64,000 nucleotides of DNA from an uncultured Gemmatimonadales bacterium. Lineage in GTDB: Bacteria; Gemmatimonadota; Gemmatimonadetes; Gemmatimonadales; GWC2-71-9. The first letter of the stretch is position 1. Each line of letters begins with the position of its first letter. A program made the position numbers and the translations under genes. This document shows positions 1-64,000 of this stretch, in pieces. The stretch is taken from assembly GCA_963779755.1 (NCBI GenBank), contig CAVZZO010000001.1:128001-192000 (forward strand). Direction: 5' to 3'. The notes under the pieces are model-generated. The model was not told where the DNA came from and ran no database searches. It was given only the letters and a program-made list of their open reading frames with translations.

Positions 1-35
1 TCCCCATTCCGGGGCGATGCGCAGAGGGTAAGTCC

Positions 36-1406
36 ATGCATTTCAATACGATCGTAGTCGGATCCGGGCAGGCGGGCGTCCCCTTCGCCGTGCGAGTTGC
101 GGAGCGGGGAGAATCGGTGTTGCTGGTGGAGCAGGGGCCGCTGGGCGGCACTTGCGTCAACACCGGCTGCACGCCTACCAAGACGATGGTCGCCAGCGCG
201 CGTGCGGCGCACGCGGCCCGTACCGCCGGACGCCTGGGAATCCACACCGGACGGGTGCGGGTGGATCTGGACGCGATTGTGGACCGCAAGAACGGCATCG
301 TGGACGAATGGCGCAGCGGAGTCCAGCGCCGCCTCGAGAAGGCCGGCGAGAGGCTCACGCTGGCGCGGGGCAGCGGCCGGCTGGAGGACGGACACACCCT
401 GGCGGTGAACGGGGAGCGCCACACCGCCGACCGGCTCCTGCTCAATACCGGCTGCCGCACCCTGGTGCCGGACATCCCGGGCCTCTCCGACGTGCCCTGG
501 CTGGACAATGCCCGGATCATGGACCTGCGCGCTCTTCCCACCCACCTGGTCATTCTGGGCGGCGGCTACATCGGCTGTGAGTTCGGCCAGATGTTTCGCC
601 GCTTCGGCAGCCGGGTGACGATTATCGATCATCACGACCGGCTGCTCGCGCGCGAGGATGAGGGTGCCTCGGCCACCGTGGAGGGCGTCTTTCGCGAGGA
701 AGGCATCGAGCTGCGCCTGGGCGTCACCGCGCGTCGGGTCCTGGCGCGCCCCAGCGGCGTCGGGGTTCGCCTGAGCGCCGGCCGCCAGGTGACCGGATCG
801 CACCTGCTGATTGCCACGGGGCGCCGGCCCAATACCGACGATCTGGGTTGCGAGGCCGCGGGCATCGCGCTGGACCGGCGGGGTTTCATCCAGGTGGATG
901 AGCGCTACCGGACCAGCGTGCCGGACATTTACGCCGTCGGTGACGTGGCCGGAGGACCCCAGTTCACCCACAGCTCGTGGGATGATCATCGTATTCTCTA
1001 CAACCTGCTGTATGCGCAGGGCACCCGGACCCGGTCCGACCGCATCATCCCGTCCACCGTCTTCACCGACCCGCAGGTGGCGCGGGTGGGGGCCTCGGAG
1101 CGGGAGTTGAAAATGGAGGGTATCCCCTGCGAGACCGCCTCCATGCCCTTCAGCGCCATTGCCCGGGCCGCCGAAACCGGCCGCCGGGCAGGGCTGCTCA
1201 AGGTCAGCATCGATCCGGCGAGCGAGCGGATCCTGGGAGCCTGCATCGTCGGAGCGGAGGCGGGCGAGCTGATCCATGTATTCGTAGCGCTGATGGAAGC
1301 GGGCGCTCCGGCCCGGGCGATTGTCGACGCTGAAATGGTGCACCCCACCTTTGCCGAAGGCCTGCAGAGCGTGCTGCTCAGGCTCCCCCGCTATGCCCTG
1401 CGCTGA
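36..1406 (+). CDS. FAD-dependent pyridine nucleotide-disulfide oxidoreductase (mercuric reductase-like / RclA-like)
   Basis: GSGQAG FAD motif, GGTCVNTGC redox disulfide, GGGYIG NAD(P)H motif, C-terminal HPT; lacks the MerA HMA domain and C-terminal CC. Confidence 0.85.
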   Translation: MHFNTIVVGSGQAGVPFAVRVAERGESVLLVEQGPLGGTCVNTGCTPTKTMVASARAAHAARTAGRLGIHTGRVRVDLDAIVDRKNGIVDEWRSGVQRRLEKAGERLTLARGSGRLEDGHTLAVNGERHTADRLLLNTGCRTLVPDIPGLSDVPWLDNARIMDLRALPTHLVILGGGYIGCEFGQMFRRFGSRVTIIDHHDRLLAREDEGASATVEGVFREEGIELRLGVTARRVLARPSGVGVRLSAGRQVTGSHLLIATGRRPNTDDLGCEAAGIALDRRGFIQVDERYRTSVPDIYAVGDVAGGPQFTHSSWDDHRILYNLLYAQGTRTRSDRIIPSTVFTDPQVARVGASERELKMEGIPCETASMPFSAIARAAETGRRAGLLKVSIDPASERILGACIVGAEAGELIHVFVALMEAGAPARAIVDAEMVHPTFAEGLQSVLLRLPRYALR

Positions 1407-1622
1407 TCACTCCTCCCCGGATTTCGCCGCGGGCCGGTCGGAACTGGTGTGGCGCCGCGTCTTGCCGTGGCGGTGGAGCGTCTCGTTGCGCGCCTGGTCC
1501 TCACTTTCGGCTGCGTCGAAGTTCCCCTCCGCCCCAGCCTGCCGGGGCACCTCCGAGCGTTGCTGCCGGGTGAGCTCTTCGCGGCTCTTCCCGCCCAGCG
1601 TGTTGCGGTCGCTGTTTGCCAT
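1407..1622 (-). CDS. small hydrophilic hypothetical protein (71 aa)
   Basis: ATG at 1622 preceded by AGGAG; highly charged sequence MANSDRNTLGGKSREEL...; fills the gap between two + genes. Confidence 0.6.
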   Translation of the reverse strand: MANSDRNTLGGKSREELTRQQRSEVPRQAGAEGNFDAAESEDQARNETLHRHGKTRRHTSSDRPAAKSGEE

Positions 1623-1718
1623 CGTCGCTCTCCTGTACCGGGGTACCGCTGAAGTTATCCCTGGAATGGCCTGCGCCGCGACGACCTGCGTCACAGGCAC
1701 TTGTCGCCCGGCCGCGCG

Positions 1719-2471
1719 GTGAGCACCGGCACTCTGCTGCTGGAAGCCGACGGGGTGACCCGGCGCTTCGGGGCAGTCCAGGCCCTGGACGGCGTGAGCC
1801 TGCGGGTGGAGGCGAATCAGTGCCTGGCGCTGGTAGGCGAGAGCGGTTCGGGCAAGACCACGCTGTTGCGCTGCTTCAACCGGCTGGTCGATCCCGACCA
1901 GGGGCGCATCCGGCTGGAGGGCCGCGACATCTCCGGCCTGGACCCGGTCCGGCTACGGCGCCATACCGGCTATGTGCCCCAGAACGGGGGGCTGCTGCCG
2001 CACTGGCAGGTCCGCCGCAACGTCGAGCTGGTGCCCCGGCTGCTGGGAATGCCGGATGCCACCCGCAGAGCCGATGAGGCCCTGGCGCTGGTCGGGCTGA
2101 CCCCGGACACCTTTGCCGCGCGCTGGCCCCGGCAACTCTCCGGCGGTGAACGGCAGCGGGTGGCGCTGGCTCGCGCCCTGGCGGCGGAGCCCACGCTCCT
2201 GCTGCTGGACGAGCCCTTCGGGGCGCTCGACGCCATTACCCGTTCCGGGCTGCAGCAGGCTTTTCAGGATCTGCGGCGCCGGCTTCCGCTGGCCACGGTC
2301 CTGGTGACCCATGATCTGCGCGAGGCGTTTCTGCTGGCCGACCGCATTGCGGTATTGCGACGGGGGGTGCTGGAACAGGCGGCCGAGCCCGCCGCCCTCC
2401 GCCGCGAGCCGGCGACCGACTACGTGCGTGCGCTGCTGGACCACGCCGGGATCGAGGAGGGCCAGCCATGA
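1719..2471 (+). CDS. osmoprotectant (glycine betaine/choline-type) ABC transporter ATP-binding protein
   Basis: Walker A GESGSGKT, LSGGERQR signature, LLLDEPFGALD; start uncertain (GTG 1719 or TTG 1701). Confidence 0.88.
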   Translation: MSTGTLLLEADGVTRRFGAVQALDGVSLRVEANQCLALVGESGSGKTTLLRCFNRLVDPDQGRIRLEGRDISGLDPVRLRRHTGYVPQNGGLLPHWQVRRNVELVPRLLGMPDATRRADEALALVGLTPDTFAARWPRQLSGGERQRVALARALAAEPTLLLLDEPFGALDAITRSGLQQAFQDLRRRLPLATVLVTHDLREAFLLADRIAVLRRGVLEQAAEPAALRREPATDYVRALLDHAGIEEGQP

Positions 2472-4018
2472 GGTACCGGCTGATGCTGTGCCTGGCGGCG
2501 GCCGCGCTGGCGTCGCCGGCGGCGGCACAGGCGCCGGAGCCGGCGCGGGTGGTGGTGGCCTCCAAGCCCTTCGCCGAATCGTACCTCCTGGCCGAAATGT
2601 TTTCGCAGCTGCTGGAGCGGGCAGGCTACCGGGTGGAGCGGCGGCCCGGCCTGGGGGCCACCGAAATTGCCTTCCGGGCACTGGAGAACGGCGCCATCGA
2701 CGTCTACCCGGAATACACCGGCACCGGCCTGACCGCCATCCTGCACCGGCAGCCGACCGGCAGCGCGCGGGAGGCCTACCAGACGGTATACCGGGCGTTT
2801 CTGGCCCGCTACGGCATTCGCTGGCTGCCGCCGCTGGGATTCCAGAACACCTATGCCATCGCGGTACGGCAGGAGACGGCGCAGCGGTATCATCTGCGCA
2901 TGCTGAGCGATCTGGCACGGGCCGCCCCCCGGCTTACCGCGGGGCTGACGCCGGATTTCATCGGCCGGCCCGACGGGCTTCCCGGGCTGCGGCAGGCCTA
3001 CGGCCTCGAGTTCAAGGCGGTGCGCTCGCTGCTGCAGGCGGTGAAATACCAGGCCCTCGCCTCGGGCAGCGTGGACGTCATCGACGGCTACTCCACCGAT
3101 GGCGAGTTGGCGCGCTACCATCTGGTGGTACTCGAGGACGACCGCAACTTCTTCCCGCCCTATGAGGCGGCGGCGCTGGTCGGCGATCGTCTCCGGCGCT
3201 CGGAACCGGGTGCCATCGCGGCCCTCACCCGTCTCTCGGGACTGCTCAGCGAATCACGCATGCGCGAGCTCAATCGGGAGGTTGAAGTTGACGGCAAACC
3301 GGTAGCCCAGGTCGCCACCACCGCCCTGCGGCAGCTGGGCCTTACCGACAGTGCCGCCGCCGGGGACTCTGCTCCGGCAGTGTCCCGCCCGGGGCTCGCG
3401 GCCTATCTGTGGAACCGGCGTGGAGAACTGTGGCGGCTGACTCTGCGACACCTGCTCCTGGTGGGCGTCTCCCTGCTGGCGGCGGTGGCGATCGCGCTGC
3501 CCACGGCGCTGCTGCTGGAGCGGCTGCGAAGTGGAGCGGAGACAGTGATCCGGGCTATCGGCGTGCTGCAGACGATTCCCAGCATCGCCCTGCTGGCCTT
3601 CATGATCCCCCTGCTCGGCATCGGCGTCATCCCCGCACTGGTGGCGCTGTTTCTCTACGCCATCTTCCCCATCGTCCGCAACGCCTACTCCGGCGTACGG
3701 GACGCGGACCCCGAGGCGGTGGATGCCGCCCGGGCTCTGGGGATGACGCCCTGGCAGATCCTGTGGCAGGTCCGGCTCCCTCTGGCCGCGCCCACGATCA
3801 TGGCGGGCATCCGCACCGCCGCGGTCATCACCGTCGGCACGGCGACGCTGGCGGCCTTCATCGGCGCGGGTGGCCTGGGCGATCCCATCGTCGCGGGTCT
3901 GGCCCTGTCCGACACCCGCATGATTCTTTCCGGCGCCATTCCGGCGGCGTTGCTGGCCCTGGTGGTGGATGGCGTACTGGCGGGGGCAGAGCGGGTGGTG
4001 AGACCACGGGGGCTGTGA
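2468..4018 (+). CDS. osmoprotectant ABC transporter, fused substrate-binding domain and permease
   Basis: Signal peptide; SKPFAES, DVYPEYTGT, GFQNTYA and FFPPY motifs of OpuAC/OsmF-type binding domains; C-terminal permease with TIPSIAL, EAA-like loop and GAGGLG. Confidence 0.9.
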   Translation: MRYRLMLCLAAAALASPAAAQAPEPARVVVASKPFAESYLLAEMFSQLLERAGYRVERRPGLGATEIAFRALENGAIDVYPEYTGTGLTAILHRQPTGSAREAYQTVYRAFLARYGIRWLPPLGFQNTYAIAVRQETAQRYHLRMLSDLARAAPRLTAGLTPDFIGRPDGLPGLRQAYGLEFKAVRSLLQAVKYQALASGSVDVIDGYSTDGELARYHLVVLEDDRNFFPPYEAAALVGDRLRRSEPGAIAALTRLSGLLSESRMRELNREVEVDGKPVAQVATTALRQLGLTDSAAAGDSAPAVSRPGLAAYLWNRRGELWRLTLRHLLLVGVSLLAAVAIALPTALLLERLRSGAETVIRAIGVLQTIPSIALLAFMIPLLGIGVIPALVALFLYAIFPIVRNAYSGVRDADPEAVDAARALGMTPWQILWQVRLPLAAPTIMAGIRTAAVITVGTATLAAFIGAGGLGDPIVAGLALSDTRMILSGAIPAALLALVVDGVLAGAERVVRPRGL

Positions 4019-4032
4019 GAATGTCCCTGCTG

Positions 4033-4671
4033 TCAGCGCAGCGCCGGTACTCCTCCCAACGACATCAGGGCGGCCGGCTCGCGCAGCACCGGAGGCCGCT
4101 GGGCCGGGAAACCGGCGAGATAGCGATCGGCCGCCCGGGCGCGGGCCCGCTGATAGACCAGATGCGCGGTGGTCAGCGGCAGGGAGAACACCGAGAGGTA
4201 GTGCGCCACCGCCTCTTCAATATCGGTTGAGCCCTCTACCAGGCCGGCGATGTGCAGCGCATTCCGGACGTGCGACTCGGCTACGGCCTCTTCCGCCCGT
4301 GCGCCGGCCAGGCCCATGAGCCGCCGGGTTTCTTCATCCAGCCGCCGGGGAACATGGAACAGCTCGCGCAGGCGTTCCATCCCGGACGCGCCGGGCCGAG
4401 CCGGCGGGGCTCCCAGCTGCCGGTCGTCGAGCGAGGTCAGGACCCGGGTACGCACGAAGTCCTGCATGAGCGGCGGGACCGCAACGAATTCGAAGTAAAA
4501 GTCGAGCGCCTCCAGCGGCGGCACAGCCGACGCGAAGTCTCCCAGGAAGCGGAGCACTTGCTCGGCGTGGGTCACCACCAGCGTTTCCCAGGCCAGGGCA
4601 TAGGCCACCTGAAGACGGGGCCGCAAGGACTCGGGGAACTGCCGCAGGGCCTTCGCACTGAGCATTGTCAT
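4033..4671 (-). CDS. hypothetical protein, internally duplicated helical domain (paralog A)
   Basis: ATG preceded by GGAAGG; clear similarity to the ORF at 12015-12680 (AWExLVxTH, LEAL..Y, GARAEEA...HVxNA). Confidence 0.8.
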   Translation of the reverse strand: MTMLSAKALRQFPESLRPRLQVAYALAWETLVVTHAEQVLRFLGDFASAVPPLEALDFYFEFVAVPPLMQDFVRTRVLTSLDDRQLGAPPARPGASGMERLRELFHVPRRLDEETRRLMGLAGARAEEAVAESHVRNALHIAGLVEGSTDIEEAVAHYLSVFSLPLTTAHLVYQRARARAADRYLAGFPAQRPPVLREPAALMSLGGVPALR

Positions 4672-4727
4672 AGTCCTTCCCTTTCCCGACACGAACGGTC
4701 TGCCGCCAGGTAGCGTGCATCAGGCGA

Positions 4728-4744
4728 TGCACCCGGTATGCCAG
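4728..4744 (-). promoter_or_regulatory. possible sigma54 -24/-12 promoter for paralog A
   Basis: Minus strand CTGGCATACCGGGTGCA has GG-N10-GC spacing, with GTGC instead of TTGC at -12. Confidence 0.3.
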
Positions 4745-4995
4745 TCGAGACTAGACGGACAGTTTACTCCCGGCGGTGCGCGGAATCACACGTGCGCGTA
4801 CCGCAAACCACTGCATGTTGTCGTGGCGCCGCCACACCCACGCGCGACGCAGGAAGGGACGGGGCCCGGGAAGCCGGAAGTGTCAACGGGCGGTCCGCAC
4901 ACGCCGGCCCGGGGTGACGTCTCTCACAGGTGGGCGTGCGGGTGGCGAGCTATGCTCGGAGTGCGACCGCCGGGTCGCACCACGAGGAGACCGAT

Positions 4996-6084
4996 GTGAC
5001 CACCAGACGGCGGCCTTCGCGCCGTTTCACGAAATCGCCGGCCAGTCCGGCAACGTCAGCCCGCCATGCCGGGCTGCGCTACATGCGCGACGATCGTCCC
5101 GGCATCAGCCGGCGCCGGGCCGGCAGAGGCTTTACCTACCGCGACCGGGAAGGCGCCACGATCAGGGACCACGAGACGCTGGCGCGCATTCGCTCCCTGG
5201 CCGTGCCGCCCGCGTGGACTGATGTCTGGATCTGTCCCGATCCGCGCGGACATCTCCAGGCCACCGGCCGTGACGCGCGCGGTCGCAAACAGTATCGCTA
5301 TCATCCGCGCTGGCGGGAGGTTCGCGAAGAGCACAAGTTCGACCGGCTGCTCGCCTTCGGCGAGGCGCTACCGTCCATCCGCCGCCAGGTGGACCGGGAC
5401 CTGCGCCGCCACACGCTCGACCGGCGCAAGGTCCTCGCCGCTGTAGTCAGCCTGCTGGAACGCACCGGCATCCGCATCGGCAACGACGAATATGCCCGGG
5501 AGAATCATTCCTTCGGCCTGACCACGCTACGCGACCGCCACGTGTCCATTCACGGCGCGGAGATACGATTCGAATTCCGGGGCAAGCGGGGCAAGCCGCA
5601 CCAGGTCGGGCTGCGCAACCGGCGGCTGGCACGCATCGTTCAGGCCTGTCAGGCCATCCCCGGCCAGGAGCTTTTTCAGTACCTGGACGAGAACGACGAG
5701 CGGCAGGCCGTCAGCTCGGAAGACGTCAACGAGTACCTGCGCGATGCTGCCGGCGGCGAATTCACCGCCAAGGACTTCCGGACCTGGGCCGGCACCATGC
5801 TGGGCGCGGCCGCGCTGTACGAGCTGGGCGGGGCCCGCACCAGGGGCGGCGCCAGGGCCCGGATCCTGGAAGCGATTGACCGCGTCGCCGACCGGCTCAA
5901 CAATACCCGCGCCGTCTGCCGCCGGTATTACGTCCATCCCGACCTGCTCCGCGCCTACGAAGAGGGGCGGCTCTGTCCCGCGCTGGATGCCGCCGGCCGC
6001 CGGAACGGAGCCCGGCACGGCCTGCTTCCGCTCGAGTCGACCGTCTGCGAGCTGCTGCGGGGCCGCGCCAGCAAGGCGGCCTGA
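4996..6084 (+). CDS. DNA topoisomerase IB (bacterial, poxvirus-like)
   Basis: GRDARGRKQYRYH, RIGNDEY, FRGKRGK, TAKDFRTW, LNNT...CRRYY catalytic set; GTG at 4996 after GAGGAG. Confidence 0.93.
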   Translation: MTTRRRPSRRFTKSPASPATSARHAGLRYMRDDRPGISRRRAGRGFTYRDREGATIRDHETLARIRSLAVPPAWTDVWICPDPRGHLQATGRDARGRKQYRYHPRWREVREEHKFDRLLAFGEALPSIRRQVDRDLRRHTLDRRKVLAAVVSLLERTGIRIGNDEYARENHSFGLTTLRDRHVSIHGAEIRFEFRGKRGKPHQVGLRNRRLARIVQACQAIPGQELFQYLDENDERQAVSSEDVNEYLRDAAGGEFTAKDFRTWAGTMLGAAALYELGGARTRGGARARILEAIDRVADRLNNTRAVCRRYYVHPDLLRAYEEGRLCPALDAAGRRNGARHGLLPLESTVCELLRGRASKAA

Positions 6085-6137
6085 AACCGCCGGCAATTCC
6101 CCCGGGGCCCCAATGCCTCCACATTAGGAGTCTCCGC

Positions 6138-6830
6138 ATGCCGACCGCGTTCCCGGCAATATTCCCGTCACTCGCTTCGCATTTGCCTGTGGCCGCCCCT
6201 GACAGCACCCGCTCGCGCCGTCTCTCCCGCGTCTTTCTCCTCTCGCCCGCCAGCTGCAGTGGGCGCCGTGCGGGGTGGCTCCTGAACGGCACGGGCACCT
6301 TCGATCTGGCCCGGCAGCTGGCGGCCGGCCGCAGCGCCATGCTGGGGGAAGTCTTCAGTTTCCTGAGCGGCCTCTACTTCCGGGGCAAGCTCGCCTACGC
6401 TCGCCGCTTCGCAGTCCCGCCCGCCGCCTCGGCGGTCCTGGTCATTACCCCCACCCGCGGGCTGCTTCCGCCGGACACTCCGGTGGGGCTGGACGATCTC
6501 CGGGAGTTCGCCGGGGTGGATATCGCCGCCGGCGACCCGCGCTATCGGGTACCGCTGCTGCGCGACGCGCAACGGCTGGCGCGCCGGCTCACCGCGCGCG
6601 GCGAGGCGGTCCTGCTGGGCAGCATCGCCACCGGCAAGTATCTCGACGTGCTGGCGGCGACCCTGGAGCGGCGGCTGCTGTTTCCCGCCGCCTTCGTAGG
6701 CCGGGGTGACATGAGCCGCGGCGGCCTCATGCTGCGTGCCGCGGCGGAGGGGGCCGAGCTGGAATACACTGCAGCGGCGGGGGCCATCCGGCGCGGCGCC
6801 CGTCCCCCCCGGCTGGCACCGCCGCGGTGA
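6138..6830 (+). CDS. hypothetical protein, possibly YaaA/DUF6884-like
   Basis: AGGAG RBS; stop overlaps next start; motif-like blocks FLLSPA, SGLYFRGKLAYA, VITPTRGLLPPD, LLGSIATGKY, GRGDMSRGG. Confidence 0.7.
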   Translation: MPTAFPAIFPSLASHLPVAAPDSTRSRRLSRVFLLSPASCSGRRAGWLLNGTGTFDLARQLAAGRSAMLGEVFSFLSGLYFRGKLAYARRFAVPPAASAVLVITPTRGLLPPDTPVGLDDLREFAGVDIAAGDPRYRVPLLRDAQRLARRLTARGEAVLLGSIATGKYLDVLAATLERRLLFPAAFVGRGDMSRGGLMLRAAAEGAELEYTAAAGAIRRGARPPRLAPPR

Positions 6831-7828
6831 CCCGGTCGCGGACCGGCGGCGGCCGCCATCCCTCGCGGGTGGGACGCACTCGCACGCCCCCGGCGCCGGC
6901 GAGGGCGGAGGCGGAGATCCCCGCCGGCCGCTCGCAGGCAACTCTGCATCTGGACGGGCGGGAGGTCCGGCTCACCAACCTGGACAAGGTCTTCTTCGCC
7001 GACCACGGCCTCACCAAACGTGATCTCCTGCAGTACTACGCCGATGTCGCTCCTGTACTGCTGCCTCATTTGCGCGACCGTCCCATGGTGATGAAGCGCT
7101 ACCCCAACGGGATCGCCGGCAAGTTCTTTTTCATGAAGCGTGCCCCCAGCCCCCGCCCCGCGTGGATCGAGACCTGCAGCATCAAGCACGCGTCAGGCAA
7201 TATCATCGACTTTCCGCTGGTGCAGGATCTCCCGTCGCTGCTCTGGTGCGTCAACCTGGGCTGCATCGACCTCAATCAGTGGTACGCCCGCTGCGATGAC
7301 GTCGACCGGCCCGATTATCTCCACTTCGACCTGGACCCGACCCCCGGCGCCGGCTTCGCCCAGGTGCGGGAGACCGCCCTGCTGGTCCGGGCCACGCTGG
7401 CGGAGCTGGAGATGCCGGTCTACGCCAAGACCACCGGCAGCCGCGGCATGCACGTGTACGTTCCCATCGTCCGCGGACCAACCCAGAAACAGGTCTGGAC
7501 CTTCGCCAAGGCCTTCGCCCGGGCGCTGGCGGAGGGCCACCCCGACCTGGTGACCGCCGTCTACCGGGTGGAGGACCGGCCGGCCTCGCACGTCCTGGTA
7601 GACTACAACCAGAACGCCTGGGGCCGCACGCTGGCATCGGTCTATTCGGTGCGGCCGCGGCCGGGAGCCCCGGTGTCCACGCCGGTCACCTGGGAAGAAG
7701 TGGAGCGCGGCTTCCGTCTGGAGGATTTTCACCTGGGTAACGTGCGCGACCGCCTGAAACGGCGGGGCGATCTCTGGGCGCCGCTCCTGGCGCCGGCGAA
7801 CCGCGTCCGGCTGGATCGCTGGCTCTGA
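6827..7828 (+). CDS. stand-alone AEP primase-polymerase (LigD PolDom / Prim-PolC-like)
   Basis: LTNLDKV, RYPNG...FFMK, FDLDP, KTTGSRGMHV, VDYNQN, SVYSVR. Confidence 0.92.
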   Translation: MTRSRTGGGRHPSRVGRTRTPPAPARAEAEIPAGRSQATLHLDGREVRLTNLDKVFFADHGLTKRDLLQYYADVAPVLLPHLRDRPMVMKRYPNGIAGKFFFMKRAPSPRPAWIETCSIKHASGNIIDFPLVQDLPSLLWCVNLGCIDLNQWYARCDDVDRPDYLHFDLDPTPGAGFAQVRETALLVRATLAELEMPVYAKTTGSRGMHVYVPIVRGPTQKQVWTFAKAFARALAEGHPDLVTAVYRVEDRPASHVLVDYNQNAWGRTLASVYSVRPRPGAPVSTPVTWEEVERGFRLEDFHLGNVRDRLKRRGDLWAPLLAPANRVRLDRWL

Positions 7829-8886
7829 TGCCGGTGGTTGCGTGGCCCCTGGACCCGATGGAAGCCGCCACCGCGGAGGAGCCGCCTCGGGGACCGGGCT
7901 GGGAGTACGAGCCCAAGTGGGACGGCTTTCGTTGCCTGATCTTCAGGGACGGGGAGCGCATCCGGCTGCAGTCCAAAGCAAAACGGCCGCTGGGACGTTA
8001 TTTTCCGGATGTGGTGGATCGCCTCCGGGTATTGCCGGCCCGGCGATTCGTGCTGGATGGAGAGCTGGTGATCCCGGTAGGCAACACCCTCTCCTTCGAC
8101 GAACTCCTGCTTCGCATCCACCCCGCCGCCAGCCGCGTGGCTGCGCTGGCCGCCGAGCACCCGGCGACGTTCATTGCGTTCGATCTTCTGGCCGACCCGG
8201 AACGCGGCTCTCTGCTGGACCAGCCGCTGAGAGAACGGCGCCGCCGGCTGGAGGCCTTTGCCCGCCGGCAGTTCCGCGCCACGCGCGGCCTCCGGCTCTC
8301 GCCGGCCACCACGCGCCTGGCTACCGCCCGGCGCTGGCTGCAGGGCGGCCGGGGTGGCCTGGACGGCATCATCGCGAAACGGCTGGATGCGCCCTATCGC
8401 CCCGGAAGCCGGGACGCGATGATCAAGGTGAAGCGCCTGCGGACGGCCGACTGTGTGGTGGGCGGCTTCCGCTATGCGTCCTCCGGGCATGCGGTGGGTT
8501 CGCTGCTCCTGGGCCTCTATGACGAAACGGGCGTCCTGCACCACGTCGGGTTCACCTCCGGCCTGGCGGCCGCCGAGCGGACCTCTCTGGTAGCGCGCCT
8601 GGAGGCGCTGCAATCGCCCCCCGGGTTTACGGGCCGCGCGCCGGGCGGCCCCAGCCGCTGGAGCCGCGGACGCTCCGCCGAATGGACGCCGCTCGCACCG
8701 GAACTGGTGTGCGAGGTCGAATACGACCACGTGAGCGGCGGCCGCTTCCGCCACGGCACCCGGTTTCTCCGCTGGCGCCCGGACAAGGCGCCGCACCAGT
8801 GTACGCTCGAGCAGATCCGGCAGAGCGGCGCTTCGGCGCTCCGGCTCCTGCGATCCTCGCGTTCCCGTCTCAAGGGCAAGGCATGA
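7828..8886 (+). CDS. ligC: ATP-dependent DNA ligase, LigC-type
   Basis: EPKWDGFR adenylation motif, [40 protein letters not shown]. Confidence 0.88.
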
Positions 8887-9305
8887 CGACACCGCCGCCA
8901 TTTCATCTCGCATTTCCGGTCCACGACCTGGCGGAAGCCCGGGCGTTCTACGGCGGGATGCTGGGCTGCCGTGAGGGCCGAAGCAGCGAGCACTGGGTAG
9001 ACTTTGACCTGTGGGGGCATCAGATCGTGGCGCATCTCGCGCCGGAGGCCGCCGGCCGGCGGGCCGGCAATCCGGTGGATGGCGACGACGTCCCCGTCCC
9101 CCACTTCGGGCTCATCCTCCCCTGGGAGGAGTGGGAAGCGCTGGCCGGGCGGCTGCGCCAGGCCGGCGCCCGGTTCGTGATCGAGCCGCGCATCCGTTTT
9201 CGCGGCCTGCCGGGCGAGCAGGGCACCCTGTTCGTGCTCGACCCGTCGGGCAATGCACTCGAATTCAAATCCTTCCGAGACATGACTCAGGTATTCGCAC
9301 AATGA
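8883..9305 (+). CDS. VOC/glyoxalase family protein
   Basis: [34 protein letters not shown] overlap with the ligase stop. Confidence 0.88.
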
Positions 9306-10630
9306 GACGGCGCCCACGTGGACGTCCCGGCCGGCGGCCGGGTGGCGGCAGGGGCGGGAATCAGGGCGGCAACAGCAGCAGCGGCGGCGGGGGGAGCGGC
9401 GGCCGGGGAAATGGCCGGCCGCCGCGCGAGCGGCGCCACCGGCCCTCCGGCGAAAGCGGGCCCCCGCGCGGCGAGCCGGTCGAGGCGATCGGCGTGCTGG
9501 ACTACGCCGAACGGGAAGGCGGCTTCCTGCGCCGGCGGGAAGTGAGCTATCTGCCCGAAAGCAACGACGTCCGGGTCGACCAGGGGTTGATTCAGCGCCT
9601 CCGCCTGCGGCCGGGCGACGAGATCGTCGGCCGGGCGGTGCAGCCGCAGGGCCGCGGCCGGGCGGCGGTGCTCACCGAGGTGGAGACCGTCAACGGGCAG
9701 GAGCCCGAGGCGATGGCCCGCCGTCCCGATTTCAACCGCCTGGCCGCGGTCCATCCCACCGAGCAGCTGATCCTGGATTTCGGGCTGACCCGCAACGGGC
9801 AGCGGGACTTCACCAACCGGGTGATCGACCTGCTGGCGCCGCTGGGCAAGGGTCAGCGGGCCCTGATCGTCGCGCCGGCCAAGGCGGGCAAGACCATGGT
9901 CCTCCAGGCCATGGCCCAGGGGCTGGGTCGTAACCATCCGGAGACCCGGGTCATGATTCTGCTGGTGGATGAGCGACCGGAGGAAGTGACCGAGATGGAA
10001 GCCTGCGGCTACGGCGAAGTGGTCGCCTCCAGTTTCGATCACCCGGCGGAGCGGCACGTGGCGGTGGCGGAAATCGTCCTGGAACGCGCCCGGCGGCGGG
10101 TGGAACAGGGAGAGGACGTCGTGGTGATCCTCGACTCCATCACCCGGCTGGCCCGGGCCTACAACACGGTCGAGCGCGGCACCGGGCGCACCCTGACGGG
10201 CGGCCTGGACGCGTCGTCGCTGGAAAAGCCCAAGCGGTTCCTGGGCAGCGCCCGCTGCATCGACCCGGCGCAAGGCGGCGGCTCGCTCACCATCATCGGC
10301 ACGGCGCTGGTGGATACCGGGTCCAAGATGGACCAGGTGATCTTCGAGGAGTTCAAGGGCACCGGCAACAGCGAGCTGGTGCTGAGCCGCGAGCTGGCCG
10401 ACCGGCGGATCTTCCCGGCCATCGATCTCAACGCCAGCGCCACGCGCCGCGAAGAGCTGCTGCTCTCGCCCGAGGCGCTGGAAGATTCCCGCGCCGTGCG
10501 ACACACCCTTTCGGGCCTCTCTCCGGTGGAGGCGATGTCCACGCTCATGACGCTCATGCGCCGGACGGAATCCAACGCCGAGCTGGCCAAGGCGCTGCGG
10601 CCCTCCGGGGGCTCGCGCTCCTCGCGATGA
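9302..10630 (+). CDS. rho: transcription termination factor Rho, atypical, with RG-rich N-terminus
   Basis: [14 protein letters not shown]-loop, [37 protein letters not shown] at 9302 overlaps the upstream stop. Confidence 0.92.
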
Positions 10631-11352
10631 CCCGGCGGCTTCTGCTGCTCAGCAATTCGGTCAACGAAGGCGCCGGCTACCTGGAGCACGCGCTCCCCCA
10701 GGTGGCGGAATTGCTGCGCGGCGTGTCCCGCCTGACCTTCGTGCCCTGGGCGGCCGTCACGATCAGCAACGACGAATACACCGATCGGGTGCGCTCGGCG
10801 CTCGCGCCGCTGGGCGTCACGGTCGAGCCGTTGCATCAGGCGGACGACCCGGCCCGGGCCATCGCCGATGCCGAGGCGATCGCGGTGGGCGGCGGCAACA
10901 CCTTCCACCTGCTGGCCGCGCTGCAGCAGCGGAGCCTGCTGGAGCCGGTGCGCCGGCGCGTGGCCGGGGGGGTGCCCTATGTCGGCTGGAGCGCCGGTTC
11001 TAACATGGCATGCCCCACCATCCGGACCACCAACGACATGCCGGTGGTGGAGGTGGACGGATTCGGCGCGCTGGACCTGGTGCCGTTTCAGATCAATCCG
11101 CACTACACCGACGCCCGGCTACCCAACCATCATGGAGAAACCCGGCCGCAGCGCCTGCTGGAGTTTCTGGCGGCGAACCCCGGCACCACGGTGATCGGGC
11201 TGCGCGAAGGCAGCATGCTCAAGGTGGAAGGCCAGGCCATGTGGCTCCTGGGCCCCCGTCCCGCCACCATCTTCCGCGCCGGCATGCCCCCGGCCGACCA
11301 GGCGCCCGGCGCACGGCTGGACGCGCTGCTCAACGCCGCCCGCGCCGACTGA
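10627..11352 (+). CDS. pepE: dipeptidase E (peptidase S51)
   Basis: LLLSNS, VGGGNTF, GWSAG nucleophile, TIRTTNDMP, QINPHY, HHGETR. Confidence 0.93.
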   Translation: MTRRLLLLSNSVNEGAGYLEHALPQVAELLRGVSRLTFVPWAAVTISNDEYTDRVRSALAPLGVTVEPLHQADDPARAIADAEAIAVGGGNTFHLLAALQQRSLLEPVRRRVAGGVPYVGWSAGSNMACPTIRTTNDMPVVEVDGFGALDLVPFQINPHYTDARLPNHHGETRPQRLLEFLAANPGTTVIGLREGSMLKVEGQAMWLLGPRPATIFRAGMPPADQAPGARLDALLNAARAD

Positions 11353-11379
11353 CCAACCCGGAGGACCAACCGCGGCATC

Positions 11380-11970
11380 ATGACCGAACGGACTCTGCAC
11401 AGCGTTTGTGTGTTCTGCGGATCGCAGGCGGGCGGACGGCCCGCCTACGTCGAAGGCGCCCGGCGGCTGGGCGAGTTGCTGGCCCGGGAAGGCATCCGGA
11501 TCGTCTACGGCGGCTCCAGCCTGGGGCTCATGGGGGCGCTGGCGAACGCGGCGCTGGACCAGGGGGGCACGGTGACCGGGATCATTCCCACCGGGCTGGT
11601 TCAGCGGGAGGTGGCGAACGACCGGGTGTCCGATCTGATCGTGGTCGGCTCGATGCACGAGAGGAAGACCCAGATGTCGGAACTGGCCGACGGGTTCATC
11701 GCCCTGCCGGGCGGCCTGGGCACGCTGGAGGAATTCTTCGAGATCCTGACGTGGGCGCAGCTTGGCATTCACGACAAACCCTGCGGGCTGCTCAATCTGG
11801 AGGGATACTTCGAACCGCTGATTGCGTTCCTCGATCGGGCCATGGCGGAGAAGTTTCTTCTCCCCAGGTACCGCGCGCTGCTGCTGCAGGAGAGCGACCC
11901 GGGAGCCCTGCTCGGGCGGATGCGCAGCTACGAGCCGCCCGAGGTGGAGAAGTGGCAGAGCCGGACCTGA
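11380..11970 (+). CDS. LOG family nucleotide monophosphate phosphoribohydrolase
   Basis: VCVFCGS, VYGG, MHERK, PGGLGTLEE. Confidence 0.92.
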   Translation: MTERTLHSVCVFCGSQAGGRPAYVEGARRLGELLAREGIRIVYGGSSLGLMGALANAALDQGGTVTGIIPTGLVQREVANDRVSDLIVVGSMHERKTQMSELADGFIALPGGLGTLEEFFEILTWAQLGIHDKPCGLLNLEGYFEPLIAFLDRAMAEKFLLPRYRALLLQESDPGALLGRMRSYEPPEVEKWQSRT

Positions 11971-12014
11971 GCACGGCCGTCAAACGGAAGGTATACGGCA
12001 GCGCCCCGCACCGC

Positions 12015-12680
12015 TCACGCGTTACGTGGCACCGTTCCATCGGTTGTTCCGTCCCAGCCTTCGAGTTCCTCTCTCGCCGGTAATACCTCCCGTGTGTACT
12101 GCGCCGCCAGCTGCTCGCCCGCCACCAGCGCCTGCACCCGCCGGTAGACCGCGTGGCCCACGGCCAGCGGGAGAGTGAACTCGCGGATGTAATAGGCCGC
12201 GACCTTCTCCGCCGGCATGGTGCCGTGCAACAGGCGCACCAGGCGCATCGCGTTGCTCACGTGGGTCTGCAGAATGGCTTCCTCGGCCCGAGCGCCTACC
12301 AGCCGGGCCAGCTGCAGGGTCGTCTCCCGGTGCTCCCGGCGCCGGCGTCCCACGGTGTAGATCCGGTGGGGGAGCAGGAAATCGAACCCGCTCAGCACCG
12401 GCTGGGGAATCCGCGCCGGCAGGCAGGCGAGGTCAATACCCAGCAAGGTCCGGCTCCGCACGACCTCGCGCATGGTATCGGGCACCGCACCCACCCGGAG
12501 GTACAACTCCAGGGCCTCCAGCACGGTGATCCGGCTGGCAAATTCCTGGATGAAGGGCACCGCCTGAGAGCTGTGGGTGTCCACCAGCGCCTCCCAGGCG
12601 CTGGCCAGAGCAATCCTGGCCTGCGTCCGCAGGATGCGCGGAACTTCCCGCACCGACATGCGGCTGGGAAACGGAGCCAT
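12015..12680 (-). CDS. hypothetical protein, internally duplicated helical domain (paralog B)
   Basis: Similar over its length to 4033-4671; start chosen by alignment with paralog A. Confidence 0.8.
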   Translation of the reverse strand: MAPFPSRMSVREVPRILRTQARIALASAWEALVDTHSSQAVPFIQEFASRITVLEALELYLRVGAVPDTMREVVRSRTLLGIDLACLPARIPQPVLSGFDFLLPHRIYTVGRRRREHRETTLQLARLVGARAEEAILQTHVSNAMRLVRLLHGTMPAEKVAAYYIREFTLPLAVGHAVYRRVQALVAGEQLAAQYTREVLPAREELEGWDGTTDGTVPRNA

Positions 12681-12963
12681 GAGTGATGTCCTGCGAGTGC
12701 AGAGTATTGCTCTTGGACTTCGATTTATACACGCCTTCAACATTAGAGCGGCGTGACCACTCCTAAACTATGTGTCGGCCACGGCAACGCAACACTAAAG
12801 AATTCGTACAGATGTTGATAAAAACTGCGGGGTGGCCGCAGCCGCTTGCCGCGACGGGGTTTAGGGAGATGGAAAATGACCGATAATTTGACACTTCAGG
12901 AACTGCCATCCCGTCTCCGCGCCGGCCCAGGGGGCCCGGAGGGTCGCGCTCGGGCGAGGCGCG

Positions 12964-15147
12964 CTAGGCCGCGGCAGCGCTTGAGGGATAGTACCGCTCG
13001 CCCCGATCGGCCATTTCCACCAGCACCGGCGCCGGGGTGAAGCGAGCGCCATAGCTCGCGGCCAGCTCGCGCAGGGTTCGCACCACATTGGCGGCGCCCA
13101 GCTCGTCGATCAGCCGCAGCGGCCCGCCGCGGAAGGGGGGGAAGCCGATGCCGAAAATCGCGCCTATGTCGCCGTCGCGGGGGGAGCGTACCACGCCTTC
13201 GCCCACGGCCCTGGCCGCTTCGTTCAGCATGCTGTAGACCAGGCGCTGCTCGATGGTGGCGGGGCTGTTCCGCTGTTGCGGCTCCACCCCGATCACCCGA
13301 TAGACGCTCTGGTCCACCCCTTCCTTGTGGCCGCCCCTGTAGGTGTAGAAGCCCCGGCCGTTCTTGCGGCCCAGGCGATTGTCGGCCAGCAGGCGCTGGA
13401 CCACCGGATTGGGCTGCAGCCGTTCCCCGAACGCCTGGTGCATCACCTTGCCGGCTTTTTCGGCGACGTCCAGTCCGACTTCGTCCAGGAGCGCGATGGG
13501 CCCGACCGGAAAGCCCCACCGGGTCAGGGTGCGATCGATCAGGTCGATGGGCGTGCCTTCGGACAGGAGTAGCCCCGCTTCGTTCATGTAGGGCGACAGG
13601 ATCCGGTTCACCCAGAAGCCCGGGCGGTCCTGCACCACGATCACCGTTTTCCCCAGCTTCTTGCCGAAATCGACGGCGGTGGCAATGGTCGCGGGCGCGG
13701 TCCGGTCGGTCGCGATGACCTCCAGCAGGGGCATCTTTTCCACCGGGGAAAAGAAGTGCATGCCCAGCACCTGCTCCGGCCGGACGGAGCGCTGGGCGAT
13801 CTGGCCGATGGGAATGGTCGAGGTATTGGTGGCGAAGATGGCGCCCGGGCGCAGCACACTTTCCACCTCGCTCAGTACCTGCTGCTTCAGATTGAGATCT
13901 TCGAAGACCGCCTCGATGACCAGGTCGGCGGAGCGCACCGTATGCCAGTCCACCGCGCCGCTCAGCAGCGCCGCCAGCCGCTGGTACTCCCAGCGGGTGA
14001 TCCGGCGCCGCTTCAGCCGGCCGCGCAGAATCCCCAGCGCCGCGTTCATGCCCTTCCCCACCCGCGACAGCTCGGTATCCTTGAGGCCGACCTGGACTCG
14101 CGCGGTGCTGATCGCCACCCCGGCGATGGCGGCGCCCATGAACCCCGCGCCGATCACGCCCAGCCGGTCGATCTGGCGCGGCTCGGCGCTGCCGGGCGGC
14201 ACCCCCGCGTCCTTCTTGAGTGCCGTGGTAGCGAAGAAGAGTTGCACCAGCCGGCGCGAAACCTCGGTCATCGCCAGCTGCCCGAACTTCTGGTGTTCCA
14301 CCACCAGTCCGCGGCGCATGCCTTCTTCCATGCCGGTGCGAACGGCCTCCAGCGCCGCCAGCGGAGCGGGATAGTGCCCGCCGGTCTTCTTGAGTACCTG
14401 CTTCCTGGCCTGGCGATACACCAGCCGCCGTCCCAGAGGCGTCCGGTCCAGCAGCGTGCCGACCAGCCCCCCCTTGGGCTTCCGCCGGACGCGCTCGCCT
14501 CCCGCCAGCCGTTCCGCCGCGCGCACGGCGATCTCCCGCAAGATGGGCGGCGGCACCAGCTCATCCACCATGCCCAGCCGGTAGGCCCGGGCCGCGGACA
14601 CACTCTTCCCCGCCAGGATGATGTCCAGCGCGGCGCTGACGCCGATGAGTCGGGGGAGGCGCTGGCAGCCGCCGGCGCCGGGGAGAATACCCAGCTGGAT
14701 TTCCGGCAGGCCCAGGGACGTCCTGGGGTGATCGGTGGCCACCCGGTAGTCGCAGGCCAGCGCCAACTCGAGGCCGCCGCCCAGGCAGGTGCCGTGGATC
14801 GCGGCGACCACCGGCTTGGGAAACTCGTCCAGCCGGTTGAGCATCTCCTGCCCTTCGCGGCTCAGCCGTTCCGCTTCCGCCGCGCTGGCGAGGGCCACGA
14901 ACTCTTCAATGTCAGCGCCCGCAATGAACATGTCCGGCTTGCCGGAGATGATCACCAGCGCCCGCACGGTGCCGTCGTCGCGCAGGCGGGCCAGCGCATG
15001 CTCGAATTCTTCCTTGACGGCGGCATTGATCTTGTTCACCGGCTCGCCGGGCAGGTCCAGGGTAAGAAAGGCGAGGCCGTTTTCGTTGCTGACGGTGAGC
15101 GCTGCCACGGGTCCTCCAGAAACTCCGGCATCCGCACGCGAGGTCAA
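12964..15147 (-). CDS. fadJ: fatty acid oxidation complex alpha subunit (enoyl-CoA hydratase / 3-hydroxyacyl-CoA dehydrogenase)
   Basis: FIAGADI, GGGLELAL, LPEIQLG, GAGFMG, EAVFE, GMHFFSP. Confidence 0.92.
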   Translation of the reverse strand: MTSRADAGVSGGPVAALTVSNENGLAFLTLDLPGEPVNKINAAVKEEFEHALARLRDDGTVRALVIISGKPDMFIAGADIEEFVALASAAEAERLSREGQEMLNRLDEFPKPVVAAIHGTCLGGGLELALACDYRVATDHPRTSLGLPEIQLGILPGAGGCQRLPRLIGVSAALDIILAGKSVSAARAYRLGMVDELVPPPILREIAVRAAERLAGGERVRRKPKGGLVGTLLDRTPLGRRLVYRQARKQVLKKTGGHYPAPLAALEAVRTGMEEGMRRGLVVEHQKFGQLAMTEVSRRLVQLFFATTALKKDAGVPPGSAEPRQIDRLGVIGAGFMGAAIAGVAISTARVQVGLKDTELSRVGKGMNAALGILRGRLKRRRITRWEYQRLAALLSGAVDWHTVRSADLVIEAVFEDLNLKQQVLSEVESVLRPGAIFATNTSTIPIGQIAQRSVRPEQVLGMHFFSPVEKMPLLEVIATDRTAPATIATAVDFGKKLGKTVIVVQDRPGFWVNRILSPYMNEAGLLLSEGTPIDLIDRTLTRWGFPVGPIALLDEVGLDVAEKAGKVMHQAFGERLQPNPVVQRLLADNRLGRKNGRGFYTYRGGHKEGVDQSVYRVIGVEPQQRNSPATIEQRLVYSMLNEAARAVGEGVVRSPRDGDIGAIFGIGFPPFRGGPLRLIDELGAANVVRTLRELAASYGARFTPAPVLVEMADRGERYYPSSAAAA

Positions 15148-15161
15148 GCGCCGCTCAGAGG

Positions 15162-15212
15162 AGGCGTGAGAGGTCAGGCGTGATGCCGGGACGCCTGACG
15201 CCTCACGCCTCA
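15162..15212. repeat. heptamer-based inverted repeat (AGGCGTG / CACGCCT) between fadI and fadJ
   Basis: aggcgtgagaggtcaggcgtgatg ... acgcctgacgcctcacgcctca. Confidence 0.7.
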
Positions 15213-15241
15213 GGAACCAACCTGCCGGGAGCCGTCACGAC

Positions 15242-16537
15242 TCAGCTCCGTTCCAGCACCATCGCAAAGCCCATCCCCCCCTGGGCGCAGATGGAGATGA
15301 GCCCGAACTGGACGTCCTTCCGGACCATCTGATTGGCCAGCGTGGTCACCAGCCGGCCCCCGGTGGCGCCGAAGGGGTGCCCGATGGCGATAGAGCCGCC
15401 CATGAGGTTGGTGCGGTCCCAGTCCACCTCGCCCACGGGCTCGCTACGGCCCAGTTTGCGAGCCCAGTCCCGGGAGGCCCAGGCCTGCTCGTTGGACAGC
15501 ACCTGGGCGGCGAACGCCTCGTGGATTTCCACCAGTCCCAGCTCGCCCCAGGTAATGCCCGCGCGGTCCAGCGCCGTGGGAACGGCATAGGCGGGGCCCA
15601 TCAACAGCTGCCAGCCGGGATCGACCGCCGCCACGGCGTAGCTGCGGATATAGGCCAGCGGCCGGAGCCCCAGCGCCTGCGCTTTTTCTTCCGCCATCAG
15701 CAACACGGCCGAGGCCCCGTCGGTGAGCGGCGAAGAGTTCCCGGCGGTGACGGTGCCGTATTTCCGGTCGAACACCGGCCGCAGCCGGGCCAGCTGCTCC
15801 AACGAAGTGTCGGCCCGGATACCGTTGTCGCTGGTGGTCACCTCGGTCATGTCGCGGCCCCCGAACCAGGGCGCGATCTCGGCGGTGAGCCGCCCGTCGG
15901 CGGTGGCGGCCGCGGCCCGCTGGTGGCTCATCAGCGCGTAGCGATCCTGCGCTTCGCGCGAGATGTGGTTTTCCTTAGCCATCTTCTCGGCCGATTGCCC
16001 CATGGTCTCGCCGGTAGACGGCTCGGCGATGGCGGGTGTCACCGGCACCAGATGGCGGGGGCGGATCTTGCCGAAGGCCGAGAGCCGCGCGCCCAGGGTC
16101 TTGGCCTTGCCCGCTTCCATCAGGACGCGGCTCATCGCCCGCGAATGAAGAATGGGAATATCGGAGAGCGATTCGACACCGCCCGCGAGGATGACATCGG
16201 CGTTGCCCAGCACGATCTGGTCGTGGCCGTTGGTGACCGCGCTCGCGCCCGACGCGCAGGCCCGGTTGAGGGTGTAGGCCGGCACCGATGGAGGTAGCTG
16301 GGGCAGCAGGCTCACCTCGCGGGCCACGTTGGGCGTCAGCACGGAGGGAACCACCTGGCCCCAGATGACCTCGTCGATTTCGGCGCCGTCCACGCCGGTG
16401 CGCAACAGCAGCTCGCGCGCGGCATAGCGCGCCAGCTCGACGCCGGGGGCGTCCTGCAAGACCGTCCCGCTCCTGGCAAAGGGAGTACGAACGCCCGCGA
16501 TAATGGCGGCGCGGCGTCCGGGAGGAGGCTTGAGCAT
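15242..16537 (-). CDS. fadI: acetyl-CoA C-acyltransferase (3-ketoacyl-CoA thiolase)
   Basis: NRACASG, HEAFA, GHPFGATG, CAQGG; adjacent to fadJ. Confidence 0.92.
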   Translation of the reverse strand: MLKPPPGRRAAIIAGVRTPFARSGTVLQDAPGVELARYAARELLLRTGVDGAEIDEVIWGQVVPSVLTPNVAREVSLLPQLPPSVPAYTLNRACASGASAVTNGHDQIVLGNADVILAGGVESLSDIPILHSRAMSRVLMEAGKAKTLGARLSAFGKIRPRHLVPVTPAIAEPSTGETMGQSAEKMAKENHISREAQDRYALMSHQRAAAATADGRLTAEIAPWFGGRDMTEVTTSDNGIRADTSLEQLARLRPVFDRKYGTVTAGNSSPLTDGASAVLLMAEEKAQALGLRPLAYIRSYAVAAVDPGWQLLMGPAYAVPTALDRAGITWGELGLVEIHEAFAAQVLSNEQAWASRDWARKLGRSEPVGEVDWDRTNLMGGSIAIGHPFGATGGRLVTTLANQMVRKDVQFGLISICAQGGMGFAMVLERS

Positions 16538-16541
16538 GCTG

Positions 16542-17117
16542 TTAAGTTCTCACAGCGTGGGAGCCGGGCGCGGCACCGGGATCGGCGCGTTCCGCTACCA
16601 CGGCCGCGACCGCGCGCCATCGCTCCGCATCCACCGGCTCGAACACTTCCCGCCCGTGGAAGATCTCCAGCGGTGCGACCAGCGAAGCGAGTTCGCCCGG
16701 GTGCAGCAGGTGATCGTCGCTGACCGGCCCCCAGCCGAAGTCGCGCTGGGTAACCAGGAAGGTCTCCATCATGAGCAGCCCTCCCGGCGCAACGCAGTCG
16801 ATGATCTGCGGCATGCGCGCACGGTCAAGATAATTGAACACCAGAACCGCATCAAAAATCCCGAGCTCCGGCCACGGCTTTGCGAGGTCTGCCTGGCGCC
16901 AGTCGATCTCAAACCCGGCGGCGGTGGCATGCGACCGCCCCAGCTCCAGCCGGGACGGGTCGCTGTCGACCGCGACCACGCGGGCTCCCCGCTGCGCCGC
17001 CGCCAGCGCGTGGCGGCCTTCGCCGCAGGCAAGATCCAGCAGCCGCATGCCCGGCTGGATCAGAAACTCGTGCCAGGCATACCAGGTGCTGGGGCGCGGC
17101 AGGGGAGGAGGGAGCAC
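16542..17117 (-). CDS. class I SAM-dependent methyltransferase (TehB-like)
   Basis: LLDLACGEGRH motif I, VAVD, ADL, FDAV...NYL, PGG; start uncertain. Confidence 0.8.
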   Translation of the reverse strand: MLPPPLPRPSTWYAWHEFLIQPGMRLLDLACGEGRHALAAAQRGARVVAVDSDPSRLELGRSHATAAGFEIDWRQADLAKPWPELGIFDAVLVFNYLDRARMPQIIDCVAPGGLLMMETFLVTQRDFGWGPVSDDHLLHPGELASLVAPLEIFHGREVFEPVDAERWRAVAAVVAERADPGAAPGSHAVRT

Positions 17118-17123
17118 GGGACA

Positions 17124-18749
17124 GTGACCTCGCTACGAGCGACGCTGAAGGACCTGAAAGGGCGCCCCGCCGACCTTCTGGTGATCGGGGGCGGCGCCAC
17201 GGGCGCGGGCATCGCCCGCGATGCGGCCATGCGCGGCCTGCGTACGGTGCTGGTGGAGCAGAACGATCTCGCCTTCGGCACCAGCTCGCGCTCCAGCAGG
17301 CTGATCCACGGGGGACTGCGCTATCTGGAACAAGGCGACCTCCGGCTGGTGTTCGAGGCCAGCCATGAGCGCCGTATTCTGCTCGATACGGCGCCGCACC
17401 TGGTGCGGCCCATGGGGTTCCTCTTCCCGGTCCACCGCCAGGGCCGCGGGTTTTTCCTGCGGCTGGCCGCGGGCATGTGGCTGTATGACGCGCTGGCGCT
17501 GTTCCGGAATGTGCGGGGGCACCGGATGTTGGGCAAGCGTGCGGCACTGCAGGCCGAGCCGGCCCTGCGCGCGCGGGATCTCATCGGTGCCGCGCGCTAC
17601 TACGACGCGCAGTGCGACGATGCCCGCCTGGTCGTGGCCACCGCGCGCAGCGCCCAGATGCACGGCGCCCTGATCGCCACCTACACCCGGGTGGAACAGC
17701 TGGAAGTGGTGGACGCGCGCGTCCGCGGCGCCCGGGTGGAGGACCGCCTGAGCGGCGAACGCGGGCTGGTCCGGGCCCTCACGGTGGTGAACGCCACCGG
17801 CCCCTGGACGGATTACGTCCGGCGGCTCGAGTTTCCCCATGCCGAGCCCCTGCTCCGGCCCACCAAGGGCGCCCACGTGGTGGTCCCCCGCGAGCGCCTG
17901 GGCAACCGTGAGGCCCTCACCATCACCAGCCCGATCGACGGCCGGATCATGTTCGTGCTCCCTTGGGGCGGCCTGTCCATCATCGGGACCACCGACACCG
18001 ACAGCGGGGTGAGCCCCGACAGCGTGGCCGTCGATATCTCCGACACGGTATACCTGCTGCGGTCCGCCAATGCCTATTTCCCCAACGCCCGGCTCACCGA
18101 GAGCGACATCCTGGCCACCTGGGCCGGCCTGCGGCCTCTCCTGGCCGGAGGCAGCAAGCCGGCGTCGCAAGTCTCGCGGGAGCACCGCATTCTCCAGGGT
18201 CCCTCGGGCATGTGGACCATCGCCGGCGGGAAGCTCACGACTTATCGCCGCATGGCCCAGGAGATGGTCGACCGGGTGGCGCACGAACTGCGGCACACGT
18301 TCGGGATGAAAACGCCGCTGGGGCCCTGCCGCACCGACCGCGAACCGCTGCCGGGCGGTGAGGCCCGCGACCTCGGACCCTTCCGCCAGACGGGGCTCGA
18401 ACTGGGGCTCGACCCGCGAACGGTCGACCACATCGTGGCGCACTTCGGCACCGAAGCCGCCGCGGTGTACAACCTGATCCGGGAGGATCGCGCCCTGCGG
18501 GCGCCGGTGCACCCCGACCACCCCGCCCTGGGCGCCGAGATCGTCCACAGCGTCCGGCGGGAGCTGCCCCAGACCGTAGCCGACATGCTGGTCCGCCGCC
18601 TCCACCTGTATTACGAGACGCCGGATCACGGAGCCGCCGCCGCGGAACCGGCGGCGGCCCTCATGGCCGCCGACCTGGGCTGGAGCCCGGAAGAGACCCG
18701 CGCGCATGCGGAGCGATACCGGGCGTTTCTCCAGCAGGGACACCCCTGA
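17124..18749 (+). CDS. glpD: FAD-dependent glycerol-3-phosphate dehydrogenase
   Basis: IGGGATG, GTSSRSSRLIHGGLRYL, NATGPW, GTTD, AGLRPL, GGKLTTYR; GTG after GGAGG. Confidence 0.9.
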   Translation: MTSLRATLKDLKGRPADLLVIGGGATGAGIARDAAMRGLRTVLVEQNDLAFGTSSRSSRLIHGGLRYLEQGDLRLVFEASHERRILLDTAPHLVRPMGFLFPVHRQGRGFFLRLAAGMWLYDALALFRNVRGHRMLGKRAALQAEPALRARDLIGAARYYDAQCDDARLVVATARSAQMHGALIATYTRVEQLEVVDARVRGARVEDRLSGERGLVRALTVVNATGPWTDYVRRLEFPHAEPLLRPTKGAHVVVPRERLGNREALTITSPIDGRIMFVLPWGGLSIIGTTDTDSGVSPDSVAVDISDTVYLLRSANAYFPNARLTESDILATWAGLRPLLAGGSKPASQVSREHRILQGPSGMWTIAGGKLTTYRRMAQEMVDRVAHELRHTFGMKTPLGPCRTDREPLPGGEARDLGPFRQTGLELGLDPRTVDHIVAHFGTEAAAVYNLIREDRALRAPVHPDHPALGAEIVHSVRRELPQTVADMLVRRLHLYYETPDHGAAAAEPAAALMAADLGWSPEETRAHAERYRAFLQQGHP

Positions 18750-19561
18750 TGCTGGCGCTGAGCTGGCTGTTTCTCGTCGGCGCGGCGCTGGGCGCCTACG
18801 GCACGCTCATCGGGGCGGGCGGCGCGTTCGTGCTGGTGCCCTTTCTCCTGCTGGTCTATCCCCACGAACCGCCGGAGGTCATCGCCAGCATCTCGCTGGC
18901 GGTGGTCTTCGCCAATGCCGGCAGCGGCACCGTCGCGTATGCCAGGATGGGCCGGGTGGACTACCGCTCCGGACTGATGTTCGCGGCCGCGACTATCCCC
19001 GGCGCCATCGTGGGCGCCCTGCTCACCGCCTCCATTCCGCGCCACCTGTTCGACGCGGTGCTGGGCGCACTGATGGGCGGCATCGGCGGCTGGCTGCTGA
19101 TCCGCCCCGAGGGCAACCGGAACGGCGCCCCCCGGCATCCCGGCTCGATGGTCCGGGTCGTCACCGAACGCGACGGCACCACTCACCGCTACGCCTTCCG
19201 GCCCTGGGTCGGCATCAGCTTGAGCCTGCTGGTGGGACTGGTCTCCAGCAGCCTCGGCATTGGCGGCGGGATCATTCACGTCGCGGTACTCACCCAGTTG
19301 CTCGATTTCCCGGTGCATATCGCCACCGCCACCTCACACTTCACCATCGCCATCATGGCGCTGACCGGTACCATCGTGCACATCGCCACCGGCAGCTTCC
19401 ATCAGGGGTGGCACCGCACGGTATGGCTCGCGGCGGGAGCCCTGGTGGGAGCCCAGGCCGGCGCGCGTCTCTCCGCCCGCATCCACGGCGCCTGGATCAT
19501 CCGCGGGCTGGCGCTGGCGCTGCTGGTGGTGGGAGTGCGACTGGTGTGGGGGGCGTTCTGA
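18749..19561 (+). CDS. sulfite exporter TauE/SafE family membrane protein
   Basis: Two GxGGx repeats (GAGGAF, GIGGGII), ATATSHF, multiple TM segments. Confidence 0.88.
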   Translation: MLALSWLFLVGAALGAYGTLIGAGGAFVLVPFLLLVYPHEPPEVIASISLAVVFANAGSGTVAYARMGRVDYRSGLMFAAATIPGAIVGALLTASIPRHLFDAVLGALMGGIGGWLLIRPEGNRNGAPRHPGSMVRVVTERDGTTHRYAFRPWVGISLSLLVGLVSSSLGIGGGIIHVAVLTQLLDFPVHIATATSHFTIAIMALTGTIVHIATGSFHQGWHRTVWLAAGALVGAQAGARLSARIHGAWIIRGLALALLVVGVRLVWGAF

Positions 19562-19570
19562 GAGAGAAAA

Positions 19571-19601
19571 GAGGAAAGGACTGAGGACTGAGGATCGAGG
19601 G
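19571..19601 (+). repeat. short heptamer tandem repeat (GAGGACT-like)
   Basis: gaggaaaggactgaggactgaggatcgagg just after the TauE stop. Confidence 0.6.
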
Positions 19602-19642
19602 CAGAACGGAAGGTTCCGGCCGCGGGAGACCGGCCGGGTTCC

Positions 19643-20332
19643 CTACAGCACCGTCAACGTAAAGTCCACCGTGCCGTTGAGTCCCGCGCCCGGGAGGGTG
19701 GCCCGGACCACCACCGTTCCCGGGGTCGGGCCCAGGGTGACCTGGCAACTGATTCGGCCGTTGCTCCCCGAGATCGGAGAATCGATCGTGAGGCTGGCCT
19801 CGCCGCTCTCGACCGACCAGTTCACCACGGCGCCGGGAAAAGGGTTGTTGAACTCGTCGCCCACGAGCACCGTCAGCGTCTGCGGCAGCGTGGAGCCAGG
19901 CTGCCCGGACTGCCCGTCACCCGAGACATAGGAAAGCTGAAAGGCAAAATTGGGATAGGCATTGGCCCGATAGGTCACCGGTGAACCTTGCGCCCCGTCC
20001 AGTGCGGCCTGGGCCGTCCAGTCGCCGGACACCCTGCCCAGGGTCCAGCGGCTGACTGCGATGCCTGAATCGTCCGTGACGCTGCTGGCCGGGCTCATCA
20101 CTCCCTGGCCGACGGCCTGCCATTGCACCTCGAGTCCCGGGGCGGGCCGGCCGTCCTCCAGTACCGCCACCCGGAGTAGTTGGGGCAGGGTGTGCCCCAC
20201 CGACCAGCTCTGACTGTCGCCGCTGGCGGCCGGCTTCATCATGGTCAGGACACCCCGGGGCGCCGTTCCTCCCCCCGGGCCGCCACATCCGGCAAGCACC
20301 GCCGCCGCCAGTACCATGGAAGACCATCGCAT
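19643..20332 (-). CDS. lipoprotein with two Ig-like (Big_1-like) domains
   Basis: AGGAG RBS, lipobox VLAGC, two SGDxQS...TLPQxLxV repeats. Confidence 0.8.
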   Translation of the reverse strand: MRWSSMVLAAAVLAGCGGPGGGTAPRGVLTMMKPAASGDSQSWSVGHTLPQLLRVAVLEDGRPAPGLEVQWQAVGQGVMSPASSVTDDSGIAVSRWTLGRVSGDWTAQAALDGAQGSPVTYRANAYPNFAFQLSYVSGDGQSGQPGSTLPQTLTVLVGDEFNNPFPGAVVNWSVESGEASLTIDSPISGSNGRISCQVTLGPTPGTVVVRATLPGAGLNGTVDFTLTVL

Positions 20333-20490
20333 GCCGTCGCTCCTGGAGCCGTTTACCCCGGGGCCCATTCGTTCCGCCATCCTACAGGACGCCTGAGGGC
20401 CACCCGGTTTCACCGCCAACCCGCTGGCTGGCATGCCATTATCTTCCCACCGTGTGCGGTTTATCACCCTGCTGCGAGGTGGAGTAGTCT

Positions 20491-23400
20491 GTGGACCCGA
20501 ATGTGTTCGACACGGCGAACGCCGGCTTTGCCCAGGCGCTGTACGAGGAATTTCTCCGCGACCCGCAGGCGGTCAGCCCCGAATGGCGCCGCCTGTTCGA
20601 AAGCGGGGTCGTAGGCGAACGTCCCCCCGCGCCCTCCAGTGGCAACGGCGCCGGCCGGCCGGTGTCGGGAGACGGTGCCGGCCCCGGTATGCCCGAAACG
20701 ACCCCCGGGCCGGAGCCCATCAAGGGACCGGCGGCCCGCCTGGCCGCCAACATGAACGAGAGCCTGGGAATCCCGACCGCCACCACCTTCCGCCGGCTTC
20801 CGGTAGCGGTGCTGGAGCGGCGGCGGCGGGAATTGAACGACGCCCTCCGCGCCGCCGGCCGCCCGGAAAAGATCTCCTTCACGCATCTCATCGGATTCGC
20901 CCTGGTCCAGGCCGGGCGGCGGCACCCGGTCATGGGAACGTCGTTCCGGGATATTGACGGCGCGCCGCACCGGATGGTTCCAGACGGCGTGCACCTGGGC
21001 CTGGCGGTGGATGTGGAGCGGAAGGACGGCAGCCGGGGCCTGGTGGTGCCGGTGATCCGGGATGCCGGTAACCTCGATTTCGCCGCTTTCCATGCGGCCT
21101 ACGAATCGCTGGTAGAGAAGGCGCGGAACAACCGGCTGATGCCGGATGCATTCGTGGGGGCCAATATCACGCTGACCAACCCGGGCGGGCTCGGCACGGT
21201 GGCCTCGGTGCCGCGGCTCATGCCGGGGCAGGGCACCATCGTCGCCGTCGGCTCGATCGCCTGGCCGCCGGAGTTTGCCGATACGCCGCCCGAAACGCGG
21301 CGGCAGCTGGGCCTCGCCAAGGTAATGACGATGACCAGCACCTACGACCACCGCGTCATTCAGGGCGCGGAGTCGGGCGAATTCCTGCGCACGCTGGACG
21401 GGCTGCTCCAGGGCGGGGAAGGGTTCTACGAGGAGATCTTCGAGAGCCTGGGGCTGCCGGCCCCGGGGCCGCAGATCCGGACTTCCTACGTTGAACAGCC
21501 GGCCCCGGGCACCGCGCCCGCGCAGCCGGTGCCGGCCGACCGGCTGACGCAGGTGGCGGCGGCCATGGCCCTGGTGAAGGCCTACCGCACCCATGGGCAC
21601 CTGGCGGCCCGGCTCGACCCGCTCGACAGCGAACCGCCGGGCGACCCGGCGCTCGATCCCGCCATCCTGGGGCTGACGCCGGAGATCATGGCGGCAATCC
21701 CGGCCGACGTGCTGCGGGTGGCGGTCCCCGGCCGGACCCTGGCGGAGGTGCTGCCGCATCTGCAGGCCACCTACTGCGGCACCATCGCTTATGAGATCGA
21801 GCACATCTCCAACCACGAAGAGCGGGTCTGGCTGCGGCAGATGATCGAGTCGGGCGCGTTCCGCCAGCCGCTGCCGCCCGAGGAGCAGGAGCGCCTGCTG
21901 GGCCGTCTCACCGTGGTGGAGGCGTTCGAGCGCTTTCTGCACAAGGCCTACCTGGGGCAGAAGCGCTTTTCGATCGAAGGCGTGGACATGATGGTTCCCA
22001 TGCTGGACCGCATGATCGAGCGTTCGGCCGAGGCGGGGGCGCGGCATGTGGTGATCGGCATGGCGCACCGCGGACGCCTCAATGTCCTCGCCCATACCGT
22101 CGGCCGGCCCTACCAGACCATCTTCGCCGAGTTCGAGGGGGGCCACGCCTCGGAGGCCACCTGGGACGACGGGACCGGCGACGTCAAGTACCATCTGGGT
22201 GCTGAAGGCGCCTACCCCACCGCCACCGGGCGGGCGGTGACGGTCACGTTGTCGCCCAACCCCAGCCACCTGGAGTACGTGGCGCCGGTGGTGGACGGCC
22301 GCGCCCGGGCAGAGCAGACGCAGCGGCGGGGGAACGAGGCGCTGCACGATCCGTCGGTCTCGCTCCCGGTGGTGATCCACGGCGACGCCGCCTTCGCGGC
22401 CCAGGGCGTGGTGGCCGAGACGCTCAACCTGGGCTGCCTCCAGGCATACGCCACCGGCGGAACGGTACACCTGATCGCCAACAACCAGATCGGGTTCACC
22501 ACCGACATGAAAGACGCCCGCTCCACCCGCTATGCCAGCGATCTGGCCAAAGGGTTCGACATTCCGATCGTCCACGTGAACGGCGACGATCCCGAGGCCT
22601 GCCTCAGCGCCGTCCGTTTTGCCATGGCCTACCGCGAGCGCTGGCGGCAGGACGTGCTGATCGACCTGGTCGGCTACCGGCGGCACGGACACAACGAGGG
22701 CGACGAGCCGAGCTATACCCAGCCGCTCATGTACGCCGTCATCCGCGAGCATCCCACGGTGCGGGAGCGCTACGCGGCGGTGCTGGCCGAGCGCGGCGTG
22801 CGTTCGATCGAGGAAGCGCAAGCGCAGTACGACGCCGCCTACCAGCGCCTCTCGGAACTGCAGCAGTCGTACAAGTCGGGCCGGACGAGCGGCGCCCAGG
22901 AACAACCCAAGCCGCGGCCGACGGCGATGGATACCGAGACGGCGGTGGAGGCCGGTGCTCTGGATTCGCTCAACCAGCAGTTGCTGACCTGGCCGGAGGA
23001 CTTTGCTCCGCACCCGAAGCTCAAGCGGCAGCTGGAACGGCGGCGCGGCGCGCTGGGGCCGGACGGCGGCATCGACTGGGGCCATGCCGAGGCGCTGGCG
23101 CTGGGATCCCTGCTGCTGGAGGGTGTGCCGATCCGATTCACCGGCCAGGATACGGAGCGGGGGACGTTCAGCCAGCGCCACCTGGTGCTGCACGACGTGA
23201 ACACCGGCGCCGTCTACACCCCCCTGAAGCACCTCTCGGGGGCACTGGCCCCGCTGGAACTGCACAACAGCCCGCTCTCCGAGCTGGCCGCGCTGGGTTT
23301 CGAGTACGGCTACAGCGCCGCGGCGCCGGAGGCGCTGGTGCTCTGGGAGGCGCAGTTCGGCGATTTCATCAACGGCGCCCAGGTCGTGGTCGACCAGTTC

Positions 23401-24138
23401 ATCAGCTCCGGCCTGTCCAAGTGGGGGACCACCACCCGGCTCACGCTGCTGCTGCCGCACGGATACGAGGGACAGGGGCCGGAACACTCGAGTGCCCGGC
23501 TGGAACGCTTCCTCCAGTTGGCGGCCGAGGGAAACATCCGGGTGGCCAACTGCACCACGCCGGCCCAGTACTTCCACCTGCTGCGCCGCCAGGGCCGCGC
23601 CACCCGCTACCGGCCGCTGATCGTCATGACCCCCAAGAGCCTGTTACGTCTGCCGCAGGCGGCCTCGCGGCTGGAAGACCTGACCCAGGGCGCCTTCCGG
23701 CCGGTGCTGGACGATCCGCACTATCAGACAGACCCCGCCGGGGTTTCCCGTGTGGTACTCTGCAGCGGCAAGATCTACTACGATCTCCTGGCGCAGGCCG
23801 AGAAGCTGGAGCAGCGGCCGGCCCTCGTTCGCCTGGAACAGCTCTACACCTTCCCCGCGCCCGAATTGCGTCATATCCTCGAGCGCTACACCGGGCTGAC
23901 CCAGCTGGTCTGGGCCCAGGAGGAGCCCCGGAACATGGGCGCCTGGAATTATCTCCAGGATAAGCTGCGGGATGTCATGCCGAAGGATGTCACGCTGCAA
24001 TTCGTGGGGCGGCCCGAGCGGGCCAGTCCGGCCGAGGGGTATCCGGCCGCCCATGCGGCCGAGCAGCGGAGGATTGTGGAGGGGGCCCTGACCGCGGCGG
24101 CGGCCGCACCGCGCCGCAGCCGGAAGGTCAGGGCCTGA
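20491..24138 (+). CDS. kgd: multifunctional 2-oxoglutarate decarboxylase/dehydrogenase (fused succinyltransferase and E1; Kgd/OdhA type)
   Basis: Acyltransferase motif TYDHRVIQGAESGEFL, then E1 motifs KRFSIEG, GMAHRGRLN, HGDAAF (ThDP), GHNEGDEP, LWEAQFGDF. Confidence 0.92.
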   Translation: MDPNVFDTANAGFAQALYEEFLRDPQAVSPEWRRLFESGVVGERPPAPSSGNGAGRPVSGDGAGPGMPETTPGPEPIKGPAARLAANMNESLGIPTATTFRRLPVAVLERRRRELNDALRAAGRPEKISFTHLIGFALVQAGRRHPVMGTSFRDIDGAPHRMVPDGVHLGLAVDVERKDGSRGLVVPVIRDAGNLDFAAFHAAYESLVEKARNNRLMPDAFVGANITLTNPGGLGTVASVPRLMPGQGTIVAVGSIAWPPEFADTPPETRRQLGLAKVMTMTSTYDHRVIQGAESGEFLRTLDGLLQGGEGFYEEIFESLGLPAPGPQIRTSYVEQPAPGTAPAQPVPADRLTQVAAAMALVKAYRTHGHLAARLDPLDSEPPGDPALDPAILGLTPEIMAAIPADVLRVAVPGRTLAEVLPHLQATYCGTIAYEIEHISNHEERVWLRQMIESGAFRQPLPPEEQERLLGRLTVVEAFERFLHKAYLGQKRFSIEGVDMMVPMLDRMIERSAEAGARHVVIGMAHRGRLNVLAHTVGRPYQTIFAEFEGGHASEATWDDGTGDVKYHLGAEGAYPTATGRAVTVTLSPNPSHLEYVAPVVDGRARAEQTQRRGNEALHDPSVSLPVVIHGDAAFAAQGVVAETLNLGCLQAYATGGTVHLIANNQIGFTTDMKDARSTRYASDLAKGFDIPIVHVNGDDPEACLSAVRFAMAYRERWRQDVLIDLVGYRRHGHNEGDEPSYTQPLMYAVIREHPTVRERYAAVLAERGVRSIEEAQAQYDAAYQRLSELQQSYKSGRTSGAQEQPKPRPTAMDTETAVEAGALDSLNQQLLTWPEDFAPHPKLKRQLERRRGALGPDGGIDWGHAEALALGSLLLEGVPIRFTGQDTERGTFSQRHLVLHDVNTGAVYTPLKHLSGALAPLELHNSPLSELAALGFEYGYSAAAPEALVLWEAQFGDFINGAQVVVDQFISSGLSKWGTTTRLTLLLPHGYEGQGPEHSSARLERFLQLAAEGNIRVANCTTPAQYFHLLRRQGRATRYRPLIVMTPKSLLRLPQAASRLEDLTQGAFRPVLDDPHYQTDPAGVSRVVLCSGKIYYDLLAQAEKLEQRPALVRLEQLYTFPAPELRHILERYTGLTQLVWAQEEPRNMGAWNYLQDKLRDVMPKDVTLQFVGRPERASPAEGYPAAHAAEQRRIVEGALTAAAAAPRRSRKVRA

Positions 24139-24151
24139 TCGGCTGCGAGCC

Positions 24152-24556
24152 TCAGGACTCGAGCAGCGGACGTTCCGACGCCTGGCGGGCCAGAGTCTTC
24201 AACGGCTCTGAAAGATGCTCGCCATAATGCAGCAGAAATACCCCGCGGGAGCGGGCCTGCAGCAGAAACGCCAGCAGGGGCGAATCGGCCTTGGCCGCGT
24301 TACAGGGCGTGCAGGCCAGCACCAGATTGTCCGGCCGGTCGTAGGCGCTCTGGCCTCGACGGGGACGCACATGATCGAGCGTGATGAATTCGGGACTGGT
24401 GCGTTTGCCGCAATACGCGCAAACAGGGCCATGCAACTGAAGTAGCCACTCGCGGTGGGACTGCAGGGAACGTCCGGGAGATCGGTGGAAGGAAGTTGAT
24501 TTTACTGCGTGTCCGTTGGTGCGCGACCGTTTGCCGCGCGGTGTTCGTCTTTGCAC
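24152..24556 (-). CDS. HNH endonuclease domain protein
   Basis: CAYC...TLDHVRP...NLVLACTPCNAAK. Confidence 0.85.
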   Translation of the reverse strand: MQRRTPRGKRSRTNGHAVKSTSFHRSPGRSLQSHREWLLQLHGPVCAYCGKRTSPEFITLDHVRPRRGQSAYDRPDNLVLACTPCNAAKADSPLLAFLLQARSRGVFLLHYGEHLSEPLKTLARQASERPLLES

Positions 24557-24562
24557 TACAAG

Positions 24563-24574
24563 CTCTTATAAGAG
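24563..24574. promoter_or_regulatory. perfect 12-bp palindrome, possible operator
   Basis: CTCTTATAAGAG in an AT-rich patch just upstream of the HNH start, between divergent genes. Confidence 0.4.
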
Positions 24575-24647
24575 TTGAACTTATGGCCCAGGCGCCCGCT
24601 GGCGTCCTGGCCGTGGATACTGCAATCTAAGCTGCCGGGGCCCCCGA

Positions 24648-25142
24648 ATGGAAGCAGATCACCCAGAGGACGCTCCCCGCTACCCCCTGACCGTCCCTCT
24701 CGAACCTGCCCAGCGGACGGCCCTGACTGAACGCTGGAATCAGTTGCTGCCCATGCGGCACCTGGGTGCCCGGGGCGATTTCAGCGATCCCGAGGCCGTC
24801 CGGGTGTTCATTGATCCGGTCCAGGATTTTCATCGCGGGGGGCTGGGCACCAGCGCCGTGAACGGCGCCGTGATCGCCGGGTTGTGCGATGCCGCCGTCG
24901 GCATGGTGGGGCACGTACACACGCAGGGGCGCCGGGGAGGAACGGTCCAGCTCAACGTGGTGTTTCTCCGCCCCGTGATGGGCAACCGGGTGACGGCGAT
25001 CGGACGGCTCATCCGGGCCGGCGCCAACCTGATCTTCGTGGCCGTCGAGGTGGAGGACGAACGCGGGGTGGTTTGCGCCCGCTGCGACGGCATCCTGGCC
25101 ATCTCCCCTCGTCCGGCCCGGGAGGCCGAGGTGGCCCTGTAG
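24648..25142 (+). CDS. PaaI family (hot-dog fold) thioesterase
   Basis: AVNGAVIAGLCDAAVG helix, TVQLNVVFLRP. Confidence 0.8.
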   Translation: MEADHPEDAPRYPLTVPLEPAQRTALTERWNQLLPMRHLGARGDFSDPEAVRVFIDPVQDFHRGGLGTSAVNGAVIAGLCDAAVGMVGHVHTQGRRGGTVQLNVVFLRPVMGNRVTAIGRLIRAGANLIFVAVEVEDERGVVCARCDGILAISPRPAREAEVAL

Positions 25143-25235
25143 TCCGCAGCCTGCACGGAGTTCGCGGCCCGGCTCGGGTATTTCTCCTGACCCGGATTTC
25201 TCCCTGTGCAGCATTCCTCTGAAGGGAGGGAACGT

Positions 25236-25688
25236 ATGTGGAAGGACTTCAAGACCTTCATCATGCGGGGAAACGTGCTGGATCTGGCCGTGGGCGTCAT
25301 CATCGGCGCCGCGTTCGGTAGCATCGTGACCTCGCTGGTCAACGATGTGATCATGCCCCCCATCGGGCTGGTCCTGGGTAATGTGAAGTTCGACGACATG
25401 TTCGCGGTGCTGAAGTCCGGGACACCGCTGGGACCGTATCAGACCCTGGAGGACGCCAAGGCGGCAGGCGCCGTCACTGTGAATTACGGGGCGTTCATCA
25501 CCCACCTGGTGAGTTTTCTCATCCTCGCCTTCGTGGTCTTCCTGCTGGTCCGCTGGTTCCAGAACCTGCACCGGAAAGAGGAGGCTCCGCCGCCGCCCAA
25601 GACCCGGGAATGTCCCTTCTGCATGACCGCCATCTCGCTCAAGGCAACCCGGTGCCCGGCGTGCACCTCGGAGGTGAAGGCAGCCTGA
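25236..25688 (+). CDS. mscL: large-conductance mechanosensitive channel with C-terminal CxxC...CxxC ribbon
   Basis: FKTFIMRGNVLDLAVGVIIGAAFGSIV, NYGAFI; tail ECPFC...RCPAC. Confidence 0.93.
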   Translation: MWKDFKTFIMRGNVLDLAVGVIIGAAFGSIVTSLVNDVIMPPIGLVLGNVKFDDMFAVLKSGTPLGPYQTLEDAKAAGAVTVNYGAFITHLVSFLILAFVVFLLVRWFQNLHRKEEAPPPPKTRECPFCMTAISLKATRCPACTSEVKAA

Positions 25689-25691
25689 ACG

Positions 25692-25765
25692 CGGGGAAGA
25701 GGAAAACGGGAAAGGGGAAACGGCAAAGGGCTGATCCTTTCCCGTTTCCCCTTTCGCTTTTCCCG
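25692..25765. terminator. long purine/pyrimidine hairpin between convergent genes (GGGAAA[C/G] heptamer units)
   Basis: aaaggggaaacggcaaagg pairs with cctttcccgtttccccttt. Confidence 0.65.
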
Positions 25766-25775
25766 TAGTTCCAGC

Positions 25776-26288
25776 TCAGCGTCTTCCCTTCCCGCCCTTC
25801 CCTTCCGGCTTCCGCTCCCTGCCCCGCTTCTCGGCCATCTTGGCGGCCTGTCGCACCATCTGCTCCGGTGTCAGCACCTTGCCGATGGGCCGGGCGGTGC
25901 CGGGCGTGAGGGTCGTGCGGCCCTGCTCCGTGCCCGCTTCCAGCGGCCGGGCACTGGCCACATCATAGCAGCCCAGCACCTTGTCGCCGAAACCGCTCGC
26001 CGCCTCGATCCTGGTCACCAGTGCCTCCTGGGAGGCGACACCCTCCAGCAGTACCGGGGCTTTCTGGTCGTAGGTCTTGGGCTGATAGAGAAACGCATAC
26101 CTGGCGCCCTCGAGGTTGGGCGCGATCGATACGCCCGGGCCCGCCACTTCGCGCGCCCAGCGTGTGGCTTCCATTTCGGCAGGGCTCAGCTTCCCCGCGG
26201 TCCGGCCTTCCCGGCCGCCCTTTGACCTCTGCTGCCGCTCCTGGGAGCGGCGCAAGGCCTTCAGATATCCTGGCTCGTCGTGTCCCAC
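25776..26288 (-). CDS. hypothetical protein
   Basis: GTG preceded by GAGGA (alternative ATG at 26321); globular-looking core with basic termini. Confidence 0.65.
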   Translation of the reverse strand: MGHDEPGYLKALRRSQERQQRSKGGREGRTAGKLSPAEMEATRWAREVAGPGVSIAPNLEGARYAFLYQPKTYDQKAPVLLEGVASQEALVTRIEAASGFGDKVLGCYDVASARPLEAGTEQGRTTLTPGTARPIGKVLTPEQMVRQAAKMAEKRGRERKPEGKGGKGRR

Positions 26289-26404
26289 ATCGTCCTCGCA
26301 ATCGCAATCGCATGTCCGCATCGGTTCGCAGGGGGAAGATAAGCGGCCGACCCGGGCCTTCCACCCCCCCGCCTCCCCGCGTCGCGGTCCGGAGTGGCCG
26401 CGTG

Positions 26405-27313
26405 TCAGACCGCTCCGGAAGGACGCAGGATGTGCGCGGGAGGGAAGGCTTCCATGCCCCAGCGAAGCCCCATCCGCTCTAGCGCGGGCCGGTGCGGCTC
26501 GGTGCCGCAGCCACCCAGCACCACCACCTGACCCGGCGGCAGCCGGGAGGCAAGACGGGCCAGGCCCGGCAGGGCCCGGGCGACCGTGTCGACGAGACAT
26601 CCGGTGAGCGCGATCCGGTCGGGACGCAGCCGCCAGGCGGTTTCGGCTACGTCGTCGAGCGGGAGATCGGGGCCGAGGTACTCCACATTCCAGCCGCGAC
26701 CCTGAATTTCGGCCAGCGCGCAGAGAAATCCCCACTCGTGCCGCTCTCCCGGGAGACCGGCCCCCACCACCCGCGGACCGGCCTGGCGGGCCACCCGCAA
26801 TCCGCTCTTCAGGGTATGCACGATGACTTCGCTGACCAGGTGCTCCGAGGCGACCGGCAGGCGCCCCAAGGCCCAGAGATCCCCTACCTCCACCGCCAGC
26901 GGCAGGACGATCTGGCGGCCCAAGCCTTCCAGGCCGTGCAGCGCCAGCAGCTGGGCAACCAGATGCTCCAACCCCTCCCGGTCCAGCGCCTGAATGGCCC
27001 GAAGCAGGGCACTGAGCGGCGAGCCGCTGCCGGTGGCGCGCTCCTCGATCAGGCGGGCGAGTTCGTCCGGGGTGCGGCCGGCCAGGTCGCCGATGCGGCC
27101 TCCCTCCGACACCAGGCGGCCAAAGACCCGCAGCAGGGCGACCTGGTCGGCGGAGTAGGCGCGATAGCCGTTGGGCTGCCGCCGGGGGCGGACCAGCTCG
27201 TAGCGGCGCTCCCAGGCGCGGAGCCGGGTGGGGGAGAGCCCGGTCAGCCGGGCGACCTCGCCGATTTCATAGGCCTGGGCCAGCGCCTCGGAGGGGACGT
27301 GGGGCAGCGTCAT
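26405..27313 (-). CDS. MerR-family regulator with cobalamin-binding domains (CarH/LitR-like)
   Basis: IGEVARLTGLSPTRLRAWERRY HTH; W-x9-EH (DLWALGRLPVASEH); GERHEWG B12-binding motif; YLGPDLP. Confidence 0.88.
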   Translation of the reverse strand: MTLPHVPSEALAQAYEIGEVARLTGLSPTRLRAWERRYELVRPRRQPNGYRAYSADQVALLRVFGRLVSEGGRIGDLAGRTPDELARLIEERATGSGSPLSALLRAIQALDREGLEHLVAQLLALHGLEGLGRQIVLPLAVEVGDLWALGRLPVASEHLVSEVIVHTLKSGLRVARQAGPRVVGAGLPGERHEWGFLCALAEIQGRGWNVEYLGPDLPLDDVAETAWRLRPDRIALTGCLVDTVARALPGLARLASRLPPGQVVVLGGCGTEPHRPALERMGLRWGMEAFPPAHILRPSGAV

Positions 27314-27442
27314 GCGCAGTAATACCGGCCTGGAAAGGGGAGGTTCCCGGATGTGACCACCGCCCTTTCGGCTGGCGGGCCGGCCCCTGTTAGTTTCCCT
27401 GAGAGCCCCGACCCCGGCTATCCAGGAAGCGCAGGAGCGACA

Positions 27443-29494
27443 GTGTCCGTAACCACCAGCCAGCAGACCCCCCTCGAGCTCAACGCAGATACTACCCTCG
27501 CCTGGCGCTGCATCAATATGGTCCGCACCCTGGCGATGGATGCGGTGCAGCGCGCCGATTCCGGCCACCCGGGAACGCCGATGGCCCTGGCGCCCGCCGC
27601 CTGGGTCCTGTGGACCCGCTTTCTCAAGTTCAACCCGCGCAACCCGGACTGGCCCGACCGCGACCGGTTTATCCTGTCCAACGGGCACGCGTCGATGTTG
27701 TTGTACGCCATGCTCCATCTGACCGGCTACGATCTCTCCATGGACGAGATCCGCAACTTCCGGCAGTGGGGTTCGCGCACACCGGGGCATCCGGAACGGG
27801 GGCATACGCCCGGGGTGGAAGTGACCACCGGGCCCCTGGGCCAGGGGATCGCCAATGCGGTGGGCCTGGCCATCGCCGAACGCATCCTGGCCGACCGCTT
27901 CAACCGGCCGGACCAGACGGTAGTGGATCACCGGGTCTGGGGCTTTGTCAGCGACGGCGATCTCATGGAAGGCATCGGCAGCGAAGCCGGCTCGGTCGCC
28001 GGGTTTCTGCGGCTTGGCAATCTGAATCTGATCTACGACGACAACCACATCACCATCGACGGCCATACCGAGATCACCTTTCGGGAGGATGTGGGTGAGC
28101 GGTTCGAAGCCTACGGCTGGCAGGTGCTGCACGTGGACGATGGCAACGATCTGGAGGCCATTACTCGCGCGCTCGAGGTGGCACGCGATGAGACCGACCG
28201 CCCCACGCTGATCGTGCTGCGCACGATCATCGGCGACCCCGCCCCCACGAAACGCGATACCCCGAGCGCGCACGGCTCTCCCCTCGGCGAAGAGGAAATC
28301 CGCCGCACCAAGGAAATCATGGGCTGGACCGACCCGCCCTTCACCGTTCCGGACGATGTGGCGCGGTTCATGGGCGAGGCGGTGGGCCGGGGGCGGGCGT
28401 TGGAAGACCAGTGGCAGGCGGGTTTCGAGCGTTACCGCGCCCGGTTCCCCCAGCAGGCGGCCGAGTTCGAAAGCTGGATGGAGGGCGGCCTGCCCCGGGG
28501 CTGGGATACCAGCCTGCCTTCGTTCGCTCCCGGCGACGGGCCCCTGGCCACGCGGCAGGCGTCCCAGAAGGTGCTGGATGCCCTGATGCCGGCTATCCCC
28601 AATCTGGTGGGCGGCTCGGCCGACCTGGCCGGCAGCACGGGAACCGTGCTCAAGGACTTTGGCGAGATGGGGCCGGAGTCCACCGGCCGGATCATCCACT
28701 GGGGCGTGCGGGAGCACGTCATGGGTGCGGCATCCAACGGGATCGCCGCGCACGGCGGGCTGCGTCCCTTCGCGGCCACCTTCTTCATCTTCTTCGACTA
28801 CATGAAGCCGGCAGTACGACTCGCGGCCCTGAGCCGGCTGCCGGTCGTCTTCATCGGAACCCACGATTCCATCGGTCTGGGCGAGGATGGGCCCACCCAC
28901 CAGCCCATCGAACAGCTGGCCATGCTGCGAGCCACGCCCAATATCGTGGTCTTCCGGCCGGCCGATGCCGTGGAAACGGTTGAAGGCTGGCGCGCGGCAC
29001 TGCAGCGGACCGACGGCCCCACGGCTCTGGTCCTCACCCGCCAGAAGCTGCCAGTGCTGCCGCGGAGCGGTGCGGAGCCGGCCGAGGGCGCGCGCCGCGG
29101 CGGCTATATCCTCTACGAACCATCCTCCCCTCCCCGGGCGGTAGTGATCGCCACCGGATCGGAAGTGCACGTGGCGCTGGAGGCGGCGGAAGGACTGGCC
29201 CGGGAAGACATCCCCGTTCGAGTGGTGTCTTTGCCGAGCTGGGAGCTGTTCGAGGCCCAGGATCAGGCCTATCGCGACCGGGTCCTGCCGCCGGGGCTGA
29301 CGGCACGAGTCACCATCGAGGCCGCCAGCCCGTTCGGCTGGGAGCGCTACGCCGGCGAGCGCGGAGTCATCATCGCCATGCACCGCTTCGGGGCGTCCGC
29401 CCCGGCCAAGCGGCTGTTTCAGGAATTCGGCTTCACCGCCGGAGCGGTCAGCGAGGCCGTCCGGCGCGTGCTGAAGGGGGATCACCATGCATAA
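27443..29494 (+). CDS. tkt: transketolase
   Basis: SGHPG, DRDRFILSNGH, TGPLGQG, SDGDLMEG, GVREH, GEDGPTHQP; GTG after AGGAG. Confidence 0.95.
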   Translation: MSVTTSQQTPLELNADTTLAWRCINMVRTLAMDAVQRADSGHPGTPMALAPAAWVLWTRFLKFNPRNPDWPDRDRFILSNGHASMLLYAMLHLTGYDLSMDEIRNFRQWGSRTPGHPERGHTPGVEVTTGPLGQGIANAVGLAIAERILADRFNRPDQTVVDHRVWGFVSDGDLMEGIGSEAGSVAGFLRLGNLNLIYDDNHITIDGHTEITFREDVGERFEAYGWQVLHVDDGNDLEAITRALEVARDETDRPTLIVLRTIIGDPAPTKRDTPSAHGSPLGEEEIRRTKEIMGWTDPPFTVPDDVARFMGEAVGRGRALEDQWQAGFERYRARFPQQAAEFESWMEGGLPRGWDTSLPSFAPGDGPLATRQASQKVLDALMPAIPNLVGGSADLAGSTGTVLKDFGEMGPESTGRIIHWGVREHVMGAASNGIAAHGGLRPFAATFFIFFDYMKPAVRLAALSRLPVVFIGTHDSIGLGEDGPTHQPIEQLAMLRATPNIVVFRPADAVETVEGWRAALQRTDGPTALVLTRQKLPVLPRSGAEPAEGARRGGYILYEPSSPPRAVVIATGSEVHVALEAAEGLAREDIPVRVVSLPSWELFEAQDQAYRDRVLPPGLTARVTIEAASPFGWERYAGERGVIIAMHRFGASAPAKRLFQEFGFTAGAVSEAVRRVLKGDHHA

Positions 29495-30581
29495 CAACCC
29501 GCTCGTCCGACTGAGCGAGCTGGGCCAGGCGCCCTGGTACGACTACGTCACCCGCGATCTCATCACCAGCGGCAAGCTGGAGCAGTTGATTCGCGAGGAC
29601 GGGCTCAAGGGCATGACCACCAACCCCACCATCTTCGAGAAGGCGGTGGCGGGGAGCGATCTGTACGACGAAGACATCCGGCGCCTGCACGGCGAGGGCC
29701 GCACCCCCGCGGAGATCTTCGAGGCACTGGCCGTGGAAGACGTCCGCTCGGCCTGCGACGTATTCCGCCCGACCTATGACAGCAGCGGCGGTATTCACGG
29801 CCTGGTATCGCTGGAAGTCTCGCCCCAGCTGGCGAACGATACCGACGGGACCATCGCCGAGGCCCGGCGGCTGTGGAACCGGGTGGACCGGCCCAACCTG
29901 ATGATCAAGATCCCGGGCACCCGGGCGGGCCTGCCGGCCATCGAACAGTGTCTGGCCGATGGCATCAATATCAATATCACGCTGCTGTTCTCGGTGGACC
30001 GCTACCGCCAGGTCATGAGCGCCTATTTTCGCGCGCTGCGGGCCCGGCAGGACGCGGGGCAGCCGCTGGACCGGATCGCCTCGGTGGCGAGTTTCTTCGT
30101 GAGCCGGGTCGACACCAAGGTCGACGGCCTGCTGGACACGATGGGCGAAGGGAAAGCCATCCGCGGCAAGATTGGCATCGCCAACGCCGCCACCGCCTAT
30201 GCCGCCTTCGAGCGGTCGCTCCTGGCGAAGGAGTGGACCTCCCTCAAGGGAGCCCGTCCCCAACGGCCGCTGTGGGCCTCGACCAGTACGAAGGATCCGT
30301 CGCTGCCGGACATTTACTACATCGAGGCCCTGGTGGCGCCCATGACGGTCAACACCATGCCGCCCGACACGTTCGAGGCCTACCGGGATCACGGCCACCC
30401 CGAGCTCCGCATCCACACCATCGAGGCCCACGAACAGCTCAAGACGCTGGAGCGCACCGGCATCTCGCTCGACCGCGTCACCGAAGAGCTGGAAAAGGAA
30501 GGTGTGGAGAAGTTCAGCGCGTCCTACAACTCGCTGCTGGAAAAGATCGGCCAGAAAGCGGAGGCGCTGGTCGGGCGGTAG
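29487..30581 (+). CDS. tal: transaldolase
   Basis: GMTTNPTIF, VSLEVSP, MIKIP Schiff-base Lys, NITLLFS, SFFVSRVD, QRPLWAST. Confidence 0.95.
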   Translation: MHNNPLVRLSELGQAPWYDYVTRDLITSGKLEQLIREDGLKGMTTNPTIFEKAVAGSDLYDEDIRRLHGEGRTPAEIFEALAVEDVRSACDVFRPTYDSSGGIHGLVSLEVSPQLANDTDGTIAEARRLWNRVDRPNLMIKIPGTRAGLPAIEQCLADGININITLLFSVDRYRQVMSAYFRALRARQDAGQPLDRIASVASFFVSRVDTKVDGLLDTMGEGKAIRGKIGIANAATAYAAFERSLLAKEWTSLKGARPQRPLWASTSTKDPSLPDIYYIEALVAPMTVNTMPPDTFEAYRDHGHPELRIHTIEAHEQLKTLERTGISLDRVTEELEKEGVEKFSASYNSLLEKIGQKAEALVGR

Positions 30582-30583
30582 GG

Positions 30584-30655
30584 GGCAGGACGGCAGGACG
30601 GCAGGACGGCAGGACGGCAGGACGGCAGGACGGCAGGACGGCAGGACGGCAGGAC
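30584..30655 (+). repeat. (GGCAGGAC)9 tandem repeat
   Basis: Nine perfect 8-mers beginning 3 nt after the tal stop. Confidence 0.97.
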
Positions 30656-30698
30656 GGAATGTATGCTCCCGTACCGTCGTCCTTGCCGGCGTTCTGCC

Positions 30699-32012
30699 CT
30701 AGTCGATTTCCGGTCCCGGCTCGTGGATCGGTTTGAATTCCATCCCTTCGCTCTTCGCCACCACCATCGAAGTCAGCAGGTCGCCCATCACGTTGGGGAC
30801 GGTCCGCGCCATATCCATGATCCGGTCCACTCCCAGGATCAGCGCGATTCCCTCCCCCGGCACTCCCACCATCTGAAGCACCAGGACGATCAGCGGGATC
30901 GACCCGCTGGGTACGCCGGCGACGCCCACCGCCGTAATGACCGACATGATGACGACCAGGATCTGCGTGCCCAGCGTGAGATGTATGCCGAACACCTGGG
31001 CCAGGAAGATGACCGTCATGCCCTCGAACAGGGCGGTGCCGTTCATGTTCATGGTGGCACCCAGCGGCAGCACGAAGCCGGCCACCTCCCGGGGCACCCC
31101 GAAGTGCTCCTCGGCCGTGCGGATGGTGGTCGGCAGCGTGGCGTTGGAGCTCGAGGTCGAAAAGGCAGTGATCATGAGCGCCCGGCTCCGGCCGAAGAAC
31201 TCGCGCGGCCCCACATTGACCAGCAGCCTGGCCAGCGCCGCCAGCGAGATCAGCAGATGGATGGCAAGCCCGGCCAGCACCATGAGCACGAAGGCGCCGA
31301 GCGAGCGCAGCACGTCGAACCCGAACCGGGCGGTCACGGCGAAAATCAGCCCGAAGACCCCGATGGGCGCCAGCCGCATGGCAAAGCCGATGATCACCAT
31401 GACCGCCTGGCCGATGCCTTCGATCACCTTGATGACCGGCTCCGAGACGGCCTTCGGCAGCGTGGTCAGCGCGATCCCGAAGATCAGGGTGAAGAAGATG
31501 AGGCCCAGCATGTCGCCCCCGGCGGCGGCGGCCACCGGGTTCTTGGGGACGATGCCCACGAAGGTATTGATCCCGAACCCGTTCTGCTTCGCCGCGGCAA
31601 CCTTCTCCGCCCCCTGCGCGCTGTATTGCGCCAGCAGCTCGGTGCGCACCTGGGGTGAAACCAGGAGGCCGGGCTTGACCAGGTTCACCATGATAAGGCC
31701 GAGTACCACCGCCAGCGCCGTGGTAGCCAGGAAGAAGAGCAGCGTCTTCCCCCCGATCCGCCCCACCCGGCCGATATCGCCGATGGACGCCACGCCCAGC
31801 GCGATGGACGTGAAGACCAGCGGGACGACCACCATGAACAGCATCCGCAGGAAAATCTGCCCCGCCGGCTCCGCGATGTTGTTGACGATCCAGAGCAGCC
31901 GCGGGTTCTCGTTCCAGAAGTGGTTGGCCGCGATACCACAGACCGCCCCCAGCGCCAGGCCGAGGAGGATTTTGGTATGCAGGGGGACACGGCGCTGGGC
32001 GACAGCGGACAT
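30699..32012 (-). CDS. dicarboxylate/amino acid:cation symporter (DAACS), NMNGT variant
   Basis: FSTSSSNATLP, GATMNMNGT, GVDRIMDMARTVPNVMGD. Confidence 0.92.
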   Translation of the reverse strand: MSAVAQRRVPLHTKILLGLALGAVCGIAANHFWNENPRLLWIVNNIAEPAGQIFLRMLFMVVVPLVFTSIALGVASIGDIGRVGRIGGKTLLFFLATTALAVVLGLIMVNLVKPGLLVSPQVRTELLAQYSAQGAEKVAAAKQNGFGINTFVGIVPKNPVAAAAGGDMLGLIFFTLIFGIALTTLPKAVSEPVIKVIEGIGQAVMVIIGFAMRLAPIGVFGLIFAVTARFGFDVLRSLGAFVLMVLAGLAIHLLISLAALARLLVNVGPREFFGRSRALMITAFSTSSSNATLPTTIRTAEEHFGVPREVAGFVLPLGATMNMNGTALFEGMTVIFLAQVFGIHLTLGTQILVVIMSVITAVGVAGVPSGSIPLIVLVLQMVGVPGEGIALILGVDRIMDMARTVPNVMGDLLTSMVVAKSEGMEFKPIHEPGPEID

Positions 32013-32156
32013 GGGAGGATTGGGGAATCGGGAGTGGGGAGTGAAGGGGCGTACTAACATCACCGGAGCGGGCCGATCCGGCAAGCGCCGCCGCGTTGTC
32101 AGGTGGTAATGCCGGGGCTAGGCTTCCGGGATCGCTCCTCCAGACCGGACCGGATC

Positions 32157-33497
32157 ATGCGCTGGTATCGTAAACTCCACTGGCAGATCATCATCGGCCT
32201 GCTGCTCGGCGTCGCCTACGGCGTGCTGGCGGCGGCCAGCGGCTGGGGCCGCTTCACCCGCGACTGGATTACTCCGTTCGGGACCATATTCATCAATGCC
32301 CTGAAGCTGATCGCCGTGCCGCTGGTCCTGGCCTCGCTCATCACCGGAGTGGCTTCGCTGAGCGACCTGCGGAAGCTCTCCCGCATCGGCGGCAAGACCA
32401 TCGCCATCTACCTCGGCACCACCGTAGTGGCCGTGACCATCGGCCTGGTGATGGTGAACCTGCTGCAGCCGGGCCACCAGGTGCCCGAGGCCATGCGGGC
32501 CCAGCTGCAGGAGACCTATGCCGGCGCCGCCAGCAGCGGCGAACAGGCGGCCGAGTCAGCCCAGCAACGCGGCCCCCTGCAGATCCTGGTGGATATCGTC
32601 CCCGATAACGCCGTGGGGGCCGCGGGCGACAACCAGCACATGCTGCAGGTGGTCTTTCTCGCCATTCTGATCGGGGTCGGCCTGGTCCAGGTACCCGCCG
32701 AGAAGGGGAAACCGGTTCTGGATTTCTTCGAGAGCGCCAGCGCCATCATCATCCGGCTGGTGGACCTCATCATGCTGATGGCGCCCGTCGGCGTGTTCGC
32801 CCTCATCGCCGGCACCATTACCAGCGTGGCGGGCGACAACCTGGCCCAGATCGTGAACCTCCTGGGAGCCCTGGGGTACTACAGCCTGGCGGTGGTGGCG
32901 GGGCTGCTGATCCACACCCTGGTGACCTACCCCATCCTGCTCCGGACGCTGAGCCCGATGAAACTGAAGACCTTCTTCAGCGGGCTGGCACCGGCCCAGC
33001 TGGTGGCGTTCTCCACCAGCTCGAGCGGGGCGACGCTGCCGGTCACCATGGAGCGCTGCGAAGAGAAGCTGGGCGTATCGGAGGAGGTCTCATCCTTCGT
33101 GCTGCCGCTCGGCGCTACCATCAACATGGACGGCACGGCCCTCTACCAGGCGGTGGCGGCGGTGTTCATCGCCCAGGCGCTCGGCATGCAGCTGGGCATC
33201 GGCGCCCAGCTTACGATCATCCTCACGGCCGTGCTGGCCAGCATCGGCACGGCGGCGGTGCCGGGAGCCGGCATCATCATGCTGGTCATCATCCTGGAGG
33301 CGATCGGCGTCCCCAGCGCCGGCATCGCGCTCATCCTGGGGGTGGACCGGATCCTGGATATGCTCCGGACCGTCACCAACGTGACCGGCGATGCTACTGT
33401 GGCTACCATTGTCGCAGCGTCGGAGGGGCAGTTGCGGGTGCCGGACCTGTCGCCAGATGCCGATCGGATCCGGGTGCGGGGTGGCGCTGGTCGCTAG
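32157..33497 (+). CDS. dicarboxylate/amino acid:cation symporter (DAACS), canonical NMDGT
   Basis: FSTSSSGATLP, GATINMDGT, GVDRILDMLRTVTNVTGD. Confidence 0.93.
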   Translation: MRWYRKLHWQIIIGLLLGVAYGVLAAASGWGRFTRDWITPFGTIFINALKLIAVPLVLASLITGVASLSDLRKLSRIGGKTIAIYLGTTVVAVTIGLVMVNLLQPGHQVPEAMRAQLQETYAGAASSGEQAAESAQQRGPLQILVDIVPDNAVGAAGDNQHMLQVVFLAILIGVGLVQVPAEKGKPVLDFFESASAIIIRLVDLIMLMAPVGVFALIAGTITSVAGDNLAQIVNLLGALGYYSLAVVAGLLIHTLVTYPILLRTLSPMKLKTFFSGLAPAQLVAFSTSSSGATLPVTMERCEEKLGVSEEVSSFVLPLGATINMDGTALYQAVAAVFIAQALGMQLGIGAQLTIILTAVLASIGTAAVPGAGIIMLVIILEAIGVPSAGIALILGVDRILDMLRTVTNVTGDATVATIVAASEGQLRVPDLSPDADRIRVRGGAGR

Positions 33498-33585
33498 TCG
33501 CTAGTCGCTAGTCGTTGGTCGTTGTCGCTAATCGCTGGTCGCTGGATGCTCAGTCCTCAGTTACCAGCCCTCAGTCCTCAATCCT
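33488..33585 (+). repeat. two adjacent heptamer arrays (T[A/G]GTCGC-like, then CTCAGTC-like)
   Basis: tggtcgc tagtcgc tagtcgc tagtcgt tggtcgt ... ctcagtc ctcagtt accagcc ctcagtc ctcaatc. Confidence 0.8.
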
Positions 33586-33604
33586 TGGCCGGAGGCGCAG
33601 TTCT

Positions 33605-34336
33605 ATGCTCAGGAAGCCATACATCCTTCTCGGCTGTGCCATCCTCGCCGGTTCCCGTCTCGCCGCCCAGGATGCTCCCCCCGATCCGCTCAAGGCGTCG
33701 ATCGCGGTGGGGTTCGTGAACACGGCCGGCAATACCGAGATTACCACGCTCAACGTAGAGCAGAAGCTGGATTACCAGCCGGTGGGCTCGCCCTGGCAGG
33801 CGAGCCAGTTTTTCAACATCGTCTATGGCAAGCAATCAGGAACGGAGAACGCCAACCTGCTCAAGACCGGCGCGCGCATCGATTACGGCCTGACCCCACG
33901 CCTGTCGGTGTTTGCCGGCGGCAGCTACGAGCGGAACAAATTTGCCGGCATTTCCCGCCGGTTCGAGGAGCCGGTCGGCCTGGCATTCGCCGTCATCAAG
34001 ACCGACAAACAGGACCTGAGCTTCGAGGGCGGCCTGAACTTCACCCAGCAACGCGACCTGGCGGGCGTGAACAACAACTACACCGCTGCCCGGGCGGCGG
34101 GGAAATACCAGTACTCCTTCAGTGAAAAGTCCAACATCAGCCAGAACGTGGAATTTCTCCCCAACCTGGACACCGGCAAGGACTACCGCATCAACTCGGA
34201 AACGGCCCTCACCGCACCCATCTCCAGCCGCATCTCCATGAAGCTCTCCTACGTCATTCACTTCGACAATCTGCCGGAGCCGGGGTTCAAGAAGACCGAC
34301 CGGATCTTCACATCGGGGTTGCAGGTGGCGCTATAA
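33605..34336 (+). CDS. outer-membrane beta-barrel, DUF481/YdiY-like
   Basis: Signal peptide, GFVNTAGNT, amphipathic beta strands, NSETALTAPI, PGFKKTD. Confidence 0.8.
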   Translation: MLRKPYILLGCAILAGSRLAAQDAPPDPLKASIAVGFVNTAGNTEITTLNVEQKLDYQPVGSPWQASQFFNIVYGKQSGTENANLLKTGARIDYGLTPRLSVFAGGSYERNKFAGISRRFEEPVGLAFAVIKTDKQDLSFEGGLNFTQQRDLAGVNNNYTAARAAGKYQYSFSEKSNISQNVEFLPNLDTGKDYRINSETALTAPISSRISMKLSYVIHFDNLPEPGFKKTDRIFTSGLQVAL

Positions 34337-34411
34337 GACGGCAGGACGGCAGGACGGCAGGACGGCAGGACGGCAGGACGGCAGGACGGCAGGACGGCAG
34401 GACGGCAGGAC
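34337..34411 (+). repeat. GAC(GGCAGGAC)9 tandem repeat
   Basis: Nine perfect 8-mers directly after the stop of the DUF481-like gene. Confidence 0.97.
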
Positions 34412-34430
34412 CAGAATGTAGGATCCAGTT

Positions 34431-34467
34431 CCCCCTTCCCAACAGGGAAGGGGGACAGGGGGTTAGG
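34431..34467. repeat. REP-like palindrome
   Basis: Perfect 10-bp stem CCCCCTTCCC-AACA-GGGAAGGGGG followed by ACAGGGGGTTAGG, between convergent genes. Confidence 0.65.
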
Positions 34468-35289
34468 TCAGAAGGGAGAACCGTGGTCAAATCCCGCCAG
34501 GCCCGCCGCGCGACCCAGCACCTGCTCCGGCGTGGCTCCCGCGGCACGCAGATCGCGGATGCCGGTGTCGCGGTCGGCCTTGCTCAGCTTCTCGCCCGAG
34601 GGCTTGAAGATGAGCGGGTGGTGGAGGTAGCGGGGCGGCTCCTGACGGCCCAGCAGCCGGGCCAGGCGGATTTGCCGGCCGGTCGAGGAGAGCAGGTCCT
34701 CGCCCCGGATCACCAGATCGATCTCCTGCAGCCAGTCGTCCACCGCCACCGCAAACTGGTAGGTCCAGTTCCCCAGGCGGTCGCGGATCAGCAGGTCGCC
34801 GCATTGCAACGCGGGGTCCTGCTCCTGCGGGCCGAGTCGCAGATCCTCAAAGCGTTCCAGTCCGGGCTCCATTCGGACCCGCAAGCTGCGGCTTGGCGCA
34901 TCGTCCAGGTTCCGGTCCCGGCAAGTGCCGGGATAGCGCTGCTCCAGGCCGGACGCATCCCCCGCTTCGCGCGAAATGTCCCTGCGTGAGCAGTCGCAGA
35001 CATACACCAGCCCCCGTCCGGCCAGCCGGTCGGCCTGCGCCTGGTAGAGCGCGCCCCGCTCGCTCTGCCGCACCGGGCCCTCGTCCGGCGCGAAGCCGAG
35101 CCACGCGAGATCCTCCAGCAATGCCTGCTCGAACTCCGGACGGCAGCGCTGGCGATCATGATCCTCGATCCGCAACAGCACCATCGCCCCCCGCGCGCGC
35201 GCATACCCCCACACGTAGATCGCGTTCACCACGTGGCCGAGGTGGAGATACCCCGTGGGCGCGGGGGCGAAGCGGGTGCGGGGAGGCAT
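34468..35289 (-). CDS. gluQ: glutamyl-Q tRNA(Asp) synthetase
   Basis: RFAPAPTGYLHLGH, LRIEDHD, CDC...YPGTC zinc site, IRGEDL, KLSK; no anticodon-binding domain (273 aa). Confidence 0.85.
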   Translation of the reverse strand: MPPRTRFAPAPTGYLHLGHVVNAIYVWGYARARGAMVLLRIEDHDRQRCRPEFEQALLEDLAWLGFAPDEGPVRQSERGALYQAQADRLAGRGLVYVCDCSRRDISREAGDASGLEQRYPGTCRDRNLDDAPSRSLRVRMEPGLERFEDLRLGPQEQDPALQCGDLLIRDRLGNWTYQFAVAVDDWLQEIDLVIRGEDLLSSTGRQIRLARLLGRQEPPRYLHHPLIFKPSGEKLSKADRDTGIRDLRAAGATPEQVLGRAAGLAGFDHGSPF

Positions 35290-35349
35290 GATGGAAGATA
35301 GGAGCCTTGGCAGAAGTCTCTGGATCTCTTTGGATCTTCCGACCACTCT

Positions 35350-35570
35350 GGCAGGTCGAGGGTCGAGCAGCGATACGTGCCGTGCTCAGCCGGGGGCCCG
35401 CGGGCTTCCGAGCTGCCGCGTACTCCAGGCAGGTCGAGGGAGTCGAGGGCTAGCAGCGATGCGCGCCGTGCTCAGCCGGGGTCCCGCAACCTTCAGGTCG
35501 AGAGGGTCGAGCGTCGAGGGGTCGAGGGAAGTGGTCGAGAGAGTCGGGGGGCCGAGAGGGGGCGAGGGAC
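35350..35570 (+). repeat. two 52-60 bp direct repeats plus degenerate GGTCGAG heptamers
   Basis: GGCAGGTCGAGGG...GCAGCGATRCGYGCCGTGCTCAGCCGGGGKCCCGC at 35350-35401 and 35428-35487. Confidence 0.75.
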
Positions 35571-35572
35571 GC

Positions 35573-35627
35573 TTGACAGGATTTCCGACCTATCTTACGA
35601 TATATCGTACGATATGTCCCACGATAT
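35573..35627 (+). promoter_or_regulatory. sigma70 promoter with overlapping PadR-type operator
   Basis: TTGACA (35573-78), 17 bp, TACGAT (35596-601); palindrome TACGATATATCGTA (35596-609); ACGATAT at 35597, 35609, 35621. Confidence 0.8.
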
Positions 35628-35643
35628 AACTGGAGATAAGTCT

Positions 35644-36240
35644 ATGTGCAGCAAGAATAATGACTGGGGGTTCGGGCCCGGGTTCCCCTTTGGAAACGCC
35701 TGGCGGGGAGCCTGGGAGGGCCGCGGCCGGGGAAGCCGGCGGCGGCGGACCCAGATGTTCGAGTCGGGCGAGGTGAAGTTTGTCCTCCTGCGACTCATCC
35801 GGGAAAAACCGCGGCACGGCTACGAGCTCATCCGCGCTCTGGAGGAAAAGATGGGCGGATACTACACGCCCTCGGCCGGCACGGTCTACCCCACGTTGCA
35901 GCTGCTGGAGGACGAAGGCTACGTCCGGGTGGTGGAGACGGAGGGGAAGAAGGTCTATTACATTACGCCCGAAGGCGAAGCCTATCTGGACGAGCATCGC
36001 GACCTGCTGGATGAAATTCTCGACCGGGTGAAGGAAACGGTTCGCGAGTTCACCGGCGGAGGCATCGGCGAGGTGCAGGGCGCGTTCGCCCGCCTGGCGG
36101 CGGTCACCTTCAAGAAGGCCTGGCGGCGCGGCCCGGACGATCCCGCGTTGCAGAAAGTCGCCGAGGTTCTCCGGCGGGCCACGGAAGAGGTTGAAGCCGT
36201 TTGGGCCGTGAGAGACCAGGCGCAGGAAGGCGGTTCGTAA
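35644..36240 (+). CDS. PadR family transcriptional regulator
   Basis: GGAGA RBS; PRHGYELI, YTPSAGTVYPTLQLLEDEG, KKVYYIT. Confidence 0.92.
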   Translation: MCSKNNDWGFGPGFPFGNAWRGAWEGRGRGSRRRRTQMFESGEVKFVLLRLIREKPRHGYELIRALEEKMGGYYTPSAGTVYPTLQLLEDEGYVRVVETEGKKVYYITPEGEAYLDEHRDLLDEILDRVKETVREFTGGGIGEVQGAFARLAAVTFKKAWRRGPDDPALQKVAEVLRRATEEVEAVWAVRDQAQEGGS

Positions 36241-36509
36241 TGTTCTTCTGGAACGGTCCCTGGCTGGTGGTAGCGGTCATCCTCGTCTGGGTGCTCTTCG
36301 GCAGGCGGCGGGGGCGGGGGTACCGCCCCGGGCGCCTCGAGGGTGGCATCGATGACCGCGAGGCCGCCGCGTTGCGCGGGGAACTGAATGAGCAGCGCGA
36401 ATATATTTCCTCGCTGGAAGCGCGAGTGGCGGAGCTGGAGAACCGCCAGGATTTCACCGAGCGGCTGCTGGCGGCTCCGCGGGAGAAGGATCAGCACCAG
36501 GTCATGTAG
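36240..36509 (+). CDS. small single-TM coiled-coil protein
   Basis: TAATG overlap with PadR; N-terminal TM; heptad segment LEARVAELENRQDFTERLL. Confidence 0.75.
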   Translation: MFFWNGPWLVVAVILVWVLFGRRRGRGYRPGRLEGGIDDREAAALRGELNEQREYISSLEARVAELENRQDFTERLLAAPREKDQHQVM

Positions 36510-36559
36510 GGCGGCCCTAAAGGACTTCCTCGCGGCTTTCTATTCGAGGCCGCTCGGTC

Positions 36560-36645
36560 GCAGGACGGCAGGACGGCAGGACGGCAGGACGGCAGGACGG
36601 CAGGACGGCAGGACGGCAGGACGGCAGGACGGCAGGACGGCAGGA
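36560..36645 (+). repeat. (GGCAGGAC) tandem repeat, 9 full and 2 partial units
   Basis: Directly visible. Confidence 0.97.
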
Positions 36646-36776
36646 AAATATTGCTGTCATTGCGCGCCCTCGCAGTGACAGCCAGCGGCAGGCATCCTGC
36701 ATCGGCGCTCCACGCCGTCGCAGCGATAGCCGGGCAAGACGCCGTTCCTCCACCTGAACATCCCCTCCGTACCCTG

Positions 36777-37307
36777 ATGAACGACGATCTACGTTACCCC
36801 ATCGGCAGGTTCACCCGTCCCGGGCCGCTTACGCCGGCCGATCGGGCGCGATTGATCGACGAGATCGCCCATGCACCCGGGGCGCTGCGCCAGGCGGTGG
36901 ATGGTCTGGATGACCGCCGGCTGGATACGCCGTACCGGCCCGGCGGCTGGACAGTACGCCAGGTGGTGCATCACCTGCCGGACAGCCACCTCAACGCCTA
37001 TACCCGGTTCAAGCTCGGGCTTACCGAGGACGCGCCGACCATCCGTCCCTACGACGAGAGCGCCTGGGCGGAGCTTCCGGAGGCACGGGCCGCGCCTATC
37101 GGGATCTCGCTGGACCTCCTCGATGCACTCCACATCCGCTGGGTGATGATGCTCCGCGGCCTGCACCAGACCGCGTTCGCCCGCAGGATTCTCCATCCCG
37201 AGAGCGGCGAGATGTCGCTCGACGTCCTGCTCGCCCTCTATGCCTGGCACGGCAGGCACCACGTCGCCCATGTGACCGCCCTGCGGGCGCGGGAGGGCTG
37301 GCGCTGA
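36777..37307 (+). CDS. bstA: YfiT/BstA-type DinB-superfamily thiol transferase
   Basis: DLRYPIG, TPYRPGGWTVRQVVHHLPDSH, YAWHGRHHVAH. Confidence 0.85.
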   Translation: MNDDLRYPIGRFTRPGPLTPADRARLIDEIAHAPGALRQAVDGLDDRRLDTPYRPGGWTVRQVVHHLPDSHLNAYTRFKLGLTEDAPTIRPYDESAWAELPEARAAPIGISLDLLDALHIRWVMMLRGLHQTAFARRILHPESGEMSLDVLLALYAWHGRHHVAHVTALRAREGWR

Positions 37308-37341
37308 CGGAGTGCCGACCGGGGGGCGCGGCACCCCGGCA

Positions 37342-38235
37342 ATGAATCAGCCTGTCCGAGGGTTGATCGCGCTCGCCACCAGCGCCGACTACCCGGCGCT
37401 CACCAGCGACGACCGGGCGCTGCGCGACGCCCTGGCCGGCGCAGGGTACGAGCCGGCGGTGCGCCGGTGGGACGATACGGCCGCGGACTGGGCCGGCTAC
37501 CGGGCAATCATCATCCGCTCCTGCTGGGATTATCACCGCCGGATCGCGGAGTTTCAGGGCTGGCTCGACCGGCTGGAGCGCGCCGGTATGCAGGTTTTCA
37601 ATTCCGTGCCGGTGCTTCGCTGGAACGCCCGCAAGACCTATCTGAAGGATCTCTCGGCCCGCGGAGTGGCCGTGGTGCCCACCGCCTGGGTTCCCCGGGG
37701 GACCAGAGCGGCGCTGAGTGCCATAGGCGCGGAGCAGGGGTGGGGCCGGATGGTGGTCAAGCCGGTGGTGTCCGCGTCCGCCTTCCACACCTGGCGGACC
37801 GGGACGGAAATCACGGACGAGGATGAATCGGCATTCCGCAGCATGGTGGCCGAGCGCGATCTGATGGTCCAGCCCTTTCAGCCCGAGATCGAAACCGCCG
37901 GCGAGCTGTCGCTCATCTTCTTCGGCACCCGCTTCTCTCACGCGGTCCGCAAGCGTCCCAGGCCCGGAGATTTCCGGGTGCAGGCGGAGTTCGGCGGGAC
38001 GGCGGAACCGGTCGCGGTGGGTGAGGACATCATCGGGCAGGCGGCTGCCGCGGTGCGGTGCGCGCCGGAACCGACACTCTACGCGCGGGTGGACGGCTGC
38101 GAACTCGGCGGCACCTTCCGCGTCATGGAGCTGGAGCTGATCGAGCCATGGCTGTTCTTTCTGGAGGAACCCAGGGCGGCGGGGCGGTGCGTCGAGGCGT
38201 TGGGGGGGGGATCAGTCTTGTCTAGCGCGATATAG
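37342..38235 (+). CDS. ATP-grasp protein (RimK/glutathione synthetase-like)
   Basis: IRSCWDY, WNARKTYL, VVKPVVSA, QPF, GELS, DFRVQ, YARVD, MELELIEP. Confidence 0.85.
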   Translation: MNQPVRGLIALATSADYPALTSDDRALRDALAGAGYEPAVRRWDDTAADWAGYRAIIIRSCWDYHRRIAEFQGWLDRLERAGMQVFNSVPVLRWNARKTYLKDLSARGVAVVPTAWVPRGTRAALSAIGAEQGWGRMVVKPVVSASAFHTWRTGTEITDEDESAFRSMVAERDLMVQPFQPEIETAGELSLIFFGTRFSHAVRKRPRPGDFRVQAEFGGTAEPVAVGEDIIGQAAAAVRCAPEPTLYARVDGCELGGTFRVMELELIEPWLFFLEEPRAAGRCVEALGGGSVLSSAI

Positions 38236-38252
38236 CTGGCTATAATAGCCAG
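38218..38252 (+). promoter_or_regulatory. sigma70 promoter for a probable leaderless TA mRNA, with operator palindrome
   Basis: TTGTCT (38218-23), 17 bp, TATAAT (38241-46); ATG at 38253; inverted repeat CTGGCTAT-A-ATAGCCAG (38236-52). Confidence 0.75.
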
Positions 38253-38549
38253 ATGAGAGCCTATTCTATTTCCGAGGCCAAGAACCGCCTGAGTGCCCTG
38301 CTCGCCCGGGTGCGCAAGGGCAACCGTATCGTCATTACCGACCGGGGGGTTCCGGTCGCGGCTCTCGTTCCCCTGGACGACAGCGGCGCCCCGGCTGCTA
38401 CCGAAGGCAGGCTGCTCCGGCTGGAGCGGGCGGGTCTCATCGCCCGGCGCGCGCGGCCGCTCGCTCCCGAGCTCTATCAGACCCCGCCGCCCCGGGCCCA
38501 AGGTCTCGCGAGCGCGGCATTGCTGGCCGAGCGATTGGACGGCCGGTGA
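38253..38549 (+). CDS. Phd/YefM family antitoxin
   Basis: SISEAKNRLSALLARV..G..IVITDRGVPVAALVP. Confidence 0.9.
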   Translation: MRAYSISEAKNRLSALLARVRKGNRIVITDRGVPVAALVPLDDSGAPAATEGRLLRLERAGLIARRARPLAPELYQTPPPRAQGLASAALLAERLDGR

Positions 38550-38987
38550 GGTTCTGGGACAGCTCCGCGCTGCTGCCCCTCCTGGTGCGGGAGCCTGCCA
38601 CCTCCGCCCTTCAGAAGCTGCTTCGGGCTGATGCGGAAGTCTTCGCCTGGTGGGGGACGCCGGTCGAGGCCGCGTCCGCGCTGGCGCGCCTGGCCCGGGA
38701 GGGAGCACTGGAGCCCGGGGATCACCAGGCCAGCCTGGCCCGTCTGACGCGGCTCACCCAGGGGATGGGCCGAGGTCATTCCGACCGATGCGGTGCGGGA
38801 CCAGGCGGGCAGGCTGCTGCGGCTGCATCCGCTGCGGGCGGCGGACGCCCTGCAGCTCGCCGCCGCGATCATCGCGTGCGAGCATCAGCCGGAGAGCCTC
38901 CCGTTGGTGACACTGGATCAGCGCCTGGCGGAGGCCGCCAGGCGGGAGGGGTTTGCAGTCCTGCCGCAGTCGGTGGGCGGTGAGTGA
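38546..38987 (+). pseudogene. vapC: VapC PIN-domain toxin, frameshifted (pseudogene or sequencing error)
   Basis: FWDSSAL N-terminus; LRAADALQLA and VTLDQRL in another frame; deleting one G from the run at 38761-64 restores ...QGWAEVIPTDAVRD. Confidence 0.85.
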
Positions 38988-39167
38988 TGGGGAAGGGCGA
39001 CCGGGCATGGCGCGCGGGCGAGAGCGCCAACCATTCTTCCAGCACGAGCCACTATCCGCTTCCGCACCATCCCGGTTCTAGAAACCCCGACCTACTCAGC
39101 AGGCACTCCCGCGGCCTTCCTAATGCTATCGACTACCACCTTGTCCGCGGCCCCGGACAGCAAGAGA

Positions 39168-39563
39168 TCAGCCGACAGAAGAATAGCTTCCGCAATACCT
39201 GCGCTTGTCAATGGTCTTGCCGAGACTCGGACGCGCTCGATATCCGATCAGGATGGCGCCGGCATCACATGCATAACCGAGCACGAGCCTCCGGTCCTCT
39301 GCTGAAAGCGGAGGGTCAATTGCATCAAGAACCAAGCCTCGGCGGTAGTCATCGTTATTGGTTTCACTCATCTGTAACACGGGGCCAGCTTCTCCCCCAA
39401 ACTCGCGCAAGTACGTACCCTTCGCCCTGAAGGCCACATCGTTGCCAACATCGACCGTATTCGAGATGAGATCTGCAAGAACCCATTCCAGAACCTTCGG
39501 TCTCGTCGTCCGTATTGAATCCAGCATACTCTGCAAATGGGTTGTCCAACCCGACCTCGACAT
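39168..39563 (-). CDS. hypothetical protein fragment in a lower-GC patch
   Basis: 131-aa ORF; may be part of a frameshifted gene spanning about 39092-39740. Confidence 0.35.
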   Translation of the reverse strand: MSRSGWTTHLQSMLDSIRTTRPKVLEWVLADLISNTVDVGNDVAFRAKGTYLREFGGEAGPVLQMSETNNDDYRRGLVLDAIDPPLSAEDRRLVLGYACDAGAILIGYRARPSLGKTIDKRRYCGSYSSVG

Positions 39564-39936
39564 GCGTCTTCAATCCGCAATCTGACCTCCCGCGAGATCT
39601 CAGGAAGCTTCGCAAACACCCGAGTCGTCGTTCTAAGATTACAGGCCGCGGGCAGCGATAGGCCCCCCTCTCTCGGACAGCCCTAAGGCGACAACTCCGA
39701 AGAGACACAGCAAGGCGGCGGTGTAGTTGCTCCCTACCATATGGGTTCCTTTCAGCACCCAGGTGGCCTTCCCCCGTGATTGAGCCACGATAGGATCTGA
39801 GGGTCCCGACCGGCCTGACGGCCCGGAGGACCCATGAACGCGCTGCTGGGGTCGGGGAAAAGGGACGGGCCGAGGCCGGTGAGCGGTGAGCGGGTGGGGC
39901 GGGCGAGTCTGGACCAGTACCGTTCTCGGAGCAGAA

Positions 39937-39965
39937 CCTGCCGTCCTGCCGTCTTGCCGTCCTGC
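39937..39965 (-). repeat. GGCAGGAC-type repeat, about 3.5 units, directly 3' of tRNA-Cys
   Basis: cctgcc gtcctgcc gtcttgcc gtcctgc on the + strand. Confidence 0.85.
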
Positions 39966-39969
39966 ACAG

Positions 39970-40041
<72 letters not shown>

Positions 40042-40108
40042 GGGAGGGGGAAATCTATAAGGGCACCGGACAGGCGCCACCTTCGACCTTCGACCGCCCA
40101 GGATACCA

Positions 40109-40468
40109 CTGCCAGCCCTCCGCATCCTCATCGTCTGGCCCGACCAGTGGCCCCGGGCCCTGCTCCGCGCCGAGCTGGTGGAACGCGGCTACGACGCCAT
40201 TGGCGCCACCAGCCTGCTCACCGCCATGCGCTATCCCGAGCGCGATCCCGACCGGGGACCGGTACGGTTGCTGATCCTGGATCAGTCCGCGCTGGACTCT
40301 CCCGTGCTGCTGGAGCGCTTGCGGGCCCATCACCCGGGCTGCCGGACGCTTCTCATTGCCCCGGGCGGGTCACCAACCCCTCCGGGCCACTGGGACCTGC
40401 TTCTTCACCGCCCCATCAGTGTGGGAGATGTGGCGACCGCGGCGGAGAGCTTGCTGAAGCAGGACTAA
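40109..40468 (+). CDS. degenerate receiver-like domain protein, probable CTG start
   Basis: RILIVWPD...RALLRAELVERGY, LLILD, HRP; frame is open upstream of GTG 40178 back to a TAA at 40058 with no standard start; AGGA precedes the CTG. Confidence 0.6.
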   Translation: MPALRILIVWPDQWPRALLRAELVERGYDAIGATSLLTAMRYPERDPDRGPVRLLILDQSALDSPVLLERLRAHHPGCRTLLIAPGGSPTPPGHWDLLLHRPISVGDVATAAESLLKQD

Positions 40469-40487
40469 GCTGGGGAGAACTTCCTTC

Positions 40488-40871
40488 TTACTCCCCTGCC
40501 GTCTTGCCGTCCTCCTGGCACATCTCCGACCAGTCCACCGGCGCCGTGTTCCCGCAACGGCTGCAGCGCAAGGTCTCGGGCCGTTCGGTGAAGTCCTGGC
40601 GCTCCCGGCAGCGCGGGCATACGGCGTAGAGCGGCGTGACCGGTGTGCCCCCCCAGGCGGGGCGCAGGACGCCGACCCGGCGGACCACCGACCAGCAGGA
40701 CGGGGCCTTGTCACGCAACCGCACCAGGCCGGCGGCGATGGACACTTCCCGCCGGTCCACCAGGAGCACCAGCTCACCCGATGGCGCGTGCCGCACCACC
40801 GGATACCAGGCGCCGCGCCGAAGCAGGTCGGCGCCGGGTTGGTCCAATCGGGCCCACTGGGGGGAGGTCAT
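40488..40871 (-). CDS. hypothetical protein with C-terminal zinc ribbon
   Basis: CPRC...CSRC; the last residues are encoded by GGCAGGAC-type units. Confidence 0.7.
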   Translation of the reverse strand: MTSPQWARLDQPGADLLRRGAWYPVVRHAPSGELVLLVDRREVSIAAGLVRLRDKAPSCWSVVRRVGVLRPAWGGTPVTPLYAVCPRCRERQDFTERPETLRCSRCGNTAPVDWSEMCQEDGKTAGE

Positions 40872-41021
40872 GACGAATATTCAACAATAACGCAGACCCG
40901 AGAATTCGCTCCGTCTTGCTCAGGCCAGGTGAGCCGCTCCCGAGCGGGTGGCCCGCCGACATTCATGCCTGCTCGGGGTACAAACCGGGCGGGAACAGGG
41001 TCGCCCTCGGCGACCGGGCGT

Positions 41022-42404
41022 TCAGCGCGGAACCGGCAGGCCGCTGGGGACACGCTCCGGGATCAGAGACGTGAGGTCGCGCGCGGCGGGGTCGGTGAGT
41101 GCCTGCAGGTAGGCGGTGAGCGCATCGACCACCTCGGGCGCGAGCACCACACCATCAATGATCGTATCACGCGTGGCGAGGACGGCCCCGGCATTGTCCA
41201 CCAGGGTGGGCCGCAGCGCCGGTTCCAGCTGCGAGACGTCGTAATGCCGGAGCTTCTCGTCCGACTCGCTGTAGTGATCAATGAAATCGTGCAGGCTCAC
41301 GAATTCACCCGCGTGGCCATAGGGACCCGGTGAGCTCCACGTTGCGGAGCGGCGTAGTGCGGAAGGCATAGCGCTGCGCGGGATCTCCGGTAATGCGTTC
41401 CCGGCCGAAATCGTCGTTCCCGAGGGGCCCGTCGCCCCGGCCGGGGCCGAATTGCGCCAGGGCGACGTTATGGAATGCGCCGTCGCTGAACGCCGGCCCG
41501 TTGTGGCAGATGGAGCAGCGGATCTGCATGAAGATGCGCGCGCCTTCGAGTTGCTCCTGGTCGAGCGCATTGTCATCGCCGGCGAGGAAGCGGTCCCAGG
41601 GCGAGTGATTAAAGGCCAGCTCCGCCGTCATGAAACCGGCCATGGCATTGGAGGCATAGGCGAAGTTCATCCGCTCGAACGGCGTCCCGGGATATGCAGC
41701 CTCGAAGAGCTCGCGGTACTCGGGCACTGCCCCGAGCCTGTCCATGAGGGCGCGCCAAACGCGTCCACTCTGGTTATCGGGGATACTCGCCAGCTCGTTC
41801 CCGGAGTCGCCGCGCATTTCGGCCCGGGAGAGCACCGGCAGCAGGCCCACGGCAGACAGGGCCCCGAATTCGAACGCACGTGACATATCCTCGGTGACCT
41901 GCGGACCGAGCGAGCCGCGGAAATGCCCCCGAGCGTCGAGCTCGACCCGGCCGTCCCAGAAAAACCTGCTGAGGACGTGCAGGTTGAAGAGCGGCGGTGC
42001 GTTGCGGGGAATGAACTGCCCGTCCGGGTGCACCCGCGCCGGGCCCAGTCCGGTGCCGCCCTGGCCGATGGCGAGATGCCGGGCATCGCCCAGGGCGAAC
42101 CTCGGCGCGTGGCAGGTCATGCACGCGATGTCCCGGTTTCCACTCAGGATGGGATCGAACAGCAGGGCCTGGCCCAGCCGGACCAGCGCCGGCCGTACGG
42201 CCGGCGGAGTCGGCAACGGGCCGATGCCTCGCTCGGCGGCGAGTTGTCGCACCTCACCGGCAATGCTGCCCATCTCCGCCGACATTCATCGTGACTGTCG
42301 GCCCTGCGGGATCCAGCGTGCCGCGGTCTCCGCAGCCGGCGGCAGCCAGCTGCCGCGAACAGCATTAGCGGACCGATCGGGGACTTCGGCTGGCCTCTGG
42401 ACAT
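41022..42404 (-). pseudogene. diheme cytochrome c peroxidase/MauG-superfamily lipoprotein, frameshifted (pseudogene or sequencing error)
   Basis: LFDPILS, CMTCH, RNAPPL, FWDGR, CSICH, FRTTPLRNV then PYGH in another frame; extra bases at about 41327, 42270 and 42350; reconstructed lipobox AAGC. Confidence 0.85.
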
Positions 42405-43123
42405 GGCTGGCATCCGTGCCTGCGCCGGAGTATCAGCGGAGACCCGCCGCGGGCGGGCCTCCGTCGATCAGCCGGGTTACGGCGTGCAGAGATGGAGCGG
42501 TCGGGACTGATCTGACACTCACAGAGCGGCACGTTCCGGTTGAAGTTCTCGAACATGCCATCGGGGTTGTGCATCCAGGGCCAGATATGCGCGATCCATC
42601 CGGCATGTGCGTCGTTCCAGGTCAGCGGCGTGCCGATGCCCTCGAGAATCGGCGGCTGTCCGGGATAGCCCGACGACGCGGGAGAAGGATAGAGGGTCCC
42701 CGGAATGAAGTAATCGAAACCGGCGTACTGGAGCTTCCCACTCGCGGGGTCGAGAGCATAAACGATAAGTTCCGGCTGGAGCAGGGTCGTCCGATCATCC
42801 AGCAGCGCCGGATTGAGGGTGTGGTAGCCCATACCCCGCGCCTCGGCGGCGGACAGCCCTTCCGTACGCTCGTCCGAACATCCCACATCCACCGTATAAC
42901 CCGCGGCTTCCGCCAAGGTACGGTTGTGCCAGCTGGCGGTCTGCTTGCGCAGCGCCGCCAGGGCCTGTTCGAGGTCCGCCGGCAAAGCCGCCGAGGCCAG
43001 GGGCGTGGTTGCGGAGGGCGAAGCGGTGGCCTCGGAAGGGATCCTGCTGTCCGGGTTGCAGCCTGCCAACGCCAGACAGGCAGCTACCGCCGCGAGACTT
43101 GATGCGAAGGAAGTCGAGTGCAT
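42365..43123 (-). CDS. hypothetical lipoprotein with His/Met/Trp motifs
   Basis: GGAGG RBS, lipobox LAGC, GMGYH, PELIVY, HIWPWMHNPDGMF; the true stop may be the out-of-frame TAA at 42477 before the hairpin. Confidence 0.78.
   Translation of the reverse strand: MHSTSFASSLAAVAACLALAGCNPDSRIPSEATASPSATTPLASAALPADLEQALAALRKQTASWHNRTLAEAAGYTVDVGCSDERTEGLSAAEARGMGYHTLNPALLDDRTTLLQPELIVYALDPASGKLQYAGFDYFIPGTLYPSPASSGYPGQPPILEGIGTPLTWNDAHAGWIAHIWPWMHNPDGMFENFNRNVPLCECQISPDRSISARRNPADRRRPARGGSPLILRRRHGCQPCPEASRSPRSVR
42437..42463 (-). terminator. GC-rich hairpin between the lipoprotein and diheme enzyme genes
   Basis: CGGAGACCCGCC-GCG-GGCGGGCCTCCG; no U-tract. Confidence 0.5.
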
Positions 43124-43323
43124 GGTGGCCTCCAGGGTGCGGGGGTTCGAGATCTGGTCCGGAGGGAGCAATCTTGCCCCTCCCGGTATCTTGGAATACG
43201 TTGGCAAGAAGCGGTCAACTACCGGTCAGCGGCCGGTCAACGGCGGCTAACCCGTTGGCTGACCCCGCATCGTGGCTCGATCCGCCGCGACTGCGGCTGG
43301 ACCGTGCTCCGGTATCCCTTGAT

Positions 43324-45693
43324 ATGATCTCCCTCAGGCTCTTGGGCGGCGCATCCCTCGAGAGCGACGGCGCGGCATTACGTGGCCCGGCTGCCCAGCG
43401 ACATCGCCTGGCGCTGTTGTCGCTGCTGTGCGTTTCCCATCCTCGCGCGCTCAGCCGCGACAAGCTGGTAGGCTACCTCTGGCCCGGGCGCGACGCCGAG
43501 CCTGCCCGCAACCTGCTGAAGCAGGCGGTGCATGTGTTGCGGAAGACGCTGGGCGACGCCGCCATCCTCTCCGCGGGGGACGATCTGCACCTCGGTTCCC
43601 CACCGTTGGACTGCGATGTCTTTGCGTTCCAGAGTGCACTGGCCGCGGGGGACCGGGAAGGGGCAATCGGGCTCTACGCCGGCCCGCTGCTGGACGGCTT
43701 CTTCCTGAGTGAGGCGCCGGAATTCGAGAGCTGGCTCGACCAGGAGCGCGAGCGGTTTCGCCAGTCCTGGCGCACGGCCCTGGGAGAGCTGGCAACGGAG
43801 AAGAGTACCGTGGGCGAGGTCGGCCGCGCCGTGCAATGCTGGCGGCGTCTCCTCCTTGACGATCCCTACGATGCGCGAGTCACGCTCCGGTTGATGGAGG
43901 CGCTGGAGGCGGCGGGCGACCGCGCCGGCGCCCTGCGCCAGGCGCGCCTGCATGAGATCCTGCTGGAGCAGGACTTCGGAGCCGGGCCGGACCCGGCGGT
44001 GCATGCGCTGGCCGAGCGTATCCGGGGGGGATATACCGGAGATGACCCGGCGTCGTCAGCGGACCGTCAGTCGGCGGGGGCGGCCGACGAGGTGATCGCT
44101 CCCGATGGTTCGCCAATGGCCGCGGTGCCCGTGGAGGGCACGGCGGCCGGTGAGAAGCCCGGCCGACCCAGCTGGGGAGGCAAGCGGGCGGCGGGGCTGA
44201 TTGCCGCGCTGCTCGTGCTGGGGTCCCTGGCCTGGGTGTCGGCGCGCTCGTTCCATCACCCGCCCAGCAGGGTCAGGAGCATCGCCGTTCTTCCTCTGGC
44301 AAACCAGACCGGCGATCCGGGGCAGGATCACTTCGTCGCCGGGATGCACGACGCCCTGATCTCGGAGCTGGCCCAGGTCGAGTCCTTGACGGTCTACTCC
44401 CGCCAGTCGGTTCTCCGCTACGAGGGCAGCGACCTGCCACTGCCGGTGATCGCGGAGCAACTGGGGGTGGATGCCCTGGTGGAAGGCATGGTCTTCATGA
44501 GCGGCGACACGGTGCGCGTCAGCGTCCAGGTCGTTCGGGCACACCCGGAAGAGCACCTGGCGTCGTTCATGCTCACGAACTCGCGGGACCGCGCCCTCTC
44601 GCTGCAGGGAAGCGTGGCGCGTGCCGTCGCCGACAGTGTGCGGGTGAAGGTCACGCCGGAGGTCCGCGCCCGACTGGCGCGCAACCGGTCGGTCAATCCA
44701 GCCGCCCAGGAGGCGTTCCTCGCGGGCCTGTATCATCTCGAATATGCCTCCTACGGGCCCCGGCTCCCCGCGACTCGGCGAACGGCAGAACTCCGACTGG
44801 CTATCGCCAAGCTGGAGGAGGCGGTGGCGCTGGATTCCACCTGGGCCAGAGCGTACGCGAAGTTGGCGCTGGCCGATCATTGGCTGGCGAGCACTCAGGA
44901 GAGCGTGGCAGGAGTGGCAGATGAGTACTACCCGAAGGCGAAGGCGGCGGCGTTGCGGGCGCTCGAGCTCGACAATACGGAATCGTGGGCCTATGCCTCG
45001 CTCGGTTTTGTCCTGTTCCGGTATGAACACGACTGGGCAGGCGCGGAGCAGGCGATCCGGCGGGCGGTCGAGCTGGACCCGAACTCACACCACTGGATCT
45101 ACGCCATCTACCTCATGGGCCTGGGTCGGTACGACGAGGCGATCGGGCAATACCAGATGGCCACGGAGCGAGACCCGCTTTCGGATCTCCTGAAGACCCA
45201 GATTGCAGGCGCGTACGCCTGCGCCAATCGCCATCAGGAGGCCATCGCACAAGTCAACCAGCTGCAGGCCCGCGCGGCGCCGGGAGGAGGGCGGGTGGTT
45301 ACGCCGGAGTTGCTGAAGTTCCTCGTGGACGAGTATTCCCTCATCGGGGCACACGCCCAGGCCATCGAGCTGGCGCAGCGGTTGGTCGCGACGACCGACA
45401 CCCTTTCCTCCGGACCCGAACTTGCATTCGCCCTGGCGATGGCCGGCCGGCATGACCAGGCCCGGTCGGTACTCGCGCGGGTAGCCGCGAAGAGTCCCAC
45501 CGGCCACTTCTCACCGTATCCCCGGATCTATGTGGCCCTGGGTGACACCGACCGTGCCATCGCTGCAATGAGGGCGTCGATCGACTCAGACTACGCCATA
45601 GCAACCTCCATACGGTGCTGGACCGCGTATCAATTGCTGCGCGATGACCCGCGGATGCAGGCGCTGGTGAGCACGCTGGATCTTCCCAACTGA
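43324..45693 (+). CDS. SARP-like wHTH/BTAD + TM + TolB-like N-terminal domain + TPR transmembrane regulator
   Basis: LRLLGG, LSRDKLVGYLWP, LYAGPLLDGF, FESWLD; TM segment; SIAVLPLAN; TPR helices. Confidence 0.85.
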   Translation: MISLRLLGGASLESDGAALRGPAAQRHRLALLSLLCVSHPRALSRDKLVGYLWPGRDAEPARNLLKQAVHVLRKTLGDAAILSAGDDLHLGSPPLDCDVFAFQSALAAGDREGAIGLYAGPLLDGFFLSEAPEFESWLDQERERFRQSWRTALGELATEKSTVGEVGRAVQCWRRLLLDDPYDARVTLRLMEALEAAGDRAGALRQARLHEILLEQDFGAGPDPAVHALAERIRGGYTGDDPASSADRQSAGAADEVIAPDGSPMAAVPVEGTAAGEKPGRPSWGGKRAAGLIAALLVLGSLAWVSARSFHHPPSRVRSIAVLPLANQTGDPGQDHFVAGMHDALISELAQVESLTVYSRQSVLRYEGSDLPLPVIAEQLGVDALVEGMVFMSGDTVRVSVQVVRAHPEEHLASFMLTNSRDRALSLQGSVARAVADSVRVKVTPEVRARLARNRSVNPAAQEAFLAGLYHLEYASYGPRLPATRRTAELRLAIAKLEEAVALDSTWARAYAKLALADHWLASTQESVAGVADEYYPKAKAAALRALELDNTESWAYASLGFVLFRYEHDWAGAEQAIRRAVELDPNSHHWIYAIYLMGLGRYDEAIGQYQMATERDPLSDLLKTQIAGAYACANRHQEAIAQVNQLQARAAPGGGRVVTPELLKFLVDEYSLIGAHAQAIELAQRLVATTDTLSSGPELAFALAMAGRHDQARSVLARVAAKSPTGHFSPYPRIYVALGDTDRAIAAMRASIDSDYAIATSIRCWTAYQLLRDDPRMQALVSTLDLPN

Positions 45694-45717
45694 AGCGATT
45701 CCGCGCGATGCCCCCGC

Positions 45718-48606
45718 CTAGACCGACTGCTCTTCTCCGGCCGTCAGGGCCAGGCGCTTACCCTCCCGCAGAAATCCCTGGAACACATCCGCCGGAACCG
45801 GCCGGCTGAAGAGGTACCCCTGCAGCTGGTCGCAGCGGTGCCGCCGCAGGAAGGCCAGCTGGTCCGGCGTCTCCACCCCTTCGGCCACGATGGTCAGCTC
45901 CAGGCTGCGTCCCATGGCAAGAATGGCGCCGGTGATCAGGGCGTCCTCCGGGTCGGTGGAGAGATCGCGCACGAAGCTGCGATCGATCTTCAGCGTATCC
46001 AGGGGGAAGTGCTTCAGGTAACTCAGGGACGAATACCCGGTCCCGAAATCGTCGATCGAGAGGCAGAGCCCGAGTGAACGCAGCGCATTGAGGGTGGCGA
46101 CGTTCTCCGATTCGTGCTGCATCAGGATGCTTTCCGTCAACTCGAGCGAGATATACCCCGCCTCCACGCCGGTCTCCTGCAGAATGGCATGGACCCGCTC
46201 CACCAGGTTGATCTGGCGCAGCTGCCGGCTCGAGAGATTGGTGGAAATCCGCACGTTCCCCAGCCCCGCTTCACGCCAGGCCGCCTGCTGGGCACAGGCA
46301 CTCCGGAAGATCCACTCGCCCAGCGGTACGATGAGCCCGTTCTCTTCCGCGATGGGAATGAACTCCGCCGGCGGCATGAGCCCCATCTCGGGGTGGCGCC
46401 ACCGCACCAGCGCCTCGGCGCCCACGATCGAGCCGTCGGACAGTTCCACCAGCGGCTGGTAATGCACCTCGAATTCTTCCCGCTCCAGCGCCCGCCGCAG
46501 GCTGTTCTCCACCGTCAGCCGGTGCAGCGCCGTGGCGTTCATCGCCTTGGAATACATCTGGAAGCCGTTCCGCCCCTGCTCCTTGGCATGGTACATGGCG
46601 GTGTCGGCGCTCTTCAGCAGCCCCTGCATGTCCTCGGCGTCGAAGGGATAAATCGCAATGCCGATACTGGCGGTCACGTAGACCTCATGCCCCGCCAGCC
46701 GGAAGGGCTGGCCGAAGCTCCCCAGCAGACGCCGCGCGATGCCGGCCGCCTCCTGCGGATCCTCCAGGTCGGGAATGAGGATGGTGAACTCGTCGCCGCC
46801 CAGGCGCGCCACATTGGGGCGTGCCGCTTCTCCGCCCGGCCGGGCGAGGCTGTCCGACTCCCGGCAGGAAGCCAGCAGCCGCGCGCCCACTTCGCGCACC
46901 AGCTGGTCGCCCTGTTCGTGGCCCAGAGTATCGTTGATTCGCCCGAAGTGATCGAGATCGAGGAAGAAGACCGCCACCATGTGCTGGCCCCGGCGGGCCG
47001 CGGCGAGGGCGTGCTGCAGCCGTTCCTTGAAGAGGATCCGGTTGGGCAGGCTGGTCAGACTGTCGTAGTAGGCCAGAAAGCGGACCCGGTCGATCATCTG
47101 GACGTTGGCCAGGGCCACCGCCACCTGGTCGGCGAGGCGGCGCATCTGCACCAGGTCGTCCTCGTGGCCCACCGGCGTCTGGCTGTTGGCCAGCACGATG
47201 ATACCCGCCAGATCCTGCTTGAAGAGCAGCGGCAGGACCACGTACGAGCGGGCGCCGCGTTGGACCAGCGGGGTGGTGTACGACGGCAGCGCCAGGCCCG
47301 ACTCCAGCTGGAGGATCGGCGGCGAGGCCAGCAGCCGCTCCCGCTCCTCCGCCGGCAGCTCTACCGGCTCCCGCTCCCAGTCCTCCCCCGGCCCGGGCGA
47401 AACGTAGGCCAGGTACCGCTGGTCGTCAGGCAGCACCACGCAGACCATGTCGCAAGGGCAGACATCCCGGGCGCGGACCAGCACCGTCTCCACGATCTGG
47501 GTCACGTCCAGCGCCGACAATACCGCGCGGTCGATCTCCGACGCGGTCTCGAGCGCGGTGAATTGCCGGCCCAGACGGGAGGCCATGGAATTGAATGACC
47601 CGGCCAACTCCTGGAACTCGTCGCCGCTGGTGACCAGCACCCGGCTCTCGAACTGGCGGTCGGCGATGCGCCGGGTTCCCGCCTGCAACGCCTCCAGCGG
47701 TACCAGGCTGCGGCGGATCTGATTCACGCTGAGCAGCAGCACCACCCAGAGGCAGAGCAGCGCCACGCAGATGAACGTGTAACGGAACTCGGCCATGCTG
47801 GCGAAGATGTCGGCCCGCGATTCGCTCAGGACCAGGGTCCAGACACCGCTGGAGAACTGGCGCTTGAGGAAGATGGACCAGTAGGAGGCGAGATAGGGCT
47901 CCTCGTTGATGCTGAGCGGGAACTCCCCCACCGCGTTGTGGTCGATCTGCCAGCGCACCTGGGGCGGGAGAATCAGCGAATCCGGCAGCGTACTGAACAG
48001 CGCATGATCATATTCGTCCAGCACGGTCAGCTGCATACGGGGCGAGAGCGTGTTCTGTTCCGAGTCGCCCCACAGAAGGGAATGACGAACCCGCGCCACC
48101 AGGTAACGGGTGGGATCCCCCGCCAGCGGGTGCACCAGGAAGATCTGCGCCGAGCCGTCGGTCACCATCCGGGTCGTCACCACGGTGCGGCCGCCGCGCA
48201 GGTCTTCCAGTTGCGACGCGCTGAGGGGGGGCCCGCCGCCCACCGCCTCACCCAGCAATGTGGCCAGCAGGGCGTCCGGCGCCCGGCGGGAGTAGAGGCC
48301 CAGCCACTCCAGCTTGGCGGCCAGCTGATCCACCAGCACCCGGGACAGCTGCGGCAGCCCGCCTTGCGGGCCGGGGTGGACACTCTCCAGCTCGGCATCC
48401 AGGAACAGCAGGCGCTCCAGCACCGACATACCCAGCGCCTTGTTCGTGGCGGCGAGCTGGTCTTCCGCCTGGCTCTTGAGCTGACTGGTGACGTAGCGGA
48501 ACGACAGGGTGGCGACCGCAACGATCGGCACCAGGGCGCAGACCGTGAACAGCAGCAGCAGGCGACGGCCGAACCGCGTGCGGAGAAAGGCGTGACGCAG
48601 CGGCAT
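45718..48606 (-). CDS. membrane sensor diguanylate cyclase/phosphodiesterase (periplasmic sensor-HAMP-GAF-GGDEF-EAL)
   Basis: Two TMs, HAMP (DEFQELAGSFNSM), YDSLTSLPNR, RLGGDEF, AEALVRW, DDFGTGYSSL. Confidence 0.93.
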   Translation of the reverse strand: MPLRHAFLRTRFGRRLLLLFTVCALVPIVAVATLSFRYVTSQLKSQAEDQLAATNKALGMSVLERLLFLDAELESVHPGPQGGLPQLSRVLVDQLAAKLEWLGLYSRRAPDALLATLLGEAVGGGPPLSASQLEDLRGGRTVVTTRMVTDGSAQIFLVHPLAGDPTRYLVARVRHSLLWGDSEQNTLSPRMQLTVLDEYDHALFSTLPDSLILPPQVRWQIDHNAVGEFPLSINEEPYLASYWSIFLKRQFSSGVWTLVLSESRADIFASMAEFRYTFICVALLCLWVVLLLSVNQIRRSLVPLEALQAGTRRIADRQFESRVLVTSGDEFQELAGSFNSMASRLGRQFTALETASEIDRAVLSALDVTQIVETVLVRARDVCPCDMVCVVLPDDQRYLAYVSPGPGEDWEREPVELPAEERERLLASPPILQLESGLALPSYTTPLVQRGARSYVVLPLLFKQDLAGIIVLANSQTPVGHEDDLVQMRRLADQVAVALANVQMIDRVRFLAYYDSLTSLPNRILFKERLQHALAAARRGQHMVAVFFLDLDHFGRINDTLGHEQGDQLVREVGARLLASCRESDSLARPGGEAARPNVARLGGDEFTILIPDLEDPQEAAGIARRLLGSFGQPFRLAGHEVYVTASIGIAIYPFDAEDMQGLLKSADTAMYHAKEQGRNGFQMYSKAMNATALHRLTVENSLRRALEREEFEVHYQPLVELSDGSIVGAEALVRWRHPEMGLMPPAEFIPIAEENGLIVPLGEWIFRSACAQQAAWREAGLGNVRISTNLSSRQLRQINLVERVHAILQETGVEAGYISLELTESILMQHESENVATLNALRSLGLCLSIDDFGTGYSSLSYLKHFPLDTLKIDRSFVRDLSTDPEDALITGAILAMGRSLELTIVAEGVETPDQLAFLRRHRCDQLQGYLFSRPVPADVFQGFLREGKRLALTAGEEQSV

Positions 48607-48734
48607 CAGGTCAGGACTCCGATGCGAGGCCGGCAAAGGCCCCGTCGTTGCGGAGGTCGTAATCGGAGTTGAGCGGCACCACTGCCTCCGTCCTCGCACT
48701 GCGGGTCGAGCTCGATTCGGGGCCAGGAAAGCCA

Positions 48735-48750
48735 AGCAATAGCCGTGCCC
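48735..48750 (-). promoter_or_regulatory. sigma54 -24/-12 promoter candidate
   Basis: Minus strand GGGCACGGCTATTGCT (GG-N10-GC); AT-rich IHF-like tract at 48765-48790. Confidence 0.55.
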
Positions 48751-48879
48751 CCTGACCTGATGCTATATATCTTGATACAACAAGGACTTACACGAAGACA
48801 TCAAGGCAGGACGGACCCGGTGTAGAGGGATTTTGCGGTGACGCAGAAATGCCGTGGTGGGAGACGCTCCCGACAGCGC

Positions 48880-50313
48880 CTATCGGGGCTGGTCCGGGGC
48901 CGGGACCACCGGCAACGGGGAGGGCGGCTCGAAGGGGAGGCTGATGCTGATCCGCAGGCCACCGAGCTCGCTTCGCCCGGCGGTCACTTCGCCGCCATGG
49001 AGGCGCACCGCCGACGCGACCAGCGTGAGGCCCAGCCCCGCCCCCGCTCCCCGCCCGCGAGCCGGGTCACCCCGGTAGAGTGGCTCGAACAGGTTGGGCA
49101 GATCGCGGGCGGCGACGCCGGGTCCCGCGTCTTCCACCGTCAGAACGGCCGAGTGGTCTTCCCGCCGGGCGGAGAGACGGACCGGGGTGCCGGGCGGTGT
49201 GTGGCGGTCCAGATTGTCGAGCAACTGATCCAGGACCGAATCGAGTATGGCGCGGTCGCCCCGCAGCGGCACGGGGTCGGAGGCGTGCAACTCCACGGGA
49301 CGGCCATCGCGCAGCATGCCCCGCCGTTCCAGGGCAGCTGTGGCCAGAGCGCCCAGGTCCAGGGGCTCCAACCGGGGGAGGACACCGCCCCCTTCCAGCT
49401 TCATGAGCAGGCCGCTCGCGCGCTCGATCGCGATCAGCCGGTCGATCTCCTCCAGCAGGCTGTGCAGGACCTGGCGATAGCGCTCCGGAGTGCGATCGCC
49501 CCGCAGCGCGACTTCCACCTCCCCCTGCATGGCCGTGAGCGGGGTGCGCAGCTCATGTCCCACGTCGGCCACCATGCGGCGCTGCTGCTGTACCGCGCGC
49601 TCCAGCCGGGCGACCATCTCGTTCAGCACTTCGCGCAGTCCCTGGTACTCCGCGATATCGGCATGCGCCGTGATCCGCTGGCCGGTGCGGCCGCCCTGGA
49701 CCGTCCGCGCCTGCCGCGCGATCTCCTCGACCGGCCGGGTGATGCGCCGCGCCAGCCAGCGCGATCCGACGGCCGTGGCCAGGGTGCCCAGGGCCATGGT
49801 GGCCAGCATGCGCCAGAGCACGCTGGCCGCTTCCTGCTCGAAGGGCCGGGTGGAGGCCACGACCTGCAGCACGGCGTAATCCGCCCGGGAGCCCGGAGGC
49901 ACCGGCCGGTACTGGGCCCGGACGGTCTGTTTTCCCCACCGTTCGGTGAGGCGGGTTTCCTGGCCGGCACGCGCGCGGGTGAACGCCTGGGGGGAATAGG
50001 GAAGGCTGCGGGCCAGCTCGGTATTCAGCGCCACGATACGGCCCGAAGAGTCGCGCACCACCACGAAGCGGTTGACGTGCTGGATGAACCCGATCAGCGC
50101 CGAAGGCTCGCCGCTGGTGGGCAGCAGCGCACCGGTGGCGAGAATCGCGTTCTCCAGCTGCGCGCCGCTCTCCAGGCTCTGGTCCAGTTGCGCCGCCAGG
50201 CGCTCGCGCAGGCCCAGATACACCCAGGCCGTGATCAGCGCGAGCGCGGCAAACATGGTCAGCGTGAATCGGACCTGAAGCGTCCGGCTCAGCGACCGCA
50301 CAGAAGATGGCAT
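48880..50313 (-). CDS. HAMP-domain sensor histidine kinase
   Basis: Two TMs, HAMP, H-box GHELRTPL, QLLDN, EDAGPG, LFEPLYR, GAGLGL. Confidence 0.9.
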   Translation of the reverse strand: MPSSVRSLSRTLQVRFTLTMFAALALITAWVYLGLRERLAAQLDQSLESGAQLENAILATGALLPTSGEPSALIGFIQHVNRFVVVRDSSGRIVALNTELARSLPYSPQAFTRARAGQETRLTERWGKQTVRAQYRPVPPGSRADYAVLQVVASTRPFEQEAASVLWRMLATMALGTLATAVGSRWLARRITRPVEEIARQARTVQGGRTGQRITAHADIAEYQGLREVLNEMVARLERAVQQQRRMVADVGHELRTPLTAMQGEVEVALRGDRTPERYRQVLHSLLEEIDRLIAIERASGLLMKLEGGGVLPRLEPLDLGALATAALERRGMLRDGRPVELHASDPVPLRGDRAILDSVLDQLLDNLDRHTPPGTPVRLSARREDHSAVLTVEDAGPGVAARDLPNLFEPLYRGDPARGRGAGAGLGLTLVASAVRLHGGEVTAGRSELGGLRISISLPFEPPSPLPVVPAPDQPR

Positions 50314-50326
50314 GAAGCGAGGTGGG

Positions 50327-50683
50327 TCAGGCGGGCAGCAGGCGGTCCAGGTGGTCCAGCAGCTCGGCAAACCGGAACGGCTTCGCCAGGAAGTCGGTCA
50401 CACCCGCCTCGAGGCAGTGGCGCCGGTCCTGTTCCGAGTCGCGGGCGGTGAGCATGAGAATGGGAAGCTCCCGCCCCTGCCGGCGCAGCTCCCGGGCCAG
50501 GTCCACACCGCTCATCCCGGGCAGCATGAAGTCGAGCAGGATCACATCCCACTGCTCCTGCAGCGCCCGGCTGAGAGCGAGGGCCCCGTCACTCTCGACC
50601 ACAACCCGGTGCCCCTCCTCGCCCAGTCCCTGGGCGAGAAAGCCGGACACCTTGGGGTCGTCTTCGACGAGCAATATTCGCAT
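50327..50683 (-). CDS. single-domain response regulator (OmpR/CusR-like receiver, no output domain)
   Basis: MRILLVEDD, ILLDFMLPG, ILMLTARD, KPF; stops after 118 aa. Confidence 0.88.
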   Translation of the reverse strand: MRILLVEDDPKVSGFLAQGLGEEGHRVVVESDGALALSRALQEQWDVILLDFMLPGMSGVDLARELRRQGRELPILMLTARDSEQDRRHCLEAGVTDFLAKPFRFAELLDHLDRLLPA

Positions 50684-50739
50684 TACTGTCGAAGCTAAGG
50701 ACCTTCCAGTAAGATCCGTTAAAGGCAGTGTGAAGATCG

Positions 50740-52359
50740 CTATTCCCGGCGTTCCAGCTGACCCCGGAACAGCGGCGAAGTCGAAAACGTGAGGCCTTTC
50801 CCGACAACCAGGACCCAACCGGCCCCCTCGGCAGCGTTGGCAAAGCGGCGGGCCAGATCGATCCGGAGCGACTCGACCGCCGAGGACCGGCTGGCGCCGA
50901 GCCGGAGGCCGAGCCCGACATCGGTACCGGTTCGCCGGGGCGAGCCGGCATACCAGGCACCGCCGTAGTCCACGAACGCGGCCAGCCCCACGCCCACCAG
51001 GTCCAGCAGGTCCCGGAAGACGGTCAGCCGGTACTCGGCGGTGGCGTAGAAGGTCCGGTCGCCGGTCAGGGCATGAGCCCGGAAGGCTCGCGGCCCGAGC
51101 CCCAGTCCCAGATCGAACTCCTCGCCCGGCAGGGGCCGGTGGGCCCAGCCGGCATCGGCGTGGAGGAGAATGGTATGACCCCCGCCCGGCTGAAGCACCA
51201 GCGTTCCCGCGGTGAGCACCCGCCCCGAATCCAGGCCCGCCGAGGTCATCAGACCGTTGGCGGCGGCGTCGAGGAACCCGAAGCCGCCGGGGAAACTCAG
51301 GCCGGTCCGGGCGCCCAGCCGGGCGCCCAGGCCGTCCTCCCCGTAACCGAAGGCGCGGGGCGCCCCCAGCAGGCTGAACCGGAGGGTGGTGCTGAGATCC
51401 ACATCCTCCTGCCGGCCGAACCCGGTAAAGCCCCGGGTGACCACATACCGGGCGCGACGCCACTCCAGCCAGGGGCCGAAGCTGCCCGTCACATGATCGG
51501 GAAAGCTGCCGCTGAATCCTTCGGGAACGAAATCATCCCGGCGGACCTGCAGGGTAAACCCGGCGCGCAGGTACCCTTCGGGACCGGAGCGGAGCGCCAG
51601 GCCACCGTCGCCACGCAGCAGGGTATAGCGCCGCTCCAGCGTGTCGCTGGCGACCTCTTCCCCGTTGAAGAAGCGGAGGACACGCTCCCTGCGCGTATCG
51701 AGGACGGTCCCCAGGCTGGTGCGCGACTCGAGATTGAAAAACGGCTGCGACAACTCGGCGACCACCACCGATCCGTCGGAGCGGTCCTCCCAGCTCATTC
51801 CCGCCCGGACGCGGTTGGCGATGAGCCGTGGCTGCAGAAAGCCGACCTCGTAGCTGGTACGATCGACCAGGTGGCGGTACTTCACTCCCACCTGCGTGGC
51901 GGTGCCCACCAGGTTGTCCTCGAAGAACGCCAGCGTGTATTCCACCTGCCCGCCCGTCGAGCGGAATCGGAAATCGGGGCGGGTACTCCAGCCGTCGCGG
52001 GTCACCACCCGTGCCACCAGGCCGCTGTCGGTCCGCACCGAATCCACCGTGACCTGGGTGAAGATACCCAGCCCGCGGAGGTTGCGCTCCGTCTCCGCCG
52101 CCCGGGCCGAATCCCACGCAGCACCCGGCTGCAGCAGTACCTCGCGCCGCACCACGTAGCCGCGGGTGACCACATGCAGCGCGTTGGCGGTGCGGAACAG
52201 CCAGTTGTCGGCCTCGGCCGGGCTGAAGATGTTCTGTCGCTCGATCTGCACGTCCCGCAGCACCGGGGCCGCGGAGTCGCCGCGCGCGGGCGCCTCCTGG
52301 GCGCCCACGAGGGCCGGCGGCGCCAGCCAGAACAGCAGCGTGAGAAGGCGGAACGACAC
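50740..52359 (-). CDS. BamA/TamA-like outer-membrane protein (POTRA + barrel)
   Basis: Signal peptide, TRGYVVRREVL...ETERNLR POTRA, EDNLVG, PRAF, AEYR, AFVDYG; start uncertain. Confidence 0.75.
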   Translation of the reverse strand: MSFRLLTLLFWLAPPALVGAQEAPARGDSAAPVLRDVQIERQNIFSPAEADNWLFRTANALHVVTRGYVVRREVLLQPGAAWDSARAAETERNLRGLGIFTQVTVDSVRTDSGLVARVVTRDGWSTRPDFRFRSTGGQVEYTLAFFEDNLVGTATQVGVKYRHLVDRTSYEVGFLQPRLIANRVRAGMSWEDRSDGSVVVAELSQPFFNLESRTSLGTVLDTRRERVLRFFNGEEVASDTLERRYTLLRGDGGLALRSGPEGYLRAGFTLQVRRDDFVPEGFSGSFPDHVTGSFGPWLEWRRARYVVTRGFTGFGRQEDVDLSTTLRFSLLGAPRAFGYGEDGLGARLGARTGLSFPGGFGFLDAAANGLMTSAGLDSGRVLTAGTLVLQPGGGHTILLHADAGWAHRPLPGEEFDLGLGLGPRAFRAHALTGDRTFYATAEYRLTVFRDLLDLVGVGLAAFVDYGGAWYAGSPRRTGTDVGLGLRLGASRSSAVESLRIDLARRFANAAEGAGWVLVVGKGLTFSTSPLFRGQLERRE

Positions 52360-52447
52360 GGGATCCTTGCGAGAGTCCGGGGAGCGGAGAAGCAAGATAA
52401 CCGGCGGGAGCCGTGCTGACTGCAGGTGCGATCACCGGCCGCCCGGT

Positions 52448-53236
52448 TTACAGCCGGGCAATGCTCTCCAGCAAGGCGTCGGGCGTCACCTCCGAGCCGG
52501 CAAGCACCTCCGGGCGGAACTTGCCGGTCCGGACCAGGTATCCCCGGAGCCCGGCCCGCTGGGCTCCCTGGACGTCGGTATAGAGGTCATCGCCCACCAT
52601 GACGATCTCCTGCCGGGGCACCTCCGGCGGCAGCTCCAGGCTCGCCACGGCCGCCTGGAAGAACTCCGGGCTGGGCTTTCCCGCCACCCGGGCAGGGCGC
52701 CCGGCGGCGTGCTCCAGCGCCGCGACAAAGGGGCCGGCATCCAGCACCAGCTTGCCGCCCTGCCGCCAGTAGCGGTCCCGCGAGAGGGCAATGAACTCCG
52801 CCCCGGCCTGCAGCAACTCGAACGCCTCCTGGAGAAGAGGGTAGGTCCAGCCCGCACCCAGATCGCCCACAATCAGGGCGGTCGGGAGGCCGGTGGGGGC
52901 GAGGGGTGAGGGAGCGGTGCCGCCCGACAGCGCGAACTGGTCCAGATCCTCCAGCGCCTCCGGGGCGAGATAGGGCGCCAGCCGGGCATGGCCCTCCGCC
53001 CGCGCCAGCAGGGCGCCCGCCCGGACGGCGGTGAAGATCTCCCCCGGCTGCACCTCGAATCCACAGGAGCCGAGCCGGTCCAGCAGCAGCCGCCGCGACC
53101 GGCTCGTGGTATTGGTCAGCAGGCGGAAGGGAGTCCCGGCCCGGCGGAGCCGGTGCAGCAGCTCCACCGCGCCCGGGATGGCCACGCCCTCCTGGTAGAG
53201 GGTTCCGTCCAGGTCCAGGAGGTACGCGGCTGGCAT
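52448..53236 (-). CDS. HAD-IIA family hydrolase (LHPP-like)
   Basis: DLDGTL, LTNTT, GKP, MVGDD..TD, VRTGKF. Confidence 0.9.
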   Translation of the reverse strand: MPAAYLLDLDGTLYQEGVAIPGAVELLHRLRRAGTPFRLLTNTTSRSRRLLLDRLGSCGFEVQPGEIFTAVRAGALLARAEGHARLAPYLAPEALEDLDQFALSGGTAPSPLAPTGLPTALIVGDLGAGWTYPLLQEAFELLQAGAEFIALSRDRYWRQGGKLVLDAGPFVAALEHAAGRPARVAGKPSPEFFQAAVASLELPPEVPRQEIVMVGDDLYTDVQGAQRAGLRGYLVRTGKFRPEVLAGSEVTPDALLESIARL

Positions 53237-53255
53237 GACGGCTCGCGTCCGGGGG

Positions 53256-54635
53256 CTAGTACCGCCCCAGGTAGCTGTCGATCTCCCAGCGGCTCACCTG
53301 GAGATTGTACTGCATCACTTCGGCGCGCTTGGCTTCGAGGAAGCGTTCGGTCAGATGCTCGCCCAGTGCTTCCCGGATGACGCTGTCCTTCTGGAACTTC
53401 TCCAGCGCCTCGTGCAGGTCGCGCGGCAGTTCGTCGATGCGGTACTTGCGCCGGTCGCGGTGGCTCATGGTGAAGATGTTGCGATTGACCGGTTCGCGGG
53501 CCTTGAGCTTCCGGGTGACGCCGTCGAGCCCGGCCGCCAGCTGCACCGTGAGCGCCAGATAGGGGTTGGCCGAAGGGTCCGGCATGCGCAGCTCGCACCG
53601 GGTGCCCAGGCCCCGCCGGTCGGGGATGCGCACCAGAGGCGAGCGGTTGCGCATGGACCAGGCAACGTTCACCGGCGCCTCATAGCCCGGCACCAGCCGC
53701 TTGTAGCTGTTCACCAGGGGGTTGGTGATGGCGCAGAATCCGGCGGCATGCTGCAGCAGCCCCTCGATGTAGCTCAGGGCGACTTTCGAAAGCTGGTGAT
53801 CGCCCTTCTGATCGAAGAACGCGTTGTCCTTGCCCTTGAACAGCGACTGGTGGGTGTGCATGCCGCTGCCGTTCTGTCCCTGGATCGGCTTGGGCATGAA
53901 GGAAGCGACGAAGCCGTGGCGCTGGGCCACGTTGCGGACCACGAAGCGGAAGGTGGCCAGGTTGTCGGCGGTGGTGAGGGCATCGGCGTACTTGAAGTCG
54001 ATCTCGTGCTGCCCCGGCGCCACCTCATGATGCGCCGCCTCCACCTCGAACCCCATGTCCTCGAGCTGCTCCACGATGATCCGGCGGATCTCCTCGCCCC
54101 GGTCCACCGGGGTCAGATCGAAATACGCACCGGAATCGTGGGTGTTGGTCGTGATGCCCCCCTCGGGCGTGGTTTCGAAGAGGAAAAACTCCGCCTCGCA
54201 ACCCGCCATCATGGTGTAGCCCACCTTGCGGGCCTTCTCCAGCTGGCGCTTGAGCGTCATCCGGGGGCAGCCGGCGAAGGCGGTGCCGTCGGGGGTGTAG
54301 ATGTCGCACAGCAGCCGGGCCACCCGGCCGCCCTGGTCTTCGTAGGGCAGTAGCCGGAAGGTGTCGAGCTCCGGGCGCAGCAGCATGTCGCTTTCCTCGA
54401 TCCGCACGAACCCTTCGATCGAGGATCCATCGAACATGATCTCCCCCTCCAGCGCCTTCTCGAACTGGCTGCGGGGCACTTCCACGTTCTTGTTGATGCC
54501 GAGGATGTCGGTAAACTGCAGACGCAGGAAATCCACCTGAAATTCATTCACCAGTTTCAGGATATCGGACTTCCTGCTGCCGTTGAGCTGGCGGGGAAAG
54601 GCCTTGAGCTGGGGCCGGGAGCCGGGCGCGGGCAT
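53256..54635 (-). CDS. glnA: glutamine synthetase type I (I-alpha-like)
   Basis: LQFTDILG, FDGSSIEGF, EAEFF, HHEVAPGQHEI, FMPKP...NGSGMH, KRLVPGYEAP, ELRMPDP. Confidence 0.95.
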   Translation of the reverse strand: MPAPGSRPQLKAFPRQLNGSRKSDILKLVNEFQVDFLRLQFTDILGINKNVEVPRSQFEKALEGEIMFDGSSIEGFVRIEESDMLLRPELDTFRLLPYEDQGGRVARLLCDIYTPDGTAFAGCPRMTLKRQLEKARKVGYTMMAGCEAEFFLFETTPEGGITTNTHDSGAYFDLTPVDRGEEIRRIIVEQLEDMGFEVEAAHHEVAPGQHEIDFKYADALTTADNLATFRFVVRNVAQRHGFVASFMPKPIQGQNGSGMHTHQSLFKGKDNAFFDQKGDHQLSKVALSYIEGLLQHAAGFCAITNPLVNSYKRLVPGYEAPVNVAWSMRNRSPLVRIPDRRGLGTRCELRMPDPSANPYLALTVQLAAGLDGVTRKLKAREPVNRNIFTMSHRDRRKYRIDELPRDLHEALEKFQKDSVIREALGEHLTERFLEAKRAEVMQYNLQVSRWEIDSYLGRY

Positions 54636-54679
54636 GAGGACCTTCAGGGATAAGGGGGAACCGGTGGCGGACGGGCGGG

Positions 54680-54795
54680 AATGTACCACTGCACACCGGG
54701 GAATGCAAAAAGTGCTGGAAAATGGGAACGTCTCTGCCGGGAATACGGGGAAAGGCTCCCGTCGACATAGAATTTGTGCAGAATGGGCACAAATT
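54680..54795 (-). promoter_or_regulatory. glnA sigma70 promoter and upstream palindromic operator
   Basis: TTGCAT (54708-03), 17 bp, TG-extended TACATT (54685-80); perfect inverted repeat AATTTGTGC-N7-GCACAAATT (54771-95). Confidence 0.65.
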
Positions 54796-54797
54796 GA

Positions 54798-54912
54798 TGG
54801 AAAAGGAAAGCGGGGAAGGGCGGCCAATCCCCTTCCCGCTTCCCTTTCCCCCACCTGCCGCCTTGCCGTCCTGCCGCCTTGCCGTCCTGCCGTCCTGCCG
54901 CCTTGCCGTCCT
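54798..54912 (-). repeat. degenerate GGCAGGAC/GGCAAGGC array (about 7 units) followed by a purine/pyrimidine hairpin
   Basis: Array at 54854-54912 begins at the stop of the 92-aa ORF; ggaaaaggaaagcggggaaggg pairs with cccttcccgcttccctttcc. Confidence 0.85.
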
Positions 54913-55189
54913 ACGACAGGCTCTCCAGCAGCTTCCACAGCTCGGCCGCGCTGAATTCGCCGAAGCGGTTCAGCACGTCCTGATCCGACCATTCCAGGAA
55001 GATCCAGGCGGTACTGCGGCGGCGGGTTCCCTGCGCGAAGAGCAGTCGTCCGGCGACGAGGTCGCCGTCGGGGCGAGTTTCCAGATAAACGCTCCAGCGC
55101 ACGTCGCTGCGAGCGAGATCGCCCAGGTGGTGGGCGGCGGGTGCGTCGGGCAGGCGGGCGGGCGGTGCGATGGCGTCCGGCTGTCCCAT
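54911..55189 (-). CDS. hypothetical protein (92 aa)
   Basis: GGAGG RBS; compact beta/alpha-looking sequence. Confidence 0.7.
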   Translation of the reverse strand: MGQPDAIAPPARLPDAPAAHHLGDLARSDVRWSVYLETRPDGDLVAGRLLFAQGTRRRSTAWIFLEWSDQDVLNRFGEFSAAELWKLLESLS

Positions 55190-55288
55190 GGCGGCCTCCG
55201 GGGTTGCCTTTCACGGTAACGGGAGAGCCGTGCGGGCGCCAGCCGCCGCGGTGTACCGCCGCCCGCCGCCCCCTTAGATTCCGCCGCC

Positions 55289-56077
55289 ATGCTCCCCACC
55301 TTCTGCTCCGCCTGCGGCGCCACCGCGCAGGGCGGCAACTTCTGCAGCGCCTGCGGCGCCCCACTGGCCACCGGGTCCTGCCCGTCCTGCGGGACCACGC
55401 TGAGCCCGGGCGCGCGGTTTTGCCATCTCTGCGGAGAGACTGTCGGCGGGCGGGTGGCCCCCAGCCGCGAGCGTACCGCCTGGACCGCGGCGGCCACCGC
55501 CTGCGTCGCGCTGCTGGCGGTCATCATCTGGTGGGTGATCCGCGATGCCCCGGCCCCGGAGGTGCCCGACATGGCCAATCCGGGTACGGCGGCCGCAGCG
55601 GCGAACGCCCCGGGCGGCCTCAGCACCACGGCCTCGGACATCAGCAGCATGAGCCGCCGGGAGCAGTTCGACCGGCTCTACAGCCGGGTCTCGGCCGCCG
55701 CTGCCGCGGGAGACTCCGCCCAGGTGGTAATGTTCCTGCCCATGGCCCTGGGTGCGTATGCCCGGCTCGATACCATCAATGCGTCGGCGCGATTTCAGGC
55801 GGCGATCCTGTATCTGGGCGCCGGCCAGGACGCCGCCGCCCGCGCGCTGGCGGACACCATCGCCGCCAACGGGCAAGGCACTCTCTACGCCGACGCGATT
55901 CGCGCCACGGTGGAGGACATCCAGGGCGACAGCGCCGCCACCCGGCGCAGTTATCGCGATTTTCTCAGCCGCTACGATGCCGAGCTGCGCAGCAACGCCA
56001 ACGTCTACGCCAGCCACCTGAACGAACTCTCCGACTTCCGCATCCGGGCGCAGGCCACCTTGAAGTCCGGGTCCTGA
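55289..56077 (+). CDS. double zinc-ribbon membrane protein with helical (TPR-like) C-terminal domain
   Basis: Four CxxC motifs, one TM segment, Ala-rich helices. Confidence 0.8.
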   Translation: MLPTFCSACGATAQGGNFCSACGAPLATGSCPSCGTTLSPGARFCHLCGETVGGRVAPSRERTAWTAAATACVALLAVIIWWVIRDAPAPEVPDMANPGTAAAAANAPGGLSTTASDISSMSRREQFDRLYSRVSAAAAAGDSAQVVMFLPMALGAYARLDTINASARFQAAILYLGAGQDAAARALADTIAANGQGTLYADAIRATVEDIQGDSAATRRSYRDFLSRYDAELRSNANVYASHLNELSDFRIRAQATLKSGS

Positions 56078-56112
56078 TTCCCGTTTCCCCTTTTCCCGTT
56101 TCCCCGCTGCTC

Positions 56113-56970
56113 ATGCCTCGCACCATCCACGTCGCCCACAGCCCCGATTCCGACGATGCGTTCATGTTCTACGCACTCGCGGAAGGGAAGCTCGATACCG
56201 GCAGCCTCCGCTACGAACATGAGCTCTCTGATATCGAATCGCTCAACCAGCGGGCCTTGCGCGGCGAGCTCGAAGTCACCGCCGTTTCCATTCACGCCTA
56301 TGCCCATCTGCACCGGCAGTACGCCCTGCTGGGTAGCGGGTCCTCCATGGGCGACGGCTACGGCCCCCGGCTGGTCTCCCGTGCCGAGCGTCCCGGCGAT
56401 CCCCGCTCGGCCCTGCGGGGGCAGCGGGTTGCCATCCCGGGCCGGCTGACCACCGCCTGGCTGGCGCTGCAGCTCTACCAGCCCGAGGTGGAGGCGGTCG
56501 TGGTCCCGTTCGACCAGATCGAGGATGCCGTGGCGCGGGGCGAGGTTGAGGTGGGGCTTCTGATCCACGAGGGCCAGCTCACCTATGGCGACGCCGGGTT
56601 CCACCTGTGGGAAGACCTCGGCGCCTGGTGGCTGGGCGACACCGGCTTGCCCCTCCCGCTGGGCGGCAACGTGGTTCGCCGCGATCTGGGCCGGGACGTG
56701 GTCCACCAGATCGCCCGCGACCTCCGGGCCAGCATCCAGTACGGCCTGGCGCACCGGGCCTCGGCCCTGGCCCACGCGCGGCAGTACAGCCGCGGCCTTA
56801 CGGAGGAGCGGACCGACGCCTTTGTGGGGATGTATGTCAACGAGTGGACCCTGGACTACGGTCCCCGCGGGCGCGCCGCGGTACAGGCGCTGCTCGACCG
56901 GGCCTGGGACGCGGGCCTGATTCCCGGGCAGGTGACCGCCGAGTTCGTCGACGGGGAGCCGATTTCTTGA
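56113..56970 (+). CDS. mqnD: 1,4-dihydroxy-6-naphthoate synthase (futalosine menaquinone pathway)
   Basis: HSPDSDDAFMF, DIESLN, GYGP, PGRLTTA, LIHEGQLTY, LPLGG, MYVN. Confidence 0.85.
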   Translation: MPRTIHVAHSPDSDDAFMFYALAEGKLDTGSLRYEHELSDIESLNQRALRGELEVTAVSIHAYAHLHRQYALLGSGSSMGDGYGPRLVSRAERPGDPRSALRGQRVAIPGRLTTAWLALQLYQPEVEAVVVPFDQIEDAVARGEVEVGLLIHEGQLTYGDAGFHLWEDLGAWWLGDTGLPLPLGGNVVRRDLGRDVVHQIARDLRASIQYGLAHRASALAHARQYSRGLTEERTDAFVGMYVNEWTLDYGPRGRAAVQALLDRAWDAGLIPGQVTAEFVDGEPIS

Positions 56971-57066
56971 CGGTCTTCGAAGCCCCCGGTACCTTCTCTG
57001 CAATACGGCGGCCTGCCCGGTGGCCTCTTCCGGCAGCCGCCGTTCACCTCTCAGCACCCGAGTAGA

Positions 57067-58125
57067 ATGACCCAGGGCCCCACCACGGTACTCGTCGTCG
57101 ACGACGAAGAGCCGATTCGCACCGCGCTCCGCAAGTACCTCACACAGCAGGGGTACGAGGTCAGCACGGCCGCGAACGGCGAGGAGGCCCTCGCGGTGCT
57201 GCAGCGGCAGAAGATCGCCTGTATGCTGCTCGACGTCCGCATGCCCGGCATCAGCGGGGTCGACCTGGTCCCGCGGGTGATGGAAATCGAGCCCAACATC
57301 GCACTCCTCATGCTGACCGCGGTGAACGACGCCACCAGCGCCGCCCTGTGCATGCAGCGGGGCGCCCTGGACTATCTCACCAAGCCGGTCGAACTCTTCG
57401 AGCTGGAGCGCGCGGTCCAACGGGCCCTGAAGCGGCGCGGCACCGCGCTGGAGCAGCAGAATCTCAACCATTGGCTCAAGGAGGAGGTCGCCCTGCGCAC
57501 CGCCGAGGTGCGCAGCGAGCGGGCCAAGCTGGAGCGCCTCTCCGTCGCCACCCTGGAAACGCTGGTCAATGCGCTCGAGGCCAAGGATCCCTACCTCCGC
57601 GGCCACTCCGCCCGTATCGCCGACCTGTCGGCCAGCATCGCCGCCGAGATGGGACTGCCGGATGAAACGGTCGAATCCATCCGCACCGCCGGCCGGCTGC
57701 ACGACATCGGCAAGATCGGCATCCGGGAGGAGATCCTCAACAAGGAAGGGCCGCTGACCGCCGCGGAGTACGAGCAAGTCAAGCAGCACGTGCTGGTGGG
57801 CTCGCAGATCCTGGCTCCCCTGGCGCACCTGCGCGACATCCTGGGGTACGTCCGCAGCCATCACGAGCGCTGGGACGGCAAGGGCTATCCCGACGGGCTG
57901 CGGGATGCCGCGATCCCGGTCGGCGCCCGGATCATCGGCACGGCCGAGATCTACGATGCCCTTACCACCAGCCGGCCCTACCAGGAAAAAATGCTCCCCG
58001 AGATGGCCGTCGAGCGCATGCGCGATCTGACCGGCACCGTGCTCGATCCCGACGTGCATACCGCGCTCGAGGCCGTGGTGAAGCGCCGCCAGGCGCTGGT
58101 CTTTCTCGACGAAGAAAAGACCTGA
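57067..58125 (+). CDS. response regulator with HD-GYP phosphodiesterase domain (RpfG-like)
   Basis: Receiver (VVDDE, LDVRMP, KP); GHS, LHDIGK, HHERWDGKGYP, RPY. Confidence 0.93.
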   Translation: MTQGPTTVLVVDDEEPIRTALRKYLTQQGYEVSTAANGEEALAVLQRQKIACMLLDVRMPGISGVDLVPRVMEIEPNIALLMLTAVNDATSAALCMQRGALDYLTKPVELFELERAVQRALKRRGTALEQQNLNHWLKEEVALRTAEVRSERAKLERLSVATLETLVNALEAKDPYLRGHSARIADLSASIAAEMGLPDETVESIRTAGRLHDIGKIGIREEILNKEGPLTAAEYEQVKQHVLVGSQILAPLAHLRDILGYVRSHHERWDGKGYPDGLRDAAIPVGARIIGTAEIYDALTTSRPYQEKMLPEMAVERMRDLTGTVLDPDVHTALEAVVKRRQALVFLDEEKT

Positions 58126-58242
58126 TCCCGGCCCCAATGGCCGCCGCCGGACCACGAGGCCTCCCCGCGGGACGGCCTCGTTCCGTTCACGCGCCGGAAG
58201 AGGTAGGTTTCCGGATTCTCTCTCCTCCCGCATGGAGCGCCC

Positions 58243-58614
58243 ATGCCGAAGGTGATCCTCGTCATAGAAGACGATCCCGCGCAGCGGCGATTGATCGAGG
58301 GAATGCTGGGCGCCTCGGGCTACCGTACCGCGAGTGCTTCCGACGGCGACAGCGGGCTGGCCGCGGCCCGCGCCCGCACTCCAGATTTGATCATCCTCGA
58401 TGTCATGATGCCCGGGCGTAATGGATACCAGACGTGCCGCGCCCTCCGGGCCGAGGAAGCCACCCGGCAGGTCCCGATCCTGATCCTGACCGCCAAGGAA
58501 CAGGAGACCGACCGGTTCTGGGCCGCCCAGGTGGGCTCGTCCGGCTTCCTGCGGAAGCCGGTCGAACCAGCCGAATTGCTGGATGCCGTCGCCGGGCTGC
58601 TGGGCCGGCCGTGA
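58243..58614 (+). CDS. single-domain response regulator
   Basis: VIEDD, ILDVMMP, LTA, KP; GGAG RBS. Confidence 0.92.
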   Translation: MPKVILVIEDDPAQRRLIEGMLGASGYRTASASDGDSGLAAARARTPDLIILDVMMPGRNGYQTCRALRAEEATRQVPILILTAKEQETDRFWAAQVGSSGFLRKPVEPAELLDAVAGLLGRP

Positions 58615-61600
58615 GCTTTCTCGACGTCATTCTGGTCGCCGCGGCCGCTATCGCGGCGATCGCCATCATCGCCGTACTTACCTGGCTGCTCTACACCAGC
58701 TATCTCAACCGGCTGGAGCACCGGCTCGCGGTCCGCAAGGGATTCTACCGGGACACCGTGGCCGGCATGGCCGCGCGCGACCGCGCGCTGCTGGAACCCG
58801 TGCTGCACCAGATTTCCACCTATCGGGATTTCGAAGCGCTGGAGGCGGTGCTGGAGGAGCAGGCGCGGGGCGCCACCGAACGGCCCGCCTGGCTGCTCGA
58901 CACCTACGACCGGCTCGGGCTGGTGGACAAGTACATCCGCCAGGTGCGGGAAGGCCGGCGCTGGCGCGAACGGGCGTTCGCGGCGGAGTTGCTGGGCCGG
59001 GTCGGGAATGCCAAGGCGGTGGGACCGCTGCTGGAGACGGTCCAGGCAACCCGGGCGGAGGACGCCGATGTGCGGGAGATCGCCTTGCGCGCCCTGGCCC
59101 GCATCGCCGATCCCCGCGCGGTGCCGCCGCTGGCTGAGGCGCTCCGGCGCGCGGAGGTCTGGCTCGCCCCGCGGATCGCGGATATCCTGGCCCGCCACGG
59201 CGAAGTCGTGGTAGACCCGATGATCGCCTTCCTGGAGGAACGAAGCCAGCATCCCGCCCGTGCCTGGGCGGCGAATATCCTGGGCGAAGTCAGGGCGGTG
59301 CGCGCCTTTCCCACCCTGGTCCGTGCGCTGGACGACCTGGACGACGAGGTGCGGGCCAAGTCCGCCACCGCCCTCGGCAAGCTGCACGATCAGCGTGCGA
59401 TCACCTATCTGCTCGATCACCTGCTGACCGACCCCGCGCCCTTTGTCCGGGCGCGCATCGCCAGCGCGCTGGGCCGGTTCAACGACCCCGAGGTCATCGA
59501 TACCCTGGTGCGCGCCCTGGGCGATCCCGCCTGGTGGGTCCGCATGCGCAGCGTCGAAGCCCTGGAGCAGATCGGGGCGGTCGCCGAGGCGCCGCTCATG
59601 CTGGCCCTGGATGACACCGATCCGGAAATCCGCATCCGTGCCGCCGTGGCGCTGGAACGTCTGGGCGTCCCCAACCGGCTGATCGGGCAGATCGAAAGTG
59701 GCACCGCCTCGCCCGAGGTCGGCGAAATCCTTACCAAATTCGGCCTGGCGGGCGCGCGGGAGCTGCTGGCCGAGCAGCTGCAGCACCCCTCTCCGCTGGT
59801 GCGGCGGGCGGTCATTGAAGCCATTCAGCGCGCCGGACGCCGCGACCTCGCTCCGGAGCTCACCCAGGTCGCGCGGCACGACGACGATCCCTCCCTCCGT
59901 GCCTTTGCCTTCGAGACCTTGCGGCACCTGGGGGCCAGCGAAGCCGTGCCCACGGCGCTGGAAGGGCTGGGTGATCCTCATCGGGACGTCCGCACGGCGG
60001 CGATGCGGCTGGTCGGCGATCTGGGCGAGGCGGAGGTGGCCGACATGATCCGCCCTCGCACCACCGACAAGGAACCGGTGGTGCGCGCCGCGGCCGCCCG
60101 CGCACTGGGGCAGCTGCATGCGCGCGATGCCCAGCCCGAGTTGGCGCGGCTGCTGAAAGATCCGGTCCCCGAAGTACGCGCCGCCGCCACCGACGGCGTG
60201 GCGGACAGCAACGGCACCTGGGGCGTCCCCGAGCTGGGGCACCTGCTGGGCGATGCCGATCCCGCCGTGCGAAGCGGCGCGGCCCGGGCGCTCGGCCGGG
60301 TGGGGGACGCTTCCGTGCTGCCCGCCCTGCTGCGCAGCTTTCAGACCGGAACACCCGAGCTGCGCGAAGTCATCGCCGATGCCGTCGCCCGCCTCGACCC
60401 GGCCGCACTGCCGGGCCTGCTCGACGTGCTCATCGCCGCCGGCGACCGGGACTCCCGTCTGGGCGTGGTACGGATTCTCACCGGTATCGACACCCCCGCC
60501 AGCCTCGACCTGCTGGAGGTCGTCTGGCACGACCACAGCCCGGAGGTACGGGCGCTGACGGTGGATGCCCTTGCCCGGCTGGGGAGCGATCGCGCCGCCG
60601 GTCTTCTGGGCCAGGGGCTGCAGGATCCCGATGCCACGGTACGGGCCCGCACGGCCGACGCCCTGGCCCGGCTGGGCCGCGCCGAGTTCGGGCCTGCCCT
60701 GCGTTCCCTGCTGGCCGACGACCCCGCCCCACGCGTGCGGGAGCGGGCCGCCCTGGCGGTGGGCGCCCTGCAGGTCCCCGGCGGCGAGGCAGCCCTGCTC
60801 CACGCCTGCCGGGCGGACGAGCCGCTCTCGGTGCGGGCCGCCGCGGCGCTGGCCGTCGGCGCCTACGATCAGGAGAGCATCGTGGCCCAGGTGGTCGGCA
60901 TGGTAGACGAGGAGCCGGTACGGGAACACCTGCGCGACTGCCTTCGCGATGATCCGGGTTACCGGGTCATTCGCGAGCGGCTGCGCGAGGCGCGGCAGGT
61001 CGAGCTGCGCGCGCTGGGCAGCCTCAACCGCGACCAGATGGAAGCCTCCCTGGTGGAAGGCATGCGCTCGGTGCTCGAGGCCGGTGAGCGGGTGCGCCTG
61101 ATCGGGGCGCTCCACGCCTTCCAGGGCGAGCGCAGCCGGCGCGCCCTGCTGTATTCCGTTCGGAACGACCCCGACCCCGAGGTGCGCGCCGCCGCGCTGA
61201 GCGCGGTGGGCGGGATGCTCGAGGCAGGAGAGCTGGTGCTCACGGCGCGGCGCGCCGTGTCCGACCCCCACCCCGCCGTGCGCCGGGTGGCGGTCACCCT
61301 CTTCTCCCGGGTGCCGCCCGAGGAGGCGCTGCCGGTCCTGATCCGCGTGGTGCGCCCCGGCGACGAGGACCCCGCGCTGCTGCAGACCATCGCCGCGCAT
61401 GCCGAGCAGGCGTTCGATACCTTCGTGGACCTGACCCTGGGATTGGCCCAGTCCGGCCGGGAGGGACTCGTCGTCACCCGCGTGGCGCGCTATATCCATC
61501 ATGCCGGGCTGCGCAATCTGCTGCCGCCGCTGGCCCGGAGTGCGGTGCCGGAAGTGCGGGAAGGACTGGCGCGCCTCTGGTGGCAGCGGCCGGAGCTGGC

Positions 61601-62090
61601 GCAACCCGACGCATTGCGCAACCTGGTCGCCGATCCGGTCACTGCCGTCCGGCGCGAGGCCGTCCGGGCGCTGGCCCTCAATCCCGGCGCCGCCGATCTG
61701 GCGGCCCTGGCAGAGGACCCGGTGGCGGAGATCCGCACCGAGCTGGCGCGGGTGCTCCCGGCGGCATCCGCGGCGCTGGCAGAACTGCGGCGGGATCCGG
61801 TGGAGGCGGTACGCGCCGCCGCCTGGTACAGCGAATTGGGCCGGGGCGGGAGCACGGAGGTCCCGGCGGACGTGTCGCGGGAGGCCCTGGTGGCCGAGGT
61901 CCGCGCCATCGCCGTGCTGGCCGATCTGGTGCGCATCGCCCGGTCGGATCCTGACACGGACCGGCGGCGCGCCGCCGGAGTCGGGCTGGCCCTGCTCCAG
62001 GATCCGGCCGCGCGGCAGGTAGCCTCCGAAGACCCGGCGCCCACGGTGCGGGATGCCGTGCGGCGGTGGCTCGAGGCGGGCCCGGCCTGA
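58611..62090 (+). CDS. membrane-anchored HEAT-repeat protein (1159 aa)
   Basis: N-terminal TM; many L.D.(D/P)..VR..AA.AL repeats; GTGA overlap with the upstream gene. Confidence 0.9.
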   Translation: MSFLDVILVAAAAIAAIAIIAVLTWLLYTSYLNRLEHRLAVRKGFYRDTVAGMAARDRALLEPVLHQISTYRDFEALEAVLEEQARGATERPAWLLDTYDRLGLVDKYIRQVREGRRWRERAFAAELLGRVGNAKAVGPLLETVQATRAEDADVREIALRALARIADPRAVPPLAEALRRAEVWLAPRIADILARHGEVVVDPMIAFLEERSQHPARAWAANILGEVRAVRAFPTLVRALDDLDDEVRAKSATALGKLHDQRAITYLLDHLLTDPAPFVRARIASALGRFNDPEVIDTLVRALGDPAWWVRMRSVEALEQIGAVAEAPLMLALDDTDPEIRIRAAVALERLGVPNRLIGQIESGTASPEVGEILTKFGLAGARELLAEQLQHPSPLVRRAVIEAIQRAGRRDLAPELTQVARHDDDPSLRAFAFETLRHLGASEAVPTALEGLGDPHRDVRTAAMRLVGDLGEAEVADMIRPRTTDKEPVVRAAAARALGQLHARDAQPELARLLKDPVPEVRAAATDGVADSNGTWGVPELGHLLGDADPAVRSGAARALGRVGDASVLPALLRSFQTGTPELREVIADAVARLDPAALPGLLDVLIAAGDRDSRLGVVRILTGIDTPASLDLLEVVWHDHSPEVRALTVDALARLGSDRAAGLLGQGLQDPDATVRARTADALARLGRAEFGPALRSLLADDPAPRVRERAALAVGALQVPGGEAALLHACRADEPLSVRAAAALAVGAYDQESIVAQVVGMVDEEPVREHLRDCLRDDPGYRVIRERLREARQVELRALGSLNRDQMEASLVEGMRSVLEAGERVRLIGALHAFQGERSRRALLYSVRNDPDPEVRAAALSAVGGMLEAGELVLTARRAVSDPHPAVRRVAVTLFSRVPPEEALPVLIRVVRPGDEDPALLQTIAAHAEQAFDTFVDLTLGLAQSGREGLVVTRVARYIHHAGLRNLLPPLARSAVPEVREGLARLWWQRPELAQPDALRNLVADPVTAVRREAVRALALNPGAADLAALAEDPVAEIRTELARVLPAASAALAELRRDPVEAVRAAAWYSELGRGGSTEVPADVSREALVAEVRAIAVLADLVRIARSDPDTDRRRAAGVGLALLQDPAARQVASEDPAPTVRDAVRRWLEAGPA

Positions 62091-63667
62091 TGACGCGCGA
62101 GGGACTGATCACGGCACTGGCGATTCTGGGGCTCGTCCTCCAGCCGTTCTTTCTTGTCTACTTCCTGCTCTACAATACCTACACCTTGTCGCTGATCGTG
62201 CTGTCCGCGCGCCAGGTGCGGCGGCGCGTCGCGGGTCACTTTATCGAAGACCTCGACCTCATCGACGAGCACGACTCCACTAAGCCGCTTACCATGGTCG
62301 TCCCCGCCTACAACGAGGAAGTGACCATCGTGGATACGGTCACCAACCTGATCCACTGTGACTACCCCCGCTTCGAAGTGGTGGTAGTGAACGACGGATC
62401 GGGGGATCGTACCCTGGACATGCTCAAGCAGGCGTTCCGTCTGCGGCGGACCGACCTGGCCTACCGTGAGGCCATCGGGACCGCCCGGGTGCGCGCCACC
62501 TACGAGGCGACCATCCCGCTGCCGGCCAGCGTCACCAAGGTCGTGGTCATCGACAAGGAAAACGCGGGCAAGGCCGATGCCCTGAACGCCGGCATCAATG
62601 CCTCCACCGCGCCCTACTTCGTGTCCCTCGATGCCGACTCCATCCTGGACCAGCGGGCGCTCAAGGAGCTCATGCGGGTCATCCAGGAGGATCCCCGGGT
62701 GGTGGCGGTGGGAGGCCAGGTCGCCATCGCCAACGGCTGCGCCATCCGCAACGGCCGGGTCGTGAGCGTGGGGCTACCCACCAGCCCGCTCGCCCGCTTC
62801 CAGATGGTGGAGTACCTCCGGTCCTTTACCACCGGGCGCACCGGGCTCGACCGGCTCGACGCCATCCTGATCCTCTCCGGCGTGTTTGCCGTCTTCGAGA
62901 AGGAGACCGTCATCCGGGCCGGCGGCTATCTCACCCCGTTCGTCACGCATCGCATCGTGGAGGAGTACGTCGGCGGGCGCACCGGTACGGTGTGCGAGGA
63001 CATGGAAATCATCGTGCGGCTGCACCGGTTCGTACGCGACAAGCTGCGCGACAAGCGGGTAGCGTTTCTGCCCCATCCCGTGGCCTGGACCGAGGTCCCC
63101 GAACGCCGCGACTCCCTGCGCAAGCAGCGCGGCCGCTGGTATCGGGGCCTGCGCGAGTCGCTGCTCTACCACCGCCGGATGCTGTTCAACCGGAACTTCG
63201 GCCGCATCGGTTTCTTTGCCCTGCCCACCTTCTGGCTCTTCGAATACTGGGGCCCGGTGATCGAGCTGACGGGCTATTGTTTCGTCGCGCTCTTTCTGCT
63301 GGCCGAATTGGTACTGCACCGCAACTTTCTCAACGAAGCCTATGCGGTGGCCTTCTTCCTGGCCTCGCTGGGCTACGGCATTCTGGTGAATCTGCTGGCG
63401 GTGCTGGTGGGCGCCTGGCGCTTCCGTTTCGGCCTGGCCGATCGCATGCAGCGGGGCCTCCTGCCCTTCAGCCGCCGCCGCGATGTGATGATCCTGCTGC
63501 TCTACGCCGTGCTGGAGAACATCCCGTTCTCCTACCGCCACTGGACTCTGTACTGGCGCATGCGCGGCCTGTGGGACGCCTGGCGGGGCAAGACCACCTG
63601 GGAAAAATTCGCCCGCGTCGGGTTCCGCACCGCCCCCGGCGCGGCGCCGGGCAGCGTCCATGGCTGA
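62090..63667 (+). CDS. processive GT2 glycosyltransferase (PgaC/IcaA/BcsA superfamily)
   Basis: VPAYNEE, VNDGS, GKADALN, DAD, CED, QRGRW; N- and C-terminal TM segments. Confidence 0.92.
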   Translation: MTREGLITALAILGLVLQPFFLVYFLLYNTYTLSLIVLSARQVRRRVAGHFIEDLDLIDEHDSTKPLTMVVPAYNEEVTIVDTVTNLIHCDYPRFEVVVVNDGSGDRTLDMLKQAFRLRRTDLAYREAIGTARVRATYEATIPLPASVTKVVVIDKENAGKADALNAGINASTAPYFVSLDADSILDQRALKELMRVIQEDPRVVAVGGQVAIANGCAIRNGRVVSVGLPTSPLARFQMVEYLRSFTTGRTGLDRLDAILILSGVFAVFEKETVIRAGGYLTPFVTHRIVEEYVGGRTGTVCEDMEIIVRLHRFVRDKLRDKRVAFLPHPVAWTEVPERRDSLRKQRGRWYRGLRESLLYHRRMLFNRNFGRIGFFALPTFWLFEYWGPVIELTGYCFVALFLLAELVLHRNFLNEAYAVAFFLASLGYGILVNLLAVLVGAWRFRFGLADRMQRGLLPFSRRRDVMILLLYAVLENIPFSYRHWTLYWRMRGLWDAWRGKTTWEKFARVGFRTAPGAAPGSVHG

Positions 63668-64000
63668 AGCGGGAAAGCCGCACGTCCTGATCGTCGACGA
63701 CGATCCGGCCATGGCCAACCTGCTGCGCCAGATCCTCGCCGCGGAAGGATACGACTCGCCGGAATGGGCCGATACCGGCCGCGCGGCGCTGGCCCTGGAC
63801 TCCTCCGCCGATATCGTCCTGCTCGATCATCAGCTCCCCGACACCACCGGCCTCGAGCTGCTGGAAACTCTGCGGCACGGGCCGGGACACCCTTCGATCA
63901 TCATGGTGACCGGACACGGCGATGAAATGCTGGCCTCGCTCGCCCTCCGTCGCGGCGCCGACGACTATCTGATCAAGGACGCCTCACTCCCCCGGCTGCT
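63660..64000 (+). CDS. response regulator receiver domain (truncated by the window end)
   Basis: My translation MAEAGKPHVLIVDDD...VLLDHQLPD...MVTGHG...ADDYLIK; not in the ORF track because it has no stop in the window. Confidence 0.9.
   Translation, partial: MAEAGKPHVLIVDDDPAMANLLRQILAAEGYDSPEWADTGRAALALDSSADIVLLDHQLPDTTGLELLETLRHGPGHPSIIMVTGHGDEMLASLALRRGADDYLIKDASLPRL

Follow-up and report, generated by a model that had tools for sequence, protein, structure and literature searches.

A basic protein of an unnamed bacterial family encoded beside Prim-Pol and LigC: a likely helper in the repair of single-strand DNA damage

Gene content of the locus

The window, a 64,000-nucleotide stretch of an uncultured Gemmatimonadales genome, carries four co-oriented open reading frames between positions 4996 and 8886 (Table 1). 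They encode a TopIB, an unnamed protein of 230 residues (ORF2), a stand-alone Prim-Pol of the LigD type and a minimal ATP-dependent DNA ligase. The coordinates agree with a first-pass annotation of the same DNA, and the junction letters bear out its description of the last three genes as joined by overlapping stop and start codons. That annotation had also read the four genes as one unit. However, the chain of overlaps continues past position 8886, with ATGA overlaps leading from the ligase through a glyoxalase/VOC-family gene and a second rho paralogue to a peptidase S51 gene, and overlaps alone therefore cannot bound a four-gene module. A VOC gene was found beside ORF2 at none of 198 ORF2 loci elsewhere, and more Rho matches lie on contig C3 of the same genome. 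TopIB and ORF2 are separated by 53 nt, with an AGGAG placed 7 nt ahead of the ORF2 ATG. A sigma-70 scan returned a single weak site, located within topIB (9 of 12 matches; 0.4 expected), and a scan of the locus for terminator-like sites found none.

Table 1. Features of the locus in window numbering
Feature	Position	Strand	Matches and remarks
TopIB	4996..6084	+	PF01028 E 8e-36, PF21338 E 9e-27
Weak sigma-70 site	5876-5904		within topIB
ORF2	6138..6830	+	no Pfam/NCBIfam family at E<=0.1
ORF2 conserved core, start	~6222		
ORF2 motif FLLSPA	6234-6251	+	
ORF2 motif SGLYFRGK	6366-6389	+	
ORF2 motif ITPTRG	6444-6461	+	
ORF2 motif LLGSIATGKY	6612-6641	+	
ORF2 motif GRGDMSRG	6699-6722	+	
ORF2/Prim-Pol junction	6827-6830		GTGA
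Prim-Pol, LigD-type, stand-alone	6827..7828	+	PF21686 E 2e-88; TIGR02778 above cut-off
Prim-Pol/LigC junction	7826-7830		TGATG
LigC-type minimal ATP-dependent DNA ligase	7828..8886	+	PF01068, PF04679; PRK08224
Glyoxalase/VOC-family gene	8883..9305	+	PF00903 E 3e-9; overlaps ligase stop
rho, second paralogue	9302..10630	+	PRK09376 above cut-off; overlaps VOC stop
Peptidase S51 gene	10627..11352	+	overlaps rho by ATGA

The TopIB is apparently intact and of the bacterial (Deinococcus) type, with 2f4q as its closest solved relative (E 1e-62). Residues R160, K197, R262, N303 and Y312 are present and presumably form the catalytic R-K-R-N-Y set; a second TopIB copy is found on contig C3. Judged from its sequence, the ligase is a core-only enzyme of the LigC type: it reaches 452.9 bits against PRK08224 (cut-off 296), consists of two domains only and carries the adenylation lysine, K30, in a KWDG motif. 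The Prim-Pol, the start codon of which is uncertain, shares with Prim-PolC the trait of a stand-alone gene adjoining LigC. Aligned to 6sa0, it can be followed as far as residue 320 of 333, against 291 of 350, and the 13 residues after the aligned core leave no place for the C-terminal extension that carries Loop 3 (residues 294-336), an element linked to gap preference. The Prim-PolC label was rejected for this reason, so that only the first half of the earlier naming of the pair as LigC and Prim-PolC was retained.

Genome-wide searches gave two Ku, two PE, three Prim-Pol, three ATP-ligase and two TopIB matches. All Ku and PE matches map outside the window, as had been reported for the window itself; the description as Ku-less was nevertheless rejected, since the organism has two Ku genes. 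A Ku-LigD locus exists separately from the genes studied here, the genome holds two more ligase/polymerase loci, and one of the two Ku genes has neither a ligase nor a polymerase nearby. The polymerase and ligase domains of Prim-Pol and LigC are homologous to those of Ku-LigD non-homologous end joining (NHEJ); the locus differs from it in that Ku and PE are encoded at other loci of this genome. It is conceivable, if improbable, that ORF2, Prim-Pol and LigC form a back-up NHEJ arm in which ORF2 is an accessory and Ku is supplied from another locus. The solitary Ku gene would suit such an arm, as would a polymerase that resembles NHEJ polymerases in lacking Loop 3 and whose top solved relative is labelled an NHEJ polymerase; the separate Ku-LigD locus argues against it, and so do the rarity of Ku near ORF2 (only 2 of 198 loci) and the recurrent neighbours PolX, PNKP-type kinase and ExoIII, which are gap and nick enzymes.

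Neighbours of ORF2 in other genomes

The survey covered 80 ORF2 loci from GTDB, 38 from the same phylum, 80 from metagenomes and another 11 from a different phylum. At 123 of these 209 loci, ORF2 has a gene for a Prim-Pol, ATP ligase, phosphoesterase, PolX or PNKP-type kinase at most 500 nt away; the other 86 have no listed partner at this distance, many of their contigs being short, and unrelated neighbours are found at many loci. A gene for Pol, ligase, PE, Ku, PolX or PNK-type kinase accompanies ORF2 at 64 of 80 GTDB loci (counts that are not independent, because 48 of the 80 are Verrucomicrobiota by title), 21 of 38 own-phylum loci, 42 of 80 metagenome loci and 4 of the 11 further loci. 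Genus g3 has an ExoIII-family gene upstream of ORF2 instead (6 of 7 loci).

At the genome level the tightest partner of ORF2 is LigC, which was found in 31 of 39 ORF2-carrying genomes, representing 14 of 19 ORF2 genera, against nine of 162 genomes without the ORF2 family. The Prim-Pol clade of this locus occurs in 15 of the 39 and in 2 of the 162; these counts ignore phylogeny. A second Prim-Pol/LigC clade, with 43-48% identity, also stands beside ORF2 (loci L145, L150, L151 and L154), which together with the varied gene arrangements indicates repeated recruitment. In genome G095, ORF2 and Prim-Pol are fused in one open frame at the DNA level. The tie of ORF2 to Prim-Pol and LigC is thus supported across phyla.

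Joins to other domains were counted in the best 120 of 206 longer protein records of the family, which contained 83 joins to a kinase, 5 to a Pol and 2 to a ligase; another 14 were joined to GNAT, with no evident link to repair. The kinase found next to relatives of ORF2, or joined to them, is closest to the kinase domain of mammalian PNKP (E 1e-12). This match is limited to the kinase, and ORF2 does not match the PNKP phosphatase domain. The kinase joins appear in protein records only; at every one of 12 loci checked at the DNA level, the two are separate adjacent genes. Three PolX joins and one ligase join (P0216) resemble frameshift artefacts and were scored as adjacency only.

TopIB behaves differently from Prim-Pol and LigC, which are syntenic with ORF2 in relatives. 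It lies near ORF2 at only one of 209 related loci, where it is oppositely oriented and 1.8 kb off, and synteny of all four genes was seen at none of the 209. The idea that TopIB, ORF2, Prim-Pol and LigC jointly resolve trapped TopIB-DNA adducts draws on their co-orientation, on the 53-nt gap uninterrupted by a terminator-like site and on the presence of a TopIB match in 23 of 39 ORF2 genomes. Repair of TopIB-type breaks requires a 5'-kinase, which was counted in favour of the idea; a PNK-type kinase was not found in this genome by tblastn. Synteny already largely refutes such a unit; moreover, TopIB matches are absent from 16 of the 39 genomes, and no ORF2, Pol or ligase gene lies closer than 1.5 kb to TopIB at any of 24 TopIB loci taken from other genomes. 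In G033 and G108 TopIB adjoins rho instead; in two relatives (loci L316 and L317) it directly follows a homologue of the window's second rho. A search of mostly open-access literature for bacterial TopIB together with LigD returned nothing. Joint resolution of adducts is very improbable, and TopIB is likely a chance neighbour placed there by rearrangement. The TopIB link, which had headed the first-pass annotation, was not upheld, and the main signal of the locus is ORF2.

The ORF2 family and its predicted fold

ORF2 is a member of a large unnamed family of basic bacterial proteins, with at least 8000 clusters and 1510 representatives at 50% identity. Net charge ranges from +3 to +18 among 41 members and the median pI is 10.1. 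Conserved residues include R20, R58, K60, K143 and R170 (numbering from window position 6210), and Ser, Tyr, Arg and Lys residues are invariant. Conservation of 80% or more across 75 diverse members is reached by just two acidic residues (83% and 85%) and by no His or Cys. The ORF2 domain has no match in Pfam, NCBIfam or PHROGs; specifically, PF21818 (DUF6884) does not match ORF2 or 87 relatives (88 members, E<=1), and no Pfam match to PF03883 (YaaA) was obtained for ORF2 or its relatives. Searches of solved structures by sequence and by profile found no match with E below 0.04, and an Atlas search returned unnamed clusters only. No description of the family was found in the titles and abstract openings of mostly open-access papers.

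By model comparison and by profile comparison, ORF2 is predicted to fall distantly within the YaaA/DUF6884 fold (the 'cantaloupe' superfamily, with a shared alpha/beta core). In a BFVD search with the ORF2 model (pLDDT 87), the top four matches were YaaA or DUF6884 proteins (probability 1.00, E 8.5e-4 to 3e-3, TM 0.43-0.51). Foldseek against the PDB gave YaaA (5CAJ) as best match (E 0.010, probability 0.82), and the model of a true DUF6884 control likewise matched YaaA best. In VIA, ORF2 and the control had identical top three chains, ORF2 at lower Z (5.1 to YaaA, with 149 aligned and rmsd 4.6, versus 9.1); its best Z of 5.4 is not decisive alone. The ORF2 profile matched DUF6884 at 89% and P 2e-6, scoring 43.8 versus at most 18 for shuffles, similar to the comparison of DUF6884 with YaaA (P 5e-6). 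Against 14 YaaA sequences P was only 0.055, and against the single E. coli sequence the probability was 0.2%.

ORF2 resembles DUF6884 (PF21818; Bacillus subtilis YfjM and phage proteins) in predicted fold, secondary-structure order and basic character, with a collinear profile match across 110 columns that sets ITPxxG opposite LSAxxG. The CxxxK and LSAxxG motifs of DUF6884 are replaced at the corresponding places by SPAxxxGxR and ITPxxG, and the CxxxK cysteine is missing. ORF2 is also about 60 residues longer, has a helical insert and the GRGDMSRG and RxGxRPP elements, and is linked to LigC and Prim-Pol, whereas 2 of 7 phage DUF6884 regions adjoin DpdA or queuine tRNA-ribosyltransferase genes. 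With E. coli YaaA (DUF328/UPF0246, PF03883) ORF2 shares the SPA start motif and two collinear stretches (GSIATxKY/NLASxEY and GRGDMSR/KARGLMSR) at 13-14% identity and TM 0.38; unlike for ORF2, no ligase linkage was found in the available parts of published YaaA accounts.

YaaA-fold proteins have been linked to oxidative and DNA damage in the literature available. YaaA binds duplex DNA (PMC8843374); its binding is described as having no sequence preference, and it protects against peroxide, mitomycin C and UV. YfjM, which belongs to DUF6884, showed enrichment on abasic as well as ribonucleotide lesions (PMC10220248, Table 1). ORF2 might instead protect DNA in general under stress, as YaaA does, and cluster with repair genes through shared regulation only. 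It could even replace YaaA, which was not found above cut-off in 201 genomes of the phylum studied here, and the unrelated neighbours at many loci would fit. This explanation is nevertheless quite improbable, as the fusion to Prim-Pol and the match with LigC presence and absence would exceed the usual specificity of shared regulation.

Candidate roles of ORF2

ORF2 is very probably a repair accessory of some kind. Because members of its family are encoded, in many genomes, next to enzymes that fill and seal DNA gaps, it probably acts as a helper, so far undescribed, in the repair of single-strand DNA damage. The three-gene cassette of ORF2, Prim-Pol and LigC likely repairs single-strand gaps and nicks. 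The earlier suggestion of an end-processing or DNA-binding component is compatible with the predicted fold and the neighbours in either form. The reading favoured here, a non-catalytic binder of the damaged site or gap for Prim-Pol and LigC, has in our judgement an even chance of being correct. A glycosylase or AP endonuclease would first open the lesion. Its conserved Arg, Lys, Ser and Tyr would let ORF2 hold on to the abasic site, the short gap or a nick containing a ribonucleotide; Prim-Pol would then synthesize across the gap, probably using ribonucleotides, before sealing by LigC. End cleaning would come, in other lineages, from the kinase, phosphoesterase, PolX or ExoIII encoded next to ORF2. 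Among the points against this reading, the highly conserved Ser, Tyr, Lys and Arg would suit an active site equally well, and the polymerase lacks the very loop associated with gap preference.

The first of these leads to the main alternative, possible though doubtful, that ORF2 is itself the end-cleaning enzyme of the same pathway. It would then take off a blocking group, which could be the AMP of abortive, 5'-adenylated nicks produced by LigC, a 5'-deoxyribose phosphate or a 3' phosphate. Its closest genome-level partner belongs to the LigC enzymes, which according to the available text accumulate DNA-adenylate in vitro (PMC1920237), relatives are paired with a PNKP-like kinase that has no phosphatase partner, the invariant Ser, Tyr, Arg and Lys could make a pocket, and an active site has been proposed for DUF6884 by the Pfam authors (PMC11701544). 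Set against this are the lack of conserved His and Cys and the scarcity of conserved acids, the absent CxxxK cysteine, and the PE genes, providers of 3'-phosphatase activity (PMC1920237), that adjoin ORF2 at 10 of 38 own-phylum loci; nor do the accessible YaaA accounts report a catalytic activity. That ORF2 is a new enzyme of this type, such as a bacterial aprataxin counterpart stripping AMP from the dead-end nicks of LigC, or the missing phosphatase-like partner in a bacterial PNKP split over two proteins, seems rather unlikely. If true, soil bacteria would run a eukaryote-like single-strand break repair with a kinase, PolX or Prim-Pol, an ATP ligase and a YaaA-fold enzyme, the first catalytic activity for this fold.

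For the binder reading, the nearest parallel considered is the mycobacterial system, in which LigC with Prim-PolC repairs short gaps (PMC5663958). There too, as far as the available text describes it, a stand-alone Prim-Pol lies beside a core-only LigC apart from Ku-LigD, and the BER-type neighbours of ORF2 relatives add to the likeness. The cassette differs in its polymerase without Loop 3 and in an extra conserved gene of predicted YaaA fold, of which the available mycobacterial accounts make no mention; LigC-type repair in abundant soil phyla is thereby suggested to use an additional accessory factor. This branch of the YaaA fold has named partners and candidate substrates, and its role is therefore directly testable by three-protein reconstitution.

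The ORF2 gene run in the window

The unnamed 230-aa gene between TopIB and Prim-Pol (ORF2) represents a real and widespread family, a probable accessory of LigC/Prim-Pol repair loci with a likely YaaA-type fold. The first-pass annotation had described four co-oriented genes, all of which are present in the same orientation. The stop/start overlaps said to join the last three are also there, but the chain does not end with ligC and extends into VOC, second rho and peptidase genes.

Features of the gene run and its flanks (window positions)
Feature	Position	Strand	Remarks
Paralogue 1	4033-4692	-	no convincing family in Pfam or NCBIfam
TopIB	4996-6084	+	PF01028, PF21338 matches
ORF2, 230 aa	6138-6830	+	no family matched
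Prim-Pol	6827-7828	+	PF21686 match
LigC ligase	7828-8886	+	LigC model PRK08224, far above cut-off
VOC, rho paralogue, peptidase S51 genes	8883-11352		overlap chain prolonged beyond ligC
LOG-family gene	11380-11970		after the overlap chain
Paralogue 2	12015-12743	-	no convincing family in Pfam or NCBIfam

An AGGAG precedes the ATG of ORF2, and its GC3 of 0.85 is similar to that of neighbouring genes. Ahead of its first motif stand 32 residues, compared to a median of 4 in 119 close homologues, so residues 1-28 are probably a lineage-specific extension. The two paralogous proteins on either side of the run share 38% identity across their match. At 90% identity the family forms 8000 clusters or more, as every one of the 8000 candidates scored passed, and at 50% identity it has 1510 representatives. 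It occurs in 39 of 201 own-phylum genomes and 14 of 151 genomes of another phylum, and record titles of relatives include Verrucomicrobiota, Acidobacteriota, Rokubacteria/Methylomirabilota, Planctomycetota and Gemmatimonadales.

Genomic association with LigC, Prim-Pol and other repair genes

Among the 201 own-phylum genomes, LigC is encoded by 31/39 with ORF2 and 9/162 without, and the window's Prim-Pol clade by 15/39 and 2/162, respectively; the tiny Fisher P values overstate this co-occurrence, because kin are not independent. Within taxonomic family the LigC counts are 26/32 and 2/64, and by genus LigC is found in 14 of 19 ORF2 genera. One genome flagged unpublished (G157) sits in each 'without' count, and its omission gives 8/161 for LigC and 1/161 for the Prim-Pol clade.

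At least one gene of the set Pol, ligase, PE, Ku, PolX and PNK-type accompanies ORF2 in 64 of the best 80 of 469 GTDB matches, 21 of 38 own-phylum loci, 42 of 80 metagenome loci (the best among 542 matches to a kinase-joined relative), and 4 of 11 other-phylum loci (from 14 matches, omitting one duplicate, one contig-end fragment and one unpublished). The partner lies within 500 nt of ORF2 in 123 of 209 loci (Pol 60, ligase 50, kinase 12, PE 4, PolX 3). These counts are not independent, since two loci stand in two sets, 48 of the 80 GTDB loci are from Verrucomicrobiota and the query used for the metagenomes is biased towards loci with a kinase gene nearby. Gene orders include ORF2-LigC, ORF2-Pol-LigC, PolX-ORF2-Pol-LigC and Pol-LigC-ORF2-kinase, and a second Pol/LigC clade adjoins ORF2 in three arrangements. 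One genus (g3) has no ligase near ORF2 in its seven loci; six carry a co-oriented ExoIII-family gene upstream (L140, L143, L146, L147, L148, L153), at most about 50 nt away in three. This ExoIII-family gene has no match in the window's source genome (tblastn, E 1e-5).

In 12/12 kinase-bearing loci, ORF2 and kinase are separate genes at the DNA level, overlapping or adjacent. In L215, L217, L223, L226, L248, L251, L267 and others, a stand-alone gene for a PNKP-type kinase overlaps the ORF2 homologue at its end; in six loci the overlap is about 16 nt. Only a small part of the family consists of fusions. Of 206 longer protein records, the best 120 comprise 47 kinase-ORF2, 36 ORF2-kinase, 14 ORF2-GNAT, 5 ORF2-Pol, 3 PolX-ORF2 and 2 ORF2-ligase joins, and 13 others. 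The joined kinase best matches mammalian PNKP and keeps its Walker A motif in 83/83 of these records; the sole fusion confirmed at the DNA level is ORF2-Prim-Pol in genome G095. The GNAT acetyltransferase is C-terminal (P0152, P0284, P0296 and others), and these joins are not accounted for by the repair model.

TopIB, previously counted as a module member, drops out of it: it is near ORF2 in 0/80 GTDB, 0/38 own-phylum, 1/80 metagenome and 0/11 other-phylum loci, the single case being on the opposite strand, 1.8 kb away, with PolX in between. It is encoded by 23 of the 39 ORF2 genomes, away from ORF2 in all but the window genome. In 2/24 other TopIB loci, the gene lies directly downstream of the second rho paralogue, in the relatives G108 (L316 3972-6039), where it also adjoins a homologue of paralogue 1, and G033 (L317 253-2504). 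In the window, these three genes surround ORF2, Prim-Pol and LigC, and the simplest reading is that this cassette came to sit inside a topIB-rho neighbourhood.

Predicted fold and possible role of ORF2

The ORF2 model is confident (pLDDT 87, pTM 0.86). In Foldseek the top PDB hit was E. coli YaaA (E 0.010), and the four leading BFVD hits were YaaA/DUF6884 models (probability 1.00; unrelated rows at most 0.18 from rank 8); VIA returned 2q07, 4j1s and YaaA at Z 5.1-5.4, weak on their own. A true DUF6884 protein used as control likewise gave YaaA at the top in Foldseek (E 0.022), with these three chains again in VIA (Z 9.1, 8.1 and 6.0). The ORF2 profile (75 sequences) matched that of DUF6884 (23 sequences) with a score of 43.8 (89%, P 2e-6), on a par with the match of DUF6884 to YaaA (86%, score 42.9); 40 column shuffles scored at most 18.1 and the Prim-Pol profile 11.4. 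These matches therefore place ORF2 as a distant third branch outside both Pfam families. Four divergent YaaA-family proteins (L181-L184) have CPLLG in place of LSGLYG and have lost the KKARG motif, and viral DUF6884 genes (L337, L338) adjoin genes annotated DpdA or queuine tRNA-ribosyltransferase.

In the literature, YaaA is a binder of duplex DNA with a basic cleft, and it protects from peroxide, mitomycin C and UV (PMC4834066; PMC8843374; PMC10055390). DUF6884 has the same fold (PMC11701544 section 14), and abasic and ribonucleotide lesions pulled down its member YfjM (PMC10220248 Table 1). Together, LigC and Prim-PolC repair short gaps by inserting ribonucleotides and sealing the strand (PMC5663958), and DNA-adenylate accumulates with LigC enzymes (PMC1920237). 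Passages of PMC10140301 and PMC8632793 contain no mention of the ORF2 family. Conserved residues of ORF2 are basic, hydroxyl and glycine, with only two, partly conserved acids and no conserved His or Cys. This pattern favours lesion or gap binding, to which we give about an even chance, over catalysis, which we judge about half as likely. Unlike Prim-PolC, the window polymerase has no Loop 3, a C-terminal element, and ORF2 might, speculatively, stand in for it in gap recognition, but it is also found with LigC alone.

Other repair loci in the source genome

The description of the module as Ku-less does not extend to the genome (97% complete), in which the suggested search for ku found two Ku genes; a second TopIB and a PolX are also encoded. 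In a third locus, a PE, ligase, Prim-Pol run is divergent from an Fpg-family glycosylase gene (L318 2615-6072; contig C1 about 1653600-1657070) and is a second link from base excision to ATP-ligase repair. One Ku gene, on contig C3, is divergent from a PE-ligase gene and the separate Prim-Pol gene overlapping it (L319 3286-7709), which together are a split LigD. A MerR-HTH and TPR gene lies downstream of this Ku gene.
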